A stretch of 64,000 nt of DNA from Escherichia phage RB43. How positions within the stretch are numbered: position 1 is the first letter of the stretch; every line of letters begins with the position of its first letter. The notes below the pieces were generated by a model. That model was not told the DNA's origin. It searched no databases and saw only the letters and a program-made list of their open reading frames with translations. The stretch lies in the sequence record NC_007023.1; one strand, written 5' to 3'. Positions 1 to 64,000 of the stretch are shown here, in pieces. Position numbers and translations under genes: made by a program.

Positions 1-939
1 TTAGTAGTGACTGAACCCTGCGGTTACATCGGTCATCACCTGATAACGACATACACGCATTTTGGCGTTGTCGTAATCTACTGGAATTGCTACCACATCG
101 CGAGGGTTAGCCTTAACGTGGATCACGCGCCCACGTCCACCGCCATAGTGAGGAAGATATGATTTAGCGGCAACATGCAAACCACACGAGCAAGTTTTGG
201 TTTTGTCTTCGTCTACCTGGTTGCGAGGCATTTTGACGATAGCACCAGGGCTGTTATCAAACTTGCCTGTTGCCATGTCTTTATAGTCTTCGCTAACACG
301 TTTCCATGCGTAGAAATCACCATCATCAGCCAGTTCGATATCGTTATGCACCAGGAAGCCATAAAGCTGATACACAGCATCACGGGACGGGTTTTGCATC
401 AGCTTTTCGAAGAAGTTCACCAGGTGTTCATACGGACGTTCATTATACATTTCACGAACGATTCGTTGGGTGATCCCTCCATCGAAAACGACATCTTTAT
501 ACAGCACTTTATGTCCGACGATCTTAATATTGCCTTTGCTGTACACTTTCAGGGCTTGCTTAGTGTTCAGCAATGCGGCTACACCTTCGATATCGCCTTT
601 AGTCAACAGCGCGTGTGCCTTTTCGAAGTTCGGGTGAGTAGAATCAGCAGTCAGGATTTCGCCGTTGATTACCAGAGTAATGAATGATTCAGAACCAATC
701 ATTTTCGAACTCACATCCGTTTTCGGTAGTGCTTTCGATTCTTCCTGCTCATACTTCGCGTGTTGTTCGGTAATAACGCGCCCGATGGTTCGGACGCTTA
801 CACCAAATTGTTTAGCCAGTGCGGTTTTGTTTGCGCTGGTTAGAAAGCCCTCATAGACTGCTTTCTTTTGTACATCATCGAGGATCTTAACAGTTCTCAT
901 TATTTCCACCGTATTAATTTTACCATAATCATCAGTCAT
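1..939 (-). CDS. rIIB: rIIB-like protein (C-terminal 312 codons of the continuous 1049-aa rII ORF)
   Basis: Internal ATG at 939..937 preceded by GGAAGA; HTH-like ALAKQFGVSVRTIGRV near N-term; conserved C-terminal FYAWK/FDNSPG/HPRD motifs; 312 codons to TAA at 3..1, the length I recall for T4 rIIB; no stop separates it from rIIA part. Confidence 0.55.
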   Translation of the reverse strand: MTDDYGKINTVEIMRTVKILDDVQKKAVYEGFLTSANKTALAKQFGVSVRTIGRVITEQHAKYEQEESKALPKTDVSSKMIGSESFITLVINGEILTADSTHPNFEKAHALLTKGDIEGVAALLNTKQALKVYSKGNIKIVGHKVLYKDVVFDGGITQRIVREMYNERPYEHLVNFFEKLMQNPSRDAVYQLYGFLVHNDIELADDGDFYAWKRVSEDYKDMATGKFDNSPGAIVKMPRNQVDEDKTKTCSCGLHVAAKSYLPHYGGGRGRVIHVKANPRDVVAIPVDYDNAKMRVCRYQVMTDVTAGFSHY

Positions 940-3150
940 CGCTTTATCTTCCAGAATATACCGGATTTGATAGCCATCACTGTTTCTCAGGATTCGAGCA
1001 ATTAACGGATTGCGTTTAGCGAAAATCTCATATTGTTCGTCAACGCGTTCAATCATTGCATGTTCCATTTCTTCATGTCGGGCCTGTGCCACACGAATAG
1101 ACGGGTTCTTTGCTTCTGTCGTTTCACCGTCTTCTGTAGTCTGCATCAACACTTTACCATCAAGCGTGTTCAGAATATTGTATCGACGCGCATCATAACG
1201 GTTTTTAACCATGCGATCAAGGCTAATACCCAACTTTTCATATAGCTCTTTAACGGAATCACGGTACTTTTTCGAAACAAAAGCCGGATACCAGTTAGGT
1301 TTCATTTCTTTTGCAGTCTTGCAGAACAATTCAGCAAGGAACGTATCAAGACAAATCATGCTGCTGTCTGGGATCTTATTCCATAACGAATTACGGAGTG
1401 TATACACCACACGAACACCAGAGATTTCCATCACAGTAGCCAGGTTATTCATGATGTTTGACATCGAGAAGTTATTCGACTCACTCAACGAACTGTAATC
1501 ATCAACACCATACAGACGCAATGCGTATGCAGATTCGAGGTTGACAAACTCCGCTTTCGTGAGGAACAAATCTTCTTTGTTCAAATCGCCATTGATCCCG
1601 ACCGTGTAACGGTATGCTGTCGGCGTTTTCGGACGCGGTTCGGAATCTTTATCGATTGTTTCGCGTGTTGCTCTCCAGCGACGGCGATCCTCAGTATACA
1701 CTTCCAGTTCTTCCGTCATTTCACTGGTTTTCAGATAAACGATTTCAGATTCATCATAGTAACCGTTTTTGATGAAGTTCTGTAAATTATCCTGATTTCT
1801 GTTCGGATCGTATTCAATAAAGTTCATACGGTAAGTTTTGTGAAGCATACAGTACCCGATAGCATACGCACGTACAGACTTCGCGTTGTTATCGTTCTGT
1901 AACAGATACAGGTTTCTTTGCTTCCACGGGTGCAGCATACGCGTAATATCCTGGCGGCGCATGGTTTCAGATTTATACGCGTCGTAACGACGACCAGAAC
2001 CTGTGCGCTCAAAACTGCAATCTTTACCGTCATACACGTTCGCCCAGTATCCCCAGATCTGCATACTGGTGACCAGGTCTTTACTATTGAAGTGCATCAC
2101 CAGTTCAGCAAGGGTATTTTTCCCTACTTTAAACTGCTTATCACGGGTAACGAAAGTCTGCAACAGCGTTGGTAAATTTTGATACCAAATAACCTTTTCA
2201 CGCGTCGTTTTCAGTTTAGCAAATTCTGCTGATAGTTCTGAATAATACTGGTCGTTGATTGCTCCGAGTCGATCCATGATAACTTTCTTGGTGATCTTAT
2301 CAAGGCTTAACTCTTCGCGTGACGGCATGAAATCCAGAGAACCCAGCGGAAAATCCAAAATGTACGCATAGCTACTGTTCTGGTAGCAATAAAACAGGGA
2401 TTCTCTGAACATATCCAGGTCAATAGGATAGCAAATGTTACCCATACGCGCATACAAACCGGAATAATGCTTTGACTTATAACTGATGATCCCGCGATTA
2501 TTTGCTTCTGTCGGTTGCCAGTTGATATCCAGTTGAACACCAATAAAGCGAGGACGAATAGTTGTAAACGCTTCGTACACACGAGCGGCTTCACGTTCCC
2601 ATTCTGGGATATCTTCGACGTTAACCGGAACTGTTACCTGAACGCCGTTAGGTTCATCAGTTTCTACAGCATACAGAGGGTCAATGTACGGTTCGCCGTC
2701 TTCATTGAGGTAAGCAGTATAACCGCGCTTCATGCCGTCCTGAATTGATTCTACGGTGAATGTTGAGGTGTAGCAGAACGGTGATTTGCTACCCAGCCCC
2801 AACGCCCCGATCAGGTCGTCGGTGTCGGTTTTGGTTGATTCGAAATAAACGGTGAATACTTCGTTCACCATGTAATCACTCAGGCCAGTACCGTAATCAC
2901 GAACGATGAAACGAGGATCGAGAACAGTCGGTAACTGAACGTCAAAGCGATCCATGTTACCCGCTACGATATGACCATCAATCGCGTTACAAGAAATCTC
3001 ACGAATGATTGCGCGGATCTTGTATTTGTAGATTGTGGATGAAAGGATTTTGAACGCTTTCTTACCTGCTCTCATTCCAAAAGCTCTACGGCTTCCAGAC
3101 TCGATACCTACACGATGAACTGTGCTTGCTTGGCTTTCGCGTAACTTCAT
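940..3150 (-). CDS. rIIA: rIIA-like protein (about 737 codons, reads in frame into rIIB)
   Basis: ORF track 1..3150; N-terminal ATPase-like motifs (NAIDGH, DYGTGLS, GLGSKSPF) resembling T4 rIIA. Confidence 0.7.
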
Positions 3151-3160
3151 TGTTTATATC

Positions 3161-3394
3161 TCACTTGTTGAAAATAATGTTTTCGCATGAATACTTTGTC
3201 GGTTTCTTGTCGATACCGTATTCAAGCGGTGTACACATACGATCCATATAATCGTAAATTTCTTGTTTTCGTTTTTCTTCCTTTTTCATTTCAAGGATAC
3301 CAAAAACGATAGCAGTCACAAAACACATAGCGATAGTTGAAAGAATAACGATAGCTACATATTTTGATGTGTTTGGTGCGCTGTATGGTCTCAT
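3161..3394 (-). CDS. small membrane protein (hypothetical)
   Basis: 77-aa ORF with hydrophobic helix VAIVILSTIAMCFVTAIVFGIL; ATG overlaps upstream stop (ATGA). Confidence 0.4.
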   Translation of the reverse strand: MRPYSAPNTSKYVAIVILSTIAMCFVTAIVFGILEMKKEEKRKQEIYDYMDRMCTPLEYGIDKKPTKYSCENIIFNK

Positions 3395-3933
3395 TGTAAC
3401 ACCTTTGCAAATTCCTGTGAAGTCAGTTTACGGGCAACTAAACGCCCTTTTGTTGATGCTTTATGGCCTACCATATACATCGTTGAAATGTTGCGCTTTC
3501 CTGATTGAATCTCATTATACATCTTTTCAGGCATGGTTGATTGATAAACTTCACCGTTTGATGTTTTCAGGAACATCGCGTAAACATGGTCATCTTTCTT
3601 TTCGATGATTTCTTTTTCACGAACACGAACCTTAGATGATGTTGGTTTAGCACCCAATTCAATAGCCTTTCTTTGCCATGCAGGTCCGTGTCCAGCACCA
3701 TAACCAACAAGGGCATGTGCGATTTCGTGCATAAGAGTATCTAAAATGCACTCGTAGGTATCTTCTTCAACATGTTTCCGGCGTAACTGGATCTCTCTTT
3801 TGGAGTAACTGCAACAACCCAGAGTAGTTTTCAAACGTCCATTAATTTTGAATGACCAATCAGACAAACCATGTTTAGCCATGATGCTTTTGGCCCAAAG
3901 AATAATTTCCATGTCACTACGAGTTTTGAACAT
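3391..3933 (-). CDS. SprT-like zinc metalloprotease domain protein
   Basis: HExxH motif (MHEIAHAL) plus Cys cluster; start MFKTRSD with AGGAGGA 6 nt upstream. Confidence 0.6.
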   Translation of the reverse strand: MFKTRSDMEIILWAKSIMAKHGLSDWSFKINGRLKTTLGCCSYSKREIQLRRKHVEEDTYECILDTLMHEIAHALVGYGAGHGPAWQRKAIELGAKPTSSKVRVREKEIIEKKDDHVYAMFLKTSNGEVYQSTMPEKMYNEIQSGKRNISTMYMVGHKASTKGRLVARKLTSQEFAKVLQ

Positions 3934-4005
3934 TTTACATCCTCCTAATCGGTAGCGGGAGTAATATAACAAAAAAGCCCCTGCATCGCAAGGGCTTAAT
4001 GTAAA

Positions 4006-5296
4006 TTATTTCAATTTCTTCGAAAGTTCTTTCAAATCATTGAGATATTCAATTTTCGGGGTTGTCTCTTCCCAGTATTTCAGTTGCTTGCGCAATTCAT
4101 TTGCTTCATCTTCCAGCTTTTGACGTTCGTCAGTAGTTAGATGATAGGATGTTCATCGCAACCAGTATTTCGGCGTGGTTTTCGCAACCCTTCCATGTTG
4201 ATACGAATTGAACCGCTTCACTACGACTCAAGCCCTTCAACGAGTCAGGAGATTCAATCATCTGGTCGATAAATTCAACCTTAGCCAGCGCCCTTGCAAG
4301 TGCTTCCTTCGCTTCCTGTATGCGTTTTTCGATGCGCTGTTGATAAACCGTCATACGGATATCAACGAAATCTTTCAACAACGTTTCAGGACGTTCATAT
4401 GAATGCAACTTACCATTGAAGATAACGTTGATGTTCGGGTTTGAGTTCTCAATCAATCCAAAATCTTTCAGGATCTTTTCATGGGTAAGCCCGTTGGCAT
4501 ACTCACGTTTAAGGGTTATCTCATAGCGAAAATCTTCTTTCGATAGATCCTTATAGCTTACGATACACCCTTTCTCTTCCAGCTTATCCAGAATCGCAAT
4601 ATATTTCACGCGATCATACTTGACCGGAATCTCAGTGATCACCAGTTTAGTTTTACCCTGGAGTTCGTACTTACCGTACATTGTCCCGTCTACAATGTCA
4701 CCTTTAAATTGTGGATATTTCAGGTCAAGCGTGAAATCTTTCCCGTTCAGGTAACTAACACATCCATTCAGAACCGAAACCGGATCATGTGGTGGAATGT
4801 TTGTCGCGTATCCTTTCGCGATCCCTCTGAACCCGTTAACCAACACCATAGGAATGATTGGCAGATAATAGGCTGGCGGTAGGTGTTCAGGATCTTCATG
4901 CGGGATTGTTAAATCTTCGTCCATGTAGATAGCCTTGAACAGCGGAGACAGCTTACAGTAAATGTAACGAGGTGCGCCAGGCTTCTTAACCAGACGGGAA
5001 CCAAAGAACCCATCACGATCGAAAAGCGGGATATTATTGCACCAGTGCGCCGCCATGAGAGACAACGCTTCTTCAACGGATGTTTCCCCGTGGTGATACC
5101 CGTATATTGCAACACCGCCAGCAATAGATGCTACTTTCTGGAAGCCTGAACCTCCTTTCGCTGCTGAATGCACGAAGAAACGGTGAACGGGTTTGAACCC
5201 GTCTACCAGGTGCGGGATAGCACGAGAATAAATTGTGTAAAGGGCAAACGTAAGCCCTTCAACCTGTACAACGTCTTTAATACTTCTTTCCATCAT
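4006..5296 (-). CDS. 52: DNA topoisomerase II medium (GyrA-like) subunit gp52, reading frame broken near 4133-4152
   Basis: N-term AIPHLVDGFKPVHRF GyrA signature; 388-aa ORF 4130..5296 ends prematurely and a coding-like +1 frame (DERQKLEDEANELRKQ...KKLK) continues to TAA at 4008..4006. Confidence 0.7.
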
Positions 5297-7185
5297 TTCA
5301 CCGAAAATTTATGTTTTCCGTCAACCCAGTCTTTACGCGGATCGGACTCTTCACCGAAACACAGTTCCAGAACGTCTTTGTAATCGTCGCCCAGTACGAT
5401 TGTATCGTATTTTAACTGGTCGCCCAACACGCGATCGTAATCTGATTTACGCAAAGAACCCAGACCTTTGATGTATCGTACCTCTTTCGCTTTGTCGCGG
5501 AAAGGTACAAAATCGTCCATAGAGTAGAACCATTTTTCATCTTTTCCGATTTTAGCAATGATAATCGGTGTACGGATATACCGGATCTTTTTCTTCTCGA
5601 ACAACTCAGGCCAACGACTAAAGAACGCAATCAGTAGGGTGAGAATATCGCCCCCGTCAACGTCCGCATCCACCATGATCCCGATATTGTCGTATGCCAT
5701 TTCGGAAGAGTCGCCTGGATGGAGATTCAGGATCGCCATTAACTCGAATAACTCTTTGTTTTTGAGAATGTCGGTAAAGCTCATTCCCCAGGTGTTCAAC
5801 GGTTTGCCACGTAGCGGAAATGCGCCTTGTGTCTCTTCGTTTCTGCACTCGATAAACTGCCCTACAGCGGAATCACCTTCGGTCAGAAACAAAGTGGTTT
5901 CGACTCCATCGGTATCAATCCCTGATGCGGGAACATGTTTTGCAATCTTCGCCTTTTTCGCTTTCTTTTTCGCTTTCGTAATTGCTGCGGCTTCTGCTGC
6001 TTGCTTGCGAATAAGAGCGGATTCAATGATCGGAGTGATTATTTCAGAAGTATCCATAATCTGCTTCGCGATCTTTTTGTAATTCAATCCGGCGTGATTG
6101 TTGAACTCTCCAGCAGTATTGGTCAGTTTTTCTTTCGTCTGACTGTCAAAAGCTGGTGCATTGAAGTTATGCAAAAACACGACCAAAGTCAAGCATTCTT
6201 TTACACGGGCTTTCGGGATCTCGATAGCGTGTTTCTTCTTGATCATCGGTTCCAGTTCGGCATAGATACCATCAATCATACAATCGACGTGTACGCCACC
6301 GTTTTTTGTGTCCAGACCGTTGACGAATGATTTTTGTTTGAATCCGTCTTCTGTGCTCGCCAGGATGAAACTAATTTTGTTGTTTGTCTGCGTGATTGTG
6401 CTGTCGCCATACATCGCGCCATACATCGCAAACTTATTCGGTAATGTTTCACCGTTGTATGTGAATTTAACCGAAGGGAACGCCACTGCAAGCGCCATAA
6501 GGCGATCTTTGATGACTTCCTTTGTTTCTTCGTCGATGCCATCAACACCGAAGATTGAGAAATCAGGGGTAAACTTAACAGTGGTTCCCTGTTCTTTCGT
6601 CGGGCTTGTACGGTAATCCATGTTCTGTGCGCCGTCAGTACAGTTGATCGTGACTTTGCGCTTACCGTTGGATGTTTCACCGATAAAGATTGAACTGTAA
6701 CAGTTCGTCAGGAAAGAACCTACACCGTTCATCCCCATTGTTACGCGGTTTTCATCATCGAAGTTTGAACCAGATTTTGCCATAGTCCAGGCTGCAACAG
6801 GTTTAGGAACAATTTTCCCTTCTGGTGTTCTCACGTCATCTTGTGGAATACCGCGCCCGTTATCTGAGATTGTCACCAGATTATGATCAATCTTCACTTC
6901 GATTCTGTTCGCGAATTTAAAATCTGTACGGATCGCTTCGTCGATTGAGTTGTCGAGAATTTCATTGATGATTTTCACCAGACCTTCGACATATTCCACT
7001 TTGCGGAATTTACCCATGATGAAGCGTTCGTGTGCTTCGCGGTTCACTGAACCCACATACATGTTAGGACGTTTGCGAATGTGATCGCGGTCACTCAGGC
7101 AGAAAGATTCATCAACCTTTACGCCTTTTGGCGTTTCCGGTACTTTCTGCGGTTCGTCTTCGTCCATTAAGAAATCTAAACTCAT
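5293..7185 (-). CDS. 39: DNA topoisomerase II large (GyrB-like) subunit, gp39 and gp60 equivalents in one ORF
   Basis: GHKL ATPase motifs (ILDNSIDEA, ISDNGRGIP) and Toprim motif (TEGDSA) in one 630-aa protein; ATG at 7185 after AAAGAGGTG. Confidence 0.85.
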   Translation of the reverse strand: MSLDFLMDEDEPQKVPETPKGVKVDESFCLSDRDHIRKRPNMYVGSVNREAHERFIMGKFRKVEYVEGLVKIINEILDNSIDEAIRTDFKFANRIEVKIDHNLVTISDNGRGIPQDDVRTPEGKIVPKPVAAWTMAKSGSNFDDENRVTMGMNGVGSFLTNCYSSIFIGETSNGKRKVTINCTDGAQNMDYRTSPTKEQGTTVKFTPDFSIFGVDGIDEETKEVIKDRLMALAVAFPSVKFTYNGETLPNKFAMYGAMYGDSTITQTNNKISFILASTEDGFKQKSFVNGLDTKNGGVHVDCMIDGIYAELEPMIKKKHAIEIPKARVKECLTLVVFLHNFNAPAFDSQTKEKLTNTAGEFNNHAGLNYKKIAKQIMDTSEIITPIIESALIRKQAAEAAAITKAKKKAKKAKIAKHVPASGIDTDGVETTLFLTEGDSAVGQFIECRNEETQGAFPLRGKPLNTWGMSFTDILKNKELFELMAILNLHPGDSSEMAYDNIGIMVDADVDGGDILTLLIAFFSRWPELFEKKKIRYIRTPIIIAKIGKDEKWFYSMDDFVPFRDKAKEVRYIKGLGSLRKSDYDRVLGDQLKYDTIVLGDDYKDVLELCFGEESDPRKDWVDGKHKFSVK

Positions 7186-7230
7186 ATTCACCTCTTTATT
7201 AGTTCAGTCATTATATAGGGTTCTATGAAA

Positions 7231-7252
7231 AAGAAAACCCCTTTCGGGGTTT
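7231..7252 (-). terminator. rho-independent terminator hairpin
   Basis: Minus strand ACCCCGAAAGGGGT followed by T-run immediately after stop of 7251..7460 gene. Confidence 0.55.
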
Positions 7253-7460
7253 AAGCATCTTTGATTTTTTGAAGAATGGGTATCAGTTCTTCAACTTGCA
7301 TTCGTGTTAACGCGATCTCAAAACCATATTGATTAATTCGCGTGATTTGAGACACCGATTCTGAATCAAATTCAATAACCAGTCCATCACAATACTCTTG
7401 CGGTTGAAACCCATCGGCATATCCGTAATCATCGGGTATGGTTTCGGTTATTTTAGACAT
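7251..7460 (-). CDS. hypothetical protein (69 aa)
   Basis: ORF with ATG (MSKITETIP) 8 nt after AAAAGGTGG. Confidence 0.4.
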   Translation of the reverse strand: MSKITETIPDDYGYADGFQPQEYCDGLVIEFDSESVSQITRINQYGFEIALTRMQVEELIPILQKIKDA

Positions 7461-7614
7461 AGGGAAAACCACCTTTTACCATTTGGGGCTTGTCAACTGT
7501 TCGATGTGCTTCGCCTCCACATTCACAGTCTTTTGGTGCATCACGGGTCGCAATGCTGGACATTTTACTGAATTCTTTTTCGCACTTGGTGCATTTATAG
7601 GTATATGTTGGCAT
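7453..7614 (-). CDS. zinc-ribbon protein (FmdB-like CxxC...CxC)
   Basis: MPTYTYKCTKCEKEF...CECGG; start overlaps upstream stop (TAATG). Confidence 0.45.
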   Translation of the reverse strand: MPTYTYKCTKCEKEFSKMSSIATRDAPKDCECGGEAHRTVDKPQMVKGGFPYV

Positions 7615-8045
7615 TAATAAATCTCTGACAATGGAATAAAACGGATCGGGGTTGCGGCTTTGCTGAAAACACATTGAGTCTTTCCAGCAAACAGGAGATC
7701 AGTTTCATACACCATACAGATATATCCCTGATGCTCCAGAATTTCCCGCTCCCAGCTATCGAACCATTTAGACAACTTCTGCAATGAAGAGAAGCCGAAA
7801 AGATAGCTACGATAATTTTTACCATGTTTTGCAAGGTTACGCATTAAACGTTCGTCGTCATATGGTGGTATGTGGCGTTCATCGGAACAGCTAAAGTTCA
7901 AGCCAAATTCGATTCCATGCATATCAAGATATTCATGCAAATCATCATCGTCCGAAACATAACCGTTATACGGCCCTAACTGTTTGCACCAACCGTCATA
8001 TGACGAAAAGATAGACGCTTTCAATTCAACGCGATAAACCAACAT
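7614..8045 (-). CDS. hypothetical protein (143 aa)
   Basis: ORF with GAGGA 7 nt upstream of ATG. Confidence 0.5.
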   Translation of the reverse strand: MLVYRVELKASIFSSYDGWCKQLGPYNGYVSDDDDLHEYLDMHGIEFGLNFSCSDERHIPPYDDERLMRNLAKHGKNYRSYLFGFSSLQKLSKWFDSWEREILEHQGYICMVYETDLLFAGKTQCVFSKAATPIRFIPLSEIY

Positions 8046-8065
8046 GATTCGATCCTCGTAATTGA

Positions 8066-8734
8066 TTAACTACAAGTAGAGTACCACTTATCTAATTTCT
8101 TATCAAGCAGTTTATTGATCACTTGCGCAATTTCCGTTGTTCCGTGGGTTGTGTTCAGTTCCAGATAGATGACATCCAGAGCACACACGATCGCATCAAC
8201 ACTTTCTTCTACGATATTGCCCCCGCGTTGAGGCTGAACCAGGCATTCGGAAATTTCCCCGACTTCTGCCGATAGGTGATGAACAACATCACTCTTTGTG
8301 CGTTTCTTGACCTGATGTGCAACTTTAAAAAATTTGTCAAGCACAACAGAGGAATTTTCACGCGGGACGATCTCGCCTCCAGCATTTGATTCTACCATCG
8401 TTTTCTCGACAACATTTGATTCTTCCATCATTTTCTTGAATGCACTTGGAGTAATGATATCTTTATCTTCCGGCGCTTCGATTTCGTTCATGGAGACATA
8501 TACAGGATTAAACATTGAATCCATGATATCAACCGTAACCGGACAGGAGACACCCTCAAGATAAACTGAGTTCGGCATGACCATGCAGATTTTACGCGGT
8601 GCGTTGAAGTCCATCGGATTCTTTCGCAACTCTTCATAGACACGACGAACCGGGTCTGTCTGTTTAACCATCTGTACAACTGCGAGAAAAATCGATTTCG
8701 GGGCGTACATGTCGCCTACTTTATACTTGCTCAT
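8066..8734 (-). CDS. hypothetical protein (222 aa)
   Basis: ORF; internal ATG (MSKYKVGD) preceded by AAAGG. Confidence 0.5.
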   Translation of the reverse strand: MSKYKVGDMYAPKSIFLAVVQMVKQTDPVRRVYEELRKNPMDFNAPRKICMVMPNSVYLEGVSCPVTVDIMDSMFNPVYVSMNEIEAPEDKDIITPSAFKKMMEESNVVEKTMVESNAGGEIVPRENSSVVLDKFFKVAHQVKKRTKSDVVHHLSAEVGEISECLVQPQRGGNIVEESVDAIVCALDVIYLELNTTHGTTEIAQVINKLLDKKLDKWYSTCS

Positions 8735-9005
8735 TAACAATACCTTTATAGTAACCAAAAATAAAACAGTTCACGGTCGGACGTTCGCCAGGGAAGTGAA
8801 CACATTGCATGATGCGTTCTGCCATTAAAACATCGTCAAGATAAACACACGTTGTTTCTTCGTTATAATGACTGTCATATGATGTACGCTTAACCATACC
8901 AGGCAAACCAGCAATGTGCATGAATTTAGCGTTGCTGCACGGCTTTCCTGGTTTATCGTCGTAACATAAAACTACATTAGTTTTGCTGTTTTTTGGTCTG
9001 CTCAT
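8721..9005 (-). CDS. hypothetical protein (94 aa)
   Basis: ORF, ATGA overlap with upstream gene stop. Confidence 0.45.
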   Translation of the reverse strand: MSRPKNSKTNVVLCYDDKPGKPCSNAKFMHIAGLPGMVKRTSYDSHYNEETTCVYLDDVLMAERIMQCVHFPGERPTVNCFIFGYYKGIVNEQV

Positions 9006-9592
9006 TTGTTCACCACATCATTATATGTTGTTAAGTTCCATTCATGCACTTCCGGTACTTTGGAATAGTGATCCAGGAAGATTAGCTGTACTTGCATAAC
9101 ACTAGCACGATTCATATTGAACAGGAAGCGTTGAGGGGAAGAAATACACAGGTAATCTTCTGTTGTTCCTCTGCTCGCGGTAAATTCTTTTGTTTCGCCA
9201 CCATCAAATTTTGCATAAACGGTCGTGGAGAAGTACGGCGCATAAAGATTACGTTTTTCATCGTCAGTAATCGCGCTAAAACAGGCGCTGACGAGTTTTC
9301 CGCTACCTTCCCTTGTGATGGTGAAGGTCGTTCCCTTCGTGCGTCCTAAGACGTTCACAACGCGATCTGTGACATCACCGAAAGCATTCGTATAGTTCAC
9401 GGTTTCTACAAACCCATTATCGCGACGTTCCTGCAACATCTTTTCGTGTTGTTCAGCGGCGTCTTTCTCCGCTGCTTGTTCTGCTGCTTGATAAACCAGT
9501 TTATTCGGATCTCTTGATTGCCACGCAAAGAAAAACACTCCAGCGGCTATCAGTCCGAAAATTGTCCATCGTGCGGTTCCTGATAGTTTCAT
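9002..9592 (-). CDS. membrane-anchored hypothetical protein (196 aa)
   Basis: N-terminal TM helix WTIFGLIAAGVFFFAW; AGGAACAG before ATG. Confidence 0.5.
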   Translation of the reverse strand: MKLSGTARWTIFGLIAAGVFFFAWQSRDPNKLVYQAAEQAAEKDAAEQHEKMLQERRDNGFVETVNYTNAFGDVTDRVVNVLGRTKGTTFTITREGSGKLVSACFSAITDDEKRNLYAPYFSTTVYAKFDGGETKEFTASRGTTEDYLCISSPQRFLFNMNRASVMQVQLIFLDHYSKVPEVHEWNLTTYNDVVNK

Positions 9593-9628
9593 TTTCTGTT
9601 CCTGAAATGGGGCCGAAGCCCCCTTAGA

Positions 9629-9958
9629 TTAACGTAAGTATTTGACATACCCAGACGCATCGATGCTGTTTTCTGGGTTGTTGTAGATGTTACCACGAAT
9701 ACCCTTAGCAGGTGCTTTCCAGCCAGCGGCTTTGTAGATATTCCCGTCATTATCCAGGAATCCGGCAACTGAACGCTGGTTGAACATTTCACCAGTTTCT
9801 TTGTTGCGAGTATCCTGCACGATGCGGTGATACTTACGACCTTTCTCCAGAGTGAAAACAGTTTCAAACGGAGAATCCTGGAAACGTGCGTTACGAGCAA
9901 CGAACATCGCGTTCAGGTAAGGTGCTGCGGCGTTAGCGAGAGTTTCAAAAGTATTCAT
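9629..9958 (-). CDS. hypothetical protein (109 aa)
   Basis: ATG (MNTFETL) 7 nt after AAGGAGA; preceded by conserved promoter-leader cassette. Confidence 0.5.
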   Translation of the reverse strand: MNTFETLANAAAPYLNAMFVARNARFQDSPFETVFTLEKGRKYHRIVQDTRNKETGEMFNQRSVAGFLDNDGNIYKAAGWKAPAKGIRGNIYNNPENSIDASGYVKYLR

Positions 9959-9990
9959 GGTAAATCTCCTTAGTTCGTTTCGATGTGTGT

Positions 9991-10019
9991 ACTGTATCAA
10001 AGTCGGTATTTTAAAGCAA
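9991..10019 (-). promoter_or_regulatory. promoter (TTGCTT-N17-TACAGT; -35 region also matches MotA-box TGCTTTA) with conserved leader
   Basis: Read on minus strand; followed by leader GTACACACATCGAAACGAAC shared with three other genes. Confidence 0.45.
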
Positions 10020-10024
10020 GCGTT

Positions 10025-10237
10025 TTATTGATTTTCGAGCAAATAATTTAAATGGGCTTTCAGTGCCGGAAGTTCAGCAATATGATTCTGCTTAACTTTC
10101 TCATACTCTTTACGTTCCCACGGTTCCAGATCAGAAGCCAGTGCTTCATTGCAGTATGCGATCCCACGTTCCGCGTCTTGAACCATTTGGGTCCACTGTT
10201 TTACCGCTTGTTGGTGCATTGAACCGTTAACCATCAT
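10025..10237 (-). CDS. hypothetical protein (about 70 aa)
   Basis: ORF; ATG 8 nt after AGGGGAGGAA. Confidence 0.4.
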   Translation of the reverse strand: MMVNGSMHQQAVKQWTQMVQDAERGIAYCNEALASDLEPWERKEYEKVKQNHIAELPALKAHLNYLLENQ

Positions 10238-10461
10238 AATCATTTCCTCCCCTTGTTTTGATGGGATAACTATATCAAAGCTACCCCGCGAAGTCTTTAG
10301 CAAAAAGTGCTATGAATGCACCCAATTTCCGATCGCTACGATAAAGCAGGTAATGAAAGGTGCATTACAGAAAAAGTAGATCCCGTAATCAAATTCGGGA
10401 AGTTTAAAATTGTGGGCTGCGAGATAAACAAAGTTAGCAAACACCCACAAAGAAAAGACGA

Positions 10462-10686
10462 TCAAGAATTCGAACATAAATCAACCTGTTTTCCCTGATA
10501 CCATTTCGGGAATGTAACCTTTTCAATCAAGATCCGCGCCAGGTTGTAACTGTCACCGAAGAGAAGAACCCCGAACAATGGGTCTTTTTTAATATCACCC
10601 TTACCGACTGTTCTCATATGCCCTTGATGAATCACGGTGTCGCCCACCGTGATATCTTTGATACTGACTTTTGTTACATGATACAT
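10462..10686 (-). CDS. hypothetical protein (74 aa)
   Basis: ORF track only. Confidence 0.3.
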   Translation of the reverse strand: MYHVTKVSIKDITVGDTVIHQGHMRTVGKGDIKKDPLFGVLLFGDSYNLARILIEKVTFPKWYQGKQVDLCSNS

Positions 10687-10835
10687 ACGATAACCTCAGC
10701 GAGTTTAGCAGGTTTTGCTTCTGGTCTGATTTTCAGAGCATCATTTAAATTGTTTTCAACCATCGCTACTGCGTCTTTTTCGTTGAACCCGTTTTTAACC
10801 AGGGCTTTAACTACTTTGGCTTCTAAGTTTTTCAT
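10674..10835 (-). CDS. hypothetical small protein (53 aa)
   Basis: ATG (MKNLEAKVV) directly after conserved leader ...CGAAACGAAACAGACAAAGGAACGCATC. Confidence 0.4.
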   Translation of the reverse strand: MKNLEAKVVKALVKNGFNEKDAVAMVENNLNDALKIRPEAKPAKLAEVIVCIM

Positions 10836-10871
10836 GATGCGTTCCTTTGTCTGTTTCGTTTCGATGTGTGT

Positions 10872-10900
10872 AATATACTGCATATCGAAATTCGGGTCAA
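10872..10900 (-). promoter_or_regulatory. sigma70-like promoter (TTGACC-N17-TATATT) with conserved leader
   Basis: Read on minus strand; followed by TACACACATCGAAACGAAACAG leader. Confidence 0.5.
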
Positions 10901-10908
10901 TACCCAAA

Positions 10909-11394
10909 TCAAAGAAAATCGTATTTTTCTTTTAATTTTTCGTAATACGTACCCCATGCGGCTTCGTCGTTAATGATCTCAGTACCGAACCGATAAGCAC
11001 GTTTTCGCAGTTCGAAACGTTCACGGATACGCTCAACATTGATTTTCACTGATTCCGGCGTGGGTTTCCAGTCTGCACAAAGATGACGATGAAACAAGGA
11101 GTTTAACAACGGACTAAGATCGAAATCTTCATATGTTCCGTCCATGTATTCTTTACCATTACGTGCGAGGTATTCAGCACGTAATGCAGCATGACGATCG
11201 CGAAGGTATCCCAGCTTATTGTAAAAGAAGGTTACGTGTCCAGTTCCCAGCGTATACACAGCAGGTATTTTAGACAGGTTGATTTTTGCCTTACCGGATA
11301 AAACGGCATTGGGAATGCGCGGGAGTTCGCGGAGTTCTGCGATCAGGTGTTCGTTCAGCAGAAGAGAAGGATCGATTGTGTTAATACGTGTCAT
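10909..11394 (-). CDS. denV: pyrimidine dimer DNA glycosylase (endonuclease V)
   Basis: MTRIN... N-terminus and GHVTFFYNKL motif resemble T4 DenV; GGAGG SD. Confidence 0.8.
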   Translation of the reverse strand: MTRINTIDPSLLLNEHLIAELRELPRIPNAVLSGKAKINLSKIPAVYTLGTGHVTFFYNKLGYLRDRHAALRAEYLARNGKEYMDGTYEDFDLSPLLNSLFHRHLCADWKPTPESVKINVERIRERFELRKRAYRFGTEIINDEAAWGTYYEKLKEKYDFL

Positions 11395-11422
11395 AATTGC
11401 CTCCGTTTGTGTATGTGCGTAA

Positions 11423-11460
11423 TATACAAAAAAGCCCCCTGCATTGCAAGAGGCTTCTTT
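11423..11460 (-). terminator. terminator hairpin of the GCCC-TGCA/TGCA-GGGC family with embedded -35 and downstream TATATT
   Basis: Minus strand AAGCCTCTTGCAATGCAGGGGGCTTTTTTGTATATT. Confidence 0.5.
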
Positions 11461-11474
11461 AGCAAAAAGTGCTA

Positions 11475-11771
11475 TTATCTCAATAGTCGTTTACGAATAC
11501 CGCCATCACGGGTTTGGTCGTAAATCGCTTTTGCTTCTACTATTGTCTTTTTCAGTGTATGGCTTTCCCCGTGTCCGGTAAAATAGAACTCAACGAACCC
11601 TTCGTAAAGGTTTACATGGGTCGTCACACCTTCACCACGGAAGTGTTTCACAAACTGGCGCGTATTATACTTAAACCAATCATGGGCTTCCCCGTGTCTG
11701 TATAAGGAGTGGATCACAAATGCACCACCAACACTAATCAGAATAAGGCCAATTACTATAAGAGCGTTCAT
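11475..11771 (-). CDS. membrane protein (98 aa, hypothetical)
   Basis: N-terminal TM helix ALIVIGLILISVGGAFVI. Confidence 0.45.
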   Translation of the reverse strand: MNALIVIGLILISVGGAFVIHSLYRHGEAHDWFKYNTRQFVKHFRGEGVTTHVNLYEGFVEFYFTGHGESHTLKKTIVEAKAIYDQTRDGGIRKRLLR

Positions 11772-11977
11772 TATTTTCCCCTGTTCACAGACTGACGATG
11801 CAGCGCACGGTTGATGCGCGGTGCTTTATATGGTTTTACTTTGTATGGAGTCGGTTCTTCGTATGGAATTCGACTACACAAATCAACACAAGGTGTATTA
11901 ACCCAACGAATAGAATCAATCAGGCAACTTACCAGAGTGCGGCTAATCATAGTACCACCTAATACAGCTATACGCAT
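11771..11977 (-). CDS. hypothetical protein (about 68 aa)
   Basis: ORF 11771..12013 trimmed to ATG after GGGG; weak. Confidence 0.3.
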   Translation of the reverse strand: MRIAVLGGTMISRTLVSCLIDSIRWVNTPCVDLCSRIPYEEPTPYKVKPYKAPRINRALHRQSVNRGK

Positions 11978-11984
11978 AAAACCC

Positions 11985-12128
11985 CCTATCGTGCCGCCAG
12001 AAGACGAAGCCATTCACCCAACCAAACGATCGCCTCGTAAGACAACCATAATCCGATTGATACAATCGAAATCATACCAATAATTGCAAATGCGAATAGA
12101 ACCTTAAACCCTTCTTTCAAATCAAACA
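11985..12128 (-). CDS. small hydrophobic peptide (47 aa)
   Basis: Not in ORF track (<60 aa); AAGAGGA 6 nt before ATG; MFDLKEGFKVLFAFAIIGMISIVSIGLWL... Confidence 0.35.
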
Positions 12129-12167
12129 TAAATTGTCCTCTTTTGTCTCAGTCCCTATAAAATAACA

Positions 12168-12197
12168 AAGCCCCTGCACGAATGCAAGGGCTTTTTA
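12168..12197 (-). terminator. terminator hairpin (same family) with embedded -35 TTGCAT
   Basis: Minus strand AAAAAGCCCTTGCATTCGTGCAGGGGCTTTGTTATTTT after LysM gene stop. Confidence 0.55.
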
Positions 12198-12479
12198 TTA
12201 TAATTCTGTCATTTGGGGAAGTTTCAGAACCATACCAGGAAGAATATGACTGGCATTCTTAACTGTATCTCGATTCAGCTTTGCGATGGTGCGCCAGCGT
12301 TCACCGCATCCATACAGATTATACGCAATAGAATACATTGTATCGCCAGGCTGAACGATGTATTCACCATATTCAGTTGTAATTAAAGCAGGGTTCATTA
12401 CTCGATCGAACATCTGTACTTTTGCTTCATCCAATGTTTTAGCACGTACAGATATACCAGCAAATGTTAATTTGATCAT
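12198..12479 (-). CDS. LysM domain protein
   Basis: YIVQPGDTMYSIAYNLYG...ILPGMVLKLP LysM pattern; GAGGAA SD; ATGA overlap with dexA stop. Confidence 0.6.
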   Translation of the reverse strand: MIKLTFAGISVRAKTLDEAKVQMFDRVMNPALITTEYGEYIVQPGDTMYSIAYNLYGCGERWRTIAKLNRDTVKNASHILPGMVLKLPQMTEL

Positions 12480-13150
12480 CGTTTCCTCGGAAAACTAAGT
12501 TCGTCAGTTTCTTCTTCGGTCGGCGGTTCTTCCAACCCCATTGCATAACGCATAGCATAGATTAGCATCAACGCATCTTTTGCGCAATCGTGAATTGAGT
12601 TGTGCATCACAAAACCATTCAAAATACCTTTACGCAGAGGACAGGTAGAAGCCCCACGGGTTAACAGTCGGTTTTCAATGGCTGTACGCACATCACGGCT
12701 ATTCCAGAACACGGTCGGCATATCATCAAAGATATCAACCTTCCCTGTCATCTTGCGCACCACGTCAACCAGGATACCGCGATCGAACTCAGGGCCACGA
12801 ACATAATCGAGTGATTGCCAACGGCTTACACCATCTGCTTTCAAGTCCTCGAAAAACTGTTTATGCCCTTCGTACAGGTCTATATCATCAGGCGAAGGTT
12901 TCAGAATAACACGGGCTTCTTCGCTTTGCTGTTTCCACCAATCGGATCGTTGATTTGTCTGCAATGCGATCTGGTTGCTTACGCAAATCAAATTTATACT
13001 TTTTACCGGCGGTGACACCAGTTCTTCGAACGTTGGCGGGTTGTGCGGATCATCGATAAACGGAACGTAAGACAGTTCGACGATTTTACCGTTTGGTGAT
13101 GGTCCTACAGTTTCGTAGTCCCATACATAATCAACGTAAAGATGCGTCAT
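12476..13150 (-). CDS. dexA: exonuclease A (DnaQ-like DEDDh 3'-5' exonuclease)
   Basis: DxE motif (VWDYETVG) and H-x4-D (HDCAKD); sits next to dda as in T4. Confidence 0.7.
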   Translation of the reverse strand: MTHLYVDYVWDYETVGPSPNGKIVELSYVPFIDDPHNPPTFEELVSPPVKSINLICVSNQIALQTNQRSDWWKQQSEEARVILKPSPDDIDLYEGHKQFFEDLKADGVSRWQSLDYVRGPEFDRGILVDVVRKMTGKVDIFDDMPTVFWNSRDVRTAIENRLLTRGASTCPLRKGILNGFVMHNSIHDCAKDALMLIYAMRYAMGLEEPPTEEETDELSFPRKR

Positions 13151-13442
13151 GGTGAATCCTTCTATATTCAGTCATGAAGCCAGCCAACGCAAGAGCTACT
13201 TTCGGAGTGATATCAAATTCGCTAATTTCTTCGCCACATAATGATTGCATACCGAACTGACGCAAACCACAGTTGTAGATCGATTGTTCGAGTCGTTTTG
13301 CATTTTCAACGGCTTCCACAAATTCACACAGATAATCATAATCAACATGTAACGGGATTTGTTCGCGGGGGGTCTTTAAAATCAGATCTGCAATCAGGTC
13401 CGCATGAAGACGAGATAATTTCATAGAGATATCAGTTTTCAT
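13131..13442 (-). CDS. hypothetical protein (103 aa)
   Basis: ATG after GGGAAGG; TAATG overlap with upstream gene. Confidence 0.45.
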   Translation of the reverse strand: MKTDISMKLSRLHADLIADLILKTPREQIPLHVDYDYLCEFVEAVENAKRLEQSIYNCGLRQFGMQSLCGEEISEFDITPKVALALAGFMTEYRRIHHDASLR

Positions 13443-13750
13443 TAGAAACCTTCCCAAAGTTCTTTTTTCTCGTATACGTTGCGAGTCATACGGAGGATCG
13501 CAACAACAACGGTGTATTCTTCGTAAGTCAGTTCTATATCTTTAGTGATATCTTTCCATGTTACGCAAGGCCCGTTAGGACTATAGATCCCGATGTTTTT
13601 ATTTGCGTTTCTGATGAACTCCAAACGGCGAATTACTTCATTTAGGTCAGCGCTGGAATACATACCAATCATTCCGCGTCCTTCATCACCAATACGCGCA
13701 ACGCCTCTCAGAATTTCATCAATATCGTTCGCTTTTAAAATAATTTTCAT
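13442..13750 (-). CDS. hypothetical protein (102 aa)
   Basis: Start taken at ATG after hairpin GGGGCTTTTGCCCC and GAGG. Confidence 0.45.
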   Translation of the reverse strand: MKIILKANDIDEILRGVARIGDEGRGMIGMYSSADLNEVIRRLEFIRNANKNIGIYSPNGPCVTWKDITKDIELTYEEYTVVVAILRMTRNVYEKKELWEGF

Positions 13751-13775
13751 AATAACCTCAAAGGGGCAAAAGCCC

Positions 13776-15107
13776 CTATACATAATCAACGGTATAACGT
13801 GCGCGGGTAACGCCCACGTAGATTAATTGTTTACACAGGTCGTAATCAGCGAAAGCGTAAGCATCGCGTGTGTACATGTAAGCATGGTCATACGTGCTTC
13901 CCTGTGCTTTATGGTACGTACAAACAGGAAGAGGCTTAACGTCCTGAAACTTGTTTTTAATCGCCCAGAATGAATGCCACGGGGCTTTATAACCTGTCTG
14001 CTGCTTGATGCGCTTATAGTTGCTCGCGACATAAGCCAGATAGTTCCCCAGACGTTCTTTCATCACCGGATCAACAACAACCTGAATCTGTGCTTCCTGT
14101 TCTTCTTCTAAGGATACCGTTTTCAAAAGGTAATAGTCAATAGAAATTTTCTCGTCGCACTTTTCAGCCTTAATGACTTCGGTTCGCGGGACAATTTCAA
14201 GAACACGAATCTTTTCGTTGTTGTTGTAAATGATCTCGGTGAATATCTGCCCGTTTAAACGCATTTCCTGAACTAACGGTTCCTGCATCACGATCACTTC
14301 ATCGAGAATAAAAGGTTGCGTTGTTTTGTACAGGTGTTTTCGGATCGTTGCGTTCAGTTTGTCTACGTTGTCGTTGGTGTAGGCAAACATACGGTTTTCC
14401 ATCAGGTCATCAGGCGTTTTCACACGACGAAAATACTGTTTCAGGAAGTCTACAGCGTTCGCATGTTGGAATACGCCCATATCCCCGACCGACATCGGTT
14501 TAAGCATCTTACCATCGCGTACAGCGCGTGAAACCTGAATGATTGGGTTTCCTTCTGCCTGTCGCATGATTTTATCAAGACGAATAACGTCAAAGATTTC
14601 TTCATCAAAGAATGGTGATAGTTCGGTTCGTCCATCAGCATTCACCGGACGGATCTGATCTTTGTCACCCAATCCCAGAATAACCGCATGGCTGGGAATA
14701 GTTCGCTTAATGATGCGAAACATTTCGTGATCAACCATCGATACTTCTTCAACAACAAACACACGACATTCAGACAAATCAGGCGCTTTTTTACCGCGTT
14801 GTTGTTCGAATACGCGGATCTCTTCATTAGTCACAGGGCTAATTTTCAAAGCAGAATGAATCGTCGTTGCATCCATACCTGTAGCCGCTGCGAGTACGTT
14901 TTTAGCCTGGTGCGTCGGGGCTGTTAACCACAACCCGCTAATCCCCATACTTTTTAGGGTTTCGAAGATAAACTTCACCAGCGTAGTTTTACCAACACCA
15001 GGGCCACCCGTGATTGTGGTATGCACCTTGTTTTGAATGTTTTTAATTACTCGATCATGACCTTTCTTCTGGTCATCACTCAGATCATCAAATGTTAACT
15101 CGTTCAT
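13776..15107 (-). CDS. dda: Dda DNA helicase (SF1)
   Basis: Walker A GGPGVGKTT; overall colinear with T4 Dda; 443 aa. Confidence 0.9.
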   Translation of the reverse strand: MNELTFDDLSDDQKKGHDRVIKNIQNKVHTTITGGPGVGKTTLVKFIFETLKSMGISGLWLTAPTHQAKNVLAAATGMDATTIHSALKISPVTNEEIRVFEQQRGKKAPDLSECRVFVVEEVSMVDHEMFRIIKRTIPSHAVILGLGDKDQIRPVNADGRTELSPFFDEEIFDVIRLDKIMRQAEGNPIIQVSRAVRDGKMLKPMSVGDMGVFQHANAVDFLKQYFRRVKTPDDLMENRMFAYTNDNVDKLNATIRKHLYKTTQPFILDEVIVMQEPLVQEMRLNGQIFTEIIYNNNEKIRVLEIVPRTEVIKAEKCDEKISIDYYLLKTVSLEEEQEAQIQVVVDPVMKERLGNYLAYVASNYKRIKQQTGYKAPWHSFWAIKNKFQDVKPLPVCTYHKAQGSTYDHAYMYTRDAYAFADYDLCKQLIYVGVTRARYTVDYV

Positions 15108-15391
15108 ACTTTGAGTATTACCCCTTGAATTTTCGAATTCTCAATAAACCAACGCATTTCTTTTTTCTGTTCCTCGGTAGCCGGAAGCATTTCAGTTTTA
15201 CGGAATAAACTAAAACGTGATCCATCAGGCACGTAATCAATTTTTGTTTGATAGCAATTGCGAATGAACTGCAATTTAGCATTTGCTGAGTTCTGATCAA
15301 GGAACAGTTCAGGCGGTTTTCCGTTTTCGATGTAGGGAATAGTAAACCCTTCTTTGTCTTTGGTAACAATAATATAGTATTTGTCAATCAT
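15104..15391 (-). CDS. hypothetical protein (95 aa)
   Basis: ORF translationally coupled (ATGA) on both sides. Confidence 0.5.
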   Translation of the reverse strand: MIDKYYIIVTKDKEGFTIPYIENGKPPELFLDQNSANAKLQFIRNCYQTKIDYVPDGSRFSLFRKTEMLPATEEQKKEMRWFIENSKIQGVILKV

Positions 15392-15573
15392 CTTTCTCGC
15401 CCCTCATATATGACGTAGAATAAACCTATAAACCATAATATTGATACTACAGCCAACAGGGGTTTGTTGTCAACACCGTTTACATGGAAAACGCACCATC
15501 CAAAGAGATACGTTATCACCGCGCATACAATGTATGACATTAAAAATATTATGTAGAGCGCGGTGATATCCAT
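15388..15573 (-). CDS. small membrane protein (61 aa)
   Basis: Two hydrophobic helices. Confidence 0.45.
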   Translation of the reverse strand: MDITALYIIFLMSYIVCAVITYLFGWCVFHVNGVDNKPLLAVVSILWFIGLFYVIYEGRER

Positions 15574-16106
15574 TAGTAGTTGTTAGCCCAACGACGCAGG
15601 TTTTCAGCCTGTTTCAGAGCATACAGCTTATAGATGGTTTCCGCATCCATACCCAGCGCAAGGAACTTGCACATGAAGAAATGCCACTGGTCGATCATTT
15701 CGAACAGGATTTCCAGTTTATCTTCTTCGCTCATTTCAGCGAATACCTGGTTACGCAGTTCCTGATGATTTGCTTTCCACGGCTTCCAGACACCAGAAGC
15801 AGGTTTAACACCGCGAGACATACCACCCAGAGCGGTGTAGAGTTCGCGGGTCTCGTCTGCGATCGCATCATCTTGCAGTTTCAACCAATCCAGAATTTCA
15901 CCACAGGTTTTCAGTCCATCAGGACGCGGAACCCAACTGAGGGTATCAGAAAGGCTTTGCTGTGCATGATCCTGTAGATCCAGCATAGATTGCAGAGGGT
16001 CGCCATTACGTGCCAGCACTTTTTTGTATTCATTATCAACAAATTCCAGATCGGCAGGATTTACCAGGTGCGCACAGGAATTAAAAACAGGAGTTTTATC
16101 AGTCAT
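15573..16106 (-). CDS. 56: dCTP pyrophosphatase gp56-like (MazG-like)
   Basis: Segments CAHL, ELYTALGGMSRG, EILFEMIDQWHF resemble T4 gp56. Confidence 0.7.
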   Translation of the reverse strand: MTDKTPVFNSCAHLVNPADLEFVDNEYKKVLARNGDPLQSMLDLQDHAQQSLSDTLSWVPRPDGLKTCGEILDWLKLQDDAIADETRELYTALGGMSRGVKPASGVWKPWKANHQELRNQVFAEMSEEDKLEILFEMIDQWHFFMCKFLALGMDAETIYKLYALKQAENLRRWANNY

Positions 16107-16600
16107 TTATTTGTCTCTTCATTATGAAAATTGCCGAAAATATCTTTTGCGGCATCATTGTAAGCGGCTTGTGCTTCTTCAACAGTTGCAAACGAACCTA
16201 AATGTTTTCTTTTGCCCTTGTATTGAATACTTGCAGAAAATCGGCTACCGCGAGGGTATACACCAATAGAACCGCTTGTGTTGTTTTTGCGTTTGTTGAT
16301 GTGGTTTGCATTGTTTTCCGCTGTACTTGCAGGACGCAGGTTATCAGGGAAGTCTCCTACATCGACACCTTTGATATGGTCAATCATATCAGGAAGATAC
16401 CCGAAACGCGAGTAAAATATAACACGATGTCGCATATATTTCACGCCTTTTGTTTCTATACGAGTATATCCCTTTTTGGTTTTCGTCCCAGCTTCCATAT
16501 CATTTTTAAGCCAGTAAACCTTTCCGGTATTGTAATCTATTCTAACCTTAGTCAGAAGATCCTTTATACCATCTATTTCTTTTTCGGACTTCGATCCCAT
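16103..16600 (-). CDS. HNH homing endonuclease with AP2-like DNA-binding domain
   Basis: HRVIFYSRFGYLPDMIDHIKGV HNH core and C-terminal GVYPRGSRFSASIQYKGKRKHLGSFATVEEA; overlaps primase 3' end by 28 nt. Confidence 0.7.
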   Translation of the reverse strand: MGSKSEKEIDGIKDLLTKVRIDYNTGKVYWLKNDMEAGTKTKKGYTRIETKGVKYMRHRVIFYSRFGYLPDMIDHIKGVDVGDFPDNLRPASTAENNANHINKRKNNTSGSIGVYPRGSRFSASIQYKGKRKHLGSFATVEEAQAAYNDAAKDIFGNFHNEETNK

Positions 16601-17601
16601 TGGTTGAATCTCAATTTTGCAGTTAAACCGGACACTGTATTTTCTTTCAGATACTTCGCAATGTCTGCTTTTGTAGCACCATCACTTTTAATCATTTCGT
16701 TGATATCTTTCGAAGGCCAGGGGCATTTATCCCATAACACGACCTTTTCTCCAGCATCAATCAATTTTTTTAACCTTGCGGTAGTATCTGGATGATGTCG
16801 TTCATTGTCAAGTACCCAAACACGCATATTTTTATAGGGAACCTCAGACAGTGCTAACTGTCCACCAGTGATCGCACCAGCATTATCAACAAACAAGCTA
16901 TCCAATGGCCCTTCAAGGAAGTAAACAGTTTTCAACGGATCGATGGTATCTTGACCATATATTTTCGTTGACTGTTCACATGCTTTGATAGTCATGTATT
17001 TTGCTGCTGCATTGTCACGCAAAGCACGTCCCTGGAATGATTCGATTTTACCTTTGTTGTCGAAGATAGGAATCACTAAGCGCGGTTCATCCTTCGGCAA
17101 TGGGTATGAATCAGGGTTAACAGAATTAACCAGGTGTTGCCATTGACGCGTAAACCAGAGGCGATCATATTTGTCTTTAGGTATGTGACGACCTGCAACA
17201 TACTTAACGATAGGATGATTTTCAGGTAACGTGTCCAGACGTTCACAGAACTGCAATTCAGGAATGTATTTCTTTTCTTCCTTCGGCGGTTCTGTATGTG
17301 TTGTTTTGGTTTGTTTGCGATCCTTGAACGATTCCATAAGATAATCCCTGTAATCGTCAGGGTAATAATCTTTAAGGAACACAGTAAACGGTCGGTTATA
17401 CCCACAGTTAAAACAACCACAGTTCATGTGATCGCCTTTCTTCGACGGATAGATCCAGAAACGTTTTTTGTGTTTGTCTTTCATGGAGTCGCCACAAATC
17501 GGACAACGGGAATGGATGCTCAATGCACCACCCCGTCGAACGATTTCACTTTGTGGTAATGATCCCATGATACGAGTCGCAAACTCAATATCAAGATACA
17601 T
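16573..17601 (-). CDS. 61: DNA primase gp61
   Basis: Zn finger CPICGD...CFNCGY and primase core; 342 aa. Confidence 0.85.
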   Translation of the reverse strand: MYLDIEFATRIMGSLPQSEIVRRGGALSIHSRCPICGDSMKDKHKKRFWIYPSKKGDHMNCGCFNCGYNRPFTVFLKDYYPDDYRDYLMESFKDRKQTKTTHTEPPKEEKKYIPELQFCERLDTLPENHPIVKYVAGRHIPKDKYDRLWFTRQWQHLVNSVNPDSYPLPKDEPRLVIPIFDNKGKIESFQGRALRDNAAAKYMTIKACEQSTKIYGQDTIDPLKTVYFLEGPLDSLFVDNAGAITGGQLALSEVPYKNMRVWVLDNERHHPDTTARLKKLIDAGEKVVLWDKCPWPSKDINEMIKSDGATKADIAKYLKENTVSGLTAKLRFNQWDRSPKKK

Positions 17602-17751
17602 TTTTACCTCTTTATACCGATTTTAGTAGCTCTTGCTTCGAGCAATCGATCAAGATATGATTTAGCCGCTCCCATATTCGGATGTCTATTGACAAAATCG
17701 CGAGCATTTACAATTCTTTCTTCGATTCGTTTTAGAGGAAGTTTAACAAAC

Positions 17752-18252
17752 TCATTCGGTTGTTTCAACATCTTTCATGATTTTCCGTTTACGTTTGTAC
17801 GGACGAGTAGAACCCAGAACCTTTGGCCCTTTGTTCGTGATCGCGCCAGTGGTGACACCAGAAGCGATATTTTCTACGCTACCGCCTGAATCACCCGCGA
17901 CCATTTCTTCGTTCATGATTTGACGCATTTCCGGCATGTTCAACATGATCAGTTCGTGGTCGGCTTCTGTCAGATTATAACGGCTACGCAACGAATCGTA
18001 CATACTCGTTAAGTTCATGAATCCAGACATATAAGGAACCGCGTTTAAACGGCGCTTGATGTGTCTTACAGAGCGATGGAATGGGGAATATGCTTCCTGT
18101 TCTTCCTTCGTCTTAGGGTTCTTGATTACTTCCCCTTGACCGTCCAGAATACCCAGCTTGTATGCTGTCCATTCAGTCCAGGGCTTTTTCAGTAGGCGAA
18201 TCATTCGCACACTGTAAGTTAAATCCATGTTTTTTACTAATTGGTCGCTCAT
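17752..18252 (-). CDS. hypothetical protein (166 aa)
   Basis: ORF track; basic C-terminal tail. Confidence 0.45.
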   Translation of the reverse strand: MSDQLVKNMDLTYSVRMIRLLKKPWTEWTAYKLGILDGQGEVIKNPKTKEEQEAYSPFHRSVRHIKRRLNAVPYMSGFMNLTSMYDSLRSRYNLTEADHELIMLNMPEMRQIMNEEMVAGDSGGSVENIASGVTTGAITNKGPKVLGSTRPYKRKRKIMKDVETTE

Positions 18253-18257
18253 AGTCT

Positions 18258-19037
18258 TTACTCTATTGTGAAAGTGAAAAGGTTTTGTGCGGGTTCTGGT
18301 TCGTTGAATTCCATACAGACAACTTCACACAAAGGCTTAACGCCTTTCCAATCCTCCAGATAGTACGATGTATCGACTCCGCATCCTGGGTGCATTTCAA
18401 GGCCAGTTTCATCAAGAAACTTTTTACATTTTGATGACGTTGTTGATTCGTTCTGCTGGAAGTATTGAGCACCAGAATAACGAAAGTTAGCCGACATTTG
18501 AGGAATAATGAACGTACCCGCACGGGCAATCTGTGACGCACGTTCAATAACCTTATATTCAAATTCTGCCCCAGTATACTTACCCTTAAAATCGGATGTC
18601 TTTATCTTCCCGAAAGGTGGATTGCTGATCGCCATATCAAACAGAGTATCAAACTCAGTCGTTAACGCGTCTGCATTAATCCAGGTCGCTTCCGGTACGA
18701 TACGCTTACCCAACTTATAGTATGTATGGTTCAACTCAACACAGACGATTTCACGCGGTTTTGCGTACATCATCATATGAATCATCGCGAAGGATAGCCC
18801 ACCGATACCAGCACAGAGATCAACAACACTTCCGCTTGTGCAAGCATCGATCGTGAAATCGCGAGCAAGCCCGATCGGGGTAAAGAATGCCCCTAACTCA
18901 GAATTATTCGTAAAAGCACCTTCATGGAAGTTCTCAATAATGAATAACTTCTCTTCATAGGTTAGTGCTTTGTCAGACTCCACCAGATCCATTATCTGAT
19001 TGTGTTTCTTCGTTTCCGCTTTTGTTAACTTCGCCAT
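18258..19037 (-). CDS. DNA amino-methyltransferase (N6-adenine type)
   Basis: Motif I VVDLCAGIGGLSFA and motif IV NPPFG. Confidence 0.7.
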   Translation of the reverse strand: MAKLTKAETKKHNQIMDLVESDKALTYEEKLFIIENFHEGAFTNNSELGAFFTPIGLARDFTIDACTSGSVVDLCAGIGGLSFAMIHMMMYAKPREIVCVELNHTYYKLGKRIVPEATWINADALTTEFDTLFDMAISNPPFGKIKTSDFKGKYTGAEFEYKVIERASQIARAGTFIIPQMSANFRYSGAQYFQQNESTTSSKCKKFLDETGLEMHPGCGVDTSYYLEDWKGVKPLCEVVCMEFNEPEPAQNLFTFTIE

Positions 19038-19365
19038 TGTTCCAACTATACAATAATGTTGATTCGTTTGGATAGAATTCCCACCCGTCTACATATCCTG
19101 TTTCCCAGTCAGTAGTTTGGTCAAAACCACAGATCCATTCATACACACCAGGCGGCATGTCAACGGAATCAGGAAGCCCGATATCTTCCGCACTGCGTCC
19201 ACATTCAAAGAATGAATCATGTATGTTTGGTCGAGATAATACCGTAACGTAACCTTCGTCGTCAATAGCCACAATCCATTTCGAACTATGAGGACTATCG
19301 AAAACTGGTTCTTCTGCATCAGGGATTGCTTGCATTTCCGCGTTTCCCCAGTCAAAATTGTTCAT
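18973..19365 (-). CDS. acidic hypothetical protein (130 aa)
   Basis: ORF track; overlaps MTase start by 64 nt so one boundary is uncertain. Confidence 0.4.
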   Translation of the reverse strand: MNNFDWGNAEMQAIPDAEEPVFDSPHSSKWIVAIDDEGYVTVLSRPNIHDSFFECGRSAEDIGLPDSVDMPPGVYEWICGFDQTTDWETGYVDGWEFYPNESTLLYSWNNGEVNKSGNEETQSDNGSGGV

Positions 19366-19592
19366 TTCACTAAACCCTCTTTCAAACCTTCTTTGATTGC
19401 TTTAAGAACACCAATGAACGCATCTTTACCGCCCATAGCACCGATGATAAGCATAAGCCCCATTACAAACCCTGCTGCTGCGATCCTGAAAAGGTTCCAT
19501 GCAAACGGGATAGCCATTAAAACCAACCACGGGAACGGGAATCCCATCAGCGCGTTCAGAACAAGTAAGATAAAAGCGATTGCAAGTTTCAT
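19362..19592 (-). CDS. small membrane protein (76 aa)
   Basis: ATG after AAGGAGGA; two TM helices. Confidence 0.5.
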   Translation of the reverse strand: MKLAIAFILLVLNALMGFPFPWLVLMAIPFAWNLFRIAAAGFVMGLMLIIGAMGGKDAFIGVLKAIKEGLKEGLVK

Positions 19593-19656
19593 GATGTCCT
19601 CCTTTTGTTTAATATAAGGTATCACTTTTCACATGTGATTGCAATACCTACAGATA

Positions 19657-19680
19657 CAAAAAAGCCCCGAAAGGGGCTTT
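19657..19680 (-). terminator. rho-independent terminator
   Basis: AAAGCCCCTTTCGGGGCTTTTTT on minus strand. Confidence 0.6.
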
Positions 19681-19684
19681 AATT

Positions 19685-19942
19685 TTATGCTTTGTTGATA
19701 AGATACCGAAGAACGTTTTTCGCCTGAACTTCGTTACAGCACAGTTTGAAATCTGGGTCGATTGGGAGGAAGCTCCAAAGAAACTCAACGCTACCTTCGA
19801 CATCAGCTTTAGCGCTTTTCAGCATTTCAACCAGTAAACCTCTGTTTACTACGCTGTTGACTACTGCATCGAAATAACCGCTGCTGAAATCCAGGTTAGG
19901 ATTCATCACTTCATCGTATGGGTTGTTCAGTAATGCGTTCAT
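19685..19942 (-). CDS. hypothetical protein (85 aa)
   Basis: AAAGGAGA SD. Confidence 0.45.
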   Translation of the reverse strand: MNALLNNPYDEVMNPNLDFSSGYFDAVVNSVVNRGLLVEMLKSAKADVEGSVEFLWSFLPIDPDFKLCCNEVQAKNVLRYLINKA

Positions 19943-20225
19943 GGGTATCTCCTTTTAATCTATCGTTGTCTACGGGAGACATATTATCATACTGACTACC
20001 CGTGTCAACAACTTTTAGATATCGGGAATTTTTTGCGATCCATCGCGTTAAAGCAGGGAAGATACCCGCAACAGCAATCAGCACGAACACCCATGCTGCG
20101 AATTTAATCACCGCCAGCAGAATGAGCGGAGAGAATACCAACCACCAGGACGCGGTAGCCATAAGCCCAACTTGAGCGAGTTTCAAAGCAAGCAGGATCA
20201 GGAAGATGATAGTTAAAGTTTTCAT
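19911..20225 (-). CDS. membrane protein (104 aa)
   Basis: Two TM helices; AAAGGT SD. Confidence 0.45.
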   Translation of the reverse strand: MKTLTIIFLILLALKLAQVGLMATASWWLVFSPLILLAVIKFAAWVFVLIAVAGIFPALTRWIAKNSRYLKVVDTGSQYDNMSPVDNDRLKGDTHERITEQPIR

Positions 20226-20254
20226 AGTTTACCTTTAAGGGGGCTTTCGCCCCG

Positions 20255-21691
20255 TTAGAATTCAATGTTCATAGATTTTGCGGCTTCGGCTAACTTACTT
20301 CTGTTACCCTCTGCCTGTTTTACCATAGCGCCTTGTGCTTCTTCAACTGTTTTCGGCATCTGACGACCTTTATAATCAGATTTAAAGCCGATATCGCTGT
20401 TATCTGTATCCATCCAGCGCTGATTTCCTTTGCGAACTTCAAGTTTGAAATGGTTGAAATGATTCTTATCACCATAACGAGACTTGATTTGCTTAAACAT
20501 TTGCAAGCCCTGTTCGGCTAGTTCATCCGTTTCAATCACCGCTAACATGAAGTCGGCAGTAGCTGGCAAGCCAGCAGATTCCGCAACATCACCCATGCTA
20601 ATATCAGAAGCATCCCACGCGTTACGAGTGGTTTGCGCACCTGTCCACATCACAGCATTAGTTTCTACAGCTAAACCACGAAGTTCTTCGGCAATCGCTT
20701 TAACTAAAATGTAAGTGTTTTCAGCACCACGCACACGGGTTGATGCACAGATCCCCAGGTAATCGACAATAATAACATCGGGAACAAAGTTCTTCTTCAA
20801 TTTAAGCTCTTTAATAAGCGCTTTGAAGTGGTTCGCGTTTGCCCCTGCTGTTGGGTATTGCTTGACGATTAAACGCCCGACCTTGCTTTGTTTAAGGCGT
20901 TCCATGCGGTTTTTATAATCCGCGTACTGTATATTACCGTTATCGATATCGTCCATCGACACATCAAGAAGGTTAGCATCGATACGTTTAGAACAAACGT
21001 GTTCAGCCATTTCCATACTGATATAGAGAACGTTTTTACCCGATTGCAGATAATCAGCAGCAAGAGAACAAAGCCCCAGCGATTTACCAACGTTAACACC
21101 AGCCATAAGGATGTTCAATGTTCCTCGTTCCGCACCGCCTTTTGTAATGGCGTTCAGGATCGGGATATTGAACGGGATTTTCATCGCCTTAGACTGATAA
21201 AGCATCCAGCGCTTTTCGTAGTCTTCGAAGTAATCATGACCGACCGAACTATCGAAGCTAATCGCCAACGCCTCAGCCATGATATCAGGGATAGCCCCAA
21301 CGTCAGGGATTTTATTGTTGCGTTCACCAGCAGGTTTTTCAGCGTTTGCCTGGATCTCGATTGCGCGTGACAAAGCGCGGTACATCGCTTTATCTTTGCA
21401 GTACGTTTCTGTTTCCTTCATCAACCAATCCAAATCTTCCGGCGCATTCTTCATGCTGCGGATCATCTTCTTGGTGTCTTCGTATACTACATCACTCAGG
21501 CTCTTTTTCTCAAGCGCAACTTCCAACGCAGTTTGTGAAGGAATGCTGTTGAATTCCTGAACGTGCTTATCCATTAAATCATAAAGGACTTGCGCGTTAC
21601 CTTCGAAGTAGTCGCGTTTTAAATGGGGCCATGCCTGAACAAAATACGTTCCGTTAAAAACCAGATTTGAAAATATTGTTTCGACGATCAT
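20255..21691 (-). CDS. 41: replicative DNA helicase gp41 (DnaB-like)
   Basis: Walker A GVNVGKS and long colinear similarity to T4 gp41. Confidence 0.9.
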   Translation of the reverse strand: MIVETIFSNLVFNGTYFVQAWPHLKRDYFEGNAQVLYDLMDKHVQEFNSIPSQTALEVALEKKSLSDVVYEDTKKMIRSMKNAPEDLDWLMKETETYCKDKAMYRALSRAIEIQANAEKPAGERNNKIPDVGAIPDIMAEALAISFDSSVGHDYFEDYEKRWMLYQSKAMKIPFNIPILNAITKGGAERGTLNILMAGVNVGKSLGLCSLAADYLQSGKNVLYISMEMAEHVCSKRIDANLLDVSMDDIDNGNIQYADYKNRMERLKQSKVGRLIVKQYPTAGANANHFKALIKELKLKKNFVPDVIIVDYLGICASTRVRGAENTYILVKAIAEELRGLAVETNAVMWTGAQTTRNAWDASDISMGDVAESAGLPATADFMLAVIETDELAEQGLQMFKQIKSRYGDKNHFNHFKLEVRKGNQRWMDTDNSDIGFKSDYKGRQMPKTVEEAQGAMVKQAEGNRSKLAEAAKSMNIEF

Positions 21692-21700
21692 TATTACCTC

Positions 21701-22006
21701 TTAAACCAGATTGGCGAACATTTGAAAGAAATTGTACAGCTTTACTTTCAACGCCGCCCATAAGGTCTTTTCAGGCTTTGGGAGATTTGGCTTTATTTGT
21801 GCATAGATTGCGTCGTGAACCAACGGGATCAATGCTTCTTTATCGTCGTCAGGTGTACTGAATTCAACTTTCAGACCGTTGTCCCAATAAACCTTATGGA
21901 TGTACACCAAATGAGGAACATCGTGTTCATCGTTGATCAGCAATTCCTGAATAACATCTTGCATTGCTTCATCAAGAATCTTTTTTGTTTTCTGTTCAAT
22001 TTCCAT
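21701..22006 (-). CDS. hypothetical protein (101 aa; occupies gp40 position)
   Basis: Position between uvsX and 41. Confidence 0.4.
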   Translation of the reverse strand: MEIEQKTKKILDEAMQDVIQELLINDEHDVPHLVYIHKVYWDNGLKVEFSTPDDDKEALIPLVHDAIYAQIKPNLPKPEKTLWAALKVKLYNFFQMFANLV

Positions 22007-22043
22007 AATTCACCTTTTGGAAGGGGGCTTATGCCCCCTAATA

Positions 22044-23204
22044 TTACATGATCGGTTCTTCGTCTTGATCGATTCCGATATCATCAGGGATATCGTCATC
22101 TAAATCAATTTTATTTGATTCAGGTTCATCAGTCGAATAAAGATCTTCAAGTGCTGCACCGTCCGTGATTTCCTTATCTGGAATACGGTACTTATCCTGA
22201 ATTGCATCGAGGAAAGGTTGATGTGTAAACAGAGGTCGCCAGAACTCGATAGAGTTGGTTTCTGATTCACGCCATTTCTTTTCTTCAAGTTCCAGTTCAC
22301 CCGTTTCAGTGTTCAGGAACGCACGACCGCGCCAACCTTTTGTTGGAGTCTGAACAAAGTTCATTTCCATCGCAAGATCCAGAAGACCAGAATACATACT
22401 GATACCGCCCTCATAGGTAACATGCAGCGGGAATTTTGATTTTTCTTTCACGAAACGAGATTTCTCGATATTCATGATGAAGTCATACCCGACCACTTCG
22501 GTTCCCTCTTTCACCTGCTGTTTACCCAGAATGATCGCGGTGTCTGCTGAATACATCAGACCAGTACCACCAGAAATGACCTTCTTACTGTACATTTCCT
22601 GTGTATCGTAGGTGTGACAGATACAGACCATCGGAATATCCAGATCAGCCAGGTAAGGCGTTACCATACGGAACATACCTTTAAGGGCTTTAGCTCGCGT
22701 CATATCCTGCTTATCGTTGTCTGAAAGCGCATCAGCCAGTTCTTTTTTACTTGCTGTGTTGCCTACTGAGTCAACGAAGATAATTACCTTATCGCCGCGT
22801 TCAAGAGCGTCAAGCTGGCTTACGACATCGTTTCGCAGTTGTTCAACAGTAGTGATACGAGTATACACCACACGGTCAGGATCAACGCCCATTGATTTCA
22901 GGTAAGACTTCGTTACGCCTTTTTCTGAATCGTAGAACAAACAGACCGCATCCTCATTAGCTTTGAGGTACGCAGAAACCGTCACCAAACCCAGATTCGA
23001 TTTAAAGTGTTTTGACGGGCCAGCAAACAGAGTCAAGCCGGAAGTCAGACCACCATCGAACGCACCAGAAAGTGCGAGGTTGAGGATCGGTACACGAGTA
23101 CGAGTTTTGGTAATGTTATTGAAAACATCGCTTTCAGATAAAATTGCAGCAGATTGGCTATTCGAGTTTTTAATCAGTTTTTTCAGTAGTGCTTTATTTG
23201 ACAT
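22044..23204 (-). CDS. uvsX: UvsX recombinase (RecA-like)
   Basis: LFAGPSKHFKSN Walker A region; colinear with T4 UvsX. Confidence 0.9.
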   Translation of the reverse strand: MSNKALLKKLIKNSNSQSAAILSESDVFNNITKTRTRVPILNLALSGAFDGGLTSGLTLFAGPSKHFKSNLGLVTVSAYLKANEDAVCLFYDSEKGVTKSYLKSMGVDPDRVVYTRITTVEQLRNDVVSQLDALERGDKVIIFVDSVGNTASKKELADALSDNDKQDMTRAKALKGMFRMVTPYLADLDIPMVCICHTYDTQEMYSKKVISGGTGLMYSADTAIILGKQQVKEGTEVVGYDFIMNIEKSRFVKEKSKFPLHVTYEGGISMYSGLLDLAMEMNFVQTPTKGWRGRAFLNTETGELELEEKKWRESETNSIEFWRPLFTHQPFLDAIQDKYRIPDKEITDGAALEDLYSTDEPESNKIDLDDDIPDDIGIDQDEEPIM

Positions 23205-23283
23205 TTATTTTTCCGGTTTATATACACGCATAATATAATCCTCACAAGTTTATATAAAAGGGGCATTTCTGCCCCATCAGGTC

Positions 23284-25989
23284 TTACCAGTCATCACCAA
23301 ACAATGTGTTCAGGGATGCGCGTTTTTCGTAGTCAATTTTACATGCTTCCGTGATGTTTTTCAACGGACTAATCACATGTTTTTCAAATAATCCGTTGTA
23401 GTCTACCCATTTGAGAATATCACTTTCAATCTCATTTGGTAAACGACTACCGGATTGCCATGCAATGCAATCAGATTGCCACGGATTTTTATCACGTAAA
23501 GGCAGAACCATAACCTTTTCACCTTCCATAATCTGCGTGATTCCTTGAATCCCGCGAGTAAGACGGTTGAAGAACAGAACACCTTTGATGTGGTTCGGAG
23601 TTCCTTTAATTGGATGCCCCGTACCATCATTGTATTTCGTGATATTATTAGCAGATGATACACCAGCAATCTCTCGATAGTCAAGCGCCTTATACTCTTC
23701 TTCAAACACTTTGAAAGATTCGTGTAATGACTCTTCACCTTCTTGCAGAATGCGACGGATCGCTTCCTTTAAGAATACTTTAACTGCTGTTGGTGTACTG
23801 CTTCGCTGGGTTTCCATTCCCATGATTTTCAGCTTAGGCTTTTCATAGCGGGTTCCTTCGGAGTCCCACACGTTAGCCGCATAGCGTTTTTTCGCAGTCC
23901 AGAAACTACCCAATCCTTTCGATCCCAGAGGTGGCCCAGAAATGATTTCGCGATCCATAAACATCAAGTGTTCGACGTTGTTCATGTACTCGCATAGTTC
24001 GCGATAGCCCTTATCAATGATAGGTTCCATGCGCTCACGACTGAACTTATCCAGGAAATCAACCCAATGGTTGTTATCTCTGAACTTACTTTCACCACCA
24101 ACTTTCTCGATCACGTTATCCATACACACGTAAATTGAATCCGTGTCACAGTAACGCACGTATGCGTAATCGGTAGTGTTGCACAACTGGTTCAGGTATT
24201 CGTTAACTTTACGCTCAATCCACTGAATAGCCAACTGCCCGAACATGGTGATCGCGCTGGCGTTTCGGATATCAAAGTATCTGAAATGCTCGTTACCCAA
24301 CGCACCATAAAGGGAGTTGATACTGATTTTACGGTTAAGCTGTGCGGTGTTGGCCTGTGCGATCTTCTTCTCACAAACTTTCTTCACTGCTTTGAGCATT
24401 TGCTTAGTTAACGTTTTCAGTACCGCTTTCGATTCATCACTGAAATCAGAATAGAAATCGAAATCAGGATCGATCATTTGGTTGTGCGCGTCTGTCAGGT
24501 GTTCGAGTTCATGCTTGATTAATTCAAGATTTCGCTCACCTGCCATCATTCGTTTTTTCCACATCTTACGCTGATCAAATACTTTCTTGATCTCGACGGG
24601 GATCACGCCTTTAATGTCACGCCTGAACATCCACCCGTTAGGAGAGCAGCTAAATTCATCGCTAGGACGTGGAGCGGTCTTATTGATATATTCATCCAAA
24701 GGACGCACCGCGAAGCTGTTAGCGATTGTCTCAGGGCTTATATTCACCTGTCTGATGATAGACGGATACAGGCTGGTTAAGTCGAACGATACAATGTATT
24801 TGTATGGAGCGACAACCGGATCTTTAACATATGCGCCGTCATACGGGGTTTTCGTATGTCGTTTGTTTTCTGGTATCGCAATCTTATCTTCACGCAACGA
24901 GTTGTATATAATAGCGTCCCACGTTTTCAACGGAGACATAACCCCAGGGAAGTTAATTTTTGCGTAGTACGCAACAGACAGAACCAGTTCAATAAAGTTA
25001 CGCTTACCGTCGATATCAAGTACGCGAATAACATCAACGATGTTGTACGTGATGTACGTCTGGTGATCCTTCTGACGCAGTTCAGACAGAGAACCTTCGT
25101 AATCAACTTTGTTTTTGCCTGTTTCGTACTCAGCGATCGCGCCCAGAGAGTAAGACGGTTGCGGGGTGAAACTGAACTTTTTATAAAGATCCATCCCATC
25201 CATTTGAGACACGCCATAAATTTCGTATCCCAACTGTTCGTTTCCGTACTGGTCTGTTGTCGTCTTCGCTGTTACCTTACCGAACGGGCTAAAATGACGA
25301 ACCACGTTTTGCCCGAAAATGTTCAGGTAACGTGTGATGATGTAAGCGATATCGAATTTGTTCGAGTTCCAACCAGTAACAATTACTGGGGTTCTTTCTT
25401 TCCAATCCTTGATGTATGCAGACATCAAAGATTTTTCAGTCTGGAATGCACGATAAACGATTTTCTTCAAATCCTCTTCGCTGATTTCCTTTTCAGTATC
25501 AACTTTAGAGGCTACCCATTCATCTAAACCACCTTCAACTAGGTCATACACAAAGAACTTATCTTCAACACTATCATAGTGTGTGATTGCGTCGATTGCG
25601 TATTTTGCTTCGCGTGGATCGGGGAACTCAGGCGCTGTAACTTCGATATCGAGCGAGGCAATGCGAATACGTTCGCGGTTATATTCGATCTCATTTCGAT
25701 AGGTGTCGGAAATGTACGCCAACCTGAAATCGTCCATACCCAGCGCTTCCATACCAACATCTTTCATGCGCTGCATCCAGTTTTTAGCATCCTTGATGCA
25801 ATCAAACTTTTTCTTTATGCAGGTTTTGCCATAGATATCTTTATACGGCGAGTCAGTACCCGCCATAGCGTGTTGAAACAACGTAGGTTCATACTTTGTT
25901 TTACGAACTTGTTCGCGTCCGTCTGCGTCGATGAAGCGCTCATAGATATGATCGCCCATTTGTTCGACTGATAGATAAAATTCATTCAT
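23284..25989 (-). CDS. 43: DNA polymerase gp43 (family B)
   Basis: 901 aa; exo motifs and polymerase motifs (SLYPSII, YCDTDS) colinear with T4 gp43. Confidence 0.95.
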   Translation of the reverse strand: MNEFYLSVEQMGDHIYERFIDADGREQVRKTKYEPTLFQHAMAGTDSPYKDIYGKTCIKKKFDCIKDAKNWMQRMKDVGMEALGMDDFRLAYISDTYRNEIEYNRERIRIASLDIEVTAPEFPDPREAKYAIDAITHYDSVEDKFFVYDLVEGGLDEWVASKVDTEKEISEEDLKKIVYRAFQTEKSLMSAYIKDWKERTPVIVTGWNSNKFDIAYIITRYLNIFGQNVVRHFSPFGKVTAKTTTDQYGNEQLGYEIYGVSQMDGMDLYKKFSFTPQPSYSLGAIAEYETGKNKVDYEGSLSELRQKDHQTYITYNIVDVIRVLDIDGKRNFIELVLSVAYYAKINFPGVMSPLKTWDAIIYNSLREDKIAIPENKRHTKTPYDGAYVKDPVVAPYKYIVSFDLTSLYPSIIRQVNISPETIANSFAVRPLDEYINKTAPRPSDEFSCSPNGWMFRRDIKGVIPVEIKKVFDQRKMWKKRMMAGERNLELIKHELEHLTDAHNQMIDPDFDFYSDFSDESKAVLKTLTKQMLKAVKKVCEKKIAQANTAQLNRKISINSLYGALGNEHFRYFDIRNASAITMFGQLAIQWIERKVNEYLNQLCNTTDYAYVRYCDTDSIYVCMDNVIEKVGGESKFRDNNHWVDFLDKFSRERMEPIIDKGYRELCEYMNNVEHLMFMDREIISGPPLGSKGLGSFWTAKKRYAANVWDSEGTRYEKPKLKIMGMETQRSSTPTAVKVFLKEAIRRILQEGEESLHESFKVFEEEYKALDYREIAGVSSANNITKYNDGTGHPIKGTPNHIKGVLFFNRLTRGIQGITQIMEGEKVMVLPLRDKNPWQSDCIAWQSGSRLPNEIESDILKWVDYNGLFEKHVISPLKNITEACKIDYEKRASLNTLFGDDW

Positions 25990-26302
25990 TACGTTTTTCT
26001 TTCTCCGCGTTTAATCGTATCAGAAATGATACACCAGCCAGCTTGATCAGATCAAGTGAACGCTGTGCAGAATCACGAAGGGGTTTATGTTCTTCAATCG
26101 AACTCAACTGATTTACCAGCAGTGTATATTCATTCATGATACGTTTATAGAAATTGGGGAAGTAGTCCTGTGCGTAATTATAGGTACGCAGATCAGAGAG
26201 ATTGCAAGTCAGAGACAGATCGATTTCGTCGCGGTGCAGACGGATAATCAAATGGTCGTCTGTTTTGAGAGATTTAAGAATTTCTTCAATACTAATTTTC
26301 AT
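25982..26302 (-). CDS. hypothetical protein (106 aa)
   Basis: ORF between regA and 43. Confidence 0.45.
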   Translation of the reverse strand: MKISIEEILKSLKTDDHLIIRLHRDEIDLSLTCNLSDLRTYNYAQDYFPNFYKRIMNEYTLLVNQLSSIEEHKPLRDSAQRSLDLIKLAGVSFLIRLNAEKEKRNE

Positions 26303-26330
26303 AATTTAGTCCTCATAATTGGTGTACAAC

Positions 26331-26369
26331 CAATATAACAAAGCCCTTGCAGAAATGCAAGGGCTTTTT
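26331..26369 (-). terminator. terminator hairpin (same family) with embedded -35 TTGCAT and downstream TATATT
   Basis: Minus strand AAAAAGCCCTTGCATTTCTGCAAGGGCTTTGTTATATTG. Confidence 0.55.
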
Positions 26370-26371
26370 GA

Positions 26372-26740
26372 TTAATGTCCGATCCGGTACTTGTATTTCA
26401 AAGTCCATTCGGCTTTTTGTGCGTGGGTCAGTACGCGGAAGTTGTTTTCTTCGGAGAATTTCAGATCAGGTGTAAGGATCTTAATCATCCCCCACTCTTC
26501 CAGAAGTCTCGCAATGTTGTTGCGGCGCAATTCGTCGTCTTCGGTCATATCAACCTGGCGACCATCCAGTTTCAACAGTTCTTTGAAGTGCGTAATGAAA
26601 TAGCGCCCTTGCTTCTGTAGAATATGGCACGATTGCCACAACATTTTCTTTTTGTTATTTGCGATCCCGATACGGGTCAGCGTTTCGCGAATTTTTAAAA
26701 AACTGTCGTCGCTGGACAGCTTGATTTCGAGCATGTTCAT
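26372..26740 (-). CDS. regA: translational repressor RegA
   Basis: 122 aa; ETLTRIGIANNK..LWQSCHILQK..DGRQV colinear with T4 RegA. Confidence 0.85.
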   Translation of the reverse strand: MNMLEIKLSSDDSFLKIRETLTRIGIANNKKKMLWQSCHILQKQGRYFITHFKELLKLDGRQVDMTEDDELRRNNIARLLEEWGMIKILTPDLKFSEENNFRVLTHAQKAEWTLKYKYRIGH

Positions 26741-26743
26741 ATA

Positions 26744-27316
26744 TCACCATTTCTTTATTAATTGTTCAACCTTTTTCTGGTCAGTTTTATTTTTCACAAC
26801 AACAGCCAACACAGATAAAGCAACTTTCATATTTTTACGCTTCCACTCAGAAAGTTTATCCAACGATTTGAGTTCTTCGTAATACTCCATTGCTATACGT
26901 GTATTTACACCATACCGTTTTTGGAGAACATACAAGATAACTTTCATTTCGTTATCTTCGGTGAGTTTAGCCCACGCCCCGAATCGCTTACCTTTGCGCA
27001 CGGTATGCAAATAATAATTAAAGTGCGCCTGGTCAGGTAGACCGGAACCAATCATATTCATTGTGTATGCAGGGATCAGCGTGTCGATGTGCTGGCTCAT
27101 TGCATTGTCAATAAAATACTTGTCATAGGTATCGAGTCCGGCAATTACCAGAGGTTTCTTGCCGTCATTCAACTCTTCCAGGATCATGAACAAGGTGTTT
27201 TCCTTGTCCTTCCCGTAACCTTTTACAAGTTCTTCGATCTTGTCCCAATCTTTAGAACGCCAGGCCGCTTCATGTTCGTTCAATTCATCTTCATCGAGAA
27301 AAGCAGCCAGTGACAT
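26744..27316 (-). CDS. 62: clamp loader small subunit gp62
   Basis: Position and similarity (NEHEAAWRSKDW, MNMIGSGLPDQAHFNY). Confidence 0.8.
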   Translation of the reverse strand: MSLAAFLDEDELNEHEAAWRSKDWDKIEELVKGYGKDKENTLFMILEELNDGKKPLVIAGLDTYDKYFIDNAMSQHIDTLIPAYTMNMIGSGLPDQAHFNYYLHTVRKGKRFGAWAKLTEDNEMKVILYVLQKRYGVNTRIAMEYYEELKSLDKLSEWKRKNMKVALSVLAVVVKNKTDQKKVEQLIKKW

Positions 27317-27318
27317 AA

Positions 27319-28317
27319 TCAGCCCTCCCAGGCTAGGGTAAGCATTAAACCCATGAACAGGTATTGCAGGTGAATTTCTTTGTTAATCGCCAGCCCGTAC
27401 TGTGCGTTGTTTTCGCCTACTGCCTGAATCAAAGCAACTTTAGATTCGTTGGTAACAATCGGGTAAACCGCGTCCAGCAATTTAGCAAGGAACGTTTCAT
27501 ACTCAGGCGCATACTTAATCGCTTCGGATCGCAGCGCTTTGAAGTTTTTCGTTTTAAGCGCCTCAATCACTGGTGTGATGTCCGAACCTACGATCTCACT
27601 GAGAATACCAGCATCGATTTTACCGCGCTTAGAATAGAACCCAAGAGCTTTTACGATGGATCGTGCATCAGGGTAGTGTTTCTTAACGAACGCAGCGATA
27701 ACCTGTTGGTCATACTCGATTCCTTCGATTTCCAGAATACCAAAGCAACGTTTAATCATTTGCTTCATCAGATCAATACGTTCTTCTTTAGAAGGAGAAC
27801 CGAATTTAATCGGAGGACAGCGAGACAACAGCGCCGGATGAATACCGTTAATGTTGTTAGCACTAACAATAACCGTTACGTTTTTGCTGTATGCTTCGAT
27901 AAAGCTACGCATGTGCTTCTGTGCTTCTGCCATACCAGGTCGATCGAATTCGTCAATAAGGATGATTTTACCGCCTTTCTTCTGAGTCATTGAGGATGCA
28001 AAGCGATCCAAATCAGAACGGATAAAGTTGACACCACAATCGGAACCGTTAACAAACATCACTTCTGCATCAACTTCCGCACCCAGAACCAGCGCAAGTG
28101 TGGTTTTACCAGTACCAGGGGAATCAGAAACCAGTGTCATGTTGTCGATGCGACCAGACTTGATAAACCCACGCATAATTTCTTTATCAGCAGCAGGAAG
28201 AATACATTCATCAATCGTGGTCGGTCGGTAGCGTTGATCCCATGCGAATTCATCAGGAGATTGGGAAATTTTGCCGTATTTGGTTTCGATCAGTTGTACG
28301 TTTTCACTAAGTTCCAT
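27319..28317 (-). CDS. 44: clamp loader ATPase gp44 (AAA+)
   Basis: Walker A SPGTGKTT, DEFD Walker B, SRC motif. Confidence 0.9.
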   Translation of the reverse strand: MELSENVQLIETKYGKISQSPDEFAWDQRYRPTTIDECILPAADKEIMRGFIKSGRIDNMTLVSDSPGTGKTTLALVLGAEVDAEVMFVNGSDCGVNFIRSDLDRFASSMTQKKGGKIILIDEFDRPGMAEAQKHMRSFIEAYSKNVTVIVSANNINGIHPALLSRCPPIKFGSPSKEERIDLMKQMIKRCFGILEIEGIEYDQQVIAAFVKKHYPDARSIVKALGFYSKRGKIDAGILSEIVGSDITPVIEALKTKNFKALRSEAIKYAPEYETFLAKLLDAVYPIVTNESKVALIQAVGENNAQYGLAINKEIHLQYLFMGLMLTLAWEG

Positions 28318-28340
28318 AATATTACCTTCAATTTATTATC

Positions 28341-28359
28341 AAAAAGGGGCCGAAGCCCC
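28341..28359 (-). terminator. rho-independent terminator
   Basis: GGGGCTTCGGCCCC followed by TTTTT on minus strand. Confidence 0.6.
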
Positions 28360-28371
28360 ATTCATACTATC

Positions 28372-29035
28372 TTACTTGAACTGGCTGGTTGCTTCAAGTA
28401 CAACCACGTAGGCAACGCCATTTTCGGAAGAGAATTTTGCAGCGCCCTGTGCGGAGATCAACTTTGTAATCGCTGTTGATGAACTGCATGTTGTCAATTT
28501 TCATATCGAAATTGAAAACGTTGTCACCTTCATACTCACCAACTTCAACAGAGAATGTTGATTGGCTTTCTTTACTTTTCGCGGTGATTACCAGTTTGCC
28601 GTTGATTGGTTCAACAGACAGGTCGGTCAGTTTCATCATGCGTGATGCTTTGATCAGCTTTTCGAAATCGTTAGCGCTAATCTGGAAAATCAGATCCGCT
28701 ACAGGCATTTGCAGACGCTTTTTAGGTTTGACGATAGTCGTCGGATCACATGAACGCTCAACGATTTTCATTTTCTCTCCGCGAATAACGATTTCGCCAG
28801 TGGACAGATCGTGTTTTACGTCAGCATCAGTACCAACAACGTTCATCATGTTCAGGAATGAGTTCAGATCGTAGATACCTACATCTTCGTCGATTACATC
28901 GGGAATTTCGGCTTCCGCATAAACCACGCTGTTAATAGATTTCGTCATAATGAACGAACCTTTGGTCAGCATAATAGACGGGTTGATCTGGGAGAAGTTT
29001 TTCAGGATATCAATTGTTTGTTTTGAGAATTTCAT
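28372..29035 (-). CDS. 45: sliding clamp gp45, C-terminal frame broken at homopolymer 28445-28447
   Basis: N-term MKFSKQTIDILKNF as T4 gp45; listed ORF ends in non-homologous tail RCKILFRKWRCLRGCT, while +1 frame gives GAAKFSSENGVAYVVVLEATSQFK ending TAA 28374..28372. Confidence 0.8.
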
Positions 29036-29055
29036 ATTCAACCTATAGTATTCAA

Positions 29056-29340
29056 TTAGGCAAAAGTGCCGTTAATCAGAGTTGCTACTACATTATCAGC
29101 AGCGTTATCGAGTAATTTCTTGCTTTCGGATTCGTTGACTTTATTACCCGCTTCGCGAGCGTCCAGAACTAATCCACGGTGTACAGCTAAAACTGCTTCA
29201 TCGACACGTTTATAATGCTCGAAGCGTTCAGCTTGAGGCATAGCAGAAAACATCGCCTTTACTTGTCCAGGCACTTTACCTACCCATGCTTTACGAACAT
29301 TGTTCAGGTGTGCAACATATACATTTTGTTCTAAATTCAT
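29056..29340 (-). CDS. hypothetical protein (94 aa)
   Basis: ORF track. Confidence 0.45.
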   Translation of the reverse strand: MNLEQNVYVAHLNNVRKAWVGKVPGQVKAMFSAMPQAERFEHYKRVDEAVLAVHRGLVLDAREAGNKVNESESKKLLDNAADNVVATLINGTFA

Positions 29341-29387
29341 AATTACCTCAAACTTTCAGAATTGGGGGCTTTCGCCCCCGTTAAGCA

Positions 29388-30368
29388 TTACAGATCCAGC
29401 AGTTTATCCAGGTCGTCATCACCGGAAGTGTTATCCAGATCAAACGGAGTATCGTCTTCTGGTACAGAACCACCAACATTCAGTTGATTGACACCGCCAG
29501 ATTCTTTAACACTACCGGACTGATTGCCATTATCGAAGTTTTTCAGATCCGCGTCAAATGAGTTTAACTCGCTATCCAAATCAGCACCAGCGCTTGAACC
29601 AGCACCCATTGCAGCACCGCCACCGAATACTTTGGTGAACTTCGCGGTCAGTTCAGCAGTAGGCTTAAACTGATCAGGTGCGGTAATAGGACGGAGGTCG
29701 CTCATACCTTCGAAAATCGCTTTCTGAACTGCTTCATCGTCGATACCTTTAATCGGGCCAGGTACACCGAATGTGCTGTCGTCATAGTTAGGCCAGTCGC
29801 CTACTTTCTTCGCTTTCAGGGTGAAGTTAGCACCAGCGAACGGACAGGTTACAGCAATACCAGGTTCATCCAGATCAGGGTTGCCAGCGATGGTTGCGGT
29901 GATTTTATCCATAATCTTCTTACCGAAGCGGAATTTAAACACTTTACCTTCGTTTTCTGGATTGCCTGGATCTTTAATTACCAGAATGTTAGCCCAGAAT
30001 GATTGTTTACGTCCGATTTGCCCCAACAGTTTATCGGCTTCACCGCCTTTGTTGGCTTTTGCTTTTTCGAACAGGTCGTTATCAGTAATATACTGACATA
30101 CAGGACAACCATCATAATCACCGTGAGTAGACGGGCAATTTTCGATATACCACTGATTCTGTTTTTTGAATGAATGGTTGACGATACGGACGAATGCTAA
30201 TTCATCATCGGAGCGGTTAGGCAGGAAACGAATCACTGCGGAACCGTTTTTCTGTGCATCCAGAGTTAATTTCCACTCTTTTTCGTCTTTCTGAAAACCG
30301 GAGGAACCTTTCAGGGCTGCAACTTGTTCTTGAAGTTTAGTTGGATCTTGACGTTTGAAAAAGGACAT
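29388..30368 (-). CDS. 32: single-stranded DNA-binding protein gp32
   Basis: EWKLTLDAQKNGSAVIRFLP, zinc ligands, acidic C-terminal tail; colinear with T4 gp32. Confidence 0.9.
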   Translation of the reverse strand: MSFFKRQDPTKLQEQVAALKGSSGFQKDEKEWKLTLDAQKNGSAVIRFLPNRSDDELAFVRIVNHSFKKQNQWYIENCPSTHGDYDGCPVCQYITDNDLFEKAKANKGGEADKLLGQIGRKQSFWANILVIKDPGNPENEGKVFKFRFGKKIMDKITATIAGNPDLDEPGIAVTCPFAGANFTLKAKKVGDWPNYDDSTFGVPGPIKGIDDEAVQKAIFEGMSDLRPITAPDQFKPTAELTAKFTKVFGGGAAMGAGSSAGADLDSELNSFDADLKNFDNGNQSGSVKESGGVNQLNVGGSVPEDDTPFDLDNTSGDDDLDKLLDL

Positions 30369-30371
30369 ATA

Positions 30372-31037
30372 TTATTTCTCGTTTAGTTTAATTAAGGTTT
30401 GTTTCATTAAGTTTCGGTATTTTACGATTTCTTCGTTACTGATTTCAACTAATTTTCTGTACGCGTTTAGTTTTTTGCTAAATTCATTCCAGACGAAATC
30501 TGTAGCAATTTCATCGTGTTTATTTATGATGTCTAAAAACGAATCGAGGATCAAGAAAGATTCGTAAGAAATCACCCCTGATTGAACGAGTTTACTGATA
30601 TAAGAAGTGGACGATTTAACGCTATACTGAAACACCGTTGATAGGGGTATACCTTTCATGCGGGAAAATTCATACAGGTTTTTTACATCTTCCACGAAAA
30701 TATTATCAATTCGTCGCAACTTACCAATGTATTGACGATAAAACACGATCGTATCTTCGTCTACATCCCCAACCCAAAAGTCGGGGTTAGCCACCATATT
30801 GCAGAGTAGTATAAGGTAAATCTCCTTGAAAGTAAACCTTTCGGCTAACTTTGTGAAAAAATACCTATCTTTTCTCTTTTGGAACGCTTGTTCAGTGATC
30901 TTTATTTCCCATTTGTACTTGATCGCGTCATACCTTCCCGCAAAGTGATTTTTCATCACCAGATACAGTTTGTATACCGCAATCGGTTTCAAACGGGAAT
31001 TAGCGTCTGAACTTCCAAACGGGGTTTTAAATTTCAC
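30372..31037 (-). CDS. 59: helicase loader gp59
   Basis: AVYKLYLVMKNHFAGRYD..FFTKLAERF colinear with T4 gp59. Confidence 0.85.
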   Translation of the reverse strand: MKFKTPFGSSDANSRLKPIAVYKLYLVMKNHFAGRYDAIKYKWEIKITEQAFQKRKDRYFFTKLAERFTFKEIYLILLCNMVANPDFWVGDVDEDTIVFYRQYIGKLRRIDNIFVEDVKNLYEFSRMKGIPLSTVFQYSVKSSTSYISKLVQSGVISYESFLILDSFLDIINKHDEIATDFVWNEFSKKLNAYRKLVEISNEEIVKYRNLMKQTLIKLNEK

Positions 31038-31285
31038 ATGAAATCATCCAGAGTTTGCGTTGTTGTGTGGTCTTTAGCCACAGAAGGACGCAACAAATTA
31101 TTTTTGATTGCTTCATCGCTAATCTTGTCAATGATAGCTTTCGGAACAGTTTTATTCAACATGGAATAGTCGATACTATTTTCATCCATCCACTGTAACG
31201 TTGCTTCCATGTAGGTTGCCCCTTCTGAGGCAACCAGATTTTCGATGTACAAGCCTACTTCGGTTTTATTTCCGATTTCGCTCAT
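31034..31285 (-). CDS. 33: late transcription co-activator gp33
   Basis: 83 aa; C-terminal IIDKISDEAIKNNLLRPSV resembles T4 gp33; position upstream of 59. Confidence 0.65.
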   Translation of the reverse strand: MSEIGNKTEVGLYIENLVASEGATYMEATLQWMDENSIDYSMLNKTVPKAIIDKISDEAIKNNLLRPSVAKDHTTTQTLDDFM

Positions 31286-31286
31286 T

Positions 31287-31550
31287 TTACGCCTTATCGA
31301 TCACATCGTAAAGTTCGATCAGTTCGTTGTTTTGTTCTTCGAACTCGGTACGCGCCTGGTTGTGATACAGGTTGAACAGCTTGCTAAACGTTTTACCGTC
31401 GATGCCGTAGTCAGTTTTCGCTTTGGATTTGATATCTTTCAGCGTACCCTGATGAATTTCGATCTGGGTTTTGACGTTGGAAGCATCTTTGATCATGTCT
31501 TTGATTGCTTTGGCAATATCAGGGTTTTCTTGCAGTAATTCTACACTCAT
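31287..31550 (-). CDS. dsbA: dsDNA-binding protein DsbA
   Basis: YGIDGKTFSKLFNLYH..ELIELYDVI resembles T4 DsbA; position between rnh and 33. Confidence 0.6.
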   Translation of the reverse strand: MSVELLQENPDIAKAIKDMIKDASNVKTQIEIHQGTLKDIKSKAKTDYGIDGKTFSKLFNLYHNQARTEFEEQNNELIELYDVIDKA

Positions 31551-31559
31551 TTTGTTACC

Positions 31560-32495
31560 TCAAAAATCACTTAATTTTTCATACATACGGACAAGTTTGT
31601 TTTCCATGAAGTATTTCTCCATTTTGGCCTTGTTGCCCGTTTTCGGATTATTGTACGCTTTTTCAATTTCATCTGCAACATCTTTTGGAATAAAATCGAA
31701 ATCTCGTAGTTCTTCGTTTTCTCTGTACCGTGCGGCCCATTCAGGGGTCATGTGTACAGTTGGGTCGTCGGCTTCAAGCCACAATTCAAGTTCGTTCGCA
31801 CGAATTTGCGGTGCTCGTTCACCTTCCACTTTCGTAACAATATAGTCGTTTCTCATTTTAATACAAGCGATACTATCTTTTTTATCGCCCTTAATGATCT
31901 TCATACGTAAATCATTACGAGGTGTACCATACTTCGGCGTAACCCATTTCTTCTGGGTAGGCGACCATTGTCGAACACCTTGATATTTTTGCAGTGCCGT
32001 AAAGTCGCTATCTGCTGATACAATCAGGACTCGCTTACCTTGCGCTACTGCGTTTTTTGTAACGACACCTATAATATCATCGGCTTCTGCGAAGTCAACC
32101 CTCAAGCCTTTGTACGGAAGATTTTCGCGGATCTCGTCGTAAGTCGGGTGAAGGAAACCGTTCAAAAAATCCCAGTCCCATTCAGATTCCGCGTGTTCCA
32201 TTTGTCGTTTCTTTTTGTAGTACCAGGCTTTACTTCTTCGCCAATACTTGTTATCATCAAAGGCTAAGACAATTTCTGGATACTCACCTTTGAATTTAAC
32301 CACGTTGTACCGGATTGTGTCAAGAACAATGTGACGAATAATTTGTTGATTGATGTCTTTCTGGTCTTTCGGCTTGAAGTTGTTCATCAACGTCGCTACC
32401 GAAAGGTTCGATATATCTACACACATCACATCAACAGGATCGTCGTCATTACTCATAAGACTGTTCAGATTGAACATGCTTGCAAATGAAGACAT
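31560..32495 (-). CDS. rnh: RNase H (5'-3' exonuclease, FEN-like)
   Basis: 311 aa colinear with T4 RNase H (ADDIIGV, SADSDF, GDKKDSIA). Confidence 0.85.
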   Translation of the reverse strand: MSSFASMFNLNSLMSNDDDPVDVMCVDISNLSVATLMNNFKPKDQKDINQQIIRHIVLDTIRYNVVKFKGEYPEIVLAFDDNKYWRRSKAWYYKKKRQMEHAESEWDWDFLNGFLHPTYDEIRENLPYKGLRVDFAEADDIIGVVTKNAVAQGKRVLIVSADSDFTALQKYQGVRQWSPTQKKWVTPKYGTPRNDLRMKIIKGDKKDSIACIKMRNDYIVTKVEGERAPQIRANELELWLEADDPTVHMTPEWAARYRENEELRDFDFIPKDVADEIEKAYNNPKTGNKAKMEKYFMENKLVRMYEKLSDF

Positions 32496-32525
32496 ATCAA
32501 TACCTCTTGTTGTTGAATGGTGATG

Positions 32526-32553
32526 ATTATAGTGATCACTTTTTCAAAGTCAA
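32526..32553 (-). promoter_or_regulatory. sigma70-like promoter (TTGACT-N16-TATAAT) for rnh operon
   Basis: Read on minus strand upstream of rnh SD AGAGGT. Confidence 0.5.
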
Positions 32554-32572
32554 TAGATCACTTCAAGATTCT

Positions 32573-32711
32573 GAGCGAAGCGAAGGACACGAACGTAGTG
32601 AGTGTCTAACTACAGAACTACACTTTTAAATTTTTATATTTTATATATAGAGAAAAATGTAGTTTTTGGTATGTTTTTTAACCAATATTACCTATCCGTT
32701 TCGCTTCGCTC
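32573..32711. repeat. 12-bp perfect inverted repeat pair (GAGCGAAGCGAA / TTCGCTTCGCTC) flanking 115-bp AT-rich core
   Basis: Arms at 32573-32584 and 32700-32711; extra CGCTTCG copy at 32719-32725. Confidence 0.7.
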
Positions 32712-32762
32712 ACGGAAACGCTTCGCGTTGTTTTTATTAAATAATATAGATTGGAAGTAGGT

Positions 32763-32791
32763 TTGAAACCCGTAATTCCATCAGCTATAAT
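32763..32791 (+). promoter_or_regulatory. sigma70-like promoter (TTGAAA-N17-TATAAT) for gene 55
   Basis: Near-consensus hexamers 26 nt upstream of gp55 ATG. Confidence 0.55.
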
Positions 32792-32816
32792 GAATGTATT
32801 CAATTTGGAGAATATA

Positions 32817-33332
32817 ATGACTACTAAGATTTATGCAGATAATGATAAGCTGTATCCGGTAATGTGTAAGTGGAAACAGCAGATCCGTGAAACTGGTGAT
32901 CGCAAAATGCCTGATGAACTGGGTATTGCAATCATGAACATCGCTCATGGTTTAGCCCGTCGATACAACTTCAACCGTTATTCCGAAGATTGGAAAATGG
33001 ATATGATCGATGATGGTATTTCCGCTACGATTTCCGGTTTACATAATTTTGATGAAACCAAATATACAAACGTTTATGGGTATATCAACAAGGCTTGCTG
33101 GCAAGCGTTTGTAACCCGCATTCTTTACGAGAAGAAAGAGAACGCGAAAAAATACAAATACTTCCTGGAACACGTTTACGATAGTGACGATACTGATATG
33201 ACCGCGATAGCTGATGAAACTTTCATTCAGGATATCCATGATAAACTTAATCAGTACGAAGAGTCTGCGAAAAAACCTAAAGATAAAATCGAGGTTGTGG
33301 ACGAATCGCCAACTTTGGAAATGTTTCTATGA
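32817..33332 (+). CDS. 55: late sigma factor gp55
   Basis: ATG after GGAG; GLHNFDETKYTN and DETFIQDI colinear with T4 gp55. Confidence 0.85.
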   Translation: MTTKIYADNDKLYPVMCKWKQQIRETGDRKMPDELGIAIMNIAHGLARRYNFNRYSEDWKMDMIDDGISATISGLHNFDETKYTNVYGYINKACWQAFVTRILYEKKENAKKYKYFLEHVYDSDDTDMTAIADETFIQDIHDKLNQYEESAKKPKDKIEVVDESPTLEMFL

Positions 33333-33556
33333 AAATTAAAATTGACCTGAACAAAATTTTAGCAGATGCTGACAACGAAATTGATCTGCTTCCTTACCTT
33401 GTGAAATTAGAGTTGCAGAACGTAGGTGTTCCCGTTATCATCGACCCTACTGATGTACGAGATCCAGACTTCGCTATAGAAAGTGGACGTTTGGACTATG
33501 TAATAAATGCCGATACAATGATCATGGAGATCACTTACTATGAACAAGCAGCATGA
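33329..33556 (+). CDS. hypothetical protein (75 aa)
   Basis: ORF track; ATGA coupling. Confidence 0.45.
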   Translation: MKIKIDLNKILADADNEIDLLPYLVKLELQNVGVPVIIDPTDVRDPDFAIESGRLDYVINADTMIMEITYYEQAA

Positions 33557-33887
33557 AGTATTAGACGAAGTGGCGCACGAGAAAACAGCAACAGAACTTC
33601 GTGAAGAAGAACTGGAATCCCTGAAAGGTACGCGTGTTGAACAGGAAGCGCTACGCAAAGCACAGAAGTATATGCGTAAGAACCGCGCTGAATGGAAACG
33701 ACTTCACAACCACGCTGAAAATGCCCTGTTTGATGGTAACAAAGCACAGTATGTGTACGCTATCAAAAAGATGCGTGATATGCTCAAACAACCATACAAC
33801 GATGAACTGATTGAAACGATGTGGATCACTTCAAATCAACAGCTTAAAGATCTGTTCGTCATGGCTTCTGAAAAATACGGTAAATAA
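33540..33887 (+). CDS. hypothetical protein (115 aa)
   Basis: ORF track. Confidence 0.5.
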   Translation: MNKQHEVLDEVAHEKTATELREEELESLKGTRVEQEALRKAQKYMRKNRAEWKRLHNHAENALFDGNKAQYVYAIKKMRDMLKQPYNDELIETMWITSNQQLKDLFVMASEKYGK

Positions 33888-33906
33888 ACCCCTTCGGGGG
33901 TTTTTG
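33887..33906 (+). terminator. rho-independent terminator
   Basis: AAACCCCTTCGGGGGTTTTT. Confidence 0.6.
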
Positions 33907-33914
33907 AGGTTCTT

Positions 33915-34934
33915 ATGAATTATGTTTTAATTGGTGATACACATGCAGGACTTCGCCAGGATAACCCCTGGAACGAAGAAAACCTGTATGCGGTATTCAA
34001 ACAGATTGTAGAATATTGCAAAGAAAACGGGATCACTCGCGGTTTCCATGCTGGCGATTTCTTTGATGTTCGAAAAGCAACCACACAGACAACGATGAAC
34101 TTCGTTCGTGAAAAGCTGGTTCCTCTTCTGATTGAGGCGGGGATCACGCTGGATGTTCTGGTCGGCAACCACGATTGCCAGTTTAAAGACCGTATACGCC
34201 CCAACGCGCCACGCGAGATATTAAGTCAATACGAATGTTTCAATGTCATTGATGAACCGACTACGGTTGATTTAGGCAACGGGAATTCGATCGACCTGAT
34301 ACCGTGGATCTGTCAGGAAAACAGTCACAGGATTTTCGAGTTTATCAAACAGTCAAAATCGAATTACTGCCTGGGACACTTCGAACTGTCTGGTTATTAT
34401 TTCTACAAGAACAGCAAAGCCGATCATGGGCTAGAACCTGATTTCTTGAAGAAGTACGAGCGCGTTTATTCTGGACACTATCACCACGCTAACGAGGGTG
34501 ATAACGTGTTTTACATTGGTACGCCTCTGACTATGAGCGCGAACGATGAAGACGAAACACGGGGTTTCTATGAATTTACTGGTTCCCCTGAACTAACGTT
34601 CATTGCAAATCCAGTTTGCCACCATCGCCGGATCATGTATCCTTCACAAAAGGATGTCGATTTAGAACAGTTCCGTAATTGTTCTGTACGTCTGATTGTC
34701 AGTGAAGTTGACAGCGGTCTTGCCAAGTTCCAAACCAAGATCGAAGAAATTGCACATGAAATCAGCATCATCGACAAAATCCAGACTGATTCGAACGTCG
34801 ATACAGATTTTGAGATCAAGACCGTTCGTGGCCTGATCGGGGAATACATCGCTAACATGCAAATAAGCGACGACGAAAAAGAAGACGTTAACAAGCTGAT
34901 AAGTGAACTTTACGCGGAGGTGTCAAGTGCATGA
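33915..34934 (+). CDS. 47: recombination endonuclease subunit gp47 (Mre11-like)
   Basis: Phosphoesterase motifs GDTHAG, GDFFD, GNHD. Confidence 0.9.
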   Translation: MNYVLIGDTHAGLRQDNPWNEENLYAVFKQIVEYCKENGITRGFHAGDFFDVRKATTQTTMNFVREKLVPLLIEAGITLDVLVGNHDCQFKDRIRPNAPREILSQYECFNVIDEPTTVDLGNGNSIDLIPWICQENSHRIFEFIKQSKSNYCLGHFELSGYYFYKNSKADHGLEPDFLKKYERVYSGHYHHANEGDNVFYIGTPLTMSANDEDETRGFYEFTGSPELTFIANPVCHHRRIMYPSQKDVDLEQFRNCSVRLIVSEVDSGLAKFQTKIEEIAHEISIIDKIQTDSNVDTDFEIKTVRGLIGEYIANMQISDDEKEDVNKLISELYAEVSSA

Positions 34935-35202
34935 ACGATATGAAAAATATTTTGGGGAAACCCCATTATATTTGCCACTGCTTACAACGTTCGGTATTGA
35001 CCATATTGTAAGCAAAAGCGATGATAGTGTATGCTTGACGTTCGTTAAAGATAACTGGCATTCTTCAAGAACGTTTTCTATCCTGATGCTTGATGCGTTA
35101 GACGATGATACATTGTCATACGCTCTTGAGGTCGAACTCGTTAATATGGTTGCAGAACTTAGTGAAGGTATTTTAAGTGAAACTAAACTTCAAAAAAATT
35201 AA
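34931..35202 (+). CDS. small protein (gp46.1 position), frame uncertain
   Basis: ATG 34931 overlaps gp47 stop (ATGA) but stops after 26 codons; 99-aa ORF 34903..35202 lies in -1 frame. Confidence 0.3.
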
Positions 35203-36880
35203 GTATCAGAATATTCTGTCGGTCGGGAATACCCCGATCGAACTCGAATTCGATACTGCAAAGAAAACCCTGATTACGGGTAAAAATGGTGGTGGTAAAT
35301 CCACACTGATCGAAGCGTTGACGTATGCTCTTTTTGGTAAGTCATTTCGTGATCTAAAAGTCGGGCAACTGGTAAACAGTGTCAACAAAAAGAAATGCCT
35401 TGTTGAACTCGAAATTGAATATGGCAAAGACTCGTACAAAATTGTACGTGGACAGAAGCCGAAGGTATTCGAGATCTGGAAAAACGGCGATAAGTTAGCA
35501 GAAGATTCGGCATCGGGTGATTATCAATCTCAGCTTGAATCCATGCTCAATATTAACCTGGTTGGATTCAAACAGGTAATCGTGTTGGGTACTGCTGGTT
35601 ATACTCCATTCATGGAACTGAGAACACCGGATCGCCGTAAACTGGTTGAAGACCTGTTGTCGCTATCGGTTATCAGTGAAATGGATAAGCTGAACAAATC
35701 ATATGTTCGTGGTGTTAATCAGCAGTTGGATACCCTGTCTATGCAGGTGAACCACATCCAGCAGCAGATCGCTACACACCAGCGCTTCATTGATGAACAG
35801 CGAGCTAAAGCGAACCAGAACAACGCACGATACAAAGAGATCTACGATAGTCACGTTGAAACCGCGAAGAACATCAAAGCACAGCTTATGCAGTTGCAAG
35901 CGGAGATCGCAGAAACGGTGATCACTGGTGCAGACCGAACGGAAGATATAAACAAACTCCGTGATGGTTATACGCGCCTCTCTATGACTGTAGAACAGTT
36001 TAAAAAGCTGGAAGTGATGTATCAGAAAGGTGGTGAGTGTCCGGCCTGTAAACAGGCGATTAAGCCCACTCCTGAACGCATGGAAGAGATCGCCAACAAT
36101 ATCAAAGCTGGTACACAACGATTAACGCTGATCAAAACCAAACAGGACGAGTTGCAAGGCATTATGAACGAGTTGCTTCAACAGCAACGCGCACTGAATG
36201 CTATGAAAACGAAATACGAAGCCCTGAAAGGTACTTTACAAAACGAAGTCGCCAACGCTAAACGCGCACAAGCTATTATGGAACAGGCAAGCGCGGAAGT
36301 CGTTATTGACGAAGAACCCGTTAAGCAGTTGCAGCAACAAGAAACAGAACTGAATGATAAACGTCAAGGATACGTGAAAGAAAAATATATCCGTGGTATC
36401 GTTACGGATATGTTAAAAGATTCAGGTGTGAAAGCCAGTATCGTAAAACGATATATTCCGTACTTCAATAAACAGATTGCGTATTATCTGAATCTGTTGG
36501 GTGCTGATTATCAATTTACACTGGATGATGAATTCAACGAATCGATCAAATCTCTGGGACGCGATGATTTTAGTTACGCATCATTCAGCCAGGGTGAACG
36601 CGCACGAATCAACCTATCAATTCTGTTTACATGGCGCGATGTAACAAGTAAAGTCTCCGGCGTGGATCTGTCTCTGCTGGTACTTGATGAAGTGTTTGAT
36701 GGGCCACTTGATAAAGAGGGTTCATTTGCGATTAAATCACTTCTGGATTCTGTCGATGGTAACGTTATTGTCATCAGTCATCAGGATCTTGATCCGCAAG
36801 ATTTCGATCGACACATCATCATGTCTAAGGTTGGACGGTTCACAAAACCATCAATCAAAGATATGGCGGTATCATGTTAG
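35177..36880 (+). CDS. 46: recombination ATPase gp46 (Rad50/SbcC-like)
   Basis: Walker A GKNGGGKST, coiled coil, CxxC hook (CPAC), signature FSQGE, Walker B LLVLDE. Confidence 0.9.
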   Translation: MKLNFKKIKYQNILSVGNTPIELEFDTAKKTLITGKNGGGKSTLIEALTYALFGKSFRDLKVGQLVNSVNKKKCLVELEIEYGKDSYKIVRGQKPKVFEIWKNGDKLAEDSASGDYQSQLESMLNINLVGFKQVIVLGTAGYTPFMELRTPDRRKLVEDLLSLSVISEMDKLNKSYVRGVNQQLDTLSMQVNHIQQQIATHQRFIDEQRAKANQNNARYKEIYDSHVETAKNIKAQLMQLQAEIAETVITGADRTEDINKLRDGYTRLSMTVEQFKKLEVMYQKGGECPACKQAIKPTPERMEEIANNIKAGTQRLTLIKTKQDELQGIMNELLQQQRALNAMKTKYEALKGTLQNEVANAKRAQAIMEQASAEVVIDEEPVKQLQQQETELNDKRQGYVKEKYIRGIVTDMLKDSGVKASIVKRYIPYFNKQIAYYLNLLGADYQFTLDDEFNESIKSLGRDDFSYASFSQGERARINLSILFTWRDVTSKVSGVDLSLLVLDEVFDGPLDKEGSFAIKSLLDSVDGNVIVISHQDLDPQDFDRHIIMSKVGRFTKPSIKDMAVSC

Positions 36881-37065
36881 AACGTGAGTTCGATTTAAAG
36901 ACCTCTCCCGAAGTGGATAGGTATTATCTACACAACGAACTGTTGGAAGAAAAACACGTTGTTACTATGGAAGATGTCAAAGAAGCCTTTAAAGACAATC
37001 AGTTAGAGCTAACGCGAATACTGAATAACAAATCGTCTGTATGGTTTCTTGAAAAAATCTATTGA
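36874..37065 (+). CDS. hypothetical protein (63 aa)
   Basis: ORF track; overlaps gp46 end. Confidence 0.4.
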   Translation: MLEREFDLKTSPEVDRYYLHNELLEEKHVVTMEDVKEAFKDNQLELTRILNNKSSVWFLEKIY

Positions 37066-37091
37066 CACCTGAACATAAATACCTTAAAGTT

Positions 37092-37125
37092 GCCCGTGTA
37101 CTGAGTTGCACGGGCTTTTATTTTG
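37092..37125 (+). terminator. rho-independent terminator
   Basis: GCCCGTGTACTGAGTTGCACGGGC followed by TTTTATTTT. Confidence 0.55.
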
Positions 37126-37136
37126 AGGAACGGAAA

Positions 37137-37850
37137 ATGATTAACGAAAAAATGACACATCGCGAAGCGTTGGAAATCTTAGGGGCTACTGGTACTGAAT
37201 CCAAAGCCGAAATGTCCAAACTCTTCAAACGTGCTTCTCTGCGTAATCACCCCGATCGTGGTGGTAGCACAGAACTCATGCAAAAAATTAACCAGGCATA
37301 TGACGTAGTAACGAGAACAAACAGTTCTGGCGAAACTATGATGGATATGCGAGCGCGTCACGCAGCGAATAAAAAAGCGTGGGAAGAAAAACTGGATGCG
37401 TATTTTGTTGTTGCTAAGAACTATTTCAGCACGAAATTTAACGCACAGGAATTCGCTGAATACTTCACCAAATACACCGGACAACCGACGACCTTCACAC
37501 AGGAAGTCAAGAAAGATACAATTTCCGTATCTGCTGTGTTCCGTTTCACTTCTGGTGATGCTCACTTTGATTTCGCTTTCTACTGCAAGCCGGAAGAAGG
37601 TAAAGGTTTGATGTCTCCTGATGCAAGCGCATTGGGTAGTGTTTCTGTCAATACTCTGGTATTGGTTGGAACCAAAAAACATAAAATGGCAAGCCGTGAA
37701 TATCAATGGGGCAAAAACCCAGATAAGATCACACCAGAAAGCCTGTTCCCGTCCAAGAAACTTGCATCAATTTTCAGCCCGACACAAAAGAACCTCAAGT
37801 TCAAACGTGCTGACTATATGACTTCTTTCCGCAAGCACTTAGACGCATAA
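37137..37850 (+). CDS. J-domain (DnaJ-like) protein
   Basis: ATG after GAGGAA; EALEILG...KLFKRASLRNHPDRGGS with HPD tripeptide. Confidence 0.65.
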   Translation: MINEKMTHREALEILGATGTESKAEMSKLFKRASLRNHPDRGGSTELMQKINQAYDVVTRTNSSGETMMDMRARHAANKKAWEEKLDAYFVVAKNYFSTKFNAQEFAEYFTKYTGQPTTFTQEVKKDTISVSAVFRFTSGDAHFDFAFYCKPEEGKGLMSPDASALGSVSVNTLVLVGTKKHKMASREYQWGKNPDKITPESLFPSKKLASIFSPTQKNLKFKRADYMTSFRKHLDA

Positions 37851-37913
37851 ATTAGCGGTAATGATATCTATGTTCCTGTAGGCGACCTGAAAGTTCGTTT
37901 CTATCGTCATGTA

Positions 37914-38834
37914 ATGATGCGTAAAGGTGCGTATGTGTTTAGTGCGGTATACGACCCAGCGGTAAGTAAATTCCGTTCTGCTGCAAACCTTCGCGGTACT
38001 ATGTTTGAAGACGAAGACGGCGCATGTTTGGATATGATTATCGACACTTTCAAAGAAATGCAGAAAGCAAAACCGAACGTTAACGGTATTGTCGGTATCA
38101 TTGACAAGATGAACGCAGAATTCGCAGCGGGACACCGTTCAGCATCTTTCGTCAAACGTATGGCACAGCAAGCAGCAGCACCGAAGCCGGAAGAAAAGCC
38201 GAAACGCACTGTTAACCGTATCAGCAAAGATGATTATTTCAACGCATTGAAACAAGCGGGTGCAACATTCCGTAGCAACTACGGTGAGTTTGATAACGGC
38301 GCTGGATTGACTTTCCACTTCAAACGCGAGATCAGCAACCGTAAAGGCTTCTGGAGTTTCAGCAGTTTTAATTTCATGCACTCTGGTCAACGTCATGTTG
38401 AATGGTTGAAAGATATCGACATTGACGAAGACAGCAAAGGTGCAAGTATCGGTCTGATGGTTGATACTCTGAAACAGTTGCGTGGTGTTGCTGATTGGTA
38501 TACTGCAAGAAAGATCCTGGAAGCGATGCGCGACAACTTCAAAGCTGGTAAGTTCTCCGCACCACACGTTAAGAAAGAAGCCGAACAGAAACGCACTGAG
38601 GCGCAAGCTAAGGACGAGTTAGGCGCACAGCCTACCAAACCCCAGGAAGCAAAGAAAGAAGCCCCAGCAGTTGATAAGGCTCATGAGGCGCAAATGGCTA
38701 AAGAGAAAGCACAGATGAATGCAACCATTCGTTCTATGCTCTCCGCTCTGGTTAAAGCTGGACGCAAAGACACGCCGGAAGAAATTAAAAAAGCAGTTGA
38801 TGAAGCAATCGCTCTCTGGCGCTTGAAACACTAA
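37914..38834 (+). CDS. hypothetical Lys/Ala/Glu-rich protein (306 aa)
   Basis: ORF track; same frame as J-domain gene, separated by single TAA and 63 open nt; no clear SD. Confidence 0.45.
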   Translation: MMRKGAYVFSAVYDPAVSKFRSAANLRGTMFEDEDGACLDMIIDTFKEMQKAKPNVNGIVGIIDKMNAEFAAGHRSASFVKRMAQQAAAPKPEEKPKRTVNRISKDDYFNALKQAGATFRSNYGEFDNGAGLTFHFKREISNRKGFWSFSSFNFMHSGQRHVEWLKDIDIDEDSKGASIGLMVDTLKQLRGVADWYTARKILEAMRDNFKAGKFSAPHVKKEAEQKRTEAQAKDELGAQPTKPQEAKKEAPAVDKAHEAQMAKEKAQMNATIRSMLSALVKAGRKDTPEEIKKAVDEAIALWRLKH

Positions 38835-38850
38835 CTGATTGTGTTATACT

Positions 38851-38880
38851 GGGAACTGTTGAAAAGCAGTTCCCTTTTTT
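38851..38880 (+). terminator. rho-independent terminator
   Basis: GGGAACTGTTGAAAAGCAGTTCCC followed by TTTTTT. Confidence 0.6.
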
Positions 38881-38894
38881 ATGAGGAAAATACT

Positions 38895-39221
38895 ATGAGT
38901 TGTCCAACATGGGCGCATTTTGAAAATTTGAAAGAAGGTACGCAGAAACGCGTGTATATCAATCTGGGTTGGATTCCTCCAAGTGATTTTGAATTATCCG
39001 TAATTCTGGTCAATGCCAGCAAAGAGATCAACGAAACTTTCGAATGGGAAAGACTTACTTTGCCTGTTCATCCAGGGTTCTTTATGTCCCGTGAAAAGTT
39101 CGAAGAAATGAAACGAGCGGTAGAATGTATCAATGGGTTTACTACGCCATCTCTACGTATGCACTACCGGAACCTATTCACCCTGAAAAAAGCATGGGAA
39201 ATCGCGGAGGTTGAATTATGA
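38895..39221 (+). CDS. hypothetical protein (108 aa)
   Basis: ATG after GAGGAAAA, downstream of terminator. Confidence 0.45.
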   Translation: MSCPTWAHFENLKEGTQKRVYINLGWIPPSDFELSVILVNASKEINETFEWERLTLPVHPGFFMSREKFEEMKRAVECINGFTTPSLRMHYRNLFTLKKAWEIAEVEL

Positions 39222-39499
39222 TTATTCAGGTATCCGTACAGGGTAACACTCTGACAGTAACCAATTCCATTATGACCGCTATGGCTGCATGTCGTGATCA
39301 TGTATTGACAACGCCGCCTGTGACTGAAATTTTGGAAATTGATATATGGCACGGTGGTGTAATTTCTGGATCTTATGGATTCACACCACTGGAAGAAAAT
39401 TTAAACACAATGGAAGAATGGTTATATGGGAAATTGTACACCAATGAAACTACCAAAGCATACGACGCTGTTAACTCGCGAAAAACTACATTCTGTTGA
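39218..39499 (+). CDS. hypothetical protein (93 aa)
   Basis: ORF track. Confidence 0.4.
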   Translation: MIIQVSVQGNTLTVTNSIMTAMAACRDHVLTTPPVTEILEIDIWHGGVISGSYGFTPLEENLNTMEEWLYGKLYTNETTKAYDAVNSRKTTFC

Positions 39500-39701
39500 A
39501 TGGAGTCCCTTAGACGTGATGATCTTTGATATCGAATCACGGATCATCAATGCTCGTATGAACGGATTAGGAATCTTTTCTGTTGAATTCGAAAAGATTC
39601 GCGGTTATAATGCTGAATGTAAAAACAAGTTACGCGTCATGGTGGAAGCAATGGGCTACATCGTGGATATTGAAGACAATAAAATGTGGATCGGATTATG
39701 A
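39426..39701 (+). CDS. hypothetical protein (start uncertain)
   Basis: ORF track; stop overlaps frd ATG (ATGA). Confidence 0.35.
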   Translation: MGNCTPMKLPKHTTLLTREKLHSVEWSPLDVMIFDIESRIINARMNGLGIFSVEFEKIRGYNAECKNKLRVMVEAMGYIVDIEDNKMWIGL

Positions 39702-40279
39702 GCAAAGTAAAAGCAGTTTTCGCAGTCGGTAATGACGCATATGACGAAGATTTTGCGTTTGGCTACCAGCAGGGTTTACCGTGGGGACACTGCAAAGAGG
39801 ATTTGCAGAACTTCAAAGCAGAAACCGCAAATAGTGTCCTGATCATGGGTGCAAACACTTTTACTTCTCTGCCTGGTAAATTGCCAGGGAGAGTTCATTG
39901 CGTTCTGTCTGCATCCGGTCAACGTTTGGTAACGAAGAACGGGAATACCGCTGATTACATTATTCACTGTGGCGGGTTGTCTGCTGCAATCGACGTGATG
40001 AAAGCAACGCATCCAGATAGTGATGTGTGTATCATTGGTGGTAAGGGGTTGCTTCTGGAAGCAATCAATAATACACTGGTTGATGAATTAGTCATAACTC
40101 ACGTTTATGGACATCGTGTGTATAATGCACCAGCGTTTAAACGTGATGTTTCGTTTAGCGTCAAAGAATTCTATGATGCAGTCTTGAAGTACGGATATTG
40201 TGATTTTGAAACTATCCATATTCACGACAACGAACGCGTTGCAAAACTCGTAATTGATCGATATACGAAAAAGGCATGA
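39698..40279 (+). CDS. frd: dihydrofolate reductase
   Basis: GLPWGHCKEDLQNFKAET and IMGANTF DHFR motifs. Confidence 0.85.
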   Translation: MSKVKAVFAVGNDAYDEDFAFGYQQGLPWGHCKEDLQNFKAETANSVLIMGANTFTSLPGKLPGRVHCVLSASGQRLVTKNGNTADYIIHCGGLSAAIDVMKATHPDSDVCIIGGKGLLLEAINNTLVDELVITHVYGHRVYNAPAFKRDVSFSVKEFYDAVLKYGYCDFETIHIHDNERVAKLVIDRYTKKA

Positions 40280-40280
40280 A

Positions 40281-41138
40281 ATGAAACAGTATCTTGATAT
40301 TATCAGGTTGGTTCTGGCAAATGGTGTTGAATCAACCGACCGCACTGGTGTAGGTACTATCCGTATCTTTGGTGCGCAAACCCGCTGGAACCTCGCAGAA
40401 GGTTTCCCAGCAACGACCAGCAAACAGCTATTCTTCAAACCGTGTAAGCATGAATTGCAATGGTTCCTGTCCGGTTCTACTAACGTTGATGAACTACGTG
40501 AAATGACCTGGGGAATAGGAAGCGATAAACGCACTATTTGGGACGATAACTACGAAAATCAGGCTAAATCGCTGGGATACTCTCATGGTTATCTGGGGCC
40601 AATCTACGGTCATCAATGGCGTTCGTTCGGTGGTGATTTGTATGGAAATCACAGCGTTGACCAGATTGCTCGGATCGTCAACGAACTGAAAACCACACCA
40701 GACGATCGCGGGATCATCGTTTCCGCATGGAACCCTGTTGATCTGGATAAAATGGCATTGCGTCCGTGTCACTGTTTCTTCCAGTTCGTCGTAATCAACG
40801 GTAAACTGTCTCTACAGTGGTATCAGCGTTCGGTTGATGTCTTCTTAGGGTTGCCGTTCAATATCGCCTCCTACGCTCTCCTGACGCATATTATCGCTGA
40901 TATTTGCGGGTACGAAGTAGGTGATCTGGTTTGGACAGGTGGTGATGTCCATATCTACAAAAACGCAATCGAGCAAGCGAAAGAACTATTGAAGCCGGAA
41001 CGTGAACCGTTACCGCTTCCGACCCTCTACATGCCGAAGGTAAATAGCTTACTTGATTTGGATCAAGAATTCTTTGACTCCATCCATTTGAAAGATTATA
41101 ATCATCACGGCTCGCTAAAAGCAGCTATGGCAGTATAA
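40281..41138 (+). CDS. td: thymidylate synthase
   Basis: Canonical ThyA motifs (DRTGVGT, ALRPCHCFFQF, YQRSVDVFLGLPFNIASYALL); uninterrupted. Confidence 0.9.
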   Translation: MKQYLDIIRLVLANGVESTDRTGVGTIRIFGAQTRWNLAEGFPATTSKQLFFKPCKHELQWFLSGSTNVDELREMTWGIGSDKRTIWDDNYENQAKSLGYSHGYLGPIYGHQWRSFGGDLYGNHSVDQIARIVNELKTTPDDRGIIVSAWNPVDLDKMALRPCHCFFQFVVINGKLSLQWYQRSVDVFLGLPFNIASYALLTHIIADICGYEVGDLVWTGGDVHIYKNAIEQAKELLKPEREPLPLPTLYMPKVNSLLDLDQEFFDSIHLKDYNHHGSLKAAMAV

Positions 41139-41140
41139 AC

Positions 41141-41164
41141 AAAAGGGGCGAAAGCCCCTTTCTT
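41141..41164 (+). terminator. terminator-like hairpin
   Basis: AAAAGGGGCGAAAGCCCCTTTCTT. Confidence 0.5.
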
Positions 41165-41178
41165 AACAAGGTAAGATA

Positions 41179-43434
41179 ATGAGTGAAATTAAGACAGTAA
41201 TTAAATCTTCTGGTGTAAGTCAGCCGTTCGAAAAAGAAAAACTGTTTAAAGTCCTGAATTGGGCCAGTGTTGGAAAGAATATTGATGTTAACGCATTCCT
41301 TGAAAGTGTCGTTGACCTGCTTCGTGATGGTATGACTACCAAACAGATCCAGGGCGTAGCTATCAAATATGCAGCGGATCGTATTTCCGTAAAAGAACCA
41401 GATTGGCAGTATGTAGCGGCGAACCTCGAAATGTTCGCACTTCGTAAAACCGTTTACGGGCAATTCGACCCGATTCCATTTTACGAACACATCACTAAAC
41501 TGGTTGATGCTGGGAAGTACGACAAAGAAATCTTAACCAAATGGACTAAAGCGGATATCGAATATTTCGAAGAGAATATTAAGCACGATAAAGATTTTGA
41601 ATTCTCTTACGCTGGCGTACAGCAGTTGATCGGGAAATATCTGTTGCAGGATCGCACCAACGGTGACATCTACGAAACACCGCAATATGCGTTTATGCTG
41701 ATTGCTATGTGTCTGCATCAGGACGAACCGCGAACCCTGAGCGCATTTAATCATGTTGTCGATTTCTACAACGCAATTTCGGATCGTAAGCTGTCGTTAC
41801 CTACGCCTATTATGGCTGGTGTGCGTACTCCTACGCGTCAGTTTTCCAGTTGCGTAGTGATTGAATCAGGTGATTCACTGGGTTCTCTGAATGCTGTAAC
41901 CTCTGCGATCGTGAAGTATATTTCACAACGCGCGGGTATCGGTGTTAATGCTGGACACATTCGCGCAATGGGTTCTAAAATCCGTGGTGGTGAAGCAGTA
42001 CATACAGGCGTGATCCCGTTCTGGAAACATATTCAGACAGCGGTTAAATCCTGTTCACAAGGTGGCGTTCGTGGTGGTGCTGCAACGTTGTATTATCCGA
42101 TCTGGCATTTGGAAGTTGAAAACCTGCTGGTTCTGAAAAACAACAAAGGTGTTGAGAATAACCGTATTCGTCACCTGGATTATGGCGTTCAGCTTAACGA
42201 TTTGATGTATAAGCGTTTAATCAATAACGATTACATCACACTGTTCAGCCCTGACGTTGCAAATGATCGCCTGTATGATGCTTTCTATCAAGCTGATCAG
42301 ACTGAGTTCGAAGAACTCTATACCAGTTTGGAAAAAGACCCAACGGTACGCAAGAAACGCATTAAAGCAGCAGACTTATTCCAGTTGCTTGTTCAGGAAC
42401 GCGCACAGACCGGACGCAAATATATTTTCAACAGTCATCACGTCAACCAGCAGGGCAGTTTCTCCGTTCCTGTTCGTATGTCGAACCTTTGCTGTGAAAT
42501 TGCGATCCCAACGTCACCTCTGGATGATGACGACAAGTTAGCAGGTGAAATCGGACTGTGTACGCTTATGGCTATCGTTCTCGATAACGCTGATGTAAGC
42601 GAATTCCCAGCCCTTACACGTATTGCAGTACGCGCACTGGATAACCTGTTGGATTACCAGAACTACCCTGTTGCGGCGGCTCTGAAAGCTAAACAGCGTC
42701 GTTCTCTGGGCGTTGGTATCACCAACTATGCTTCGTGGTTGGCAAGTAACTATTGCGACTACTCAGAAGCATACGCCGGAAACGTTCATGAACTGATGGA
42801 AGCGTTTCAATATAACCTGTTGGTTGCCTCTATGGAACTGGCGAAAGAACGCGGTGCATGTGGACTGTTCCATGAAACAAAATATGCACAAGGGCTGTTA
42901 CCGATCGATTGGTACTGCAAAACCGTGGATGAACTCGCGTTACCTGTGTATAATTGCGATTGGGAATGGTTGCGCGGCGAAATCAAAAAATATGGCTTGC
43001 GTAACTCAACTCTTTCCGCTTTAATGCCATGTGAGAGTAGTTCTCAAGTAAGCAACTCAACAAACGGGATTGAACCGCCTCGCGGTCCTGTGAGTGTGAA
43101 ATCTTCGAAAGAAGGTTCATTCAACCAGGTAGTACCGAACCAGAACGATCAGATTGATTTCTATGATTATCTCTGGACAATGGCAAAACGCGGTAATAAA
43201 GGTTATCTGTCTCATGTTGCTGTTATGCAGAAGTTTGTTGATCAAGCGATCTCTGCAAACACCAACTATGATCCGGCTAACTTCCCAGATGGTAAAGTGA
43301 AATCTGAAACCATCATTGATGACCTGCTTTATGCGAACTACTACGGCGTGAAAACTCTGTATTATCACAACACCCGCGACGGTGCAGGTGAAGACGAAGC
43401 AGAAGCCGATGATTGCGTAGGCTGTAAGATTTGA
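41179..43434 (+). CDS. nrdA: ribonucleotide reductase large subunit
   Basis: 751 aa; ATP-cone N-term; class Ia catalytic motifs. Confidence 0.95.
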   Translation: MSEIKTVIKSSGVSQPFEKEKLFKVLNWASVGKNIDVNAFLESVVDLLRDGMTTKQIQGVAIKYAADRISVKEPDWQYVAANLEMFALRKTVYGQFDPIPFYEHITKLVDAGKYDKEILTKWTKADIEYFEENIKHDKDFEFSYAGVQQLIGKYLLQDRTNGDIYETPQYAFMLIAMCLHQDEPRTLSAFNHVVDFYNAISDRKLSLPTPIMAGVRTPTRQFSSCVVIESGDSLGSLNAVTSAIVKYISQRAGIGVNAGHIRAMGSKIRGGEAVHTGVIPFWKHIQTAVKSCSQGGVRGGAATLYYPIWHLEVENLLVLKNNKGVENNRIRHLDYGVQLNDLMYKRLINNDYITLFSPDVANDRLYDAFYQADQTEFEELYTSLEKDPTVRKKRIKAADLFQLLVQERAQTGRKYIFNSHHVNQQGSFSVPVRMSNLCCEIAIPTSPLDDDDKLAGEIGLCTLMAIVLDNADVSEFPALTRIAVRALDNLLDYQNYPVAAALKAKQRRSLGVGITNYASWLASNYCDYSEAYAGNVHELMEAFQYNLLVASMELAKERGACGLFHETKYAQGLLPIDWYCKTVDELALPVYNCDWEWLRGEIKKYGLRNSTLSALMPCESSSQVSNSTNGIEPPRGPVSVKSSKEGSFNQVVPNQNDQIDFYDYLWTMAKRGNKGYLSHVAVMQKFVDQAISANTNYDPANFPDGKVKSETIIDDLLYANYYGVKTLYYHNTRDGAGEDEAEADDCVGCKI

Positions 43435-43438
43435 TAAT

Positions 43439-43457
43439 GCCCCTTCGGGGGCTTTTT
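43439..43457 (+). terminator. terminator-like hairpin
   Basis: GCCCCTTCGGGGGCTTTTT. Confidence 0.55.
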
Positions 43458-43470
43458 ATAAGGTAAACTC

Positions 43471-44646
43471 ATGTTAACAGTAATGAACACAAACCCCGAT
43501 CACAAACACTTAGAACAGCCAATGTTCTTCGGTGAAGATACTGGGGTTGCCCGATATGAAGAACAAAAACATCGCGTATTCGAAACTTTGACTGAAAAAC
43601 AACTGTCATTCTTCTGGCGACCGGAAGAAGTGGATCTGTCGATCGACCGTATGCAGTATGCAAAAATGCCGGAACACGAGAAAATCATTTTTGATTCTAA
43701 CCTGCAATATCAAACCCTGTTAGATACCATTCAGGGACGTGGCCCTAACCTGGCGTTTCTCCCGATTGCCTCTGATGTTTCAATGGAAACGTGGATCGAA
43801 ACATGGGCTTTCAGTGAAACAATTCATAGCCGCAGTTATACACACATTCAGCGTAACTTGCATATCGACCCGGCTAAAGAGTTCGACAAAATCCTTCGTA
43901 ACGAAGCGATTATGAAACGTTCGGCTTCAATGACAAAATATTACGATGACCTGATCGCAGAATGTCATGAACTGAAAAACATCGTTCTCAAGATCGAAAT
44001 GATGACATCCCACGGATACCCAGACGAATCGATCGCTGAATACGAACAGAAACGCAAAGAGCAAATGCGCAAATGTAAGGTTGCTCTTTATCTGTGTATG
44101 CACGCTGTCAACGCTCTGGAAGCGATTCGTTTCTATGTCTCGTTTACCTTTACGTTCAACTTTGCCGAACAGGGCAAGATGGAAGGTAACGCAAAGATCA
44201 TGCGTCTGATTGCCCGTGATGAAGCACTTCATCAGAAAGGTACTCAAAGCAAGATCCGACTCTGGCAGATGGGTAAAGATGACCCAGAAATGGCAGAAAT
44301 CGCGTATCAGTACGAAGAAGAAGCAACACAGATTTTCCTCGAAGTTTACGAGCAGGAAAAAGAATGGGCTGAACACTTATTCAGTATTGGTGATGTTGAC
44401 GGCGTGACACTGAAAAGTACAATCGCCTATATCGAACACTTAACCGACCAACGTATGCGAGCGGTTGGGTTACAGTCTCCGTTTAAACCGAGTCCTAACC
44501 CGTATCCGTGGATGAACAAATGGTTGAAGTCTGACAACGTTCAGGTAGCCCCGCAAGAGGTTGAAGTAAGTTCTTACCTGGTTGGCAACCTCAACACCGA
44601 GATCAGCGACGAAGCCTATGCAAAATGGCGACAAAAATACGCGTAA
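43471..44646 (+). CDS. nrdB: ribonucleotide reductase small subunit
   Basis: QLSFFWRPEEVD, WAFSETIHSRSYTHI, YLVGNL C-term; close to E. coli NrdB; uninterrupted. Confidence 0.95.
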   Translation: MLTVMNTNPDHKHLEQPMFFGEDTGVARYEEQKHRVFETLTEKQLSFFWRPEEVDLSIDRMQYAKMPEHEKIIFDSNLQYQTLLDTIQGRGPNLAFLPIASDVSMETWIETWAFSETIHSRSYTHIQRNLHIDPAKEFDKILRNEAIMKRSASMTKYYDDLIAECHELKNIVLKIEMMTSHGYPDESIAEYEQKRKEQMRKCKVALYLCMHAVNALEAIRFYVSFTFTFNFAEQGKMEGNAKIMRLIARDEALHQKGTQSKIRLWQMGKDDPEMAEIAYQYEEEATQIFLEVYEQEKEWAEHLFSIGDVDGVTLKSTIAYIEHLTDQRMRAVGLQSPFKPSPNPYPWMNKWLKSDNVQVAPQEVEVSSYLVGNLNTEISDEAYAKWRQKYA

Positions 44647-44655
44647 GGACATAAC

Positions 44656-45213
44656 ATGATTGATGCGATTCCCGTTTATACGGGAGTCCATCACAATCTA
44701 TACGCATACCTGGCGGGTTGTGTTGATTGTGATGGATGGATTAGTGAAAAAGGAAAGAATGGTTATCTGGTTGGGCTTACACAGCATATTCAACTATGGG
44801 ATGATATGGTTAGCATTCAATCTGATTTGATTAACGATGGTGTTGATGCAAAATTATATGAAAGAACCAGTAGAACAGGATTAGGTAATACGTTGATGTG
44901 CAACCTAATTATTCAAAAATCATCGGATCTCTTGATTCTGTTACCGAGAATCATTCCATACCTTCGATTTAAAAAGCAAAAAGCAGTTGACGCATATTTT
45001 AATTTGTGTAAACATTCAGATCTTAATGCAAGTTCATCCGATAATGATATGAAAGGAAGTAAACGAAAGTATTGGAAGCCGGAAGAAATATCCGAACTAA
45101 TTCGTTTACATTCGGAGGGTTACAACAACCCAGCGATAGGGATTAAAATGAATCGTTCTACCGATTCAATAAGTCATAAGTTGCATCGGTTGGGTATCAT
45201 GAGAAACGAATGA
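44656..45213 (+). CDS. LAGLIDADG-family homing endonuclease-like protein
   Basis: YLAGCVDCDGWIS matches LAGLIDADG motif; C-terminal HTH-like segment. Confidence 0.6.
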   Translation: MIDAIPVYTGVHHNLYAYLAGCVDCDGWISEKGKNGYLVGLTQHIQLWDDMVSIQSDLINDGVDAKLYERTSRTGLGNTLMCNLIIQKSSDLLILLPRIIPYLRFKKQKAVDAYFNLCKHSDLNASSSDNDMKGSKRKYWKPEEISELIRLHSEGYNNPAIGIKMNRSTDSISHKLHRLGIMRNE

Positions 45214-45620
45214 TGGAATCGAAAGTTTATAGAATGTCTCTTGACAAATGCGGTCGAATAGACCGCAGTTTTATCAAGTGTGGTGAGTTAAGAAATTGCG
45301 TTTACTGTATTGAAATCGACGGCGTGATCGTGTATGTTGGTAAAGCAAAAGACATGTGGAAGCGATTAGATACGTACAGGAATTCAAAATACTGGAGGGA
45401 AGCAAACCCCAGCAACATTTTGAAAACCGCACGTCTGGAAATGGCAATCAAAAAACGTAAGCGTGTGAATCTCATTGTGACAACACACGATGAAGAGACA
45501 TATCATGATTATGAAATCAACATGATCCGAAAAATCAATCCTGAATGGAACAAACAGCATTATGACAAAGCTAACAAAAAACCAGAAAACACTCTTCAAC
45601 CAATTGATGAAGCTGTGTAA
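45210..45620 (+). CDS. GIY-YIG nuclease domain protein
   Basis: CVYCIEIDGVIVYVGKAKD...R...E GIY-YIG pattern; ATGA overlap with preceding gene. Confidence 0.6.
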   Translation: MMESKVYRMSLDKCGRIDRSFIKCGELRNCVYCIEIDGVIVYVGKAKDMWKRLDTYRNSKYWREANPSNILKTARLEMAIKKRKRVNLIVTTHDEETYHDYEINMIRKINPEWNKQHYDKANKKPENTLQPIDEAV

Positions 45621-46719
45621 CGAAACCGAATGCTTTTACTTTATTGATCAAAAAACCGTAATGCAGACCCACGTTCGCATTTTCAACTATCGTATGGCGA
45701 GTTATTCCGATTGGTTGAAACCTGGTGCGCTGGAATGTCGCGGCATTATGTTTGCAATGGATGGGGATACCCCCGTAAAACTCGTCAGCCGTCCTATGGA
45801 GAAGTTTTTCAACTACGCCGAGGTAAAGGCATGGGAAGCACTTAAAGAGGCTCCTGTGACGATTGGCGACACCGTAGTTGATGTGATGATTAAGGAAGAT
45901 GGTTCCCTGATCTCTACATTCTGTGATTCCGGCTATCTGGGCGTTAAGTCAAAAGCGTCTGTACAGTCTGAACAGGCTATGGACGCAATGAGCGTGATCC
46001 AAACTAACCGCGCATTGTTCGAACGCCTTACAGAACTGGTTCGCGATGGATTCACCGTCAACATGGAATACGTCGCACCAACTAACCGTATTGTAATTGG
46101 TTATCAAGACCCTGCTGTTGTGATTCTGAACATTCGCAACAACGATACAGGTGAATACGTACCGTATCAGGATATTTTTGCTGATGCTGTGTTGCGTCCT
46201 TACCTGGTTGAACGTGAGAAAATCGAAATCACCGATCTGGATGCGTTTATTGCAGATGCGTACACGAAAGAAGGTTTCGAGGGATACGTAATCAAGACGA
46301 ACAAAGGTTTTGTGAAAGCAAAAACAAACTGGTACGTGAATCTTCACCGCACGAAGGATAGCATCACCAATAACAAAGATTTGTTCTTAAATATTGTTGA
46401 TAACACAGTTGATGACCTGAAACAATTATTCCTGGATGATACATATTCACTCAAGAAAATTGATGCGTTTGAAACTATGTTCCTCGATAGTCTGAATCGC
46501 CTGTCTGCAAAAGCATTCAAGGCGATTGAAGATACTAAAGGATTGTCCCGTAAGGATTACGCAATCAAACTGAGTTCGGATTTAACCCCAGATGGGCGCA
46601 TTATCTTTGGCCCGATGATGCGATATTTCGATGATACCGATAAACAAAAATTGGTTGATAACATCGTTTCTCTGATGGTTAAAAATTACGAACAGTTCAT
46701 ACCGGAAGAGTATAAATGA
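45562..46719 (+). CDS. rnlA: RNA ligase 1
   Basis: ALECRGIMF, KEDGSL (ligase lysine), APTNRIV, EGYVIK colinear with T4 RnlA. Confidence 0.85.
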   Translation: MTKLTKNQKTLFNQLMKLCNETECFYFIDQKTVMQTHVRIFNYRMASYSDWLKPGALECRGIMFAMDGDTPVKLVSRPMEKFFNYAEVKAWEALKEAPVTIGDTVVDVMIKEDGSLISTFCDSGYLGVKSKASVQSEQAMDAMSVIQTNRALFERLTELVRDGFTVNMEYVAPTNRIVIGYQDPAVVILNIRNNDTGEYVPYQDIFADAVLRPYLVEREKIEITDLDAFIADAYTKEGFEGYVIKTNKGFVKAKTNWYVNLHRTKDSITNNKDLFLNIVDNTVDDLKQLFLDDTYSLKKIDAFETMFLDSLNRLSAKAFKAIEDTKGLSRKDYAIKLSSDLTPDGRIIFGPMMRYFDDTDKQKLVDNIVSLMVKNYEQFIPEEYK

Positions 46720-47042
46720 ACATACCAGCTTTACCAAAGTTAAGTTCTTTGGTATGGCCTGTGATTGTGGGGCTATCTTTGATAGCCCTTTTTTATATTG
46801 CAGTCGATACCAAAATAGAAAACAGACAATTGTCTAATGATATCAAAGCATTACAAGCTGATATCAAGAAAGTCAAAGAGACAAACAACACCAACACAGT
46901 GATATACGTAGAGCAAAAGGCGAAGGATCAGCAACTGGTGAAAGATGCGGGACGTAAAGATCTGTTATTCAAAAAGCCAGGACTGATTGAAATCAAGATC
47001 AACAAATCATTCGAAGAGTATATGGAGGAATTCGATAAATGA
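46716..47042 (+). CDS. i-spanin-like protein
   Basis: N-terminal TM then coiled coil; upstream of lipoprotein gene. Confidence 0.5.
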   Translation: MNIPALPKLSSLVWPVIVGLSLIALFYIAVDTKIENRQLSNDIKALQADIKKVKETNNTNTVIYVEQKAKDQQLVKDAGRKDLLFKKPGLIEIKINKSFEEYMEEFDK

Positions 47043-47365
47043 AAATCTCCGTGTTAGTCCTTATCATCGGCGCTCTGTTGGTTGGGTGTGCTGAAAAGCC
47101 CCCAGAAAAGGTTTTACCGACCTTACCTGCTAAAGTGAATCCGGTTGATGTTAAATGGAAAGTGATCGCAGAAGTACGGGAAATCGACGGGAAGAAATAT
47201 CTCGTTATGCCGTTTGACGGAAACCCATATGTTGCGCTATCATATCCAGACTCATTGGTTTTTCGTAGCTGGATGAATGATGTCAAGCGACAGAAAGATC
47301 AAACCGATAATATCCTATGTACAGTGGGATACCCAGAAAAATGTAAGTTGAGAAATTTAAAATGA
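47039..47365 (+). CDS. o-spanin-like lipoprotein
   Basis: Signal peptide with lipobox LLVGC. Confidence 0.5.
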   Translation: MKISVLVLIIGALLVGCAEKPPEKVLPTLPAKVNPVDVKWKVIAEVREIDGKKYLVMPFDGNPYVALSYPDSLVFRSWMNDVKRQKDQTDNILCTVGYPEKCKLRNLK

Positions 47366-48249
47366 ATCTGATTATTACTGTAGGCGTACCAGGTAGCGGT
47401 AAAACTACTTGGGCGAAAGAGAAAGCGCGTGAAATGGGGAACACGTTGACTGTTTCCCGTGATGACATCCGTCGAACCCTTTACTGTGCTGGCGGCGATC
47501 TCACAGGATACCGCTTCACCGAAGAGAAAGAAAACCTGGTCACTAAGTTACAGGCAGACATCGTGTTAAACGCTCTTGCTTCTGGTAAGAATGTGATTGT
47601 GCATAACACGCACCTGAAAAAAGGCGACCATGTTTACTGGAAAGAAATCGCGAAGTATACGAAAGTAGATTTTCACATCGAATGGATGGATGCTGATATC
47701 GTTGAACTTCTGAAACGCAACCATAAACGCGGTGTAAATGCTTTACCTGTTTCCCGCTTATGGGAAATGTTCGAACAGTACCGTAAATTACGCGGTTGGG
47801 TTCCGGCTATGCAGTTTGCAGATCCGAGCAAACCGAAATGCGTTATCTTTGATGTTGACGGTACTCTGACCAAAGTCGGACAGCGTAGCCCGTATGACTT
47901 CACGAAGGTAATCGACGATCCTGCTAACCCTCCGGTTCAGGAACTGTTCAGGATGTATAAAGCCGCTGGTTATGCCTGTGTTGTTGTATCGGGGCGTGAA
48001 GGTACGGAACAATGCGCACATGATACCAAAGCAAGCCTTACTGCGTATGATGTTGACCTGAGTGATGGTATTTTCATGCGTGAAGAAGGTGATCATCGTC
48101 ACGATTTTTACGTAAAAGAGCAAATACTTGTTGAAAAGATTCTCGATAAGTATTATCCTGTTCTTGCAGTGGACGACCGAGACACCCCAGTAGGGATGTG
48201 GAGAATGAACGGAATTCCGTGCTTCCAGGTTGATTACGGCGACTTTTAA
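47362..48249 (+). CDS. pseT: polynucleotide kinase/3'-phosphatase
   Basis: Walker A GVPGSGKTT; phosphatase DVDGTL; colinear with T4 Pnkp. Confidence 0.9.
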   Translation: MNLIITVGVPGSGKTTWAKEKAREMGNTLTVSRDDIRRTLYCAGGDLTGYRFTEEKENLVTKLQADIVLNALASGKNVIVHNTHLKKGDHVYWKEIAKYTKVDFHIEWMDADIVELLKRNHKRGVNALPVSRLWEMFEQYRKLRGWVPAMQFADPSKPKCVIFDVDGTLTKVGQRSPYDFTKVIDDPANPPVQELFRMYKAAGYACVVVSGREGTEQCAHDTKASLTAYDVDLSDGIFMREEGDHRHDFYVKEQILVEKILDKYYPVLAVDDRDTPVGMWRMNGIPCFQVDYGDF

Positions 48250-48256
48250 AAAACAG

Positions 48257-48285
48257 TTGACAGTGAGTGCGGGTATGATAAGATA
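48257..48285 (+). promoter_or_regulatory. sigma70-like promoter (TTGACA-N16-TAAGAT)
   Basis: Upstream of SD AAAAGGAG and ATG 48310. Confidence 0.4.
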
Positions 48286-48309
48286 CTCGCACACAAAAGG
48301 AGATATATT

Positions 48310-48574
48310 ATGATCGAACGTGAAAATGTAAATGTTATGGTTGAACTGGGTGATCGTGTTAAAGTTGACAATCCTGTAGATTTGCAACTAAATTAACCAG
48401 TTAGGCCAACGTCTTGTTGATCGGCTTCCTGCTGGTTATAATGTGAAACTTGTCCGTGACGGTCAGTTCTCCTTCCTGTTGGGGATCATTAGTCAACGTG
48501 GTATCGTTGAACAACAGTTCGGAATCCAATGGAATCCGGTATCTAAATTTGTTACTTGGGCTGGTGTCCTATGA
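48310..48574 (+). CDS. small protein, frame broken at AAA run near 48390
   Basis: ATG ORF stops after 28 codons; +1 frame continues 60 codons and ends TGA overlapping next ATG (ATGA). Confidence 0.3.
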
Positions 48575-48840
48575 ATGAAACAAAAAATCCGAGTGATATA
48601 GTTGAGGTTCATGAAGCATGGATTCTCACTGATAAAGATAAGGTTCGGTATGGCTGTCTGTTCGGTTTAGTGTGTTTAGACCCAGAAGTAGACATAATGA
48701 CTAGCCCGATTGTATCTTATAGTCATCCAGCGAACACGGAATTTGTTGAAGTGATTACGCGATCTGGTAGCACGTATCGCGTAGTAAATCCAGATTCTGA
48801 TTTCATGAAGCAGTTATTAACCGTGATGGATGACAAATGA
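48571..48840 (+). CDS. hypothetical protein (89 aa)
   Basis: ATG 48571 (MNETKNPSDI). Confidence 0.45.
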   Translation: MNETKNPSDIVEVHEAWILTDKDKVRYGCLFGLVCLDPEVDIMTSPIVSYSHPANTEFVEVITRSGSTYRVVNPDSDFMKQLLTVMDDK

Positions 48841-49037
48841 AAAATGTTATCGTAGCGGCAGTGATAATGTGCATCATATCCATTATACTTGTTATAATGA
48901 GCACACCAAACAAACCGACTTCTAAGATAACACCATATCAGTCGAGCAAGACAGAAGAAAGCTCTTGCTCGATGCCAATGTGTGAATCGTTGGGTGGTCA
49001 TGATGCAATTGCTTTACAAGTTATGTTTGGAGATTAA
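48837..49037 (+). CDS. small membrane protein (66 aa)
   Basis: TM helix VIVAAVIMCIISIILVIM. Confidence 0.45.
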   Translation: MKNVIVAAVIMCIISIILVIMSTPNKPTSKITPYQSSKTEESSCSMPMCESLGGHDAIALQVMFGD

Positions 49038-49562
49038 ATGAAATTACTTCATATGATCCGCGCCATAAAGCAAAGTCAGGGTTCTCGATGTATATCGAAC
49101 CGTGTAGGCGCTGTTATTGTAATGAATGGGCGTGTGGTTTCACAGGGTACGAATAATACGGTTGATTCTGATTGTCGATGCGCCGATCATAACAATCATA
49201 TGCTGAATGATGAAGGTAAGTTGAAAGCAATTCATCGACCAGAACATTCAGCATGGTCGAACGATAACGAAATTCACGCTGAAATGAAAGCGTTGCTAAG
49301 TGCTCATACTAATGGTATCATGCTTAATAACGCAGAGTTATACACAACCGCTTCACCGTGTCCGAACTGTGCAAAACACATCGAATGGTATGTTGCGATT
49401 GGTGCAATAACTTCTGTATATTTCCTCGATAAATACGATCGTGGTAATGATGAATGGATTTCGCGTTTGCAAAAATATGGTTGCAAAGTGGAACAAATTA
49501 AACGGGAAAAGTTGGAACCTCATATCAACTTTTCTAATGTAGTGTTTAACAACAATGAGTAA
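49038..49562 (+). CDS. cd: dCMP deaminase
   Basis: Zinc-binding HAEMKAL and PCPNCA motifs. Confidence 0.85.
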   Translation: MKLLHMIRAIKQSQGSRCISNRVGAVIVMNGRVVSQGTNNTVDSDCRCADHNNHMLNDEGKLKAIHRPEHSAWSNDNEIHAEMKALLSAHTNGIMLNNAELYTTASPCPNCAKHIEWYVAIGAITSVYFLDKYDRGNDEWISRLQKYGCKVEQIKREKLEPHINFSNVVFNNNE

Positions 49563-49566
49563 CAAA

Positions 49567-49911
49567 ATGTCTGAACTGAAAGTAAAAGCATCTTTTGAAT
49601 ATGTGATTATCGAAACTGTCGCGCGTCCTGCTGGTTCCGAAATCGTTTCAGAATCTGGATTCCTTATTGGAATTCGTCAGCAAGGCGAAGAACCGATTTC
49701 TGGTAAAATCGTTTCTGTAGGGCCGGATGTACCGGAAGAAAAAGCAAAAGAACTGTTGGGTAAAATGGTTCCTCTTCCGAAAGGTCATATGGCAAATGTT
49801 CCTGATCCAGATTTGGTGAAGGGTGTTATTAGCGCGGAAGATGCACGTACCAAAGAAGTAAAATACGTTTCCGCACATTATAAAGCTGTTCAAGCAATTT
49901 ACGAGATCTAA
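49567..49911 (+). CDS. 31: co-chaperonin gp31 (GroES-like)
   Basis: MSELKVKASFEYVIIE...VSVGPDVPEE resembles T4 gp31; follows cd as in T4. Confidence 0.7.
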   Translation: MSELKVKASFEYVIIETVARPAGSEIVSESGFLIGIRQQGEEPISGKIVSVGPDVPEEKAKELLGKMVPLPKGHMANVPDPDLVKGVISAEDARTKEVKYVSAHYKAVQAIYEI

Positions 49912-49913
49912 TC

Positions 49914-50165
49914 ATGGCTAAATCTATTCAAGCAATTATCGCTGATACTGTCAGCAAGTCTAAAAAACTGTTTGACAAAGGCGATATCCTGGAAGCCCCC
50001 GCGCGTATTGACGTGATGACAGCAATGATCATCGATGCGCATCAGGGTAAACTTAAATCCCGTGCCGATGAAGTCATGGCATACATCGTCCAGTTCGAAG
50101 ACGTATGTAAGTATGCGAAAGGTGTAGATCCGCTGGTACAAGAAATTTACCGTAAGCAGTTCTAA
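49914..50165 (+). CDS. hypothetical protein (83 aa)
   Basis: ORF track. Confidence 0.45.
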   Translation: MAKSIQAIIADTVSKSKKLFDKGDILEAPARIDVMTAMIIDAHQGKLKSRADEVMAYIVQFEDVCKYAKGVDPLVQEIYRKQF

Positions 50166-50171
50166 AAATTT

Positions 50172-50248
50172 GGCCCTTTAGCTCAATTGGTAGAGCGAAC
50201 CCCTCATAAGGGTGTGGTTTCCGGTTCGAGTCACGGAAGGGGCCACCA
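50172..50248 (+). tRNA. tRNA with CAU anticodon (Met, or Ile2 if lysidine-modified)
   Basis: Cloverleaf by hand: acceptor GGCCCTT/AGGGGCC, D-arm GCTC-AATTGGTA-GAGC, anticodon loop CTCATAA, T-loop TTCGAGT, 3' ACCA; T-stem carries one extra base. Confidence 0.6.
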
Positions 50249-50407
50249 AATTAGGGTGCTGGCGCAATGCCGTTAAATGGTTCCGAATATGCAACCGTAT
50301 CTTATGGGATCGGCTCTGTTGGTATCGGGTAATAGGTTCCCTGGAATGCAGGGTGAAGTAAAGAAACTCCCAGCCCACAAATTAAATTAAACTTAAAGAG
50401 AAATGAA

Positions 50408-50836
50408 ATGAATACATCTGGTCTGATTACCCTGTTTAAACTGGCTCCGAAAATGCGTGATATTCTTGTGCATCCTCATGGACACTATAACGAAGAACTC
50501 ATGCGACTATTTCAAGAAGAAATTCCTGATTTTGAACGCGTGTTTGGTGATGCGCTTACCGCATATTCTACACAGGGTTATCTTGCAGCACCGTTAGTAA
50601 ACAACCCCGAAGAATATCGACGGACTTATTTCAACTGGCAGATTATTACACTGATTAAGCGTAGCGGCATTACCCCGACAAACTACAAGCTTTTAACAGT
50701 TGACGCGTCGAAATTTTTGATCCAATATATGATCACGGGTGGATTCAAAAACGAACTCGTACCAGTTGATAATGATGCGTTGCTGGAAGAATTCGACGAC
50801 GCAAAACATTTAATCGATGCAATGAAATCTATGTGA
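50408..50836 (+). CDS. hypothetical protein (142 aa)
   Basis: ORF track; AAAGAGAAA before ATG. Confidence 0.5.
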   Translation: MNTSGLITLFKLAPKMRDILVHPHGHYNEELMRLFQEEIPDFERVFGDALTAYSTQGYLAAPLVNNPEEYRRTYFNWQIITLIKRSGITPTNYKLLTVDASKFLIQYMITGGFKNELVPVDNDALLEEFDDAKHLIDAMKSM

Positions 50837-50843
50837 GGTTTAT

Positions 50844-51125
50844 ATGCAGTTTCGTGAAAAGATGCTATATCATCCAGACGGACATTTTGAGCAAGTATTT
50901 GTTCCGATGTCTCCGGTTAAATTCAAAGAACCCTACGGCGTTACTTTTAAAGAGTGGAAATCAAACCTCCATAAAGACGACTACCGGAAGAAATTCAAAT
51001 TTAATGAATGCTACGTTGAAGATGATCCCTATGATCAGGACGTGTGCGGGGAAACAAACCCAATCATTGAACGAACACCGGAAGAACTTTACGAATCTGT
51101 AATAACCGCAGCATACGAAATTTAA
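50844..51125 (+). CDS. hypothetical protein (93 aa)
   Basis: ORF track. Confidence 0.5.
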   Translation: MQFREKMLYHPDGHFEQVFVPMSPVKFKEPYGVTFKEWKSNLHKDDYRKKFKFNECYVEDDPYDQDVCGETNPIIERTPEELYESVITAAYEI

Positions 51126-51166
51126 TCAACAGGCTATCTTCGGATAGCCTTTTTTCTGGAGAAACT

Positions 51167-51733
51167 ATGCGCTATTTAAAATACGCAAGCTGGATCTTAC
51201 TGGTTCCGGTAGACATTATCACAGGTGTTCTTGCTATCCTGTTAGCCCCCTTTGTGGTTCCGTTCTATGATGAAAAAGTAGGACATCTGCCTAAAGGGTT
51301 CCGATGGATGGAAACCTATGATAACCCGATTGATGGTGACGGTGGACACATCGAACGCTGGAAAGATATTCGCAAATGGGGCGCTGTCGGTGTCTATGCT
51401 CAACGTGTGGCGTGGCTATGGCGTAACAAGGCGTATAACTTCGCGTATCATGTGTTGGGGCGTGAGTCTATATCACACACCTACTGGAAAGGAAACAAAC
51501 TGGTAGACAGCAGTTCAAGCGATCCTAAACATCATGGCTTCCTGGTGATGTGGAACGAATCTGCGTGGGGTGTATTCGGTTTCGTGCCGTGGCTACGTAT
51601 CCATAACATTCAATTCTGTCTGCGTGTCTATTGCGGGTGGAAACTGAAATCGGAAGTAAACAACCCAGACAACAAAGACCGTGTGATGCTGGCATTCCAC
51701 ATCAACCCGTTCCGGTTCTATAAAATCAAGTAA
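51167..51733 (+). CDS. membrane protein (188 aa)
   Basis: N-terminal TM helices. Confidence 0.5.
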   Translation: MRYLKYASWILLVPVDIITGVLAILLAPFVVPFYDEKVGHLPKGFRWMETYDNPIDGDGGHIERWKDIRKWGAVGVYAQRVAWLWRNKAYNFAYHVLGRESISHTYWKGNKLVDSSSSDPKHHGFLVMWNESAWGVFGFVPWLRIHNIQFCLRVYCGWKLKSEVNNPDNKDRVMLAFHINPFRFYKIK

Positions 51734-51742
51734 AGGTAATAT

Positions 51743-52105
51743 ATGAAAGCGTATCAAATTTTAGAAGGTTTACATACTGGTACTATCTATCTGGAAGAAG
51801 GAAACGATGTTCGGATCGTAGTATCAAAAACTCTCGAAGTGGATTCAGTGATCGGAAAATCTCGCGTTGTACCATTCGCAAAACGTGAAGTTGATATTGA
51901 GTTTCAACCGACTGTTAAAGTTGAAGGTGGACAGCACCTAAACGTGAATGTGCTACGTCGCGAAACCCTGGAAGATGCTGTGAAACATCCTGAGAAGTAC
52001 CCACAGTTAACGATCCGCGTTTCAGGTTATGCAGTTCGCTTTAATGCACTGACTCCAGAACAACAGCGCGACGTTATCGCCAGAACCTTTACGGAAAGCA
52101 TGTAA
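51743..52105 (+). CDS. grcA: autonomous glycyl radical cofactor (GrcA/YfiD-like)
   Basis: C-terminal 70 aa nearly identical to E. coli GrcA as I recall it, including glycyl-radical signature RVSGYAV. Confidence 0.8.
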
Positions 52106-52329
52106 TGTCTATTGAAGATATCAAGGGGTATAAACCCCATACTGATGAAAAAATTACGATCGTGAATCGTATCAAAGCAGCAGAAAATGAACTGGGTGCT
52201 ATCCTGGATGATCTTGATAAACGATATTCAGGTGATTACGCCTGTTCAGATCTGGAATCACACACAGAAAAAGAACTTGATGAAATGCTCGAACGTACAC
52301 ATCAAATTCAATGGCAAAAGACCGACTGA
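52105..52329 (+). CDS. hypothetical protein (74 aa)
   Basis: ORF track; ATGA coupling to grcA-like gene. Confidence 0.45.
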   Translation: MSIEDIKGYKPHTDEKITIVNRIKAAENELGAILDDLDKRYSGDYACSDLESHTEKELDEMLERTHQIQWQKTD

Positions 52330-52392
52330 AAGAAGCCTCTATGTGGGCGTGTCGTGCGGTGTTCCAGCCAGAAGAAAACTATTAAAATCAAG

Positions 52393-52419
52393 CCGTTGCC
52401 GAAAGGTGACGGCTTTTTT
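52393..52419 (+). terminator. rho-independent terminator
   Basis: GCCGTTGCCGAAAGGTGACGGC followed by TTTTTT. Confidence 0.55.
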
Positions 52420-52485
52420 CGTTTATATCGAAAATAATGCTTGCGTTGAATCCGGCTTTCTTGTATCTTTAACCACGTAGGCAAG

Positions 52486-52543
52486 ACAACTTAACTTTGA
52501 GGATGACATTATGAACAACTTAACTTTGAGGATGACATTATGA
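52486..52543 (+). repeat. perfect tandem duplication of 29 bp containing SD and ATG
   Basis: ACAACTTAACTTTGAGGATGACATTATGA at 52486-52514 and 52515-52543. Confidence 0.85.
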
Positions 52544-52828
52544 AAACTTACAACATGAAAGACCTGGTTGCTTCAAAACTCGTCGTGAAGCCCGTGCGTA
52601 TGTTCTGGCGGCTGGTAAAAATACCTCTGCTGTAATCGACCTGGGTACTGATAAAGAGGTTGGTGCTCGTTGGGCCGCTGTTGTGGTTATCGCTGTCCCT
52701 GTTACCCCTGCTAAAACTCTGGTTCTGGGTGCTCGCAATAGCGAAACTTTGAACACCAGCACTTGCAATAACAGAGGAGTTCATAGTGTCAAAGTGTTCA
52801 AACGTCGCAGCATTGGTGCGAGGGCTTA
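52511..52828 (+). CDS. internal-protein-like gene (MKTY N-terminus), frame broken
   Basis: ATG 52540 gives MKTYNMKDLVASK... but stops after 31 codons; 94-codon frame without start runs 52536-52828 and ends TAA overlapping next ATG. Confidence 0.3.
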
Positions 52829-53038
52829 ATGATGGTAAATTTCAAAGCAGGTGATCTTATTTCACCAAAGAACCGAGAATGCATTAAAGAGTTCCCATAT
52901 TGGGAAAATCTGGAGATTGTATCTTTCTGCTCTGATTTGTGTGAAGCGGTAGTACGTCAAAAGGATGGTTGGATGTGTAATCATTTTAACCTCGACCCAG
53001 AATTTGGTGAAGAGTTCGAAGTTGTTGGGAGTGTATGA
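52829..53038 (+). CDS. hypothetical protein (69 aa)
   Basis: ORF track; TAATG coupling. Confidence 0.45.
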   Translation: MMVNFKAGDLISPKNRECIKEFPYWENLEIVSFCSDLCEAVVRQKDGWMCNHFNLDPEFGEEFEVVGSV

Positions 53039-53039
53039 A

Positions 53040-53162
53040 ATGAGCAAAACCAAAGAATTAGAACAGAAAGTATTGGGGTTCATGAGTAACAGCGAAGATC
53101 GCTATGCGAAACACCTCATTGTTGAACTGATCACCGAGTACGCCGCCGTGACAAAGAGATAA
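53040..53162 (+). CDS. hypothetical small protein (40 aa)
   Basis: ATG 1 nt after upstream TGA. Confidence 0.3.
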   Translation: MSKTKELEQKVLGFMSNSEDRYAKHLIVELITEYAAVTKR

Positions 53163-53240
53163 AGATCTGAAAGATGAAAAGCGTGTGGTTCGCGAGGTTG
53201 TTGTAGAACCAGTTGAATACAACTTTGGCCCTGGTGGTGC

Positions 53241-53471
53241 ATGATGCGATATGGTAAAAAAGACTATGTTCTTATAGTCGGTCAGCAATACGTAAAGCGT
53301 GATTTCTTCGGCGAACTGTTCCTTTCGAACAATCCTGAATTGATGTACTCATTCGAAACGGAAGAAGACGCGTATATTGCTAAGAACAACAGCAGAAATG
53401 CAGATATTCGTAACTTTGCTCGCGTATACGAGCGCAACACTTTAATAACTTACGAGGCATGTGATCAATGA
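53241..53471 (+). CDS. hypothetical protein (76 aa)
   Basis: ORF track. Confidence 0.45.
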   Translation: MMRYGKKDYVLIVGQQYVKRDFFGELFLSNNPELMYSFETEEDAYIAKNNSRNADIRNFARVYERNTLITYEACDQ

Positions 53472-53698
53472 AATACGTTTTAGAATATTGCGAACATGAG
53501 TTCACCGAAGACATGATGAACAAAATGCGGGTGTATAACCAAAATATTACCAGCATCACCCCTGTTACAGCTTGTCGTGAATTCGTGGGTTATTCGTTTA
53601 CGATTTACACAAATTCAGAAGATGACGCAACCGCATATCTGAAAAGCATTAATGCAATCTTCGACAAATTCGAAAAAGTATGGAAGGTAGGTTACTAA
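53468..53698 (+). CDS. hypothetical protein (76 aa)
   Basis: ORF track; ATGA coupling. Confidence 0.45.
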   Translation: MKYVLEYCEHEFTEDMMNKMRVYNQNITSITPVTACREFVGYSFTIYTNSEDDATAYLKSINAIFDKFEKVWKVGY

Positions 53699-53859
53699 TG
53701 AATTTTATCAACGCAGCATACAAGAAATTTTCGACGCGCTGGAAGCCTGGAAGACACGCACAGACGTTTCTATCACTTCGGCATCCAACGGTACTACATA
53801 CGACCGTTACGACCCTTCTCGTGGCTTACACAAGCCGTATGAGACTAAGGAATCAAAAT
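53698..53859 (+). CDS. small protein, frame broken near T-run 53703-53706
   Basis: ATG overlaps upstream TAA; coding-like -1 frame (QEIFDALEAWKTRTDVSITSASNGTTYDRYDPSRGLHKPYETKESK) ends TGA overlapping next ATG. Confidence 0.3.
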
Positions 53860-54154
53860 GAAGTATTACGGGTTTAAAACGAGTCATTACGGTAAAGCGT
53901 ACCGAACTGATAACATCGATCGCAAACGTCCGTATTATGATTCTCTGGTACGTGCAGGTCGTAAACGTGCTCGCCAGGAAGGGAAGAAGGAAGGAGAAGA
54001 CCGTGGTTGATAATTCAGATCTGAATGAAGCACTTCGTTCTATTACTGCGAATACTAAACCGAAAAAGAGAACAGGAGAAATCATCTTTTTATGTGTATG
54101 GTATTTTGTGTTTAGCTTTGTTGTTGGCGCTGCATTTGCGAAATGGTTCTTATA
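53859..54154 (+). CDS. small basic protein with C-terminal TM, possibly frame-broken near 54005
   Basis: MKYYGFKTSHYGK... 50 codons, then +1 frame encodes hydrophobic tail IIFLCVWYFVFSFVVGAAFAKWFL. Confidence 0.3.
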
Positions 54155-54595
54155 ATGGATATCGGATCAGGTAGTCAATACCCATCATGCGCATTGAGCA
54201 ACTTTGCACCGCATCCGTTTACATTCGACGGGGTAGAATGTGCATCAATGGAGGGCTTTTTACAAAGTCTGAAATTTAGCAATCCAGATATGCAAGCGCA
54301 TGTGTGTACTCTGGTCGGTAAAGCCGCGAAGTTCAAAGGCAAAAAGAAAAAATGGTGGACAACTCAAACCCTGTATTGGAAGGGTATTCCGATACATCGT
54401 GAATCCGAAGCCTATCAGATCCTTATCGAAAACGCGTACAATGCGTTGTTCCTGAATGAAGGGTTTCGCCGTGCGCTGAAAGCAACCGGAAAAAGTACCT
54501 TGACTCATTCAATGGGAAAGAATAAGATGAATGAAACGGTGCTCACTGAACGTGAGTTTGTGCGAAATTTAACCCGACTAAGGGATCTGTTATGA
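54155..54595 (+). CDS. NADAR (YbiA/DUF1768-like) domain protein
   Basis: N-terminal LSNFAPHPFTFDGVECASMEGFLQSLKF matches NADAR core pattern SNF..P....DG......E..FQ..KF. Confidence 0.55.
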   Translation: MDIGSGSQYPSCALSNFAPHPFTFDGVECASMEGFLQSLKFSNPDMQAHVCTLVGKAAKFKGKKKKWWTTQTLYWKGIPIHRESEAYQILIENAYNALFLNEGFRRALKATGKSTLTHSMGKNKMNETVLTEREFVRNLTRLRDLL

Positions 54596-54857
54596 GTGAA
54601 AAAGAAAGAGTAGAATGCGTGTTCCTGTTCAAAGGCGCGATTAATCCATTAGCGTTACTGTATGCACAACATGCATTACGTTCAACGTTGATTCAGAGTG
54701 TTATCTATAAAGGCAGGTGTGTATTATGTTACCATCGGCGCAAATAACATGGTTGTTATTGAATCCTATGTTAAGGAATGCGCATCAAACGGCGTTGTCT
54801 TTGATAAAGTCGATTTTGATGCTGGGGTAGATGCTGTTTATATGTATAAGGGTTGAT
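54592..54857 (+). CDS. small protein, frame broken near 54700
   Basis: ATG overlaps NADAR stop; two consecutive frames each coding-like. Confidence 0.3.
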
Positions 54858-55055
54858 ATGAGTTACGTAGTTTATTTTGATTGTTCGGATCTCGATCCGT
54901 TCGTTCTTCAACAGGCAAAGAAATATCATCAAGATGTCGTTGGCATTGGTGTAACAAATGATGATATGTTGTGCATCGAATTTGAATATTATCGGACATT
55001 TGAGCGTGAACAATTCCTGGGTGAATTGAATGCATTCAAAAGTACCCTTTCTTGA
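54858..55055 (+). CDS. hypothetical protein (65 aa)
   Basis: ATG (MSYVVYFD) after TGATATG. Confidence 0.4.
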   Translation: MSYVVYFDCSDLDPFVLQQAKKYHQDVVGIGVTNDDMLCIEFEYYRTFEREQFLGELNAFKSTLS

Positions 55056-55073
55056 TCGTTATGAGGTTATATC

Positions 55074-55586
55074 TTGACAGAACTTGATGAACTCATTGAC
55101 AGTTTACGAATAGATTTCGAAGCTGGTAAGTGTTTCTGGGCTAAGAAGATAACCAAAAAGACTGTTGTTGGAGAAGAAGCGGGTTCCGTCCGTCCCGATG
55201 GTTATTGTAGAATCCGGTTCAAAGGAAAATATTACTACCGTCATCGAGTCATCTTTTATGCACGGAATAGGTTTCTTCCTGACGTTGTTGACCACATAAA
55301 AGAGGTTGACAATGGCGACGGTGTAGGTAATATTCAGGCAGCAACTCATCAACAGAATATGATGAAACAAAATATCAATTCGTTGAATAAATCTGGTTGC
55401 CCTGGTGTATCATGGGATACACAAAGAAACAAATGGCTTTCCACTATTAAAAAGGATGGAAAGAATATCTATATAGGTCGGTTTGCGTCTTATGATGACG
55501 CGGTTACTGCCCGAATTAACAAAGAAAAAGAACTATTTGGAAACTTTTATAATGAGCACAAACGCAAAGCCTGTAATTCTGACTGA
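55074..55586 (+). CDS. HNH homing endonuclease with AP2-like domain (paralogue of 16103..16600)
   Basis: YYRHRVIFYARNRFLPDVVDHIKEVD and GVSWDTQRNKWLSTIKKDGKNIYIGRFASYDDA. Confidence 0.7.
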   Translation: MTELDELIDSLRIDFEAGKCFWAKKITKKTVVGEEAGSVRPDGYCRIRFKGKYYYRHRVIFYARNRFLPDVVDHIKEVDNGDGVGNIQAATHQQNMMKQNINSLNKSGCPGVSWDTQRNKWLSTIKKDGKNIYIGRFASYDDAVTARINKEKELFGNFYNEHKRKACNSD

Positions 55587-56181
55587 TATTGACGGGATCG
55601 CCGTAAAATGGCAGTCGGGGTTGCCGTTCTTTTTGTCTAAACACAATATGCCTACTGATATTGCTCTGGACATGGTCACCGATGAAAGATTTCGTGATAT
55701 GACCGAAATATTCGGGTGTGATCACCAACTGGCTAAAATCCTGATGGAAGAATATAACAACAGTTCGTTTATTCGCTATCTAAGCGCGTATGACGATGCG
55801 TTAGTTGTGATCAACCGTCTGAAAGCCAAATATGATTTCGTCGCTGTCACGGCGCTGGGAACCACTCCTACGGCAAGTCTGAACCGTATTGCAAACCTGA
55901 ACACATTGTTCCCGTCTGCATTTCGTGAAGTGATGGTCGTCGGGCATGGTGAAACAAAAACACATCGTTACCTGGAAGCGAAAGCCAAATACGGATCGCG
56001 GTTGGTTTGCTTTGTTGATGACCTTGCGGTAAACTTAAACGAGTGTCATAACGTTATCAGTCAGTTGCCGTTATTTCACATGTTGCGTGGTGAACGTGAA
56101 CAACCAAATGTTCCGCACAGTATCGTAAAATCATGGTTTGAAATTGAAGAGAAATTAGATGATCTTATCAATATTGAATGA
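55552..56181 (+). CDS. HAD-superfamily hydrolase (possible 5'(3')-deoxyribonucleotidase)
   Basis: Motif I ILTDIDGI, motif IV CFVDDL; start overlaps HNH gene 3' end. Confidence 0.5.
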   Translation: MSTNAKPVILTDIDGIAVKWQSGLPFFLSKHNMPTDIALDMVTDERFRDMTEIFGCDHQLAKILMEEYNNSSFIRYLSAYDDALVVINRLKAKYDFVAVTALGTTPTASLNRIANLNTLFPSAFREVMVVGHGETKTHRYLEAKAKYGSRLVCFVDDLAVNLNECHNVISQLPLFHMLRGEREQPNVPHSIVKSWFEIEEKLDDLINIE

Positions 56182-57682
56182 ACTTGCATCGACTCTGAAA
56201 ACCTCAGAGAAGGAAGCAATTTTAAAACGTAATGCAAACAACCTATTGTTGAAAGAGATTTTCCGAATTACGTACACAAAACAGATTATGTTCTATGTGC
56301 GTAAGTTTCCCCAGGTGGACGGCAAACCAGGAACAACCCCGCTATCAAATGCAATCGCGGACCTGATGTCCGATTTAGCATCGCGGAAGTATACAGGTAA
56401 TGCAGCCCGCGATCGCCTGATGGATATTGTGTCATCAGTAAACGAGAACGATCGCGAAGTGTTGCGCCGTATCATTAACCGCGATCTTGAATGTGGTGCG
56501 GGTACAACTCTGCCAAACCGCGTATGGAAGAAACTTATTCCAGAACAGCCTCAATGCCTCGCTACGCCGTTTAGTGAAAAAGCCTTAAAACGTATTCGCT
56601 TCCCTGCTTACTCTCAGCTTAAAGCCGATGGTGCGCGTTGTATGTCGGATCTGTTAGAAGACCAGATTCGCAAAGCAACCCGCGCTGGAAATGAGTATAC
56701 AGGTTTGGTTGATCTGGATAAGGATTTGAAAAAGATCCGCGAATATCTGGGTTATGATGTTGTGCTGGATGGAGAATTGATTTATGTCCCTACTGAAAAA
56801 GCTGTTATCGAACCTGCAAGCGGGATTCCTTTTAGTCTTGCTGGGTTTATGGATGATGACGACGATGATATTTCTGGTCTTGTGGCAGATGTTCGACGGG
56901 AAACTACCGAGAACGAAACACTGGAAGAAGCGAAACGCGAAGAGGGCAACGGGATTGTAAACAAATCCCTGAAAGGCACTATTAGCGACGAAGAACAGCG
57001 CAACATTGTATATGTTGTCTGGGACATCATACCGTATGAAGTTTATTATGGCGATGCTCCGAGTGTTCAACCGTATTGCGATCGTTTGTCTATCCTGGAT
57101 GGTGCTCTGGCTGGTTCTGGGGTATCGTGTGTTAAGTTAATCCCTTCTCGCGTTGTGTATAACATTGCAGAAGCAAAACTGGATTACAACAACTATCGAA
57201 ATGACGGTAAAGAGGGTTCTATCCTGAAAAATACCGATTTCGTCTGGAAGGATTCACGCGTTGCGGACCAGGTTAAGTTGAAGAACAAAACCCCGATTGA
57301 ACTACGGATCATCGACGTATACGCGCATACCAAAGAACCCCATAAAGTAGGTGGTTTTGTGGTTGAAGACTTATCAGGCGAAGCCAGGACAAACACAGGT
57401 TCCGGTCTGACTGATACAGACTACCGCTATGATGAAGATGGTATTACGCGTGTGTATATCCCGTTAGAAGAACGCGGAGAACTGGATCGCGAATACATCA
57501 TGGCGAACAAAGATGACTATATCGGCGCTATCGTCGAAATGGAAGTTGACGGACTCCAGAAGTCTAAGACGCGTAAGAAGGGCGAACCTGAATACAGTTT
57601 CTTCTTACCAATCATCAAGAAGATTCGACGCGACAAGACCGAACCGGATGACATTCACGTTATCTTTGCAGATTTGTTTTAA
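56159..57682 (+). CDS. 30: ATP-dependent DNA ligase
   Basis: MILSILNELAS N-term, KADGAR adenylation motif, colinear with T4 ligase. Confidence 0.9.
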   Translation: MILSILNELASTLKTSEKEAILKRNANNLLLKEIFRITYTKQIMFYVRKFPQVDGKPGTTPLSNAIADLMSDLASRKYTGNAARDRLMDIVSSVNENDREVLRRIINRDLECGAGTTLPNRVWKKLIPEQPQCLATPFSEKALKRIRFPAYSQLKADGARCMSDLLEDQIRKATRAGNEYTGLVDLDKDLKKIREYLGYDVVLDGELIYVPTEKAVIEPASGIPFSLAGFMDDDDDDISGLVADVRRETTENETLEEAKREEGNGIVNKSLKGTISDEEQRNIVYVVWDIIPYEVYYGDAPSVQPYCDRLSILDGALAGSGVSCVKLIPSRVVYNIAEAKLDYNNYRNDGKEGSILKNTDFVWKDSRVADQVKLKNKTPIELRIIDVYAHTKEPHKVGGFVVEDLSGEARTNTGSGLTDTDYRYDEDGITRVYIPLEERGELDREYIMANKDDYIGAIVEMEVDGLQKSKTRKKGEPEYSFFLPIIKKIRRDKTEPDDIHVIFADLF

Positions 57683-57700
57683 ATAGCACTTTTTGTTAAA

Positions 57701-57737
57701 GAAGCCCCTTGCGTAAGTGAGGGGCTTTTGTTATTGT
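57701..57737 (+). terminator. terminator hairpin (GCCCCTTGCG...GGGGC) with embedded -35 TTGCGT and -10 TATTGT 17 bp later
   Basis: GAAGCCCCTTGCGTAAGTGAGGGGCTTTTGTTATTGT. Confidence 0.55.
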
Positions 57738-57774
57738 ACACACATCGAAACGAAACAGACAAAAGGAACATCCC

Positions 57775-58044
57775 ATGAACATCAATAAAGAACTCGAAGG
57801 CAAAGTAATCAACCTGGCAGACCGTGCGCGGTTTGAAAAGCTGGCTAATGGTGGTGAATCTCTGGGTGATGCAGTAGCATTATTCGAAAGACTTCGTGTT
57901 AAACGTGTTGTAGATGGCTGGGTTATCGCTCTCCCTGTTGCAGACGAAGACAAAGCGGTTTACGATCCTGTTGCCGATTCATGGGATATTGAAATCTGTC
58001 TGGTTAATATTGAAGTAGAACTTTGCTTCGAGGAAGAAAAATAA
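57775..58044 (+). CDS. hypothetical protein (89 aa)
   Basis: ATG preceded by conserved leader ACACACATCGAAACGAAACAGACAAAAGGAACATCCC. Confidence 0.5.
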   Translation: MNINKELEGKVINLADRARFEKLANGGESLGDAVALFERLRVKRVVDGWVIALPVADEDKAVYDPVADSWDIEICLVNIEVELCFEEEK

Positions 58045-58057
58045 TTAATTAAACCAC

Positions 58058-58086
58058 TTGCACATCGCGAGGGGTTTTGATACATT
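58058..58086 (+). promoter_or_regulatory. sigma70-like promoter (TTGCAC-N17-TACATT) with conserved leader
   Basis: Followed by CCATATCGAAACGAAAGGAG leader and ATG 58116. Confidence 0.5.
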
Positions 58087-58115
58087 ACCCATATCGAAAC
58101 GAAAGGAGAAACATC

Positions 58116-58295
58116 ATGAAAGTTATGCACACTGCGAACCAACTTCAAAACGGCAACTACGCGATCCACGATGCTATCGGTGCGCTGGTTGGGGTTTATC
58201 TTCCTGGTAGCAAATACCTTGAAGTTAGTGGGAATACCTTTACTGATGTTGAAAACATCGAAGCAGCAATGGAAATCATTGGTGAACTGAAATGA
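58116..58295 (+). CDS. hypothetical protein (59 aa)
   Basis: ATG 7 nt after AAAGGAGAA. Confidence 0.45.
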   Translation: MKVMHTANQLQNGNYAIHDAIGALVGVYLPGSKYLEVSGNTFTDVENIEAAMEIIGELK

Positions 58296-58483
58296 GCAAG
58301 AAACTCGAAACATGGGAAACCATCAGCGAAGATCCGAATCTTCGTTGGTGTTGTGCGAAAACTGGTTTTGATGCTGCATGGGGTGCTACTCCAGAACAGG
58401 CGCGAGAAAACTGGGAACATCAGCAAATGTTCTTTGCGCATAAAACCCCATTCAATTATGACGGGAGTCACATAGCAGCATGA
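58292..58483 (+). CDS. hypothetical protein (63 aa)
   Basis: ORF track; ATGA coupling. Confidence 0.4.
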   Translation: MSKKLETWETISEDPNLRWCCAKTGFDAAWGATPEQARENWEHQQMFFAHKTPFNYDGSHIAA

Positions 58484-58788
58484 AAGAGCTAAATCTATCA
58501 AAAGAAGAAGTTGAAAAGCGGATTGCCGAAGGACTTGAAGTGATCAAGTCTATCGACTGGGGAAAAGTGATTGATTCAATGCCTGATATCCCTGATACGA
58601 TTTGCCTTAATTGTGGGCGATCCGTAATGGTTGGAAAGTGCTGTGATAATCAGAATATCGTTATCATGGAAAGGAAAGAAGTTTCACCGGAAGTGTGGGA
58701 TCAGATTCAAGAAATCATCAAAAACCCACCAAAACCGACGAAACGTTTACGCGAACTTATGAGCAGGACACCACGTTATGAAAAATGA
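58480..58788 (+). CDS. hypothetical Cys-cluster protein (102 aa)
   Basis: CLNCGRSVMVGKCC. Confidence 0.45.
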   Translation: MKELNLSKEEVEKRIAEGLEVIKSIDWGKVIDSMPDIPDTICLNCGRSVMVGKCCDNQNIVIMERKEVSPEVWDQIQEIIKNPPKPTKRLRELMSRTPRYEK

Positions 58789-59155
58789 ACCAAGCAAAAC
58801 TGTGCGCCTTATCCGTTGGGAAGGTAACGAACTCCGTTATGAAGACGGCGATCGTGAATTCGTTCATGAAATGCTGGCGCACAATCTGGGATTGAAAAAC
58901 GCTAACCTGGTGCAGATGCAGCAGACAGCAGATCCCGACACATGGCAATGTGTTATTGTCGAACTGAACCCTAACAAGGAATACACAGAAGATGAACTCT
59001 TTGTGCTTGTTCAGGACGTTCCAGCGCGTCAGAAATGCTTTATGATCGACATGCCACGGGAAAACTATGAGAACATCAAGAAAGCCCGTCAGAAGCCCAT
59101 ACACAACGTATTTGATTTGTTTATGGGCTATCATGAGGAACCGGAAACGGCCTAA
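58778..59155 (+). CDS. hypothetical protein (125 aa)
   Basis: ORF track. Confidence 0.45.
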   Translation: MKNEPSKTVRLIRWEGNELRYEDGDREFVHEMLAHNLGLKNANLVQMQQTADPDTWQCVIVELNPNKEYTEDELFVLVQDVPARQKCFMIDMPRENYENIKKARQKPIHNVFDLFMGYHEEPETA

Positions 59156-60255
59156 GCCTCGCTTGTTTTGCTGTCGTCGTTAGTCGATGCCGCCACCTGT
59201 ACACATTCTAATGTTTGCAGGTGGAAATCTTTTGATACGTCACGAATACATTCAACAATCAAATATTTTCCCGCGTATTCGTCGCCTAATACTTCAATTA
59301 ATGCCCCCACTTTTACATCCATTCGACCTTGATTAATATCAAACTTAATCCGTTTTTCATAGCTGGACAGCAACTGACATTTAACCGCCTGGAATGGCTG
59401 GCCTTGTTTGTCTGGGTTCTGAAAGTTGGTATCATATACCGCGTTTCGGTTCATGGTGATCCACGCGTTCTCTATGTCTGTACTTGCGAGGATATCGCTA
59501 TACAGCTTTTTATCTGTCATTGAGAAGCTAAAGAAACTTGCATCACCTAATAATGTGGTGTTATCCTTATACGTAATGTATTCGCCTTTGGTAAACACCA
59601 GCGAATCACCTAAAAACGGGTTGCTCACGTTATACTTGTAAGCCTTGATCGGGGTTTGTGCAAGGATCTCCGTATTACTTTTCATAAAGATACCGGAACC
59701 ATCTTCCCACAAATAACAGAAGTCGGACGAATCAACGCTCTGACCATTATCCCTGATGTAATCAAACACGGTTTCATATGTCCCGCTTAAACATGCCGGA
59801 GGTATACGCACGTTTGATGCGTCAATCGTTGGGGTGATCAGTTTCTTATCGTTGTATAGTGCCGTCATGCACTCTGTAATCGTCTGTACGGCGTTATTAC
59901 TGAATGAACGGGAAAACTTACGACGAAACACCGTATGCACCGGAGAAAGGTTTAGGCGCAATATAGAGCGGTTCATATCATCCGTTTCTACGTTCGAATA
60001 CAGAACACCATAGTAATGCTGTTCCAACGTCTGATTATACTGGAAGGATACCTGTATGATCGGTTTCTCTGTCAACTGATAGATTAACTGGTTATCATAT
60101 ATCTGCATCAATGTTTCAGAAGTCCCGTTGATTATGGTCTTCTCACTCATTGAGACAAGGGCAGGTAGCAATTCAAGATAGACGTTATCAGCAAACTTTT
60201 CATATGTTGGATATAATTTAACCGATACGACACGGTTTATAACTTTATTGGACAT
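59152..60255 (-). CDS. baseplate hub-like structural protein (possible gp27 homologue)
   Basis: 367 aa, GGAGGA SD, divergent from gp28/29/48/54-like genes; similarity to T4 gp27 is a weak recollection. Confidence 0.4.
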   Translation of the reverse strand: MSNKVINRVVSVKLYPTYEKFADNVYLELLPALVSMSEKTIINGTSETLMQIYDNQLIYQLTEKPIIQVSFQYNQTLEQHYYGVLYSNVETDDMNRSILRLNLSPVHTVFRRKFSRSFSNNAVQTITECMTALYNDKKLITPTIDASNVRIPPACLSGTYETVFDYIRDNGQSVDSSDFCYLWEDGSGIFMKSNTEILAQTPIKAYKYNVSNPFLGDSLVFTKGEYITYKDNTTLLGDASFFSFSMTDKKLYSDILASTDIENAWITMNRNAVYDTNFQNPDKQGQPFQAVKCQLLSSYEKRIKFDINQGRMDVKVGALIEVLGDEYAGKYLIVECIRDVSKDFHLQTLECVQVAASTNDDSKTSEA

Positions 60256-60315
60256 TAGACATCCTCCCTTTATTCTATTTACTAAATAGTAAATATCGGG
60301 ATACTTGAGGCGATT

Positions 60316-60891
60316 ATGAAAAGAAAGAACACACTTGATAAATTTATGGTTACTCGTTTAAACATCAAGAACAGCAAGAACAAAACTGTTACCTTGCCTA
60401 CTGGTGAAGAAGTCACGATCCCGCGTCTGGGTTATCGTCATTTCACCCAGATTAAAGCAATGAAAGACCCTATGCAGTTACTTGATTATATCATCAACGA
60501 GATTAAACCACGCGATCTAACAGCAGCAGAAACCGAATTCCTTTTGATTCATTTGCACTATCATAACGATGATAAAGCAATGGAAGCATTGAAAGAGATC
60601 GGCATTAATCTTGATGATATGAAAATCAGTGAGGCTAAGTATGAATACACTTTCGATAACATCAAATTGGTATTCAATAAACCGACCCTGATGCTGGATG
60701 AACTTTCATTACTAATTAAAGAAGCATACGACAACGGGCAACCGATCGAGCTTACGGACGAAAACCGGATTCAATTAATTAACAGCCTGTATCGTTATGA
60801 ATATGACGAGGTAAAACGTGGCGTACTCCAGGAAGTATATATTGTGCATGAGGGGAAAACCATCAAAGGGCTTAACATCATCGGTGAATGA
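60316..60891 (+). CDS. baseplate hub subunit gp28-like (position-based)
   Basis: 191 aa immediately upstream of gp29-like gene. Confidence 0.35.
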   Translation: MKRKNTLDKFMVTRLNIKNSKNKTVTLPTGEEVTIPRLGYRHFTQIKAMKDPMQLLDYIINEIKPRDLTAAETEFLLIHLHYHNDDKAMEALKEIGINLDDMKISEAKYEYTFDNIKLVFNKPTLMLDELSLLIKEAYDNGQPIELTDENRIQLINSLYRYEYDEVKRGVLQEVYIVHEGKTIKGLNIIGE

Positions 60892-62625
60892 TAATGGCTA
60901 AAAACCCATATTACAGCGACGAACAACGTCGCAGGATGCAAAATCCACAACAGCCACAACCCACCGTTCGTAAGATTAACGCAACGTTGGATAAGGCTTC
61001 AATGAACGAATTGAAGGACATCAACAATAACACTCTTGAAACCGCGCTGAATACGCTGGATATCAAAGAGGGTATGAAGTCCTTTGAAGATAGATTTAAA
61101 GACAAATTTGCAGGGTTTAAAGAGCAATTCGAACAGGATCAGGAACCTCTTGCAGAACAGTTACCTGATTTTGTCGGCCCCGCACGACCTGCATCACTGA
61201 CAGACAACAGCACAACCACTGTTGACAATTCCGTTAGTGTAAGAAACCATCCGTTTAGCAAGCTGGAAGAACATACAGGCACTATTGCAGAAGCGATAAC
61301 ATCGTTTATCGCTCTTGCAAGCAAGAAGCCGGAACCAGCACCTGAACCGGAACCCGTGCCGGAAGAAGAACCAGAAGTTGATAAGACGAAGAAGAAAATT
61401 CGTGATAAAGACAAAGACGAGAAGAAATTCAGTAAACGTGTATTAGCATTGCTTGATTCAATCAAAAACAATACATCAGGGATACTGTCTCGCTTTATTG
61501 GTTATTCACTCGAAGCACTGGCTAAATTCGCTAAGTGGACATTGATTATTGGTAGCATTGTATTCGCGATCGACGTTCTGGCTAAGGTTGTTCAGAAGTG
61601 GTTCCAGGATATTCTAAGCGAGGGTGAAGCCTCGAAAGAATTGTTCGGATCATATTTCAAGAACATCAAAACACTTGCTGAAAAAATCAATGATGGTCTG
61701 GAAAACTTCGATATGAGCAATCTGGGCGACTCACTGAAAAATCTCTTTTTGGAACCGTTCAAAGTTCTGGGTGATACGATTAAAACCGCTATCACTGAGG
61801 GTATCGGTAATCTGATTTACGCACTGGGTGAATATACCGGATCGGAAACCATTACTGATGCAGGGCGCGGAATGAAAGTATCTGCGTTGCGTGATAAACA
61901 GAAATATGGTTTAGAGATTGATCAGGATGACCTGATTATGCTCAAAGAGCAAGAAATTCAGGATCAGAAAGATAAGATTGTTGAAGCCCGTTCTCAACTT
62001 ACGGATCAGGTTAAAGCGACACAGGGCGCGTTCTCCTATAGTTTCGGGAAGCAGACAGACGCACAGAAAGCATTGTCTAAGCAACTCGAAGAAATGCGCG
62101 ATCGTGTTTCTCTGGAAGAACAGATCACGAAGGAGAAAGAAAAGGAACTCCAGATGCTGAAAGACAACCCTACTCTGTTAAAAGAGCAGGTGCAGAAGGA
62201 GAACACCGAGAACCGGAAACGTGTTGATGATTCTAAGCAGATCGAAGCAGCACAGCAGACAAGCTAAACCAAAAGCCGAAAGCGAGTTTGATCGAGGTGA
62301 AGAAATTTTGGGTAAAGACGATATCACCGCGAAAGATAAAGAGTTGATGGATAAGATCATGGAATCTCTTGAAGAGAAAAATGCTACCCAAAAACTCGAC
62401 GAAGACGATCGCGAAAAATATCGTGCGATGCTGGAACAATGGCAGAACAAGATTGCAGTAGTACCGGAAAGCAGCGCACCAATTGACAAGCAACCGGAAC
62501 CTGTGAGAGCACCAGTTGATGCAGTTGCTTCTAACAACGTCCAGGTAAACCAAAAAACAGTTAATAACATGGTACAACATTCAGTACAACGCACTGAACG
62601 TAAGCCATTGATTGCATTAGCATAA
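60888..62625 (+). CDS. 29: baseplate hub / tail-length protein gp29-like, frame broken near 62259-62267
   Basis: 459-aa ORF 60888..62267 plus +1 frame continuation to TAA 62623-62625 totals about 579 aa; coiled coil and hydrophobic segment; precedes gp48/gp54. Confidence 0.55.
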
Positions 62626-62636
62626 GGGAAATTTAC

Positions 62637-63722
62637 ATGAAAATCAAAGTATTACAAGACACTGTGCAATCATTTGCTGAAATAAAAAATGCTGGCATCC
62701 CCTCTGGGGGTGCTACAACCACGAAAAACGCATTGAGTCAACCTATTGTAACAGCGGAATTTCCTTCCCAACGTGCAGCAGGTATTGATAACGCGTACAA
62801 CGCATCAAGCCTGTATAATAACGGCTTGCTGTTTACTGCATATGATTTCACTGGTGGTCTTGCACCAGGTAGCAAAGATAACTATCGTTCATTACGTCAA
62901 GCAGCACAGAACGCAAAACAGATATTAAGCGCTAACACAGGTAATGTTCGATATAAACAGGTTTTGAATACCCGTACTATGGGTACATTGAACCCGATTT
63001 GTCAAATACTTTTACCTCGAAGCCTTAACGACAACGAAGTAAACAGCCACCGTTACCAGGATGCAACCGATAGTATCGTTGCTAAAGGTTTGTCCCGTGC
63101 GGTGTCTAACGTTATCTGGGGTGCTGTAGAATCGGTTTCTGGTGGTATTCTGGCAGACCGTAGGGAAGCGATCGATATTGGTACGAAAGCAGCGTTTCAA
63201 GGCTCCGATAAACGTACAAAGATGTATTACAATACATTCGTAATCGAAAGCCGTTATGATCTGCTTGAACTGATTAAAATCTATTACCTGTTTACTGTTC
63301 TGGGTTATGGTACTACGTCAGGTGGTACACCTGCTGAACTGGCTGGCCTTGTTAAAACGGCGTATAACAATACAGCGTCTAAAGTGGCTAACGTGTTTGC
63401 ACCATCCAGCAACCAGACAACAGCAAGCGATTTCAATGACAGTATCGGTGATCAGATTGTTGACTTCGTATCGAACGTTGAGGTTATTAAATCGCCTCCA
63501 GTATGGTTTATTCGTGATTTCCAGACAGGTGACAGTCTACGCTTCCCGCATTCTACATTCGGGCCAGCAGGTATTACCAGCGTTCGTTTCGGGCGTACTA
63601 TGGATAATATCGTAAATACATTAAGAGAGTCACCCAATACACCGATATCCGTTGAAATCGAAATTCAGTTTATGGAATTGATCGACATGCGTCAAGATTC
63701 TATTTTCGATGTTCAATACTAG
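62637..63722 (+). CDS. 48: baseplate tail-tube junction protein gp48-like
   Basis: 361 aa, AAGGGAA SD; size and position as T4 gp48. Confidence 0.55.
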   Translation: MKIKVLQDTVQSFAEIKNAGIPSGGATTTKNALSQPIVTAEFPSQRAAGIDNAYNASSLYNNGLLFTAYDFTGGLAPGSKDNYRSLRQAAQNAKQILSANTGNVRYKQVLNTRTMGTLNPICQILLPRSLNDNEVNSHRYQDATDSIVAKGLSRAVSNVIWGAVESVSGGILADRREAIDIGTKAAFQGSDKRTKMYYNTFVIESRYDLLELIKIYYLFTVLGYGTTSGGTPAELAGLVKTAYNNTASKVANVFAPSSNQTTASDFNDSIGDQIVDFVSNVEVIKSPPVWFIRDFQTGDSLRFPHSTFGPAGITSVRFGRTMDNIVNTLRESPNTPISVEIEIQFMELIDMRQDSIFDVQY

Positions 63723-63730
63723 GGGGAATA

Positions 63731-64000
63731 ATGTTTTATAGCGTAGATGAATTCTTATCTGGAATGGCAAACAAAGATTTTCAACGCAGCAACTTGTTTA
63801 GCGTTGTGTTCGCCACGAGTCCAGCATCACGCATTCTTGATAGCACGATCGGAAGTATTCGAGATACGTTGATTGACGGCACAATGAGTTCAATCAACGC
63901 GAACAACCCGAACGAGTTCATGAACGCTATCACAGGGGGTGTAAGCAAATTATTCAGCTATACAGTTGATAAAGCGATTATGTCCCTCAACAAAACAGGA
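63731..64000 (+). CDS. 54: baseplate protein gp54-like (5' partial, continues beyond window)
   Basis: ATG after AGGGGG; ORF open to window end. Confidence 0.5.
   Translation, partial: MFYSVDEFLSGMANKDFQRSNLFSVVFATSPASRILDSTIGSIRDTLIDGTMSSINANNPNEFMNAITGGVSKLFSYTVDKAIMSLNKTG

Follow-up and report, generated by a model that had tools for sequence, protein, structure and literature searches.

The determinants of origin use are open even in phage T4, according to the review by Kreuzer and Brister. The T4 origins share no sequence motif, and oriE, oriF and oriG lie near regions where transcription switches strand (PMC3016281). Both oriF and oriG are R-loop origins that consist of a MotA-dependent middle promoter and a downstream A+T-rich unwinding element, while oriE carries iterons (GTTGAAGGTAAT) every 24 nt, all direct and inside the coding sequence of gene 5. 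The primer RNAs of oriE and oriG are antisense to late genes 5 and 34, respectively (T4 record).

Two other kinds of described elements are relevant. DNA mini-hairpins with a GNA triloop (GCGAAAGC, GCGTTAGC, CCGAAGG) occur at the priming sites of the G4/St-1/alpha3 complementary-strand origins and of RSF1010 ssiA/ssiB, and GCGNAGC mini-hairpins are known from the same phage priming sites, from ssiA and from N4 promoters (PMC13037366). When accompanied by tandem G.A pairs, C-GNA-G triloops mark extra-stable hairpins of DNA, not RNA (PMC13037366). T4-like phages (RB49/phi1, T4/PST, KVP40/nt-1) also contain PeSL (promoter-early stem-loop) cassettes, repeated composites of a strong sigma70-like promoter and a stem-loop that are found at module boundaries and are recombination substrates (PMC2839356, PMC4122927).

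The locus analyzed here is the gap between rnh and gene 55 of Escherichia phage RB43, at positions 32496-32816 of the window, which is the whole stretch of 64,000 nucleotides under study (record NC_007023.1). A module of ~165 bp, present three times in the genome, has one of its copies in the centre of the gap (about 32570-32730); judged from its sequence, it most resembles a phage replication origin of a kind not described before. A literature search, which covered the work on RB43 origins incompletely, returned no earlier description of the module or of the 12-mer that it contains. According to annotated relatives, the gene order is 43-regA-62-44-45-rpbA-32-59-33-dsbA-rnh on the minus strand and 55-a-gt.4-a-gt.5-47-46 on the plus strand. 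In T4, 55, a-gt, 47, 46, 45.2 and rpbA are all co-directional, and rnh adjoins gene 34, unlike in RB43 (T4 record). These orders confirm that the genes diverge from the gap and that synteny with T4 breaks at this point, as stated in a preliminary description of the DNA. Small ORFs within the gap (e.g. 32602-32760) were discarded, as a 1-nt indel is found inside when RB43 is compared with UViG 3300045988. The features of the gap are given in Table 1.

Table 1. Features of the gap between rnh and gene 55 of RB43 (window coordinates).
Feature	Position	Strand	Remarks
rnh start codon (complement)	32493-32495	-	left border of the gap
rnh early sigma70-type promoter	32526..32553	-	-35 TTGACT 32553-32548, 16-nt spacer, -10 TATAAT 32531-32526; 11/12 match
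Palindrome AGTGATCACT	32531-32540		lies across the boundary between -10 hexamer and spacer in the rnh promoter; contains GATC
Left arm hairpin A	32570..32586	+	12-mer GAGCGAAGCGAA (32573-32584); reads GA-GC-GAA-GC-GA
Left arm hairpin B	32586..32606	+	12-mer GAACGTAGTGAG (32591-32602) in stem GACAC/GTGTC; N1/N1' covariation
Two tandem half-sites AACTACA	32608..32622	+	32608-14 and 32616-22
AT-rich core	32623..32657		35 nt, 91% AT; contains nearly invariant ATATTTTATATATAGAG (32636-32652)
Inverted half-site TGTAGTT	32658..32664	-	complementary to AACTACA
Possible small hairpin TTGGT...ACCAA	32666..32685		predicted in fold; weakly supported
Right arm hairpin A'	32696..32715	-	12-mer TTCGCTTCGCTC (32700-32711), equivalent to GAGCGAAGCGAA read on the minus strand
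Hairpin AACGC-TTC-GCGTT, then GTTTTTATTA	32717..32739		plus strand terminator-like; minus strand is the mini-hairpin AACGC-GAA-GCGTT
Gene 55 early sigma70-type promoter	32763..32791	+	TTGAAA-17-TATAAT; 11/12 match
Gene 55 ribosome-binding site and start	32807..32819	+	GGAG 32807-10, ATG 32817; sequence and Miller annotation

The two near-consensus sigma70 promoters pointed out earlier are real, since two matches of at least 11/12 were obtained in only 0.07% of shuffles of the gap (P=0.0007). The -10 hexamer of the rnh promoter and the gene 55 promoter are kept in Phynn and JC221. The annotation of CfP1 also places a promoter at the site of the rnh promoter. The 10-bp palindrome is found where it had been described, but its significance is lost, as a perfect palindrome of at least 10 nt is present in 40% of dinucleotide-preserving shuffles of the gap. 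It corresponds to the first of two direct repeats GATCACTT (32534-41 and 32556-63), and of its sequence Phynn and JC221 retain only TGATC.

The inverted repeat, first reported as perfect over 12 bp, does exist and extends over 13 bp (TGAGCGAAGCGAA at 32572-32584 and TTCGCTTCGCTCA at 32700-32712), with 115 nt between the arms. Inverted repeats of at least 13 bp were found in 0.3% of shuffles (P=0.003). The extra copy of CGCTTCG is present too, as CGCTTCGC at 32719-32726. As judged by comparison of the lineages, the inverted repeat is not a selected long stem, and its arms are copies of one 12-mer in opposite orientations. A long-range stem between the 13-bp arms is paired in 94% of the alignment cells, but this is equalled by shuffles (179/500 and 134/500). 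Left and right arms do not co-vary beyond the conservation of the motif, and the right-hand 12-mers stand in swapped order in RB16 and Lw1. What co-varies is the small hairpin inside each arm, and a reading of the inverted repeat itself as the functional unit (stem, cruciform or scar) finds no support.

Hairpin A, for which the purine-rich, hairpin-prone strand is the plus strand, is flanked by the pairs T32572-A32584 and C32571-G32585. Hairpin A' is extended by CCGT/ACGG; this flanking stem is changed in Phynn yet still complementary (TTCTA/TAGAA). The hairpin at 32717..32739 shows a compensatory change to AGCGC/GCGCT in UViG 3300045988, and its place is taken in the other two modules by a plain 12-mer with no T run. 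The possible TTGGT/ACCAA hairpin was rejected, with 72% of cells paired and no compensatory change.

The three modules are located at about 32.6, 103.7 and 138.4 kb in the coordinate frame of the window: module 1 at the rnh|55 junction, module 2 beside gene 3, and module 3 directly upstream of uvsY. The same three junctions are occupied in RB43, CfP1, RB16, Lw1, one complete UViG (3300045988_011923) and two sets of metagenomic contigs; independent genome records rule out an assembly artefact as the source of the paralogous copies. All three modules adjoin core genes (rnh, 55, 3, 24 and uvsY) at places where the gene order of RB43 departs from that of T4. Modules 1 and 2 coincide with the two divergent transcription switches of the genome, which are also the minima of the cumulative GC skew. 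At modules 1 and 3, an 11/12 promoter points outward on either side, and the left one of module 3 is an orphan directed antisense into late gene 24. Module 2 faces a late gene with an TATAAATA promoter and otherwise has only weak sigma70 matches. No convincing internal sigma70 or TATAAATA late promoter was detected in the core by scan or inspection.

Each module consists of a core, an inverted pair of 7-8-bp half-sites, an extra tandem half-site on the left, and one or two 12-mers on each side. The hairpin-prone purine strand is the plus strand on the left side and the minus strand on the right. Each module has two direct and one or two inverted 12-mers, and two tandem and one inverted half-sites. 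In the core, identity among the RB43 copies is 81-92%, and evolution of the three is concerted. Identities of 0.85 and 0.65-0.70 were calculated for the module, versus 0.65-0.75 and 0.46-0.52 for rnh and 55 at the third position of codons. The module thus changes more slowly than the third codon positions of its flanking genes and is under purifying selection, and down to Phynn and JC221 it is better kept than the flanking promoters.

The motif is missing from the sister genus Slopekvirus, although the gene order there is the same. Related genomes with the same order and no inverted repeats had been put forward, together with an absence of replication and protein binding there, as an argument against a special role of the site, and Slopekvirus is such a case as far as the repeats are concerned. 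The equivalent three gaps of Slopekvirus nevertheless also have an unusually high AT content and resemble one another, a likeness to which little weight is given, as tandem early promoters alone may explain it. The hairpin motif was found upstream of gene 55 at none of 80 diverse IMG/VR loci, and is therefore restricted to certain lineages.

The 115 nt between the arms are 72% AT, in agreement with the AT-rich core described before. The best 50-nt window of module 1 reaches 86% AT, the 99.97th percentile of the 180-kb genome, and the only 50-nt windows of at least 88% AT genome-wide are the cores of modules 2 and 3. Clusters of at least three half-sites in 80 nt are limited to modules 1 and 2 across the genome. 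Three variants of the half-sites are distinguished by lineage, with complementarity over 7-11 nt in each, and a variant is common, wholly or at most positions, to the copies within one genome. Tandem duplication is seen again in other lineages, with sequences of their own (ATGTAC.., GTGTCCA-ATGTCCA). The proposal of a special cis-acting region at a synteny breakpoint, with a divergent promoter pair and an AT-rich centre, is supported.

The 12-mer has the consensus GA-N-CG-N-AG-N'-GA-R and folds as a GNA-triloop mini-hairpin. The pattern GA[GA]CGNAG[CT]GA[GA] has 10 matches in the 180-kb RB43 genome, where ~0.7 is expected, and all 10 are inside the three modules; other GCGAAGC heptamers were dismissed as plain coding sequence. 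The published mini-hairpin rule, (G/N)CGNAG(C/N') with a complementary closing pair, is obeyed by the 12-mers in 10 cases out of 10. With a search pattern that permitted non-complementary N1/N1' combinations, the closing pair was complementary in 160 of 161 contexts (A..T 110, C..G 50, non-complementary 1), while the loop N was free (A 137, T 24). The flanking pair was Watson-Crick in 140 of these viral and cellular contexts. On the module alignment, neither the flanking pair of hairpin A (UA:11/CG:7) nor the N1/N1' pair of hairpin B (AU:13/CG:5) is ever unpaired, and the observed covariation was matched by none of 500 shuffles. The hairpin strand shows no bias relative to the direction of the flanking genes, and the orientation of the module relative to gene 55 differs among lineages, which fits a role at the DNA rather than the RNA level.

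The best reading of these modules is that they are replication-origin or unwinding modules, a function that is proposed tentatively, at somewhat less than an even chance. Outward transcription would feed negative supercoils into the module, and the core, as the easiest melting site of the genome, would open. The arm of each displaced strand could then fold into mini-hairpins that would keep the bubble open and resist coating by the single-strand binding protein. The opened structure, perhaps with the help of a lineage-specific protein bound to the half-sites, would provide an entry point for the primosome on both strands. Each of these steps, including any start of replication at the modules, is inferred; their anatomy, copy number, positions, conservation, covariation and AT extreme are observed.

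The T4 origins lend themselves to a direct comparison. Like the RB43 modules, they are several per genome, near strand switches, with outward or antisense transcription into late genes, and in oriF and oriG an easily unwound A+T-rich segment is tied to promoters. Module 3 occupies the same place as oriF, which is at the start of uvsY in T4; oriG is 2.2 kb from the start of rnh, upstream of which lies module 1, and oriE is 3.4 kb from gene 3, which module 2 adjoins (T4 record). Both oriE, in gene 5, and module 2, beside gene 3, have repeated 12-nt units near genes for the baseplate or tail completion, and in both cases the function is suspected from the repeats and not proven. The orphan antisense promoter of module 3 counts in favour of an origin, as the T4 primer RNAs are antisense to late genes. 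So does the mini-hairpin, which obeys with covarying pairs the rule known from priming sites. On the other hand, the match to the T4 positions is exact for uvsY only, the others being 2-3.5 kb off, and was recognized post hoc, which counts against the origin reading. Strand switches and GC-skew minima track the direction of transcription and are thus not independent evidence of replication.

Any initiation at these modules would differ in mechanism from that of T4. When T4 MotA and AsiA were compared by tblastn with the assembled RB43 genome, nothing better than E=2.9 was obtained, and none of the three modules contains TGCTT, the MotA box that stands near -30 beside a -10 element in T4 middle promoters, or its complement AAGCA. 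Without detectable MotA/AsiA, the MotA-promoter origins of T4 are impossible in that form in RB43. The T4 unwinding element is downstream of one promoter, whereas the RB43 core is upstream of two divergent promoters that fire away from it, and the R-loop mechanism is therefore not directly transferable. Contrary to the T4 origins, the RB43 copies are similar in sequence, with hairpin 12-mers and half-site repeats. An identity of the 12-mers with the oriE iterons was rejected, as their sequences are unrelated and the RB43 units are intergenic, hairpin-forming and opposed around an AT core. The assembled RB43 genome has no RepEB homologue and a single, weak RepEA match (E=0.009), antisense within gene 5. 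Iteron-type origins (plasmid or lambda-like) have several direct repeats for the binding of an initiator, the gene of which is usually close by, and an AT-rich unwinding region beside them. No initiator came to light in a screen of the ORF beside module 2 (phrog_7322), which showed no Pfam family and no fold match at E<0.1, with only 16 lineage-restricted homologues and a weak AlphaFold model (pLDDT 66). Further points that count against an origin are the 17-nt invariant stretch, which exceeds the need of an unwinding element, the same gene order without the motif in Slopekvirus, the lack of the motif at the 80 gene-55 loci, and the presence of the same hairpin in bacterial and archaeal arrays at places that do not resemble origins.

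RSF1010 has two single-strand initiation signals on opposite strands beside an AT-rich segment, and the RB43 arms are on opposite strands as well. The G4-type and RSF1010 signals act on a dedicated primase (DnaG or RepB'), whereas no link is known between hairpin signals and the T4-type gp61/gp41/gp59 primosome. The units of RB43 differ from them by the added tandem G.A pairs and by their occurrence in pairs. PeSL resemble the modules as repeated promoter and stem-loop composites prone to recombination, but they are numerous, lie in hyperplastic regions flanking variable ORFs, and have one terminator stem-loop and one promoter each. The RB43 modules come in exactly three copies within the conserved core genome, with a large AT core and half-sites; promoters are present at modules 1 and 3, and a terminator-like hairpin with a T run at module 1 only.

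A promoter-regulatory module is possible, although rather doubtful. Its binding sites or a supercoiling-sensitive structure would co-ordinate the early promoters that face outward, those of 55, uvsY, rnh and the ORF on the gene 3 side, and could for instance set the timing of the late sigma factor and the recombination mediator. Promoters do adjoin every copy, the last 12-mer of modules 2 and 3 stops 5 nt before the -35 hexamer, and the invariant 17-nt core together with lineage-specific half-sites common to the three copies resembles protein sites. Three distant marine T4-like contigs also carry the motif immediately 5' of gene 55, and another has it upstream of uvsY; in L051 and L063 it precedes a sigma-factor gene other than that of gp55. 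Yet the distance from arm to -35 is not constant (5 nt versus 36 nt), module 2 serves a late gene and weak sigma70 matches, the left promoter of module 3 is without a gene to drive, and the 80 gene-55 loci lack the motif. That complementary covariation within the 12-mer involves N1:N1' pairs of three different kinds is what a folded strand would give, and not a duplex-binding protein. It is unlikely, though less so than the readings that follow it here, that the modules are selfish or neutral hairpin repeats of REP/BIME type with no dedicated phage function, which would serve as recombination substrates and would have made the synteny breakpoints by exchange between copies. As in REP/BIME, the units are short intergenic hairpins, single, in tandem or in inverted pairs, with genome-specific flanks, and many bacteria, archaea and viruses have the same motif as genome-specific repeat families and in tandem arrays. 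The order differs between RB43 and T4 at all three sites, the mosaic, swapped arms of RB16 and Lw1 reveal exchange between copies, and PeSL cassettes provide a precedent for module-shuffling repeats in T4-like phages (PMC2839356, PMC4122927). This reading is countered by the evolution slower than that of third codon positions, by cores that are the AT extremes of the genome, and by the three copies at identical sites in 7/7 genomes or contig sets. REPs are species-specific, whereas the hairpin top GA-NC-GNA-GN'-GA is the same across phyla and domains. The modules do not look like MITEs or other transposable elements either: the inverted arms vary in number and order, no target-site duplication flanks the three RB43 copies, and there is no presence/absence polymorphism among RB43, CfP1, RB16, Lw1, the UViG and the two contig sets.

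Three observations would suit a structured non-coding RNA gene of about 140-160 nt in three copies: the folding energies of the two strands of the module (-51.1 and -49.1 kcal/mol) are far below those of shuffled sequences (z about -6), covariation is seen in the inner stem and in local helices, and module 1 is followed by a terminator-like hairpin with a T run. Such a gene is nonetheless improbable. The promoters on either side start downstream of the module, no internal promoter common to the copies was detected, and a terminator-like element is missing from modules 2 and 3. The long-range stem shows no covariation, and neither strand is preferred with respect to the neighbouring genes. The C-GNA-G triloops with tandem G.A pairs are moreover a signature of DNA (PMC13037366). 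No copy has an Rfam match: the gap, searched at E up to 10, gave only chance snoRNA matches in the coding flank, while the other copies and related contigs gave none at the gathering score, and the bacterial arrays are also without a family. That the site is the remnant of a rearrangement joining rnh and 55, with a fortuitous inverted repeat, would agree with its position at a synteny breakpoint relative to T4, but can hardly be sustained in view of the low probability of the inverted repeat (P=0.003) of the three paralogous copies, of the conservation of the module down to Phynn and JC221 and of purifying selection. Of the three options in the preliminary description (origin, binding region for a regulator, scar of an inversion), the last is contradicted by the slow evolution and the three copies. 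The origin has gained plausibility from the three conserved copies, the AT-extreme cores, the sites at strand switches and uvsY, and the lack of MotA.

The same hairpin motif is abundant in sequences of bacteria, archaea and other viruses. Numerous genomes of bacteria and archaea have it in tandem arrays, for example just after tRNA and 6S RNA genes, and the literature search returned no description of this hairpin as a genomic repeat. A broader proposal, speculative and rather doubtful, is that the three modules are the origins of T4-like phages devoid of MotA, built on a universal mini-hairpin signal, x-GA-NC-GNA-GN'-GA-x', for strand opening or priming, the hairpin being reused as a structural signal across bacteria, archaea and other viruses.

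The best-understood origins of T4 need MotA, which RB43 does not have. The modules offer three precise candidate origins of ~165 bp that are directly testable. They are also a natural genomic setting for the 'extraordinarily stable' DNA mini-hairpin of the GCGNAGC type, with covariation as evidence of a selected fold, and they point to a very widespread hairpin repeat in cells. Should they turn out to be only promoter regulators or selfish repeats, the modules would still explain why the gene order is broken at these three places.

Positions 31500–33900 are 100% identical to the RB43 (Pseudotevenvirus) records HE858210.2 and HE981739.1, and 99.5–99.7% identical to the Citrobacter phages CfP1, Miller, Xman and IME-CF2. 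In annotated relatives, the minus-strand genes are ordered 43-regA-62-44-45-rpbA-32-59-33-dsbA-rnh and the plus-strand genes 55-a-gt.4-a-gt.5-47-46. As 55, a-gt, 47, 46, 45.2 and rpbA have the same direction in T4, where rnh adjoins the tail-fibre gene 34, the rnh/55 junction is a synteny breakpoint, as the preliminary description had proposed. All the sequence features that it had listed were found in the gap. The two near-consensus promoters each match 11 of 12 positions, and a pair of this quality is found in 0.07% of shuffles. The inverted repeat, described as 12 bp long, is perfect over 13 bp (32572–32584/32700–32712), a length seen in 0.3% of gap shuffles that preserve dinucleotides. The palindrome AGTGATCACT, located where the -10 of the rnh promoter meets the spacer, is present but not significant, as 40% of shuffles hold one. 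The "hypothetical proteins" annotated in 32496–32816 of some GenBank records (e.g. phi1_146010, Olmo, UPEC03, Banach) are unlikely to be real genes, given a 1-nt indel between close relatives and the repeat structure.

When the gap was compared by BLAST with the remainder of the RB43 genome, two more copies of its central ~165 bp were revealed. Modules are found at the same three junctions in CfP1, RB16, Lw1, a 178.8-kb UViG and two metagenomic contig sets related to Pantoea phage Phynn. The rnh/55 copy is recognisable in Phynn itself and in Yersinia phage JC221, where the module alone aligns with RB43 by BLAST and the promoters do not. The pattern GA[GA]CGNAG[CT]GA[GA] has 10 matches in the 180-kb RB43 genome (~0.7 expected), all 10 inside the three modules. 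The hairpin at the right end of module 1 is terminator-like, as a T run lies behind it in this copy only. To the right of module 2, a lineage-restricted ORF encodes 202 residues in RB43-GVA (stretch L005:43493–44101) versus 261 in RB16 (L035:6029–6814); as the family profile spans ~263 positions, the RB43 copy seems to lack a C-terminal part.

Modules of RB43 and features of module 1. Module 1 features are in window positions; modules 2 and 3 were located by BLAST; sites are named after the T4-style annotation of RB16.
Feature	Position	Strand	Description
Module 1	~32570–32730		rnh/55 junction
Hairpin A	32573–32584	+	12-mer GAGCGAAGCGAA
Hairpin B	32591–32602	+	12-mer GAACGTAGTGAG, enclosed by stem GACAC/GTGTC
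Tandem half-sites	32608–32614 and 32616–32622		AACTACA
AT core	32623–32657		35 nt, 91% AT; includes nearly invariant ATATTTTATATATAGAG
Inverted half-site	32658–32664		TGTAGTT
Hairpin A'	32700–32711	opposite to A	TTCGCTTCGCTC, extended by CCGT/ACGG
Last hairpin	32717–32729		AACGC-TTC-GCGTT
Module 2	~103.24–103.42 kb of HE858210.2 (~103.65–103.82 kb in window-based frame)		between gene 3 (-) and lineage-specific ORF (+), then 2, 4 / 53, 5
Module 3	~137.97–138.13 kb of HE858210.2 (~138.37–138.53 kb in window-based frame)		between 24 and uvsY, directly upstream of uvsY
Left promoter of module 3	137940–137968 of RB43 record (stretch L006:27940–27968)	leftward	TTGACC-17-TATAAT, 11/12, near-consensus sigma70

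The 12-mer has the layout GA-N1-C-G-N-A-G-N1'-GA-R. It is predicted that one strand can form a GNA triloop with a closing C:G pair, an N1:N1' pair and two tandem G.A pairs, followed by ordinary flanking pairs. It conforms to the published GCGNAGC rule for "extraordinarily stable" DNA mini-hairpins, for which weak SSB binding and a presence at sites of priming and initiation are reported (PMC13037366). A pattern tolerating non-complementary N1/N1' in the second 12-mer served to survey pairing in IMG/VR and GTDB genomes. Among 161 distinct contexts, N1/N1' is A..T in 110, C..G in 50 and non-complementary in one. The twelfth base forms a Watson-Crick pair with the base preceding the 11-mer in 140, the next pair out does so in 68–77% (15% in a shifted control), and the loop N is unconstrained. 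When 18 module copies were aligned, hairpin pairs were found to change on both sides with none unpaired (UA:11/CG:7, AU:13/CG:5, GC:15/AU:3), a covariation reached by 0 of 500 shuffles. Pairing between the left and right 13-mers amounts to 94%, which is no better than shuffles (179/500 and 134/500), and the two right-hand 12-mers of the uvsY copies of RB16 and Lw1 are in swapped order relative to RB43. A long stem between the 13-bp arms was therefore rejected as the selected structure; the inverted repeat consists of one small hairpin motif in opposite orientations flanking the core, with the hairpin-prone purine strand being the plus strand left of the core and the minus strand right of it.

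Half-sites are present in every copy, with complementarity kept over 7–11 nt. They differ between lineages (AACTACA(T)/(A)TGTAGTT; ATGTACTG/CAGTACAT; ATGTCCA/TGGACAT), the left one is duplicated in tandem in all lineages, and the copies of one genome match exactly or at most positions. Judged from the sequences, this change is both compensatory and concerted, and would be compatible with a hairpin or cruciform formed around the core, or with sites bound by a lineage-specific protein. Module identity between RB43 and an 87%-identity relative (UViG 3300045988) is 0.85, versus 0.65–0.75 for the third positions of codons in rnh and 55; the values are 0.65–0.70 and 0.46–0.52 for the Phynn-like phages and JC221. 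Core identity is 0.81–0.92 among the three copies within a genome and 0.63–0.76 between orthologous copies of RB43 and UViG 3300045988. The right half of the Lw1 uvsY copy is a mosaic of gene-3-type and uvsY-type copies, which together with the swapped 12-mers is direct evidence for exchange (gene conversion) between paralogous modules.

In AT content, all three cores rank with the highest 50-nt windows of the genome: those at 88% AT or more are found in modules 2 and 3 only, and module 1 reaches the 99.97th percentile. Modules 1 and 2 are located at the two major divergent transcription switches of the genome, which are also the minima of cumulative GC skew. Modules 1 and 3 each lie between two outward 11/12 promoters. 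The left promoter of module 3 is an orphan without a gene to serve, antisense into late gene 24, and is kept in CfP1, RB16 and UViG 3300045988. Module 2 has a late promoter, TATAAATA, for gene 3 and only weak sigma70 matches.

In the T4 record, oriF is at the start of uvsY with the uvsY transcript as primer; oriG is 2.2 kb inside gene 34, which adjoins rnh, with a primer antisense to 34; oriE is inside gene 5, 3.4 kb from gene 3, with a primer antisense to gene 5; and no origin is annotated near gene 55. The RB43 modules correspond exactly to the T4 position at uvsY and approximately to the other two. OriE, oriF and oriG lie near strand-switch regions of transcription, and the T4 origins have no common motif; oriF and oriG comprise a MotA-dependent promoter with an unwinding element downstream, and oriE has 12-nt iterons (Kreuzer and Brister review, PMC3016281). 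These iterons (GTTGAAGGTAAT every 24 nt) are unrelated to the RB43 12-mers. MotA and AsiA were not detected in RB43, and none of the modules has a TGCTT box.

The bipartite arm pattern GAGCGWAGCGAR-N2-12-GAMCGWAGKGAG was found in 53 stretches of IMG/VR viral contigs and at least 120 of GTDB genome contigs, where we estimate chance expectations of well below 1 and ~1.5, respectively. The GTDB matches listed come from numerous phyla of bacteria and archaea. Distant marine T4-like contigs carry the element directly upstream of 55 (L024, L042, L066; uvsY-uvsW-x-element-55-47), upstream of uvsY (L029) or adjoining gene 3 (L065, L034); L024 and L029 have both arms, with an AT-rich centre of ~75 nt between them. 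The motif is found at 0 of 80 diverse gene-55 loci, and no 12-mers are present at the corresponding gaps of the sister genus Slopekvirus; on these comparisons, it is lineage-restricted. Relatives with the same gene order and no inverted repeats were one part of what the preliminary description had set against its proposal, the other being no replication or protein binding at the site. Slopekvirus fits the first part, but its rnh/55, 3/orf and 24/uvsY gaps are nonetheless AT-rich (75–82%), GATC-rich and similar to one another, a likeness that may reflect only tandem early promoters. In Klebsiella phage Lemur_ER36 of this genus, the gaps (L196:1476–1779, L197:7187–7602, L198:8088–8391) hold 9, 13 and 5 GATC sites with tandem early promoters; gaps of this type have 3–5 similar places per genome by BLAST (116 records).

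The general form of the hairpin 12-mer is x-GA-NC-GNA-GN'-GA-x'. Among the GTDB matches listed, cellular copies often form tandem arrays with genome-specific spacers of 8–12 nt, some directly after a tRNA gene (L137, Thermoplasmata) or a 6S RNA gene (L152, Pseudidiomarina). Other loci (within L076–L155) are from Calditrichia (L135, L139, L141, L154), Bacteroidales (L101, L117) and Halococcus (L079, L091, L131, L144, L145), and some alphaproteobacterial copies are within longer palindromes (GTCATTGCGAG...CTCGCAATGAC). The motif matched no Rfam family, and a description of it was not found in the literature searched. Two IMG/VR contigs that are not RB43-like (47.9 and 178.5 kb; L051:3235–3268, L063:4242–4277) carry the bipartite motif between diverging genes, immediately ahead of a gene for an RNA polymerase sigma factor (phrog_351) outside the gp55 family. 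In contigs binned as giant-virus MAGs (GVMAG-M-3300025767-21; IMG/VR L008, L010, L023), GTGC-GAGCGAAGCGAG-CAC, a longer and perfect form of the hairpin, is present many times; its copies are clustered in both orientations, with several clusters at contig ends. By crude ORF calls, viral contexts are divergent in 10 cases and convergent in one, and the purine strand has no preference relative to flanking co-directional genes (24 sense/31 antisense in cells, 6/7 in viruses).

A conserved cis module under selection and in three copies is established by these data; its arms are strand-specific mini-hairpins mirrored around the DNA predicted to melt most readily in the genome, between outward promoters. 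The best single explanation, offered tentatively from sequence comparison, is a candidate replication-origin or unwinding module. Negative supercoils from outward transcription would be fed to the module and the core would open; the arm on each displaced strand would then fold, stabilising the bubble, and synthesis could be started by the primosome or by a lineage-specific protein on the half-sites. The main rival, a regulatory module for the adjoining promoters, would account for the recurrent placement upstream of sigma-factor genes and uvsY, but is rather unlikely in view of the hairpin covariation, the varying spacing and the orphan promoter of module 3.

A selfish REP-like repeat that serves as a substrate for recombination is brought to mind by the arrays in cellular genomes and by the synteny breakpoints; the fixed copy number, the selection on the module and the extreme AT content of the cores make it improbable. 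A non-coding RNA is less credible still, since the module is upstream of both promoters, the terminator is missing in two copies, no strand is preferred, the loop signature is of the DNA type and no Rfam family matched the module. That the gap is a mere inversion scar, as had also been suggested, is contradicted by the conservation of the module and hardly deserves consideration. Neither the module nor the 12-mer was found described in the literature searched, which includes the RB43 genome papers, the T4 origin review and the PeSL papers; Petrov et al. 2006, possibly on RB43 origins, is outside this scope. The module is rated as belonging with phage origin-like or promoter-associated cis elements. 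The ubiquitous hairpin motif is possibly a more general observation.

Follow-up and report, generated by a model that had tools for sequence, protein, structure and literature searches.

A TAA that separates the phage RB43 J-domain gene rki from the in-frame ORF058w is probably a recent nonsense change in a longer ancestral gene

The window analysed here is a stretch of 64,000 nucleotides from Escherichia phage RB43 (NC_007023.1), and the locus of interest lies at positions 37137-38834. The first-pass annotation had described one open reading frame at 37137-37850 that ends in TAA (37848-37850), followed in the same frame by another at 37914-38834 after 63 stop-free nucleotides (37851-37913). 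All these coordinates are correct, and the two starts are 777 nucleotides (259 x 3) apart. The first frame is rki, or ORF057w, of RB43 and is 100% identical to the CDS CCK73906.1 of the RB43-GVA record; the whole region is likewise 100% identical to RB43-GVA. The product, Rki (UniProt Q56BZ1), has been described as a 237-aa type III J-domain protein (Perrody et al. 2012, PLoS Genet 8:e1003037, PMC3486835). The locus contains the following features.

37062-37090, plus strand: sigma-70-like promoter match (TTGACA, 17 nt, TAAAGT) just upstream of rki; weak, score 10/12
37092-37115, plus strand: intrinsic-terminator-like hairpin and T-run between gene 45.2 and rki; 9-bp stem with 6 GC pairs, TTTTATTTT tail
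37125-37129, plus strand: Shine-Dalgarno sequence GAGGA of rki, read from the sequence; anti-SD duplex energy -6.2 kcal/mol
37137-37850, plus strand: rki/ORF057w, ATG at 37137, 237 codons and TAA; very probably codons 1-237 of an ancestral 565-codon gene (J and middle domains)
37137-37316, plus strand: J domain, residues 1-60, three helices; HPD encoded at 37248-37256
37338-37847, plus strand: middle domain, residues 68-237; the AF2 model predicts two helices, followed by an antiparallel sheet and by helices that end in KRADYMTSFRKHLDA
37848-37850, plus strand: TAA ochre codon; T37848 very probably derived, with GAA (Glu238) as the ancestral codon
37848-38186, plus strand: repeat A, residues 238-350; meander sheet and three helices predicted in AF2 models
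37851-37913, plus strand: "spacer", very probably codons 239-259 of the ancestral gene; predicted first beta-strands of repeat A; identical to CfP1
37914-38834, plus strand: ORF058w, 306 aa, codons 260-565 and stop; phrog_7739 positions 260-565, E 2.7e-200
38214-38552, plus strand: repeat B, residues 360-472; helix, meander sheet and two helices predicted (AF2 models, hhalign)
38544-38675, plus strand: predicted disordered Ala/Lys/Glu/Gln-rich linker, residues ~470-513 (AF2 pLDDT, composition)
38676-38831, plus strand: predicted C-terminal helical hairpin, residues 514-565; AF2 helices 514-541 and 547-564, pLDDT 87-91
38851-38874, plus strand: intrinsic-terminator-like hairpin closing the rki-058w transcription unit; 10-bp stem, TTTTTT tail

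Promoter-like matches are no more numerous in this region than in shuffled sequences, so the match at 37062-37090 is weak evidence only. A terminator is annotated at the hairpin upstream of rki in CfP1, Miller, Margaery and KP27, and at the hairpin downstream of ORF058w in CfP1 and Margaery. No promoter and no terminator was found between rki and ORF058w. The RB43-GVA record starts ORF058w at the second ATG, 37917. The frame is Lys/Ala/Glu-rich, as had been noted (A 13.7%, K 11.4%, E 7.2%), with A 20%, K 17% and E 11.5% in the last 96 residues. The GroES-like gp31 gene that had been called nearby is present in the window at 49555-49911 (Pfam Cpn10, 23.1 bits with a cut-off of 21.1; PHROG 931, "head morphogenesis"), but at 10.7 kb downstream the word is generous.

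The J domain that had been recognised from the motif EALEILG...NHPDRGGS is present. The HPD motif occupies residues 38-40, in the stretch that joins AF2 helices 23-36 and 45-60, and hardly varies among family members. As a single sequence Rki matches the Pfam DnaJ family with an E-value of 1.5e-5 and 25.4 bits, just below the gathering score of 27.8 bits. A profile of 23 family members searched against PDB sequences found the J domain of E. coli DnaJ (5nro_B, E 5.8e-9) and more than 30 other J domains, which upholds the assignment. A precomputed PF00226 match is also found in many of the homolog clusters, and Rki has the J-domain fold. The matches of the PDB profile search are confined to residues 1-88, and searches of Rki, ORF058w and the full-length RB16 protein for the Pfam families DnaJ_CXXCXGXG and DnaJ_C gave no match at E up to 1. 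Rki has no G/F-rich region, zinc-finger domain or DnaJ C-terminal domain and belongs to the type III (class C) proteins.

The locus, the J-domain protein, the DnaK/sigma-32 mechanism and the in-frame relation to ORF058w have all been known since 2012. Studies done by Perrody et al. showed that Rki binds DnaK through the HPD motif and stimulates the DnaK ATPase, with pull-down and ATPase assays in agreement (PMC3486835); the recruitment of host DnaK that had been suggested from the sequence thus has experimental support. It was also shown experimentally that Rki stabilises sigma-32, that its toxicity is DnaK-dependent, and that a Jd57-DnaJ chimera complements, an effect lost with H38Q (PMC3486835). 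The same paper noted that ORF058w lies in frame with rki and that one base sets RB16 apart at the stop, where RB16 has GAA in place of TAA and produces a 565-aa Rki-58 protein (PMC3486835). The RB16 and KP15 proteins were regarded as "fusions" brought about by replacement of the rki stop codon, and the RB16 fusion was reported to fall considerably short of Rki in toxicity and in efficiency, including in sigma-32 stabilisation (PMC3486835). What is added here is a refinement, namely which way the change went. Nor did the 2012 paper describe how the ORF058w part is built of repeats. In the library searched for later work on Rki, no paper takes up the direction again.

Models and profile comparisons of the full-length protein show a predicted order of J domain, middle domain, two homologous repeats, disordered linker and helical hairpin. 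Chymotrypsin mapping had located a domain at residues 76-237 of Rki (PMC3486835), and the result with Rki(1-159) indicates that toxicity depends on the middle domain. Repeats A and B align in hhalign over 94 columns with a probability of 98.8% and an E-value of 1e-15. AF2 pLDDT is ~30-36 over most of the linker and below 50 for residues 481-513. Several possible relationships were rejected. In hhalign the sheet regions of the middle domain are unrelated to those of the repeats and only the short KRADY helix matches. The Pfam hits on ORF058w (GUCT, DUF6282, MIC19 and Death, all at E 0.05 or worse) are sub-threshold noise. The family profile matched nothing among PDB sequences outside the J domain, and in a Foldseek search of the full model against the PDB the J domain was the only convincing match; an analogy with PUR repeats was dropped, as PURA, MRP1/2 and the Plk4 cryptic polo box gave a probability below 0.5 and a TM-score below 0.3.

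Which of the two forms, split or continuous, came first? The chance of an in-frame neighbour with 21 stop-free codons between is about 0.09 at this base composition, so the layout alone carries no significance. It is homology to one PHROG family and not the layout that makes the relation between the two frames real: both match phrog_7739 (565 positions), rki at 1-237 and ORF058w at 260-565. RB43 itself has two frames split by TAA and not one polypeptide of residues 1-565 of the Rki16 type. Over the 1698 nt, RB43 and CfP1 differ at one position, T37848 versus G. Xman, Miller and IME-CF2 differ from RB43 by 4, 5 and 9 nt, and all of these changes apart from the one in codon 238 are synonymous. 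The gene is unbroken in these four Citrobacter phages, which are 99.3-99.9% identical to RB43 here. Codon 238 is GAA in CfP1, Miller, Xman, IME-CF2, Lw1, RB16 and GuL6, AAG in Margaery, GAC in KP27, ACC in JC221 and AAA in Mm5, that is, a sense codon (E, K, D or T) in 11/11 aligned relatives. The first seven of these phages carry a single CDS of 1698 nt, Margaery one of 1704 nt, and KP27, JC221 and Mm5 one of 1710-1713 nt.

The wider survey gives the same picture. A tblastn search matched 203 phage records, and gene structure was taken from the 60 of these that were listed. Among the 60, 51 align over the full 565 residues and have one feature under the match in all except Klebsiella phage CPRSA; the other 9 are more distant and align over part of the query only. 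The proteins of 18 of the 21 protein clusters are 561-573 aa long, every full-length cluster is uninterrupted, and none of 8 IMG/VR loci has an internal stop. CPRSA was considered as a second split allele and rejected, since its break is due to two 1-nt indels (nt 464 and 1218) that compensate each other and have nothing to do with codon 238; the number of features in the record is unusually high, and the break is probably an assembly error. The "spacer" also behaves as coding sequence. Among relatives its dN/dS is 0.02-0.5, conserved residues run across the ORF junction, and AF2 places strands at residues 238-260 with a pLDDT of ~95, which together indicate that 37851-37913 is coding in the relatives and not intergenic. 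The sense codon in all relatives examined and the single base that separates RB43 from CfP1 argue for a recent nonsense change from GAA to TAA, with the "fusion" as the ancestral form. It is very probable, then, that 37137-38834 is one ancestral 565-aa gene, cut by a G-to-T nonsense change in RB43, with ORF058w as the rest. The direction is opposite to the "fusion" view of 2012: with ~200 genomes now available, sequence comparison shows the RB43 allele to be the derived one. The first-pass annotation had raised read-through and a nonsense allele as two possibilities, of which the nonsense allele stands.

The following course of events is proposed. A G-to-T transversion at 37848 would have turned Glu238 (GAA) into the ochre codon TAA in RB43, and in RB42, where the allele is known from the paper's statement alone (PMC3486835). 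Translation from the Shine-Dalgarno sequence and ATG 37137 would stop after 237 residues and yield Rki, whose HPD J domain would engage host DnaK and block DnaK/FtsH-dependent sigma-32 turnover; heat-shock proteins would be raised and phage growth helped. The DnaK/sigma-32 mechanism of Rki was demonstrated experimentally by Perrody et al. (PMC3486835). The truncation would be tolerated at a natural module boundary. The remaining 327 codons ("spacer" and ORF058w) would be an orphaned C-terminal part without a Shine-Dalgarno sequence or promoter and with a conserved internal Met as the only start codon; that it is still intact would be due solely to the very recent date of the mutation. The truncation may de-repress Rki activity. 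There is a fairly small chance that it is adaptive and not a neutral accident, in that loss of the repeats and tail would relieve an autoinhibitory or regulatory module and turn a mild 565-aa J-protein into a hyperactive sigma-32 stabiliser, with selection during the move of a Citrobacter-type phage (CfP1, Miller) to E. coli. If so, what is known of "Rki" would describe a fragment with a gain of function, while the repeat domains would serve the native full-length protein in a different job.

The nonsense-allele reading has to be weighed against other explanations, and the one that survives best bears on ORF058w. Here RB43 would have two cistrons, with re-initiation at ATG 37914/37917 or at GTG 37935 giving Rki and a separate functional ORF058w protein; this reading, under which the split would be a working and possibly advantageous operon, is improbable. 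The two genes do lie in one transcription unit between terminators, the downstream frame is intact, and GTG 37935, a possible weak internal start, is preceded by a weak AAAGG with a duplex energy of -3.9 kcal/mol. Anti-SD duplex energies were computed for the ORF058w ATGs, for 10 neighbouring annotated starts and for all ATGs in the window. The values for ORF058w were +1.2 and +0.9 kcal/mol, which places its two ATGs in the weakest 10-13% of the ATGs of the window, compared with -3.2 or better at the 10 neighbouring starts; the earlier remark that ORF058w has no convincing Shine-Dalgarno sequence is borne out, and with the gap of 63 nt the two frames do not form a translationally coupled pair. 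In bacterial translation 63 nt is a long distance for re-initiation that does not depend on a Shine-Dalgarno sequence. The product would, according to the models, start in the middle of the beta-sheet of repeat A without strands 238-259, and the two-cistron layout is found in no other phage examined. Met261 is a nearly invariant internal residue, whereas GuL6, Margaery and KP27 have Phe in place of Met260. Perrody et al. suggested that the products of rki and ORF058w might cooperate; however, when ORF058w was co-overexpressed, Rki toxicity and sigma-32 stabilisation were unchanged (PMC3486835). ORF058w is fully intact in RB43, but with one substitution since the split from CfP1 its intactness says nothing either way on selection. 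Lacking a Shine-Dalgarno sequence, ORF058w is probably translated at a low level, if at all, and it may be largely silent in RB43.

Very unlikely is a programmed or leaky read-through of TAA, in which RB43 would make the 237-aa Rki and a minor 565-aa protein. The downstream frame is in phase with 21 stop-free codons between, and the sequence after TAA is identical to that of functional full-length genes. However, this layout is a trivial consequence of a recent point mutation, and as the stop is found in no relative nothing was selected to promote read-through. UAA is the stop codon that is most efficiently terminated in E. coli. ARAGORN finds tRNA-Met only, and no suppressor tRNA, in the window and the rest of the RB43-GVA genome, and Rfam gave 0 matches in 36800-39300 at E up to 1. 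The anti-Rki western blot of the 2012 paper, reported to tell Rki in RB43 and RB42 apart from the RB16 fusion, also argues against read-through, although a minor product of this kind may exist (PMC3486835). The TAA therefore does not have the marks of a recoding site: it is not conserved among relatives that keep the downstream frame, and there is no suppressor tRNA or stimulatory element.

The single-base difference from CfP1 could point to a sequencing or assembly error, with a gene that is really fused in RB43. This is hardly credible, as TAA is present in two independently determined RB43 sequences that differ elsewhere, the window and the Illumina RB43-GVA record, and as the 2012 paper reports an anti-Rki western blot that separates Rki, seen in RB43 and RB42, from the Rki-58 fusion of RB16 (PMC3486835). 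The window is inferred to be an RB43 sequence independent of HE858210.2 because the coordinate offset between them drifts from 405 to 401 over 25 kb; the two stocks differ at 107 positions or more (PMC3486835).

On the nonsense-allele reading, Rki is a naturally truncated allele, found here only in RB43 and reported for RB42. To our knowledge it is the only phage J-domain protein that has been characterised experimentally. About 175 phages of Klebsiella, Enterobacter, Cronobacter, Citrobacter and Escherichia have a homolog matching at least 80% of the 565-aa protein, and the homologs examined in detail are a single uninterrupted gene. The full-length form would be the right reference for extending the toxicity and potency of Rki to the family, and also for any annotation that treats "ORF058w" as a gene of its own. 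Concrete constructs for testing the C-terminal part can be taken from the domain map.

Among the closest described systems is RB16 (Rki16, gp058, UniProt D9ICB9), which has 97.6% nucleotide identity to RB43 and a protein that is collinear over 565 codons. RB16 gp058, KP15 gp055 and the phrog_7739 proteins are ~565 aa long, whereas RB43 makes residues 1-237 only. Shorter relatives also exist. ST65p124 of Aeromonas phage 65 (244 aa) has the J and middle domains in common with Rki and aligns to residues 11-227; it ends 10 residues after KKADY, and Rki ends 10 residues after KRADY. The 349-aa clusters P0018-P0020 (phrog_13942) have the J domain, the middle domain and one repeat. These layouts show that the family is modular and that the RB43 truncation repeats the shortest natural one; a stop at the end point of the phage 65 protein, a module boundary, would explain why truncated Rki still works. 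The short homologs differ from the RB43 allele in that they are 27-54% identical, have their own stops and have no orphaned coding sequence downstream. The T antigens of SV40 and polyomavirus are also type III (class C) J-domain proteins, but their sequence outside the J domain is unrelated to Rki, and the process they target is Rb or replication and not sigma-32 turnover.

rki (ORF057w) and ORF058w of RB43 share a reading frame, ATG 37914 lying 777 nt (259 codons) from ATG 37137, and the 63 bases between TAA 37848-37850 and the paired ATG codons at 37914/37917 contain no stop. The first-pass annotation had both ORFs, the TAA and the gap at exactly these positions, and its Lys/Ala/Glu-rich composition for the downstream ORF agrees with ours. 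By itself this layout is unremarkable; base composition alone gives a ~0.09 chance that a neighbouring ORF lies in frame across 21 stop-free codons. The features concerned are:

37092-37115, + strand: terminator-like hairpin 5' of rki (hairpin search)
37125-37129, + strand: Shine-Dalgarno GAGGA of rki (read from the sequence)
37137-37850, + strand: rki, ATG 37137, 237 codons, TAA 37848-37850
37914-38834, + strand: ORF058w, 306 codons, Ala/Lys/Glu-rich, most so in the final 96 residues
38851-38874, + strand: terminator-like hairpin 3' of ORF058w (hairpin search)
38895-39701, + strand: three small ORFs of 108, 93 and 60 aa
49555-49911, + strand: GroES-like cochaperonin (gp31/CocO type), 118 aa; Pfam Cpn10 23.1 bits (cut-off 21.1), PHROG 931 'head morphogenesis'
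50172-50248, + strand: tRNA-Met (CAT)

The locus is already known from the 2012 literature, the first ORF being the rki (ORF057w) of Perrody et al. 2012 (PMC3486835). RB43 isolate RB43-GVA (HE858210.2) matches the stretch at 100% identity and has the two ORFs annotated as separate 'proteins of unknown function'. Rki is a type III J-domain protein of 237 aa whose J domain substitutes for that of E. coli DnaJ, and H38Q abolishes the substitution (PMC3486835). It pulls down DnaK, stimulates the DnaK ATPase and stabilizes sigma-32, and its toxicity is DnaK-dependent and also requires the C-terminal domain (PMC3486835). The phage requires rki to plate well at low temperature or on MC4100, and the delta-rki defect is suppressed fully by extra sigma-32 and weakly by extra GroESL (PMC3486835). 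The J domain noticed at first pass (EALEILGATG and LRNHPDRGGS near the N-terminus, HPD codons at 37248-37256) is recognized by profile searches: Pfam DnaJ matches the single sequence with E 1.5e-5, slightly below the gathering score, and the family profile matches the E. coli DnaJ J-domain with E 5.8e-9. The suggested recruitment of host DnaK is borne out by the published pull-down and ATPase stimulation.

The 2012 paper drew on five genomes and termed RB16 the fusion: it has GAA instead of TAA and encodes a 565-aa 'Rki-58 fusion' (Rki16), KP15 is likewise fused, unlike RB42 and Aeromonas phage 65, and a western blot reportedly separates the Rki of RB43 and RB42 from the RB16 fusion (PMC3486835). 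Present collections hold many more genomes, and their sequences identify the RB43 allele as mutant and the 'fusion' as the family's wild type. A single uninterrupted CDS of 1698 nt is found in CfP1, Miller, Xman, IME-CF2, Lw1, RB16 and GuL6; it is unbroken at 1704 nt in Margaery and at 1710-1713 nt in KP27, JC221 and Morganella vB_Mm5. Searched by tblastn, the full-length protein matched 203 phage records, and in 175 of them a single place spans at least 80% of the query. Among the 60 matches listed, evenly sampled along the ranking, 51 align over the full 565 residues, 50 of these with one annotated feature beneath. Length is 561-573 aa for 18 of the 21 protein clusters retrieved among 5.8 billion non-redundant database proteins; internal stops are absent from eight IMG/VR loci, and phrog_7739, a family of ~565-aa proteins, matches both RB43 ORFs, at positions 1-237 and 260-565 of its 565-position profile. 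Citrobacter phage CfP1 is the nearest relative and departs from RB43 at exactly one base over 1698 nt, 37848 (T in RB43, G in CfP1). Xman, Miller and IME-CF2 differ from RB43 by 4, 5 and 9 bases, all synonymous save position 37848. Close relatives have GAA at codon 238, and more distant ones AAG, GAC, ACC or AAA. RB43 is nested among unbroken genes, so the TAA arose recently from GAA by nonsense mutation. Codons 239-259 of the full-length gene make up the 63-nt 'spacer'; they show coding-type evolution in relatives (dN/dS 0.02-0.5) and are confidently predicted as beta-strands. The first-pass annotation had raised read-through or a nonsense allele; only the latter is supported.

Re-initiation at ORF058w after the TAA is unlikely and lacks the usual signals. 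As noted at first pass, there is no convincing SD: anti-SD duplex energies are +1.2 and +0.9 kcal/mol at ATGs 37914/37917 versus -3.2 to -10.8 kcal/mol at ten neighbouring annotated starts, which is within the weakest 10-13% of all same-strand ATGs, and 63 nt separate the TAA from the first of them. Within the family, Met261 is an almost invariant internal residue and not an evolved start, Met260 is replaced by Phe in GuL6, Margaery and KP27, a product from Met260/261 would miss the first strands of its own domain, and co-expressed ORF058w had no effect on Rki (PMC3486835). Read-through of the TAA is not supported. The downstream ORF does share the rki frame, but a fresh point mutation trivially accounts for this; the TAA is not conserved among relatives, the tRNA-Met at 50172-50248 is the sole tRNA gene of the entire RB43 genome, and an Rfam search of 36800-39300 for a recoding RNA element gave 0 matches. 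We infer that ORF058w, now severed from rki by the nonsense mutation, is largely untranslated in RB43. One substitution since CfP1 leaves no time for ORF058w to decay, thus its sequence alone is no proof of silence.

A sequencing error at the TAA was rejected, as two differing RB43 sequences both carry it and the western blot is reported to show Rki. BLAST gives 100.0% identity between window 25000-49999 and HE858210.2 24595-49598, yet the coordinate offset shrinks from 405 to 401 along these 25 kb, which means indels of 4 bases net. The window is therefore not a slice of HE858210.2 but another RB43 sequence, presumably the one originally published. The 2012 authors state at least 107 nt of difference between their RB43 stock and the published sequence (PMC3486835). 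The one other split homolog among the 51 full-length tblastn matches listed is that of Klebsiella phage CPRSA (OM971648.1; L013 301-2010), annotated as three ORFs. Compared with KP27 it has lost one base at nt 464 and gained one at nt 1218, and these compensating indels, which lie away from codon 238, cause the split. With 483 features in 198 kb, versus ~275 in 175 kb for relatives, the record is probably rich in indel errors, and the split looks like an assembly artefact.

Between rki and ORF058w there is no terminator-like hairpin comparable to the two that bracket them. A promoter-like TTGACA-17-TAAAGT (37062-37115 region, + strand) stops one base short of the hairpin after gene 45.2. Its transcript would begin in the hairpin 5' arm and so escape termination, whereas upstream transcripts would stop; this terminator-promoter overlap may insulate rki. 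rki with its native promoter could not be cloned (PMC3486835). Some relatives, not RB43, carry homing-endonuclease genes between gene 46 and gene 45.2 (RB16 'homing endonuclease 2', L002 819-1394; Lw1, mobE-like, L006 1-120; CPRSA, L013 1-33), and an insertion hot spot seems to lie immediately 5' of rki. The three small ORFs complete the 'locus of five genes absent from T4' (PMC3486835). The 108-aa and 93-aa ORFs match PHROGs 5175 and 7189, function unknown, and none of the three has a Pfam match. RB16 and Margaery have two ORFs only (228 and 276 nt) in the interval after the rki-family gene, so the locus is variable among close relatives. The gp31 gene mentioned at first pass is indeed in the window, though 10.7 kb downstream of ORF058w, and its presence fits a phage dependent on host GroEL. 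The tRNA-Met is the only tRNA found in the window and the rest of the RB43-GVA genome (L034-L036), an exceptionally low number for a 180-kb T4-like phage.

An AlphaFold2 model of P0001, a full-length homolog 94% identical (23-row alignment, mean pLDDT 82.6), predicts:

1-60: J domain
68-114: two helices
118-190: antiparallel sheet
200-235: helices
238-290: second sheet
296-347: helices
348-363: linker
364-373: helix
377-430: third sheet
436-469: helices
about 470-513: low-confidence Ala/Lys/Glu/Gln-rich stretch
514-564: helical hairpin

By hhalign, residues 238-350 are homologous to residues 377-472 and form a pair of repeats with them (probability 98.8%, E 1e-15, 94 columns), and the helices ahead of them, KRADYMTSFRKHLDA and NKDDYINAFKQIG, align too (profile-profile, E 4e-4). 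Both repeats were recovered when RB43 residues 239-474 were modelled separately (pLDDT 86.7).

As others have shown, Rki(1-237) engages DnaK via HPD, and its J domain and middle domain (residues 68-237) jointly block DnaK/FtsH-mediated sigma-32 turnover; the outcome is more heat-shock proteins and better phage growth (PMC3486835). In the putative ancestral, near-universal form this J-plus-middle unit bears two repeats and a helical tail. In both toxicity and efficiency the full-length RB16 protein is reported to fall considerably short of Rki (PMC3486835), thus attenuation or redirection of J-plus-middle activity is the most likely role of the C-terminal part. The RB43 nonsense mutation removed this part, a loss that may have been neutral or advantageous on E. 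coli. The direction of the change and the domain map of the full-length protein are additions to the 2012 paper, and they call for caution in using Rki as a model phage J-protein and in annotating ORF058w as a gene.

Comparison of the homologs indicates that the Rki family is modular. The Pseudotevenvirus/Slopekvirus group has a J domain, middle domain, two repeats and tail, and three clusters and two metagenomic loci (~342-360 aa) have one repeat. Distant single-repeat homologs on IMG/VR contigs (L024 2013-3077; L025 484-1584) are 26-27% identical, and the J-plus-middle-plus-repeat module thus reaches well beyond Pseudotevenvirus and Slopekvirus phages. The 244-aa homolog of Aeromonas phage 65 consists of the J domain and middle domain alone. 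It ends in KKADY plus 10 residues and Rki in KRADY plus 10 residues, so the RB43 stop falls on a natural module boundary; this would explain why the truncated Rki is soluble, monomeric and active (PMC3486835).

Follow-up and report, generated by a model that had tools for sequence, protein, structure and literature searches.

A free-standing LAGLIDADG-HTH gene beside denA of Escherichia phage RB43 has probably spread by homing

I-CreI, I-MsoI and I-CvuI are homodimeric LAGLIDADG enzymes with a single motif per chain, which are encoded in introns of algal chloroplast rDNA and possess no accessory DNA-binding domain. Enzymes of the I-CreI type act as homodimers, recognize a pseudo-palindromic site of ~22 bp and leave 4-nt 3' overhangs. 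The free-standing homing endonucleases of the T4 family (Seg, Mob) and the process of intronless homing have been reviewed (PMC2988022, PMC2993671). Seg and Mob proteins are GIY-YIG or HNH enzymes, and the homing endonuclease genes tabulated for T4-related genomes comprise GIY-YIG and HNH only and no LAGLIDADG class (PMC2993671). The bacterial regulator WhiA (DUF199) combines a LAGLIDADG fold with an HTH tethered at its C-terminus; it is a chromosomal housekeeping protein that has two LAGLIDADG domains per chain and has lost the catalytic residues (PMC3384342). Furthermore, the I-CreI-like protein gp14 of mycobacteriophage LittleE (177 aa) ends in ~50 residues that are similar to the C-terminal parts of HNH endonucleases from phages (PMC3706429).

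The window analyzed here is a stretch of 64,000 nucleotides of phage RB43 (NC_007023.1), and all coordinates count from its first nucleotide. It carries two overlapping genes, ORF1 and ORF2, in the following surroundings:

frd, upstream of ORF1: single uninterrupted ORF
40254-41138, upstream of ORF1: td, single uninterrupted ORF
41179-43434, upstream of ORF1: nrdA, single uninterrupted ORF
43471-44646, + strand: nrdB (ribonucleotide reductase small subunit), left flank, uninterrupted (Pfam E 7e-39)
44645-44649, + strand: Shine-Dalgarno-like AAGGA that overlaps the nrdB stop codon and precedes the ORF1 start codon by 6 nt
44656-45213, + strand: ORF1 (RB43ORF066w), 185 aa, probable free-standing LAGLIDADG-HTH homing endonuclease gene
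45210-45620, + strand: ORF2, denA (endonuclease II) by homology, 136 aa, single-domain GIY-YIG enzyme
45562-46719, + strand: rnlA (T4 RNA ligase 1 type), right flank (Pfam T4_Rnl1_C, E 1e-38)

A sequence-only reading had placed a LAGLIDADG-like and a GIY-YIG ORF between nrdB and an RNA ligase gene, behind uninterrupted nrdA, nrdB and td genes. This layout holds: the flanking genes could be identified, nrdA, nrdB and td are each a single ORF, and ORF1 and ORF2 are not chance ORFs, because both are conserved in related phages. The ATGA coupling noted in that reading is present as well, the ORF2 start codon (45210-45212) overlapping the ORF1 stop codon (45211-45213) in the context gaATGAtgg. The left junction of ORF1 (GCGTAAGGAnATAAnATG) recurs at the HNH-AP2 cassette found in this slot in other phages. 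Genomes with a homing endonuclease gene have the nrdB stop context GCG TAA; Miller and IME-CF2 have GCT TGA. Scanning of positions 43300-46900 gave 9 sigma-70 promoter-like sites (8.6 expected from shuffled sequence) and 6 terminator-like sites (2.9 expected from shuffled sequence, which we regard as close to expectation), with no element-specific promoter or terminator signal in this interval apart from the known nrdA terminator. RB43ORF066w appeared once in earlier work, as a Pfam match at E = 0.15 (PMC1524935).

The two ORFs had been taken for members of two homing endonuclease families. This description suits ORF1, which is LAGLIDADG-like and behaves as a mobile gene, but not ORF2, which can be identified by homology as the orthologue of denA (T4 endonuclease II) rather than a second homing endonuclease gene. 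Endonuclease II nicks cytosine-containing host DNA early in infection. The best PDB match of ORF2 is T4 EndoII (2WSH, E 1.2e-6), with the residue sets VY.GK..KR..YR and E...NP.WN.QH conserved between the two proteins, and residues 3-120 of ORF2 match positions 10-138 of the 139 positions of PHROG 1111 (E 6.9e-44). Residues G44, R52 and E102 are conserved in all relatives aligned and correspond to G49, R57 and E118 of T4 EndoII, which are functionally defined residues of that enzyme (PMC2764454). The gene is annotated as denA in RB16, Miller, KP27 and Lw1, and the gene order nrdB-denA-rnlA is found in all of the ~170 relatives, whether or not they carry ORF1. T4 itself also has this order. Several database records label this denA as a homing endonuclease, a likely annotation error.

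ORF2 thus resembles T4 EndoII (DenA) in its 136 aa, in the GIY-YIG residues and in its place in the genome; it differs in its low identity outside the motifs and in that the RB43 copy is a recombinant of two alleles. It also lacks the features of GIY-YIG homing endonucleases (I-TevI/Seg), as no C-terminal DNA-binding domain is tethered to it and denA was present in every related record examined, i.e., is not sporadic. The observation that the GIY-YIG protein (136 aa) has no DNA-binding domain was correct, since Pfam and PHROG searches revealed the catalytic domain alone and no second domain. However, T4 EndoII is a small single-domain enzyme acting as a tetramer (PMC2764454), so this architecture is normal and no sign of decay; denA is intact and under constraint. 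In Miller, the end of an unrelated gene, DUF4326, overlaps the start of denA through an identical ATGATGG; the ATGA coupling is therefore a property of the slot rather than of a two-gene element. We also considered an obligate two-component nuclease of ORF1 and DenA and rejected it, as denA occurs without ORF1 in >160 relatives, and relatives of ORF1 occur without denA in 10 out of 10 metagenomic contexts.

The following parts can be distinguished in ORF1:

44692-45024, + strand: LAGLIDADG core domain, residues 13-123, predicted alpha-beta-beta-alpha-beta-beta-alpha topology
44710-44736, + strand: LAGLIDADG motif L19-G27 (LAGCVDCDG, residues 19-27)
45025-45078, + strand: flexible linker, residues 124-141, low pLDDT
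45079-45189, + strand: predicted C-terminal three-helix HTH, residues 142-178

Taken alone, ORF1 stays under the Pfam gathering score (LAGLIDADG_3, 19.3 vs 22.5 bits). This single sequence is too divergent for the Pfam cut-off, and its assignment to the family therefore relies on the fold and on the profile of the family. A single-sequence search of a set of 5.8 billion proteins returned only 2 clusters, whereas an exhaustive profile search revealed a family of ~50 sequence clusters (full-length). The profile of 44 family members matches I-MsoI (E 1.5e-9), Mso-8G (E 7.8e-11) and I-CreI (E ~1e-8), the I-MsoI and I-CreI matches spanning the whole core (profile positions 5-115); PF00961 is matched by 24 of the 44 members and PF14528 by 18. 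The GIY-YIG match of ORF2 is likewise under the gathering threshold (16.7 vs 22.6 bits). The HMM searches that had been proposed as a check on both domains were thus sub-threshold with Pfam alone, but PHROG, PDB, family profiles and the structure model confirm the assignments of ORF1 and ORF2.

The AlphaFold2 model of ORF1 (pLDDT 87.5) predicts the canonical LAGLIDADG topology (H13-25, E28-32, E36-44, H45-60, E66-74, E77-86, H89-102) followed by a three-helix tail. In a Foldseek search with this model, every listed match was a LAGLIDADG-fold protein (probability 1.00), and the top 24 were I-CvuI, I-MsoI, I-CreI or engineered variants of them, at an identity to the three enzymes of only 16-18%. 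Residues A20, D26, G27, Q43, K106 and W140 are invariant in the 44 relatives; those with invariant catalytic positions range from 24 to 89% identity. D26, Q43 and K106 are the equivalents of I-CreI D20, Q47 and K98, with Q43 and K106 aligning to the I-CreI segments TQK and LKLKQKQA; for the active-site numbering of I-CreI (Q47, K98) we assume the established one, as also used in PDB entry titles. The predicted HTH resembles HTH_38, GcrA, Myb and sigma-70 region 4, and its HTH_38 match (residues 136-178, Pfam E 9e-5) together with the three-helix model bears out the HTH-like tail that had been noticed from the letters. The dN/dS ratio is 0.078 (RB43 vs KP27), with the highest value of the three parts in the linker (0.26). 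Given this ratio and the invariant catalytic residues, ORF1 is not degraded, contrary to what had been proposed. By profile and predicted structure it is an intact single-motif LAGLIDADG domain of the I-CreI type, which a flexible linker (~18 residues) connects to a three-helix HTH, and its conservation leads us to infer nuclease activity.

I-CreI, I-MsoI and I-CvuI are thus the closest sequence-profile and fold matches of ORF1, which shares with them the single motif per chain, the core topology and the catalytic positions. In contrast to ORF1, which stands free in a T4-like phage and has a tethered HTH, these enzymes are encoded by introns, and their beta1-beta2 hairpin is longer. The tethering is reminiscent of WhiA, but ORF1 is single-domain, mobile and has a conserved catalytic triad. 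By its description, LittleE gp14 is alike in size and two-module layout; in contrast to ORF1, it is encoded by an intron in a capsid gene and is not linked to DUF4326.

Among ~170 related phage records, ORF1 is sporadic, being present in ~10 of them (RB43, RB16, KP27 and a few Klebsiella phages) and absent from, e.g., Miller, IME-CF2, CfP1, Lw1 and KP15, which have flanks of 98-100% identity. The slot between nrdB and denA occurs in four states: it contains DUF4326 in most relatives (including Miller, Lw1 and KP15), ORF1, an HNH-AP2 gene (in ~10 phages of three host genera, 99-100% identical; e.g. GAP161 and PF-CE2) or, in a few such as IME-CF2, nothing. The comparison with relatives, which had been proposed to define the insertion, delimits a patch of 834-892 bp against Miller and RB16:

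44599-45490: tract identical in RB43 and RB16, 892 bp, 100% identity (background 88.7%)
44643-45476: part differing from Miller, 834 bp, inside the RB16-identical tract
44599-44642: left crossover interval, within the last 48 nt of nrdB
45477-45490: right crossover interval (last Miller mismatch 45476, first RB16 mismatch 45491)

RB43 has a Miller-type backbone with an RB16-identical ORF1 patch, which extends from the nrdB stop codon to about nt 270 of denA and has displaced the DUF4326 gene present there in Miller, Lw1, KP15 and most relatives. The identical tract reaches up to 57 bp to the left of the ORF1 ATG (44656) and 277 bp to the right of ORF1, and the boundaries from the two comparisons agree within 44 nt (left) and 14 nt (right). 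RB43 and Miller differ at 3 of 1176 nt in nrdB and at none in rnlA (100% identical), but are only 78% identical over nt 17-267 of denA. The patch therefore comprises ORF1 and the first ~270 nt (the 5' two-thirds) of denA, and denA of RB43 is a recombinant, with the first ~267-281 nt of the RB16 type and the remainder of the Miller type; it is only in this respect, and not in the sense meant, that the element is chimeric as had been suggested. The patch is ~4-fold longer than the next-longest exact run between RB43 and RB16 in 14.6 kb (234 bp), and at its centre lies the sole difference in gene content of this region. ORF1 is recently transferred, and the pattern of identities marks the patch as a gene-conversion footprint typical of intronless homing. 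The KP27/KP15 pair represents an independent second replacement in the slot; no co-conversion tract could be resolved between them, and as their flanks are ~99% identical the direction of transfer cannot be read. Other mosaic breakpoints exist at this locus: Lw1 shows 100% identity to both RB43 and Miller at 44000-44598 and ~88% beside that stretch.

Like the Seg and Mob genes, ORF1 is an intergenic, sporadic gene between conserved genes that encodes a nuclease with a tethered DNA-binding domain, and it would spread like them by double-strand-break repair with co-conversion of flanking markers. It differs in that the ORF1 allele replaces its neighbour gene (DUF4326) instead of sitting beside it. 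DUF4326 is a rhodanese-phosphatase-like domain with a predicted role in the processing of phosphates derived from ADP-ribose. Of 10 metagenomic contexts, 9 (L012, L013, L015, L016, L017, L019, L020, L021, L022) show a member of the ORF1 family immediately downstream of a DUF4326 gene or fused to one, and in three members (L013, L015, P0053) a displaced DUF4326 3' end follows the endonuclease gene and begins at the CxC...CHGD motif. This suggests that DUF4326 may be the homing target of the family. No DUF4326 was found near the tenth metagenomic locus (L014) or near the homologues in cultured Pectobacterium and Phapecoctavirus phages, and therefore the target may differ between lineages; the neighbours of these cultured-phage homologues are uninformative on targets, as they have no Pfam matches. 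The 64-kb RB43 window contains no DUF4326 copy or remnant (best E > 1), i.e., it keeps no trace of the displaced gene. The idea that endonuclease-linked DUF4326 genes always have a long CxC-to-CHG loop and hence are immune was rejected, since the short form occurs in L019-L021. No earlier link between DUF4326 and homing endonucleases emerged from a literature search. Tentatively, and with somewhat less than even confidence, we propose an uncharacterized, widespread phage family of homodimeric LAGLIDADG endonucleases with tethered HTH domains that specifically parasitizes DUF4326 genes, in which most members would integrate at the CxC...CHGD codons and provide a substitute 3' end, and the allele of the RB43/RB16/KP27 lineage would replace the target outright.

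How else could this locus be explained? That both genes form one tandem, translationally coupled, degraded or chimeric element, whose GIY-YIG part has lost its DNA-binding domain, appears very improbable. The signatures of both catalytic domains are present, the ORFs overlap by ATGA and the beginning of ORF2 did travel with ORF1; however, ORF2 matches 2WSH and, end to end, PHROG 1111 and keeps its place with or without ORF1, EndoII of T4 is natively single-domain (PMC2764454), the same ATGATGG joins DUF4326 to denA in Miller, and both genes are intact and constrained. It is also quite unlikely that ORF1 is no nuclease at all but a domesticated regulator of the neighbouring nucleotide-metabolism genes that was moved by ordinary recombination. 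It has the LAGLIDADG plus C-terminal HTH architecture of WhiA (PMC3384342), its tail is matched by PHROG 323 ("transcriptional regulator"), and such strong purifying selection is unusual for a purely selfish gene. Nevertheless, ORF1 is single-domain with the D20/Q47/K98 equivalents invariant across even distant relatives, and its sporadic distribution, the alternative HNH-AP2 occupant and the DUF4326 linkage with displaced 3' ends fit a homing element.

An origin of the RB43 patch in general recombination would leave ORF1 a present or former homing endonuclease gene, maybe inactive or targeting another sequence, e.g. denA or nrdB. As T4-like phages recombine very often and many mosaic breakpoints (e.g. 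in Lw1) exist among these phages, the patch could have moved in this way, and the RB43-type alleles as well as some other family members have no DUF4326. We nevertheless regard this as unlikely in view of the length and position of the patch; moreover, adjacency to DUF4326 in 9 of 10 contexts is far beyond chance, and the slot harbours a second, unrelated homing endonuclease gene (HNH-AP2), nearly identical across three host genera, which points to endonuclease-driven turnover there. Altogether, ORF1 is probably a free-standing homing endonuclease gene that landed beside the resident denA and spread by homing.

By analogy to the family, the ORF1 protein would act as a homodimer, with the two LAGLIDADG helices packed together and the motif aspartate (D26) of each subunit contributing to a metal-dependent active site, and would cut both strands across the minor groove. 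Additional contacts of both tethered HTH domains with flanking DNA may offset the short beta1-beta2 DNA-contact hairpin. During mixed infection, the enzyme would cut a relative without ORF1, and T4-type recombination repair would then copy ORF1 and adjacent markers from the donor. The cleavage target may, with less confidence, be placed in the DUF4326 gene around the CxC...CHGD codons, as family members elsewhere lie directly downstream of DUF4326 and three of them carry displaced 3' ends. The RB43 allele would be immune because it is without DUF4326 altogether. DenA, as a core enzyme nicking host DNA, would be a mere passenger that was partly co-converted with ORF1.

With ORF1, a predicted intact enzyme of the I-CreI type that carries a tethered HTH, the catalogue of T4-related homing endonucleases gains a LAGLIDADG class, and the identification of ORF2 as denA corrects its likely misannotation. 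The phages RB16, Miller and RB43 form a natural trio of donor, recipient and product, with crossovers within 44 nt on the left and 14 nt on the right, on which homing, co-conversion and the function of the HTH tail can be tested directly. For meganuclease engineering, too, a compact LAGLIDADG core with a single motif and a modular extension for DNA binding is of relevance. The linkage to DUF4326 provides a candidate target for a family of ~50 sequence clusters and hints at selection on a predicted ADP-ribose-processing gene. If the proposed parasitism is true, homing would delete DUF4326 from recipient phages and thus represent a gene-eliminating drive, which may affect phage-host conflicts over NAD/ADP-ribose.

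Both reading frames that the sequence-only reading had placed at this locus are real and lie on the + strand:

44656-45213 (+), ORF1 (RB43ORF066w), 185 aa
45210-45620 (+), ORF2, 136 aa

The region is 100% identical to HE981739 (Pseudotevenvirus RB43), and window coordinates equal those of that record plus 400. The two genes show the ATGA overlap described for them, the TGA of ORF1 being overlapped by the ATG of ORF2 (gaATGAtgg), and td, nrdA and nrdB are each uninterrupted, as claimed. According to the annotations of RB16, Miller, KP27 and Lw1, the gene order is frd, td, nrdA, nrdB, ORF1, ORF2, rnlA, pseT.3, pseT.2, pseT, cd, 31. In Citrobacter phage Miller, the end of a DUF4326 gene overlaps the denA start on the same ATGATGG, and the ATGA coupling is therefore a property of the slot, i.e., the interval between the nrdB stop and the denA start. 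Note that an rnlA start at 45562, backed by an end-to-end PHROG match and by the Miller annotation, would give a 59-nt overlap with the denA 3' end (45562-45620); in the RB16, IME-CF2 and PF-CE2 annotations the gene starts later and overlaps denA by 14 nt.

ORF2 is denA, the gene for endonuclease II, and no homing endonuclease. Among solved structures it matches T4 endonuclease II best (2WSH, E 1.2e-6), above UvrC N-terminal domains, and PHROG 1111 'endonuclease' covers it end to end (E 6.9e-44), although with Pfam alone the GIY-YIG match is sub-threshold (16.7 vs 22.6 bits). G44, R52 and E102 align with T4 EndoII G49, R57 and E118, residues that matter by experiment (PMC2764454), and are conserved in 8/8 aligned relatives. 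The protein indeed has a GIY-YIG domain without a DNA-binding domain; this is no sign of decay but the normal state, because T4 EndoII, too, is a small enzyme of one domain, binding DNA as a tetramer (PMC2764454). Furthermore, all related phages examined have denA between the slot and rnlA, regardless of the slot occupant. GIY-YIG homing endonucleases are defined by a tethered DNA-binding domain and a sporadic distribution, and ORF2, being single-domain and universal among these relatives, fails both hallmarks. Reading the two genes as tandem homing endonuclease genes thus fails on ORF2 being denA, and the GIY-YIG half of the observation is ordinary.

Several public records treat denA differently: it is called 'homing endonuclease' in Kp_GWPR59 (L005 2269-2664), Olmo and D6b and 'UvrC' in EBPL, and the IME-CF2 annotation (L001 1898-2188) is 5'-truncated, the true start lying ~35 nt past the nrdB stop. 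Within the denA 5' part (window 45249-45267) there is a 7-bp GC-rich stem-loop, TGCGGTCGAATAGACCGCA, followed by a T-rich stretch, which is present in the RB43, RB16, IME-CF2 and HNH-type alleles and absent from the Miller allele.

ORF1, on the other hand, combines an intact LAGLIDADG domain of the I-CreI type with a tethered helix-turn-helix (HTH), as family profile, AlphaFold2 model and Foldseek agree. Alone, it yields sub-threshold Pfam matches (LAGLIDADG_3, E 1.4e-3; HTH_38, E 9e-5) and a weak I-MsoI match. An exhaustive profile search returned ~50 full-length cluster representatives of 175-200 aa, besides many proteins with only repeats of the ORF1 C-terminal module. In an alignment of 44 members (24-89% identity to ORF1), A20, D26, G27, Q43, K106 and W140 are invariant; the corresponding profile covers the whole core of I-MsoI (1.5e-9; engineered Mso-8G, 7.8e-11), I-CreI (~1e-8) and I-CvuI, and Pfam detects PF00961 in 24/44, PF14528 in 18/44 and HTH_38 in 12/44 members. 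In the profile alignments, ORF1 D26, Q43 and K106 match I-CreI D20, Q47 and K98, the metal-binding Asp and the two peripheral active-site residues, respectively (established numbering, also used in PDB titles). The AlphaFold2 model (31 homologues, pLDDT 87.5) has a core of helix 13-25, strands 28-32 and 36-44, helix 45-60, strands 66-74 and 77-86 and helices 89-102 and 107-123, then a low-confidence linker (124-141) and a three-helix bundle (142-178). All top Foldseek matches are homodimeric LAGLIDADG enzymes (I-CvuI, I-MsoI, I-CreI; probability 1.00). The suggested degradation of the element does not hold either: between the RB43 and KP27 copies dS is 0.69, dN 0.054 and dN/dS 0.078 (core 0.057, HTH 0.077, linker 0.26), and the gene is therefore not degraded. 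A LAGLIDADG plus HTH layout is also that of the regulator WhiA, but a WhiA-like function of ORF1 is unlikely, because WhiA has two LAGLIDADG domains and lacks the catalytic residues (PMC3384342).

The LAGLIDADG resemblance of RB43ORF066w was already noted, weakly, in 2006 ('LAGLIDADG endonuclease, E = 0.15'; PMC1524935), 'I-CreI' is the annotation of one homologue in a Pectobacterium phage, and a mycobacteriophage LittleE protein of 177 aa is I-CreI-like and has a C-terminal module resembling those of phage HNH endonucleases (PMC3706429). A catalogue of homing endonuclease genes in T4-related phages contains no LAGLIDADG class (PMC2993671). In the literature searched we found neither a conserved family with intact catalytic core and tethered HTH nor its status as a free-standing LAGLIDADG gene in T4-related phages. 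Large proteins (up to ~2000 aa) without LAGLIDADG domain (e.g., P0005, P0028, P0040, P0045) also contain the ~45-residue HTH module of ORF1, in 3-11 tandem copies, which suggests a DNA-binding repeat in wide reuse. P0061 (355 aa) has two tandem LAGLIDADG domains (two DxDG motifs) followed by one HTH; it is a single-chain derivative repeating the homodimer-to-monomer evolution known among LAGLIDADG enzymes.

The flanking genes are common to ~170 records. The slot itself is seen in four states:

Occupants of the slot
DUF4326 gene, 103-109 aa: Miller, Lw1, KP15 (Pfam E ~1e-17 to 1e-18)
ORF1: RB43, RB16, KP27 group
HNH-AP2 homing endonuclease gene, 179 aa: Kp_GWPR59, PF-CE2, GAP161 (L005 1758-2297, L006 1758-2297)
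essentially empty: IME-CF2

The DUF4326 gene is the majority state (234 records with a copy at least 60% identical to that of Miller). By tblastn, ORF1 is present in only ~10 T4-like records, with relatives of 37-41% identity in Pectobacterium (Certrevirus) and Phapecoctavirus phages. The HNH-AP2 gene occupies the slot in 10 records (95-100% nucleotide identity; hosts Cronobacter, Enterobacter, Klebsiella). Since it uses the slot of the ORF1 cassette and has the left junction GCGTAAGGAnATAAnATG in common with it, this site is contested by two unrelated endonuclease genes. Elsewhere, between nrdA and nrdB, an HNH-AP2 gene ('putative homing endonuclease RB16 3', L007 6808-7296; HNH_3 E 1e-12) is present in RB16, where RB43 has a mere 36-nt spacer (43435-43470). 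A 165-aa putative HNH-AP2 homing endonuclease ORF with an AP2-like tail (...YKGKRKHLGSFATVEEAQAAYNDAA) lies at 16103-16600 (-) between dCTPase-like and primase-like genes; it matches a break in the RB43/Miller alignment (16106-16627) and is therefore another presence/absence polymorphism.

Over 14.6 kb, RB43 shares 88.7% identity with RB16, but 44599-45490 (892 bp) is 100% identical, the next-longest perfect run being 234 bp. To Miller, RB43 is locally near-identical: nrdB differs at 3/1176 nt, of which two (44643, 44645) belong to the stop context, and from 45477 through rnlA there is no difference. Only the slot content, which is wholly different, and denA nt 17-267, with ~78% identity, depart from this. 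The left crossover thus falls within 44599-44642 and the right one within 14 nt (last Miller mismatch 45476, first RB16 mismatch 45491). Since both sets of boundaries coincide, a single event is the most economical reading: a patch of ORF1 and the first ~270 nt of denA from an RB16-type donor would have replaced the DUF4326 gene and the denA 5' part of a Miller-type genome, giving RB43. As only the 5' part is covered, RB43 denA is recombinant. This pattern is what intronless homing with co-conversion classically leaves behind (mechanism reviewed in PMC2993671, PMC3943268); a mapped natural conversion event for RB43, RB16 and Miller was not found in the literature searched. KP27 (ORF1) and KP15 (DUF4326), with ~99% identical flanks, are an independent second instance of the replacement, in Slopekvirus.

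The main caveat on 'homing' is that the patch could have been transferred by ordinary recombination. Mosaicism is frequent in the region, and Lw1 matches RB43 and Miller at 99.7-100% identity across 44000-44598 only (the last ~600 nt of nrdB; ~81-92% on either side), which is another recombination breakpoint terminating at the same slot. The largest RB43/RB16 indel and divergent block in the aligned 10 kb is at 48500-49040; in RB43 it holds two small ORFs (48556-48840, 48837-49037) just upstream of cd.

For homing by the ORF1 family, DUF4326 itself is the candidate target. In 9 of the ten metagenomic contigs sampled that encode family members (L012, L013, L015, L016, L017, L019, L020, L021, L022), a DUF4326 gene is immediately upstream (0-4 nt overlap or gap), one small ORF away or fused in frame; that of L016 is an uncalled gene found by hmmsearch (E 1e-34), and only L014 has none. 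The endonuclease ORF of L013 has a second DUF4326 C-terminus at its end (CTPLPCHGDVIIEYLEGLE). Downstream of the L015 endonuclease gene lies the whole of a displaced DUF4326 3' end; it begins with CFPKPCHGD, and its own stop overlaps the ATG of the next gene. The family protein P0053 terminates in CKPWACHGD... These three cases indicate that a cassette with a substitute 3' end was inserted inside DUF4326 at about the CxC codons; the counterpart motif in Miller, Lw1 and KP15 is GC(T/S)C(K/A)PLPCHGD. We infer that the homing site lies within DUF4326, a domain proposed to be rhodanese-phosphatase-like and to act on ADP-ribose-derived phosphates (PMC9503650); no link of this domain to homing endonucleases was found in the literature searched. 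In Miller, the nrdB stop would be ~195 bp and the denA start ~90 bp away from a cut at this motif, and the natural tract would then mean resection of roughly 195-240 bp leftward and 340-355 bp rightward. These lengths are plausible, though they come from one event only. No DUF4326 was found anywhere in the 64-kb window of RB43; if DUF4326 is the target, the RB43-type allele would thus be immune, because the target is missing.
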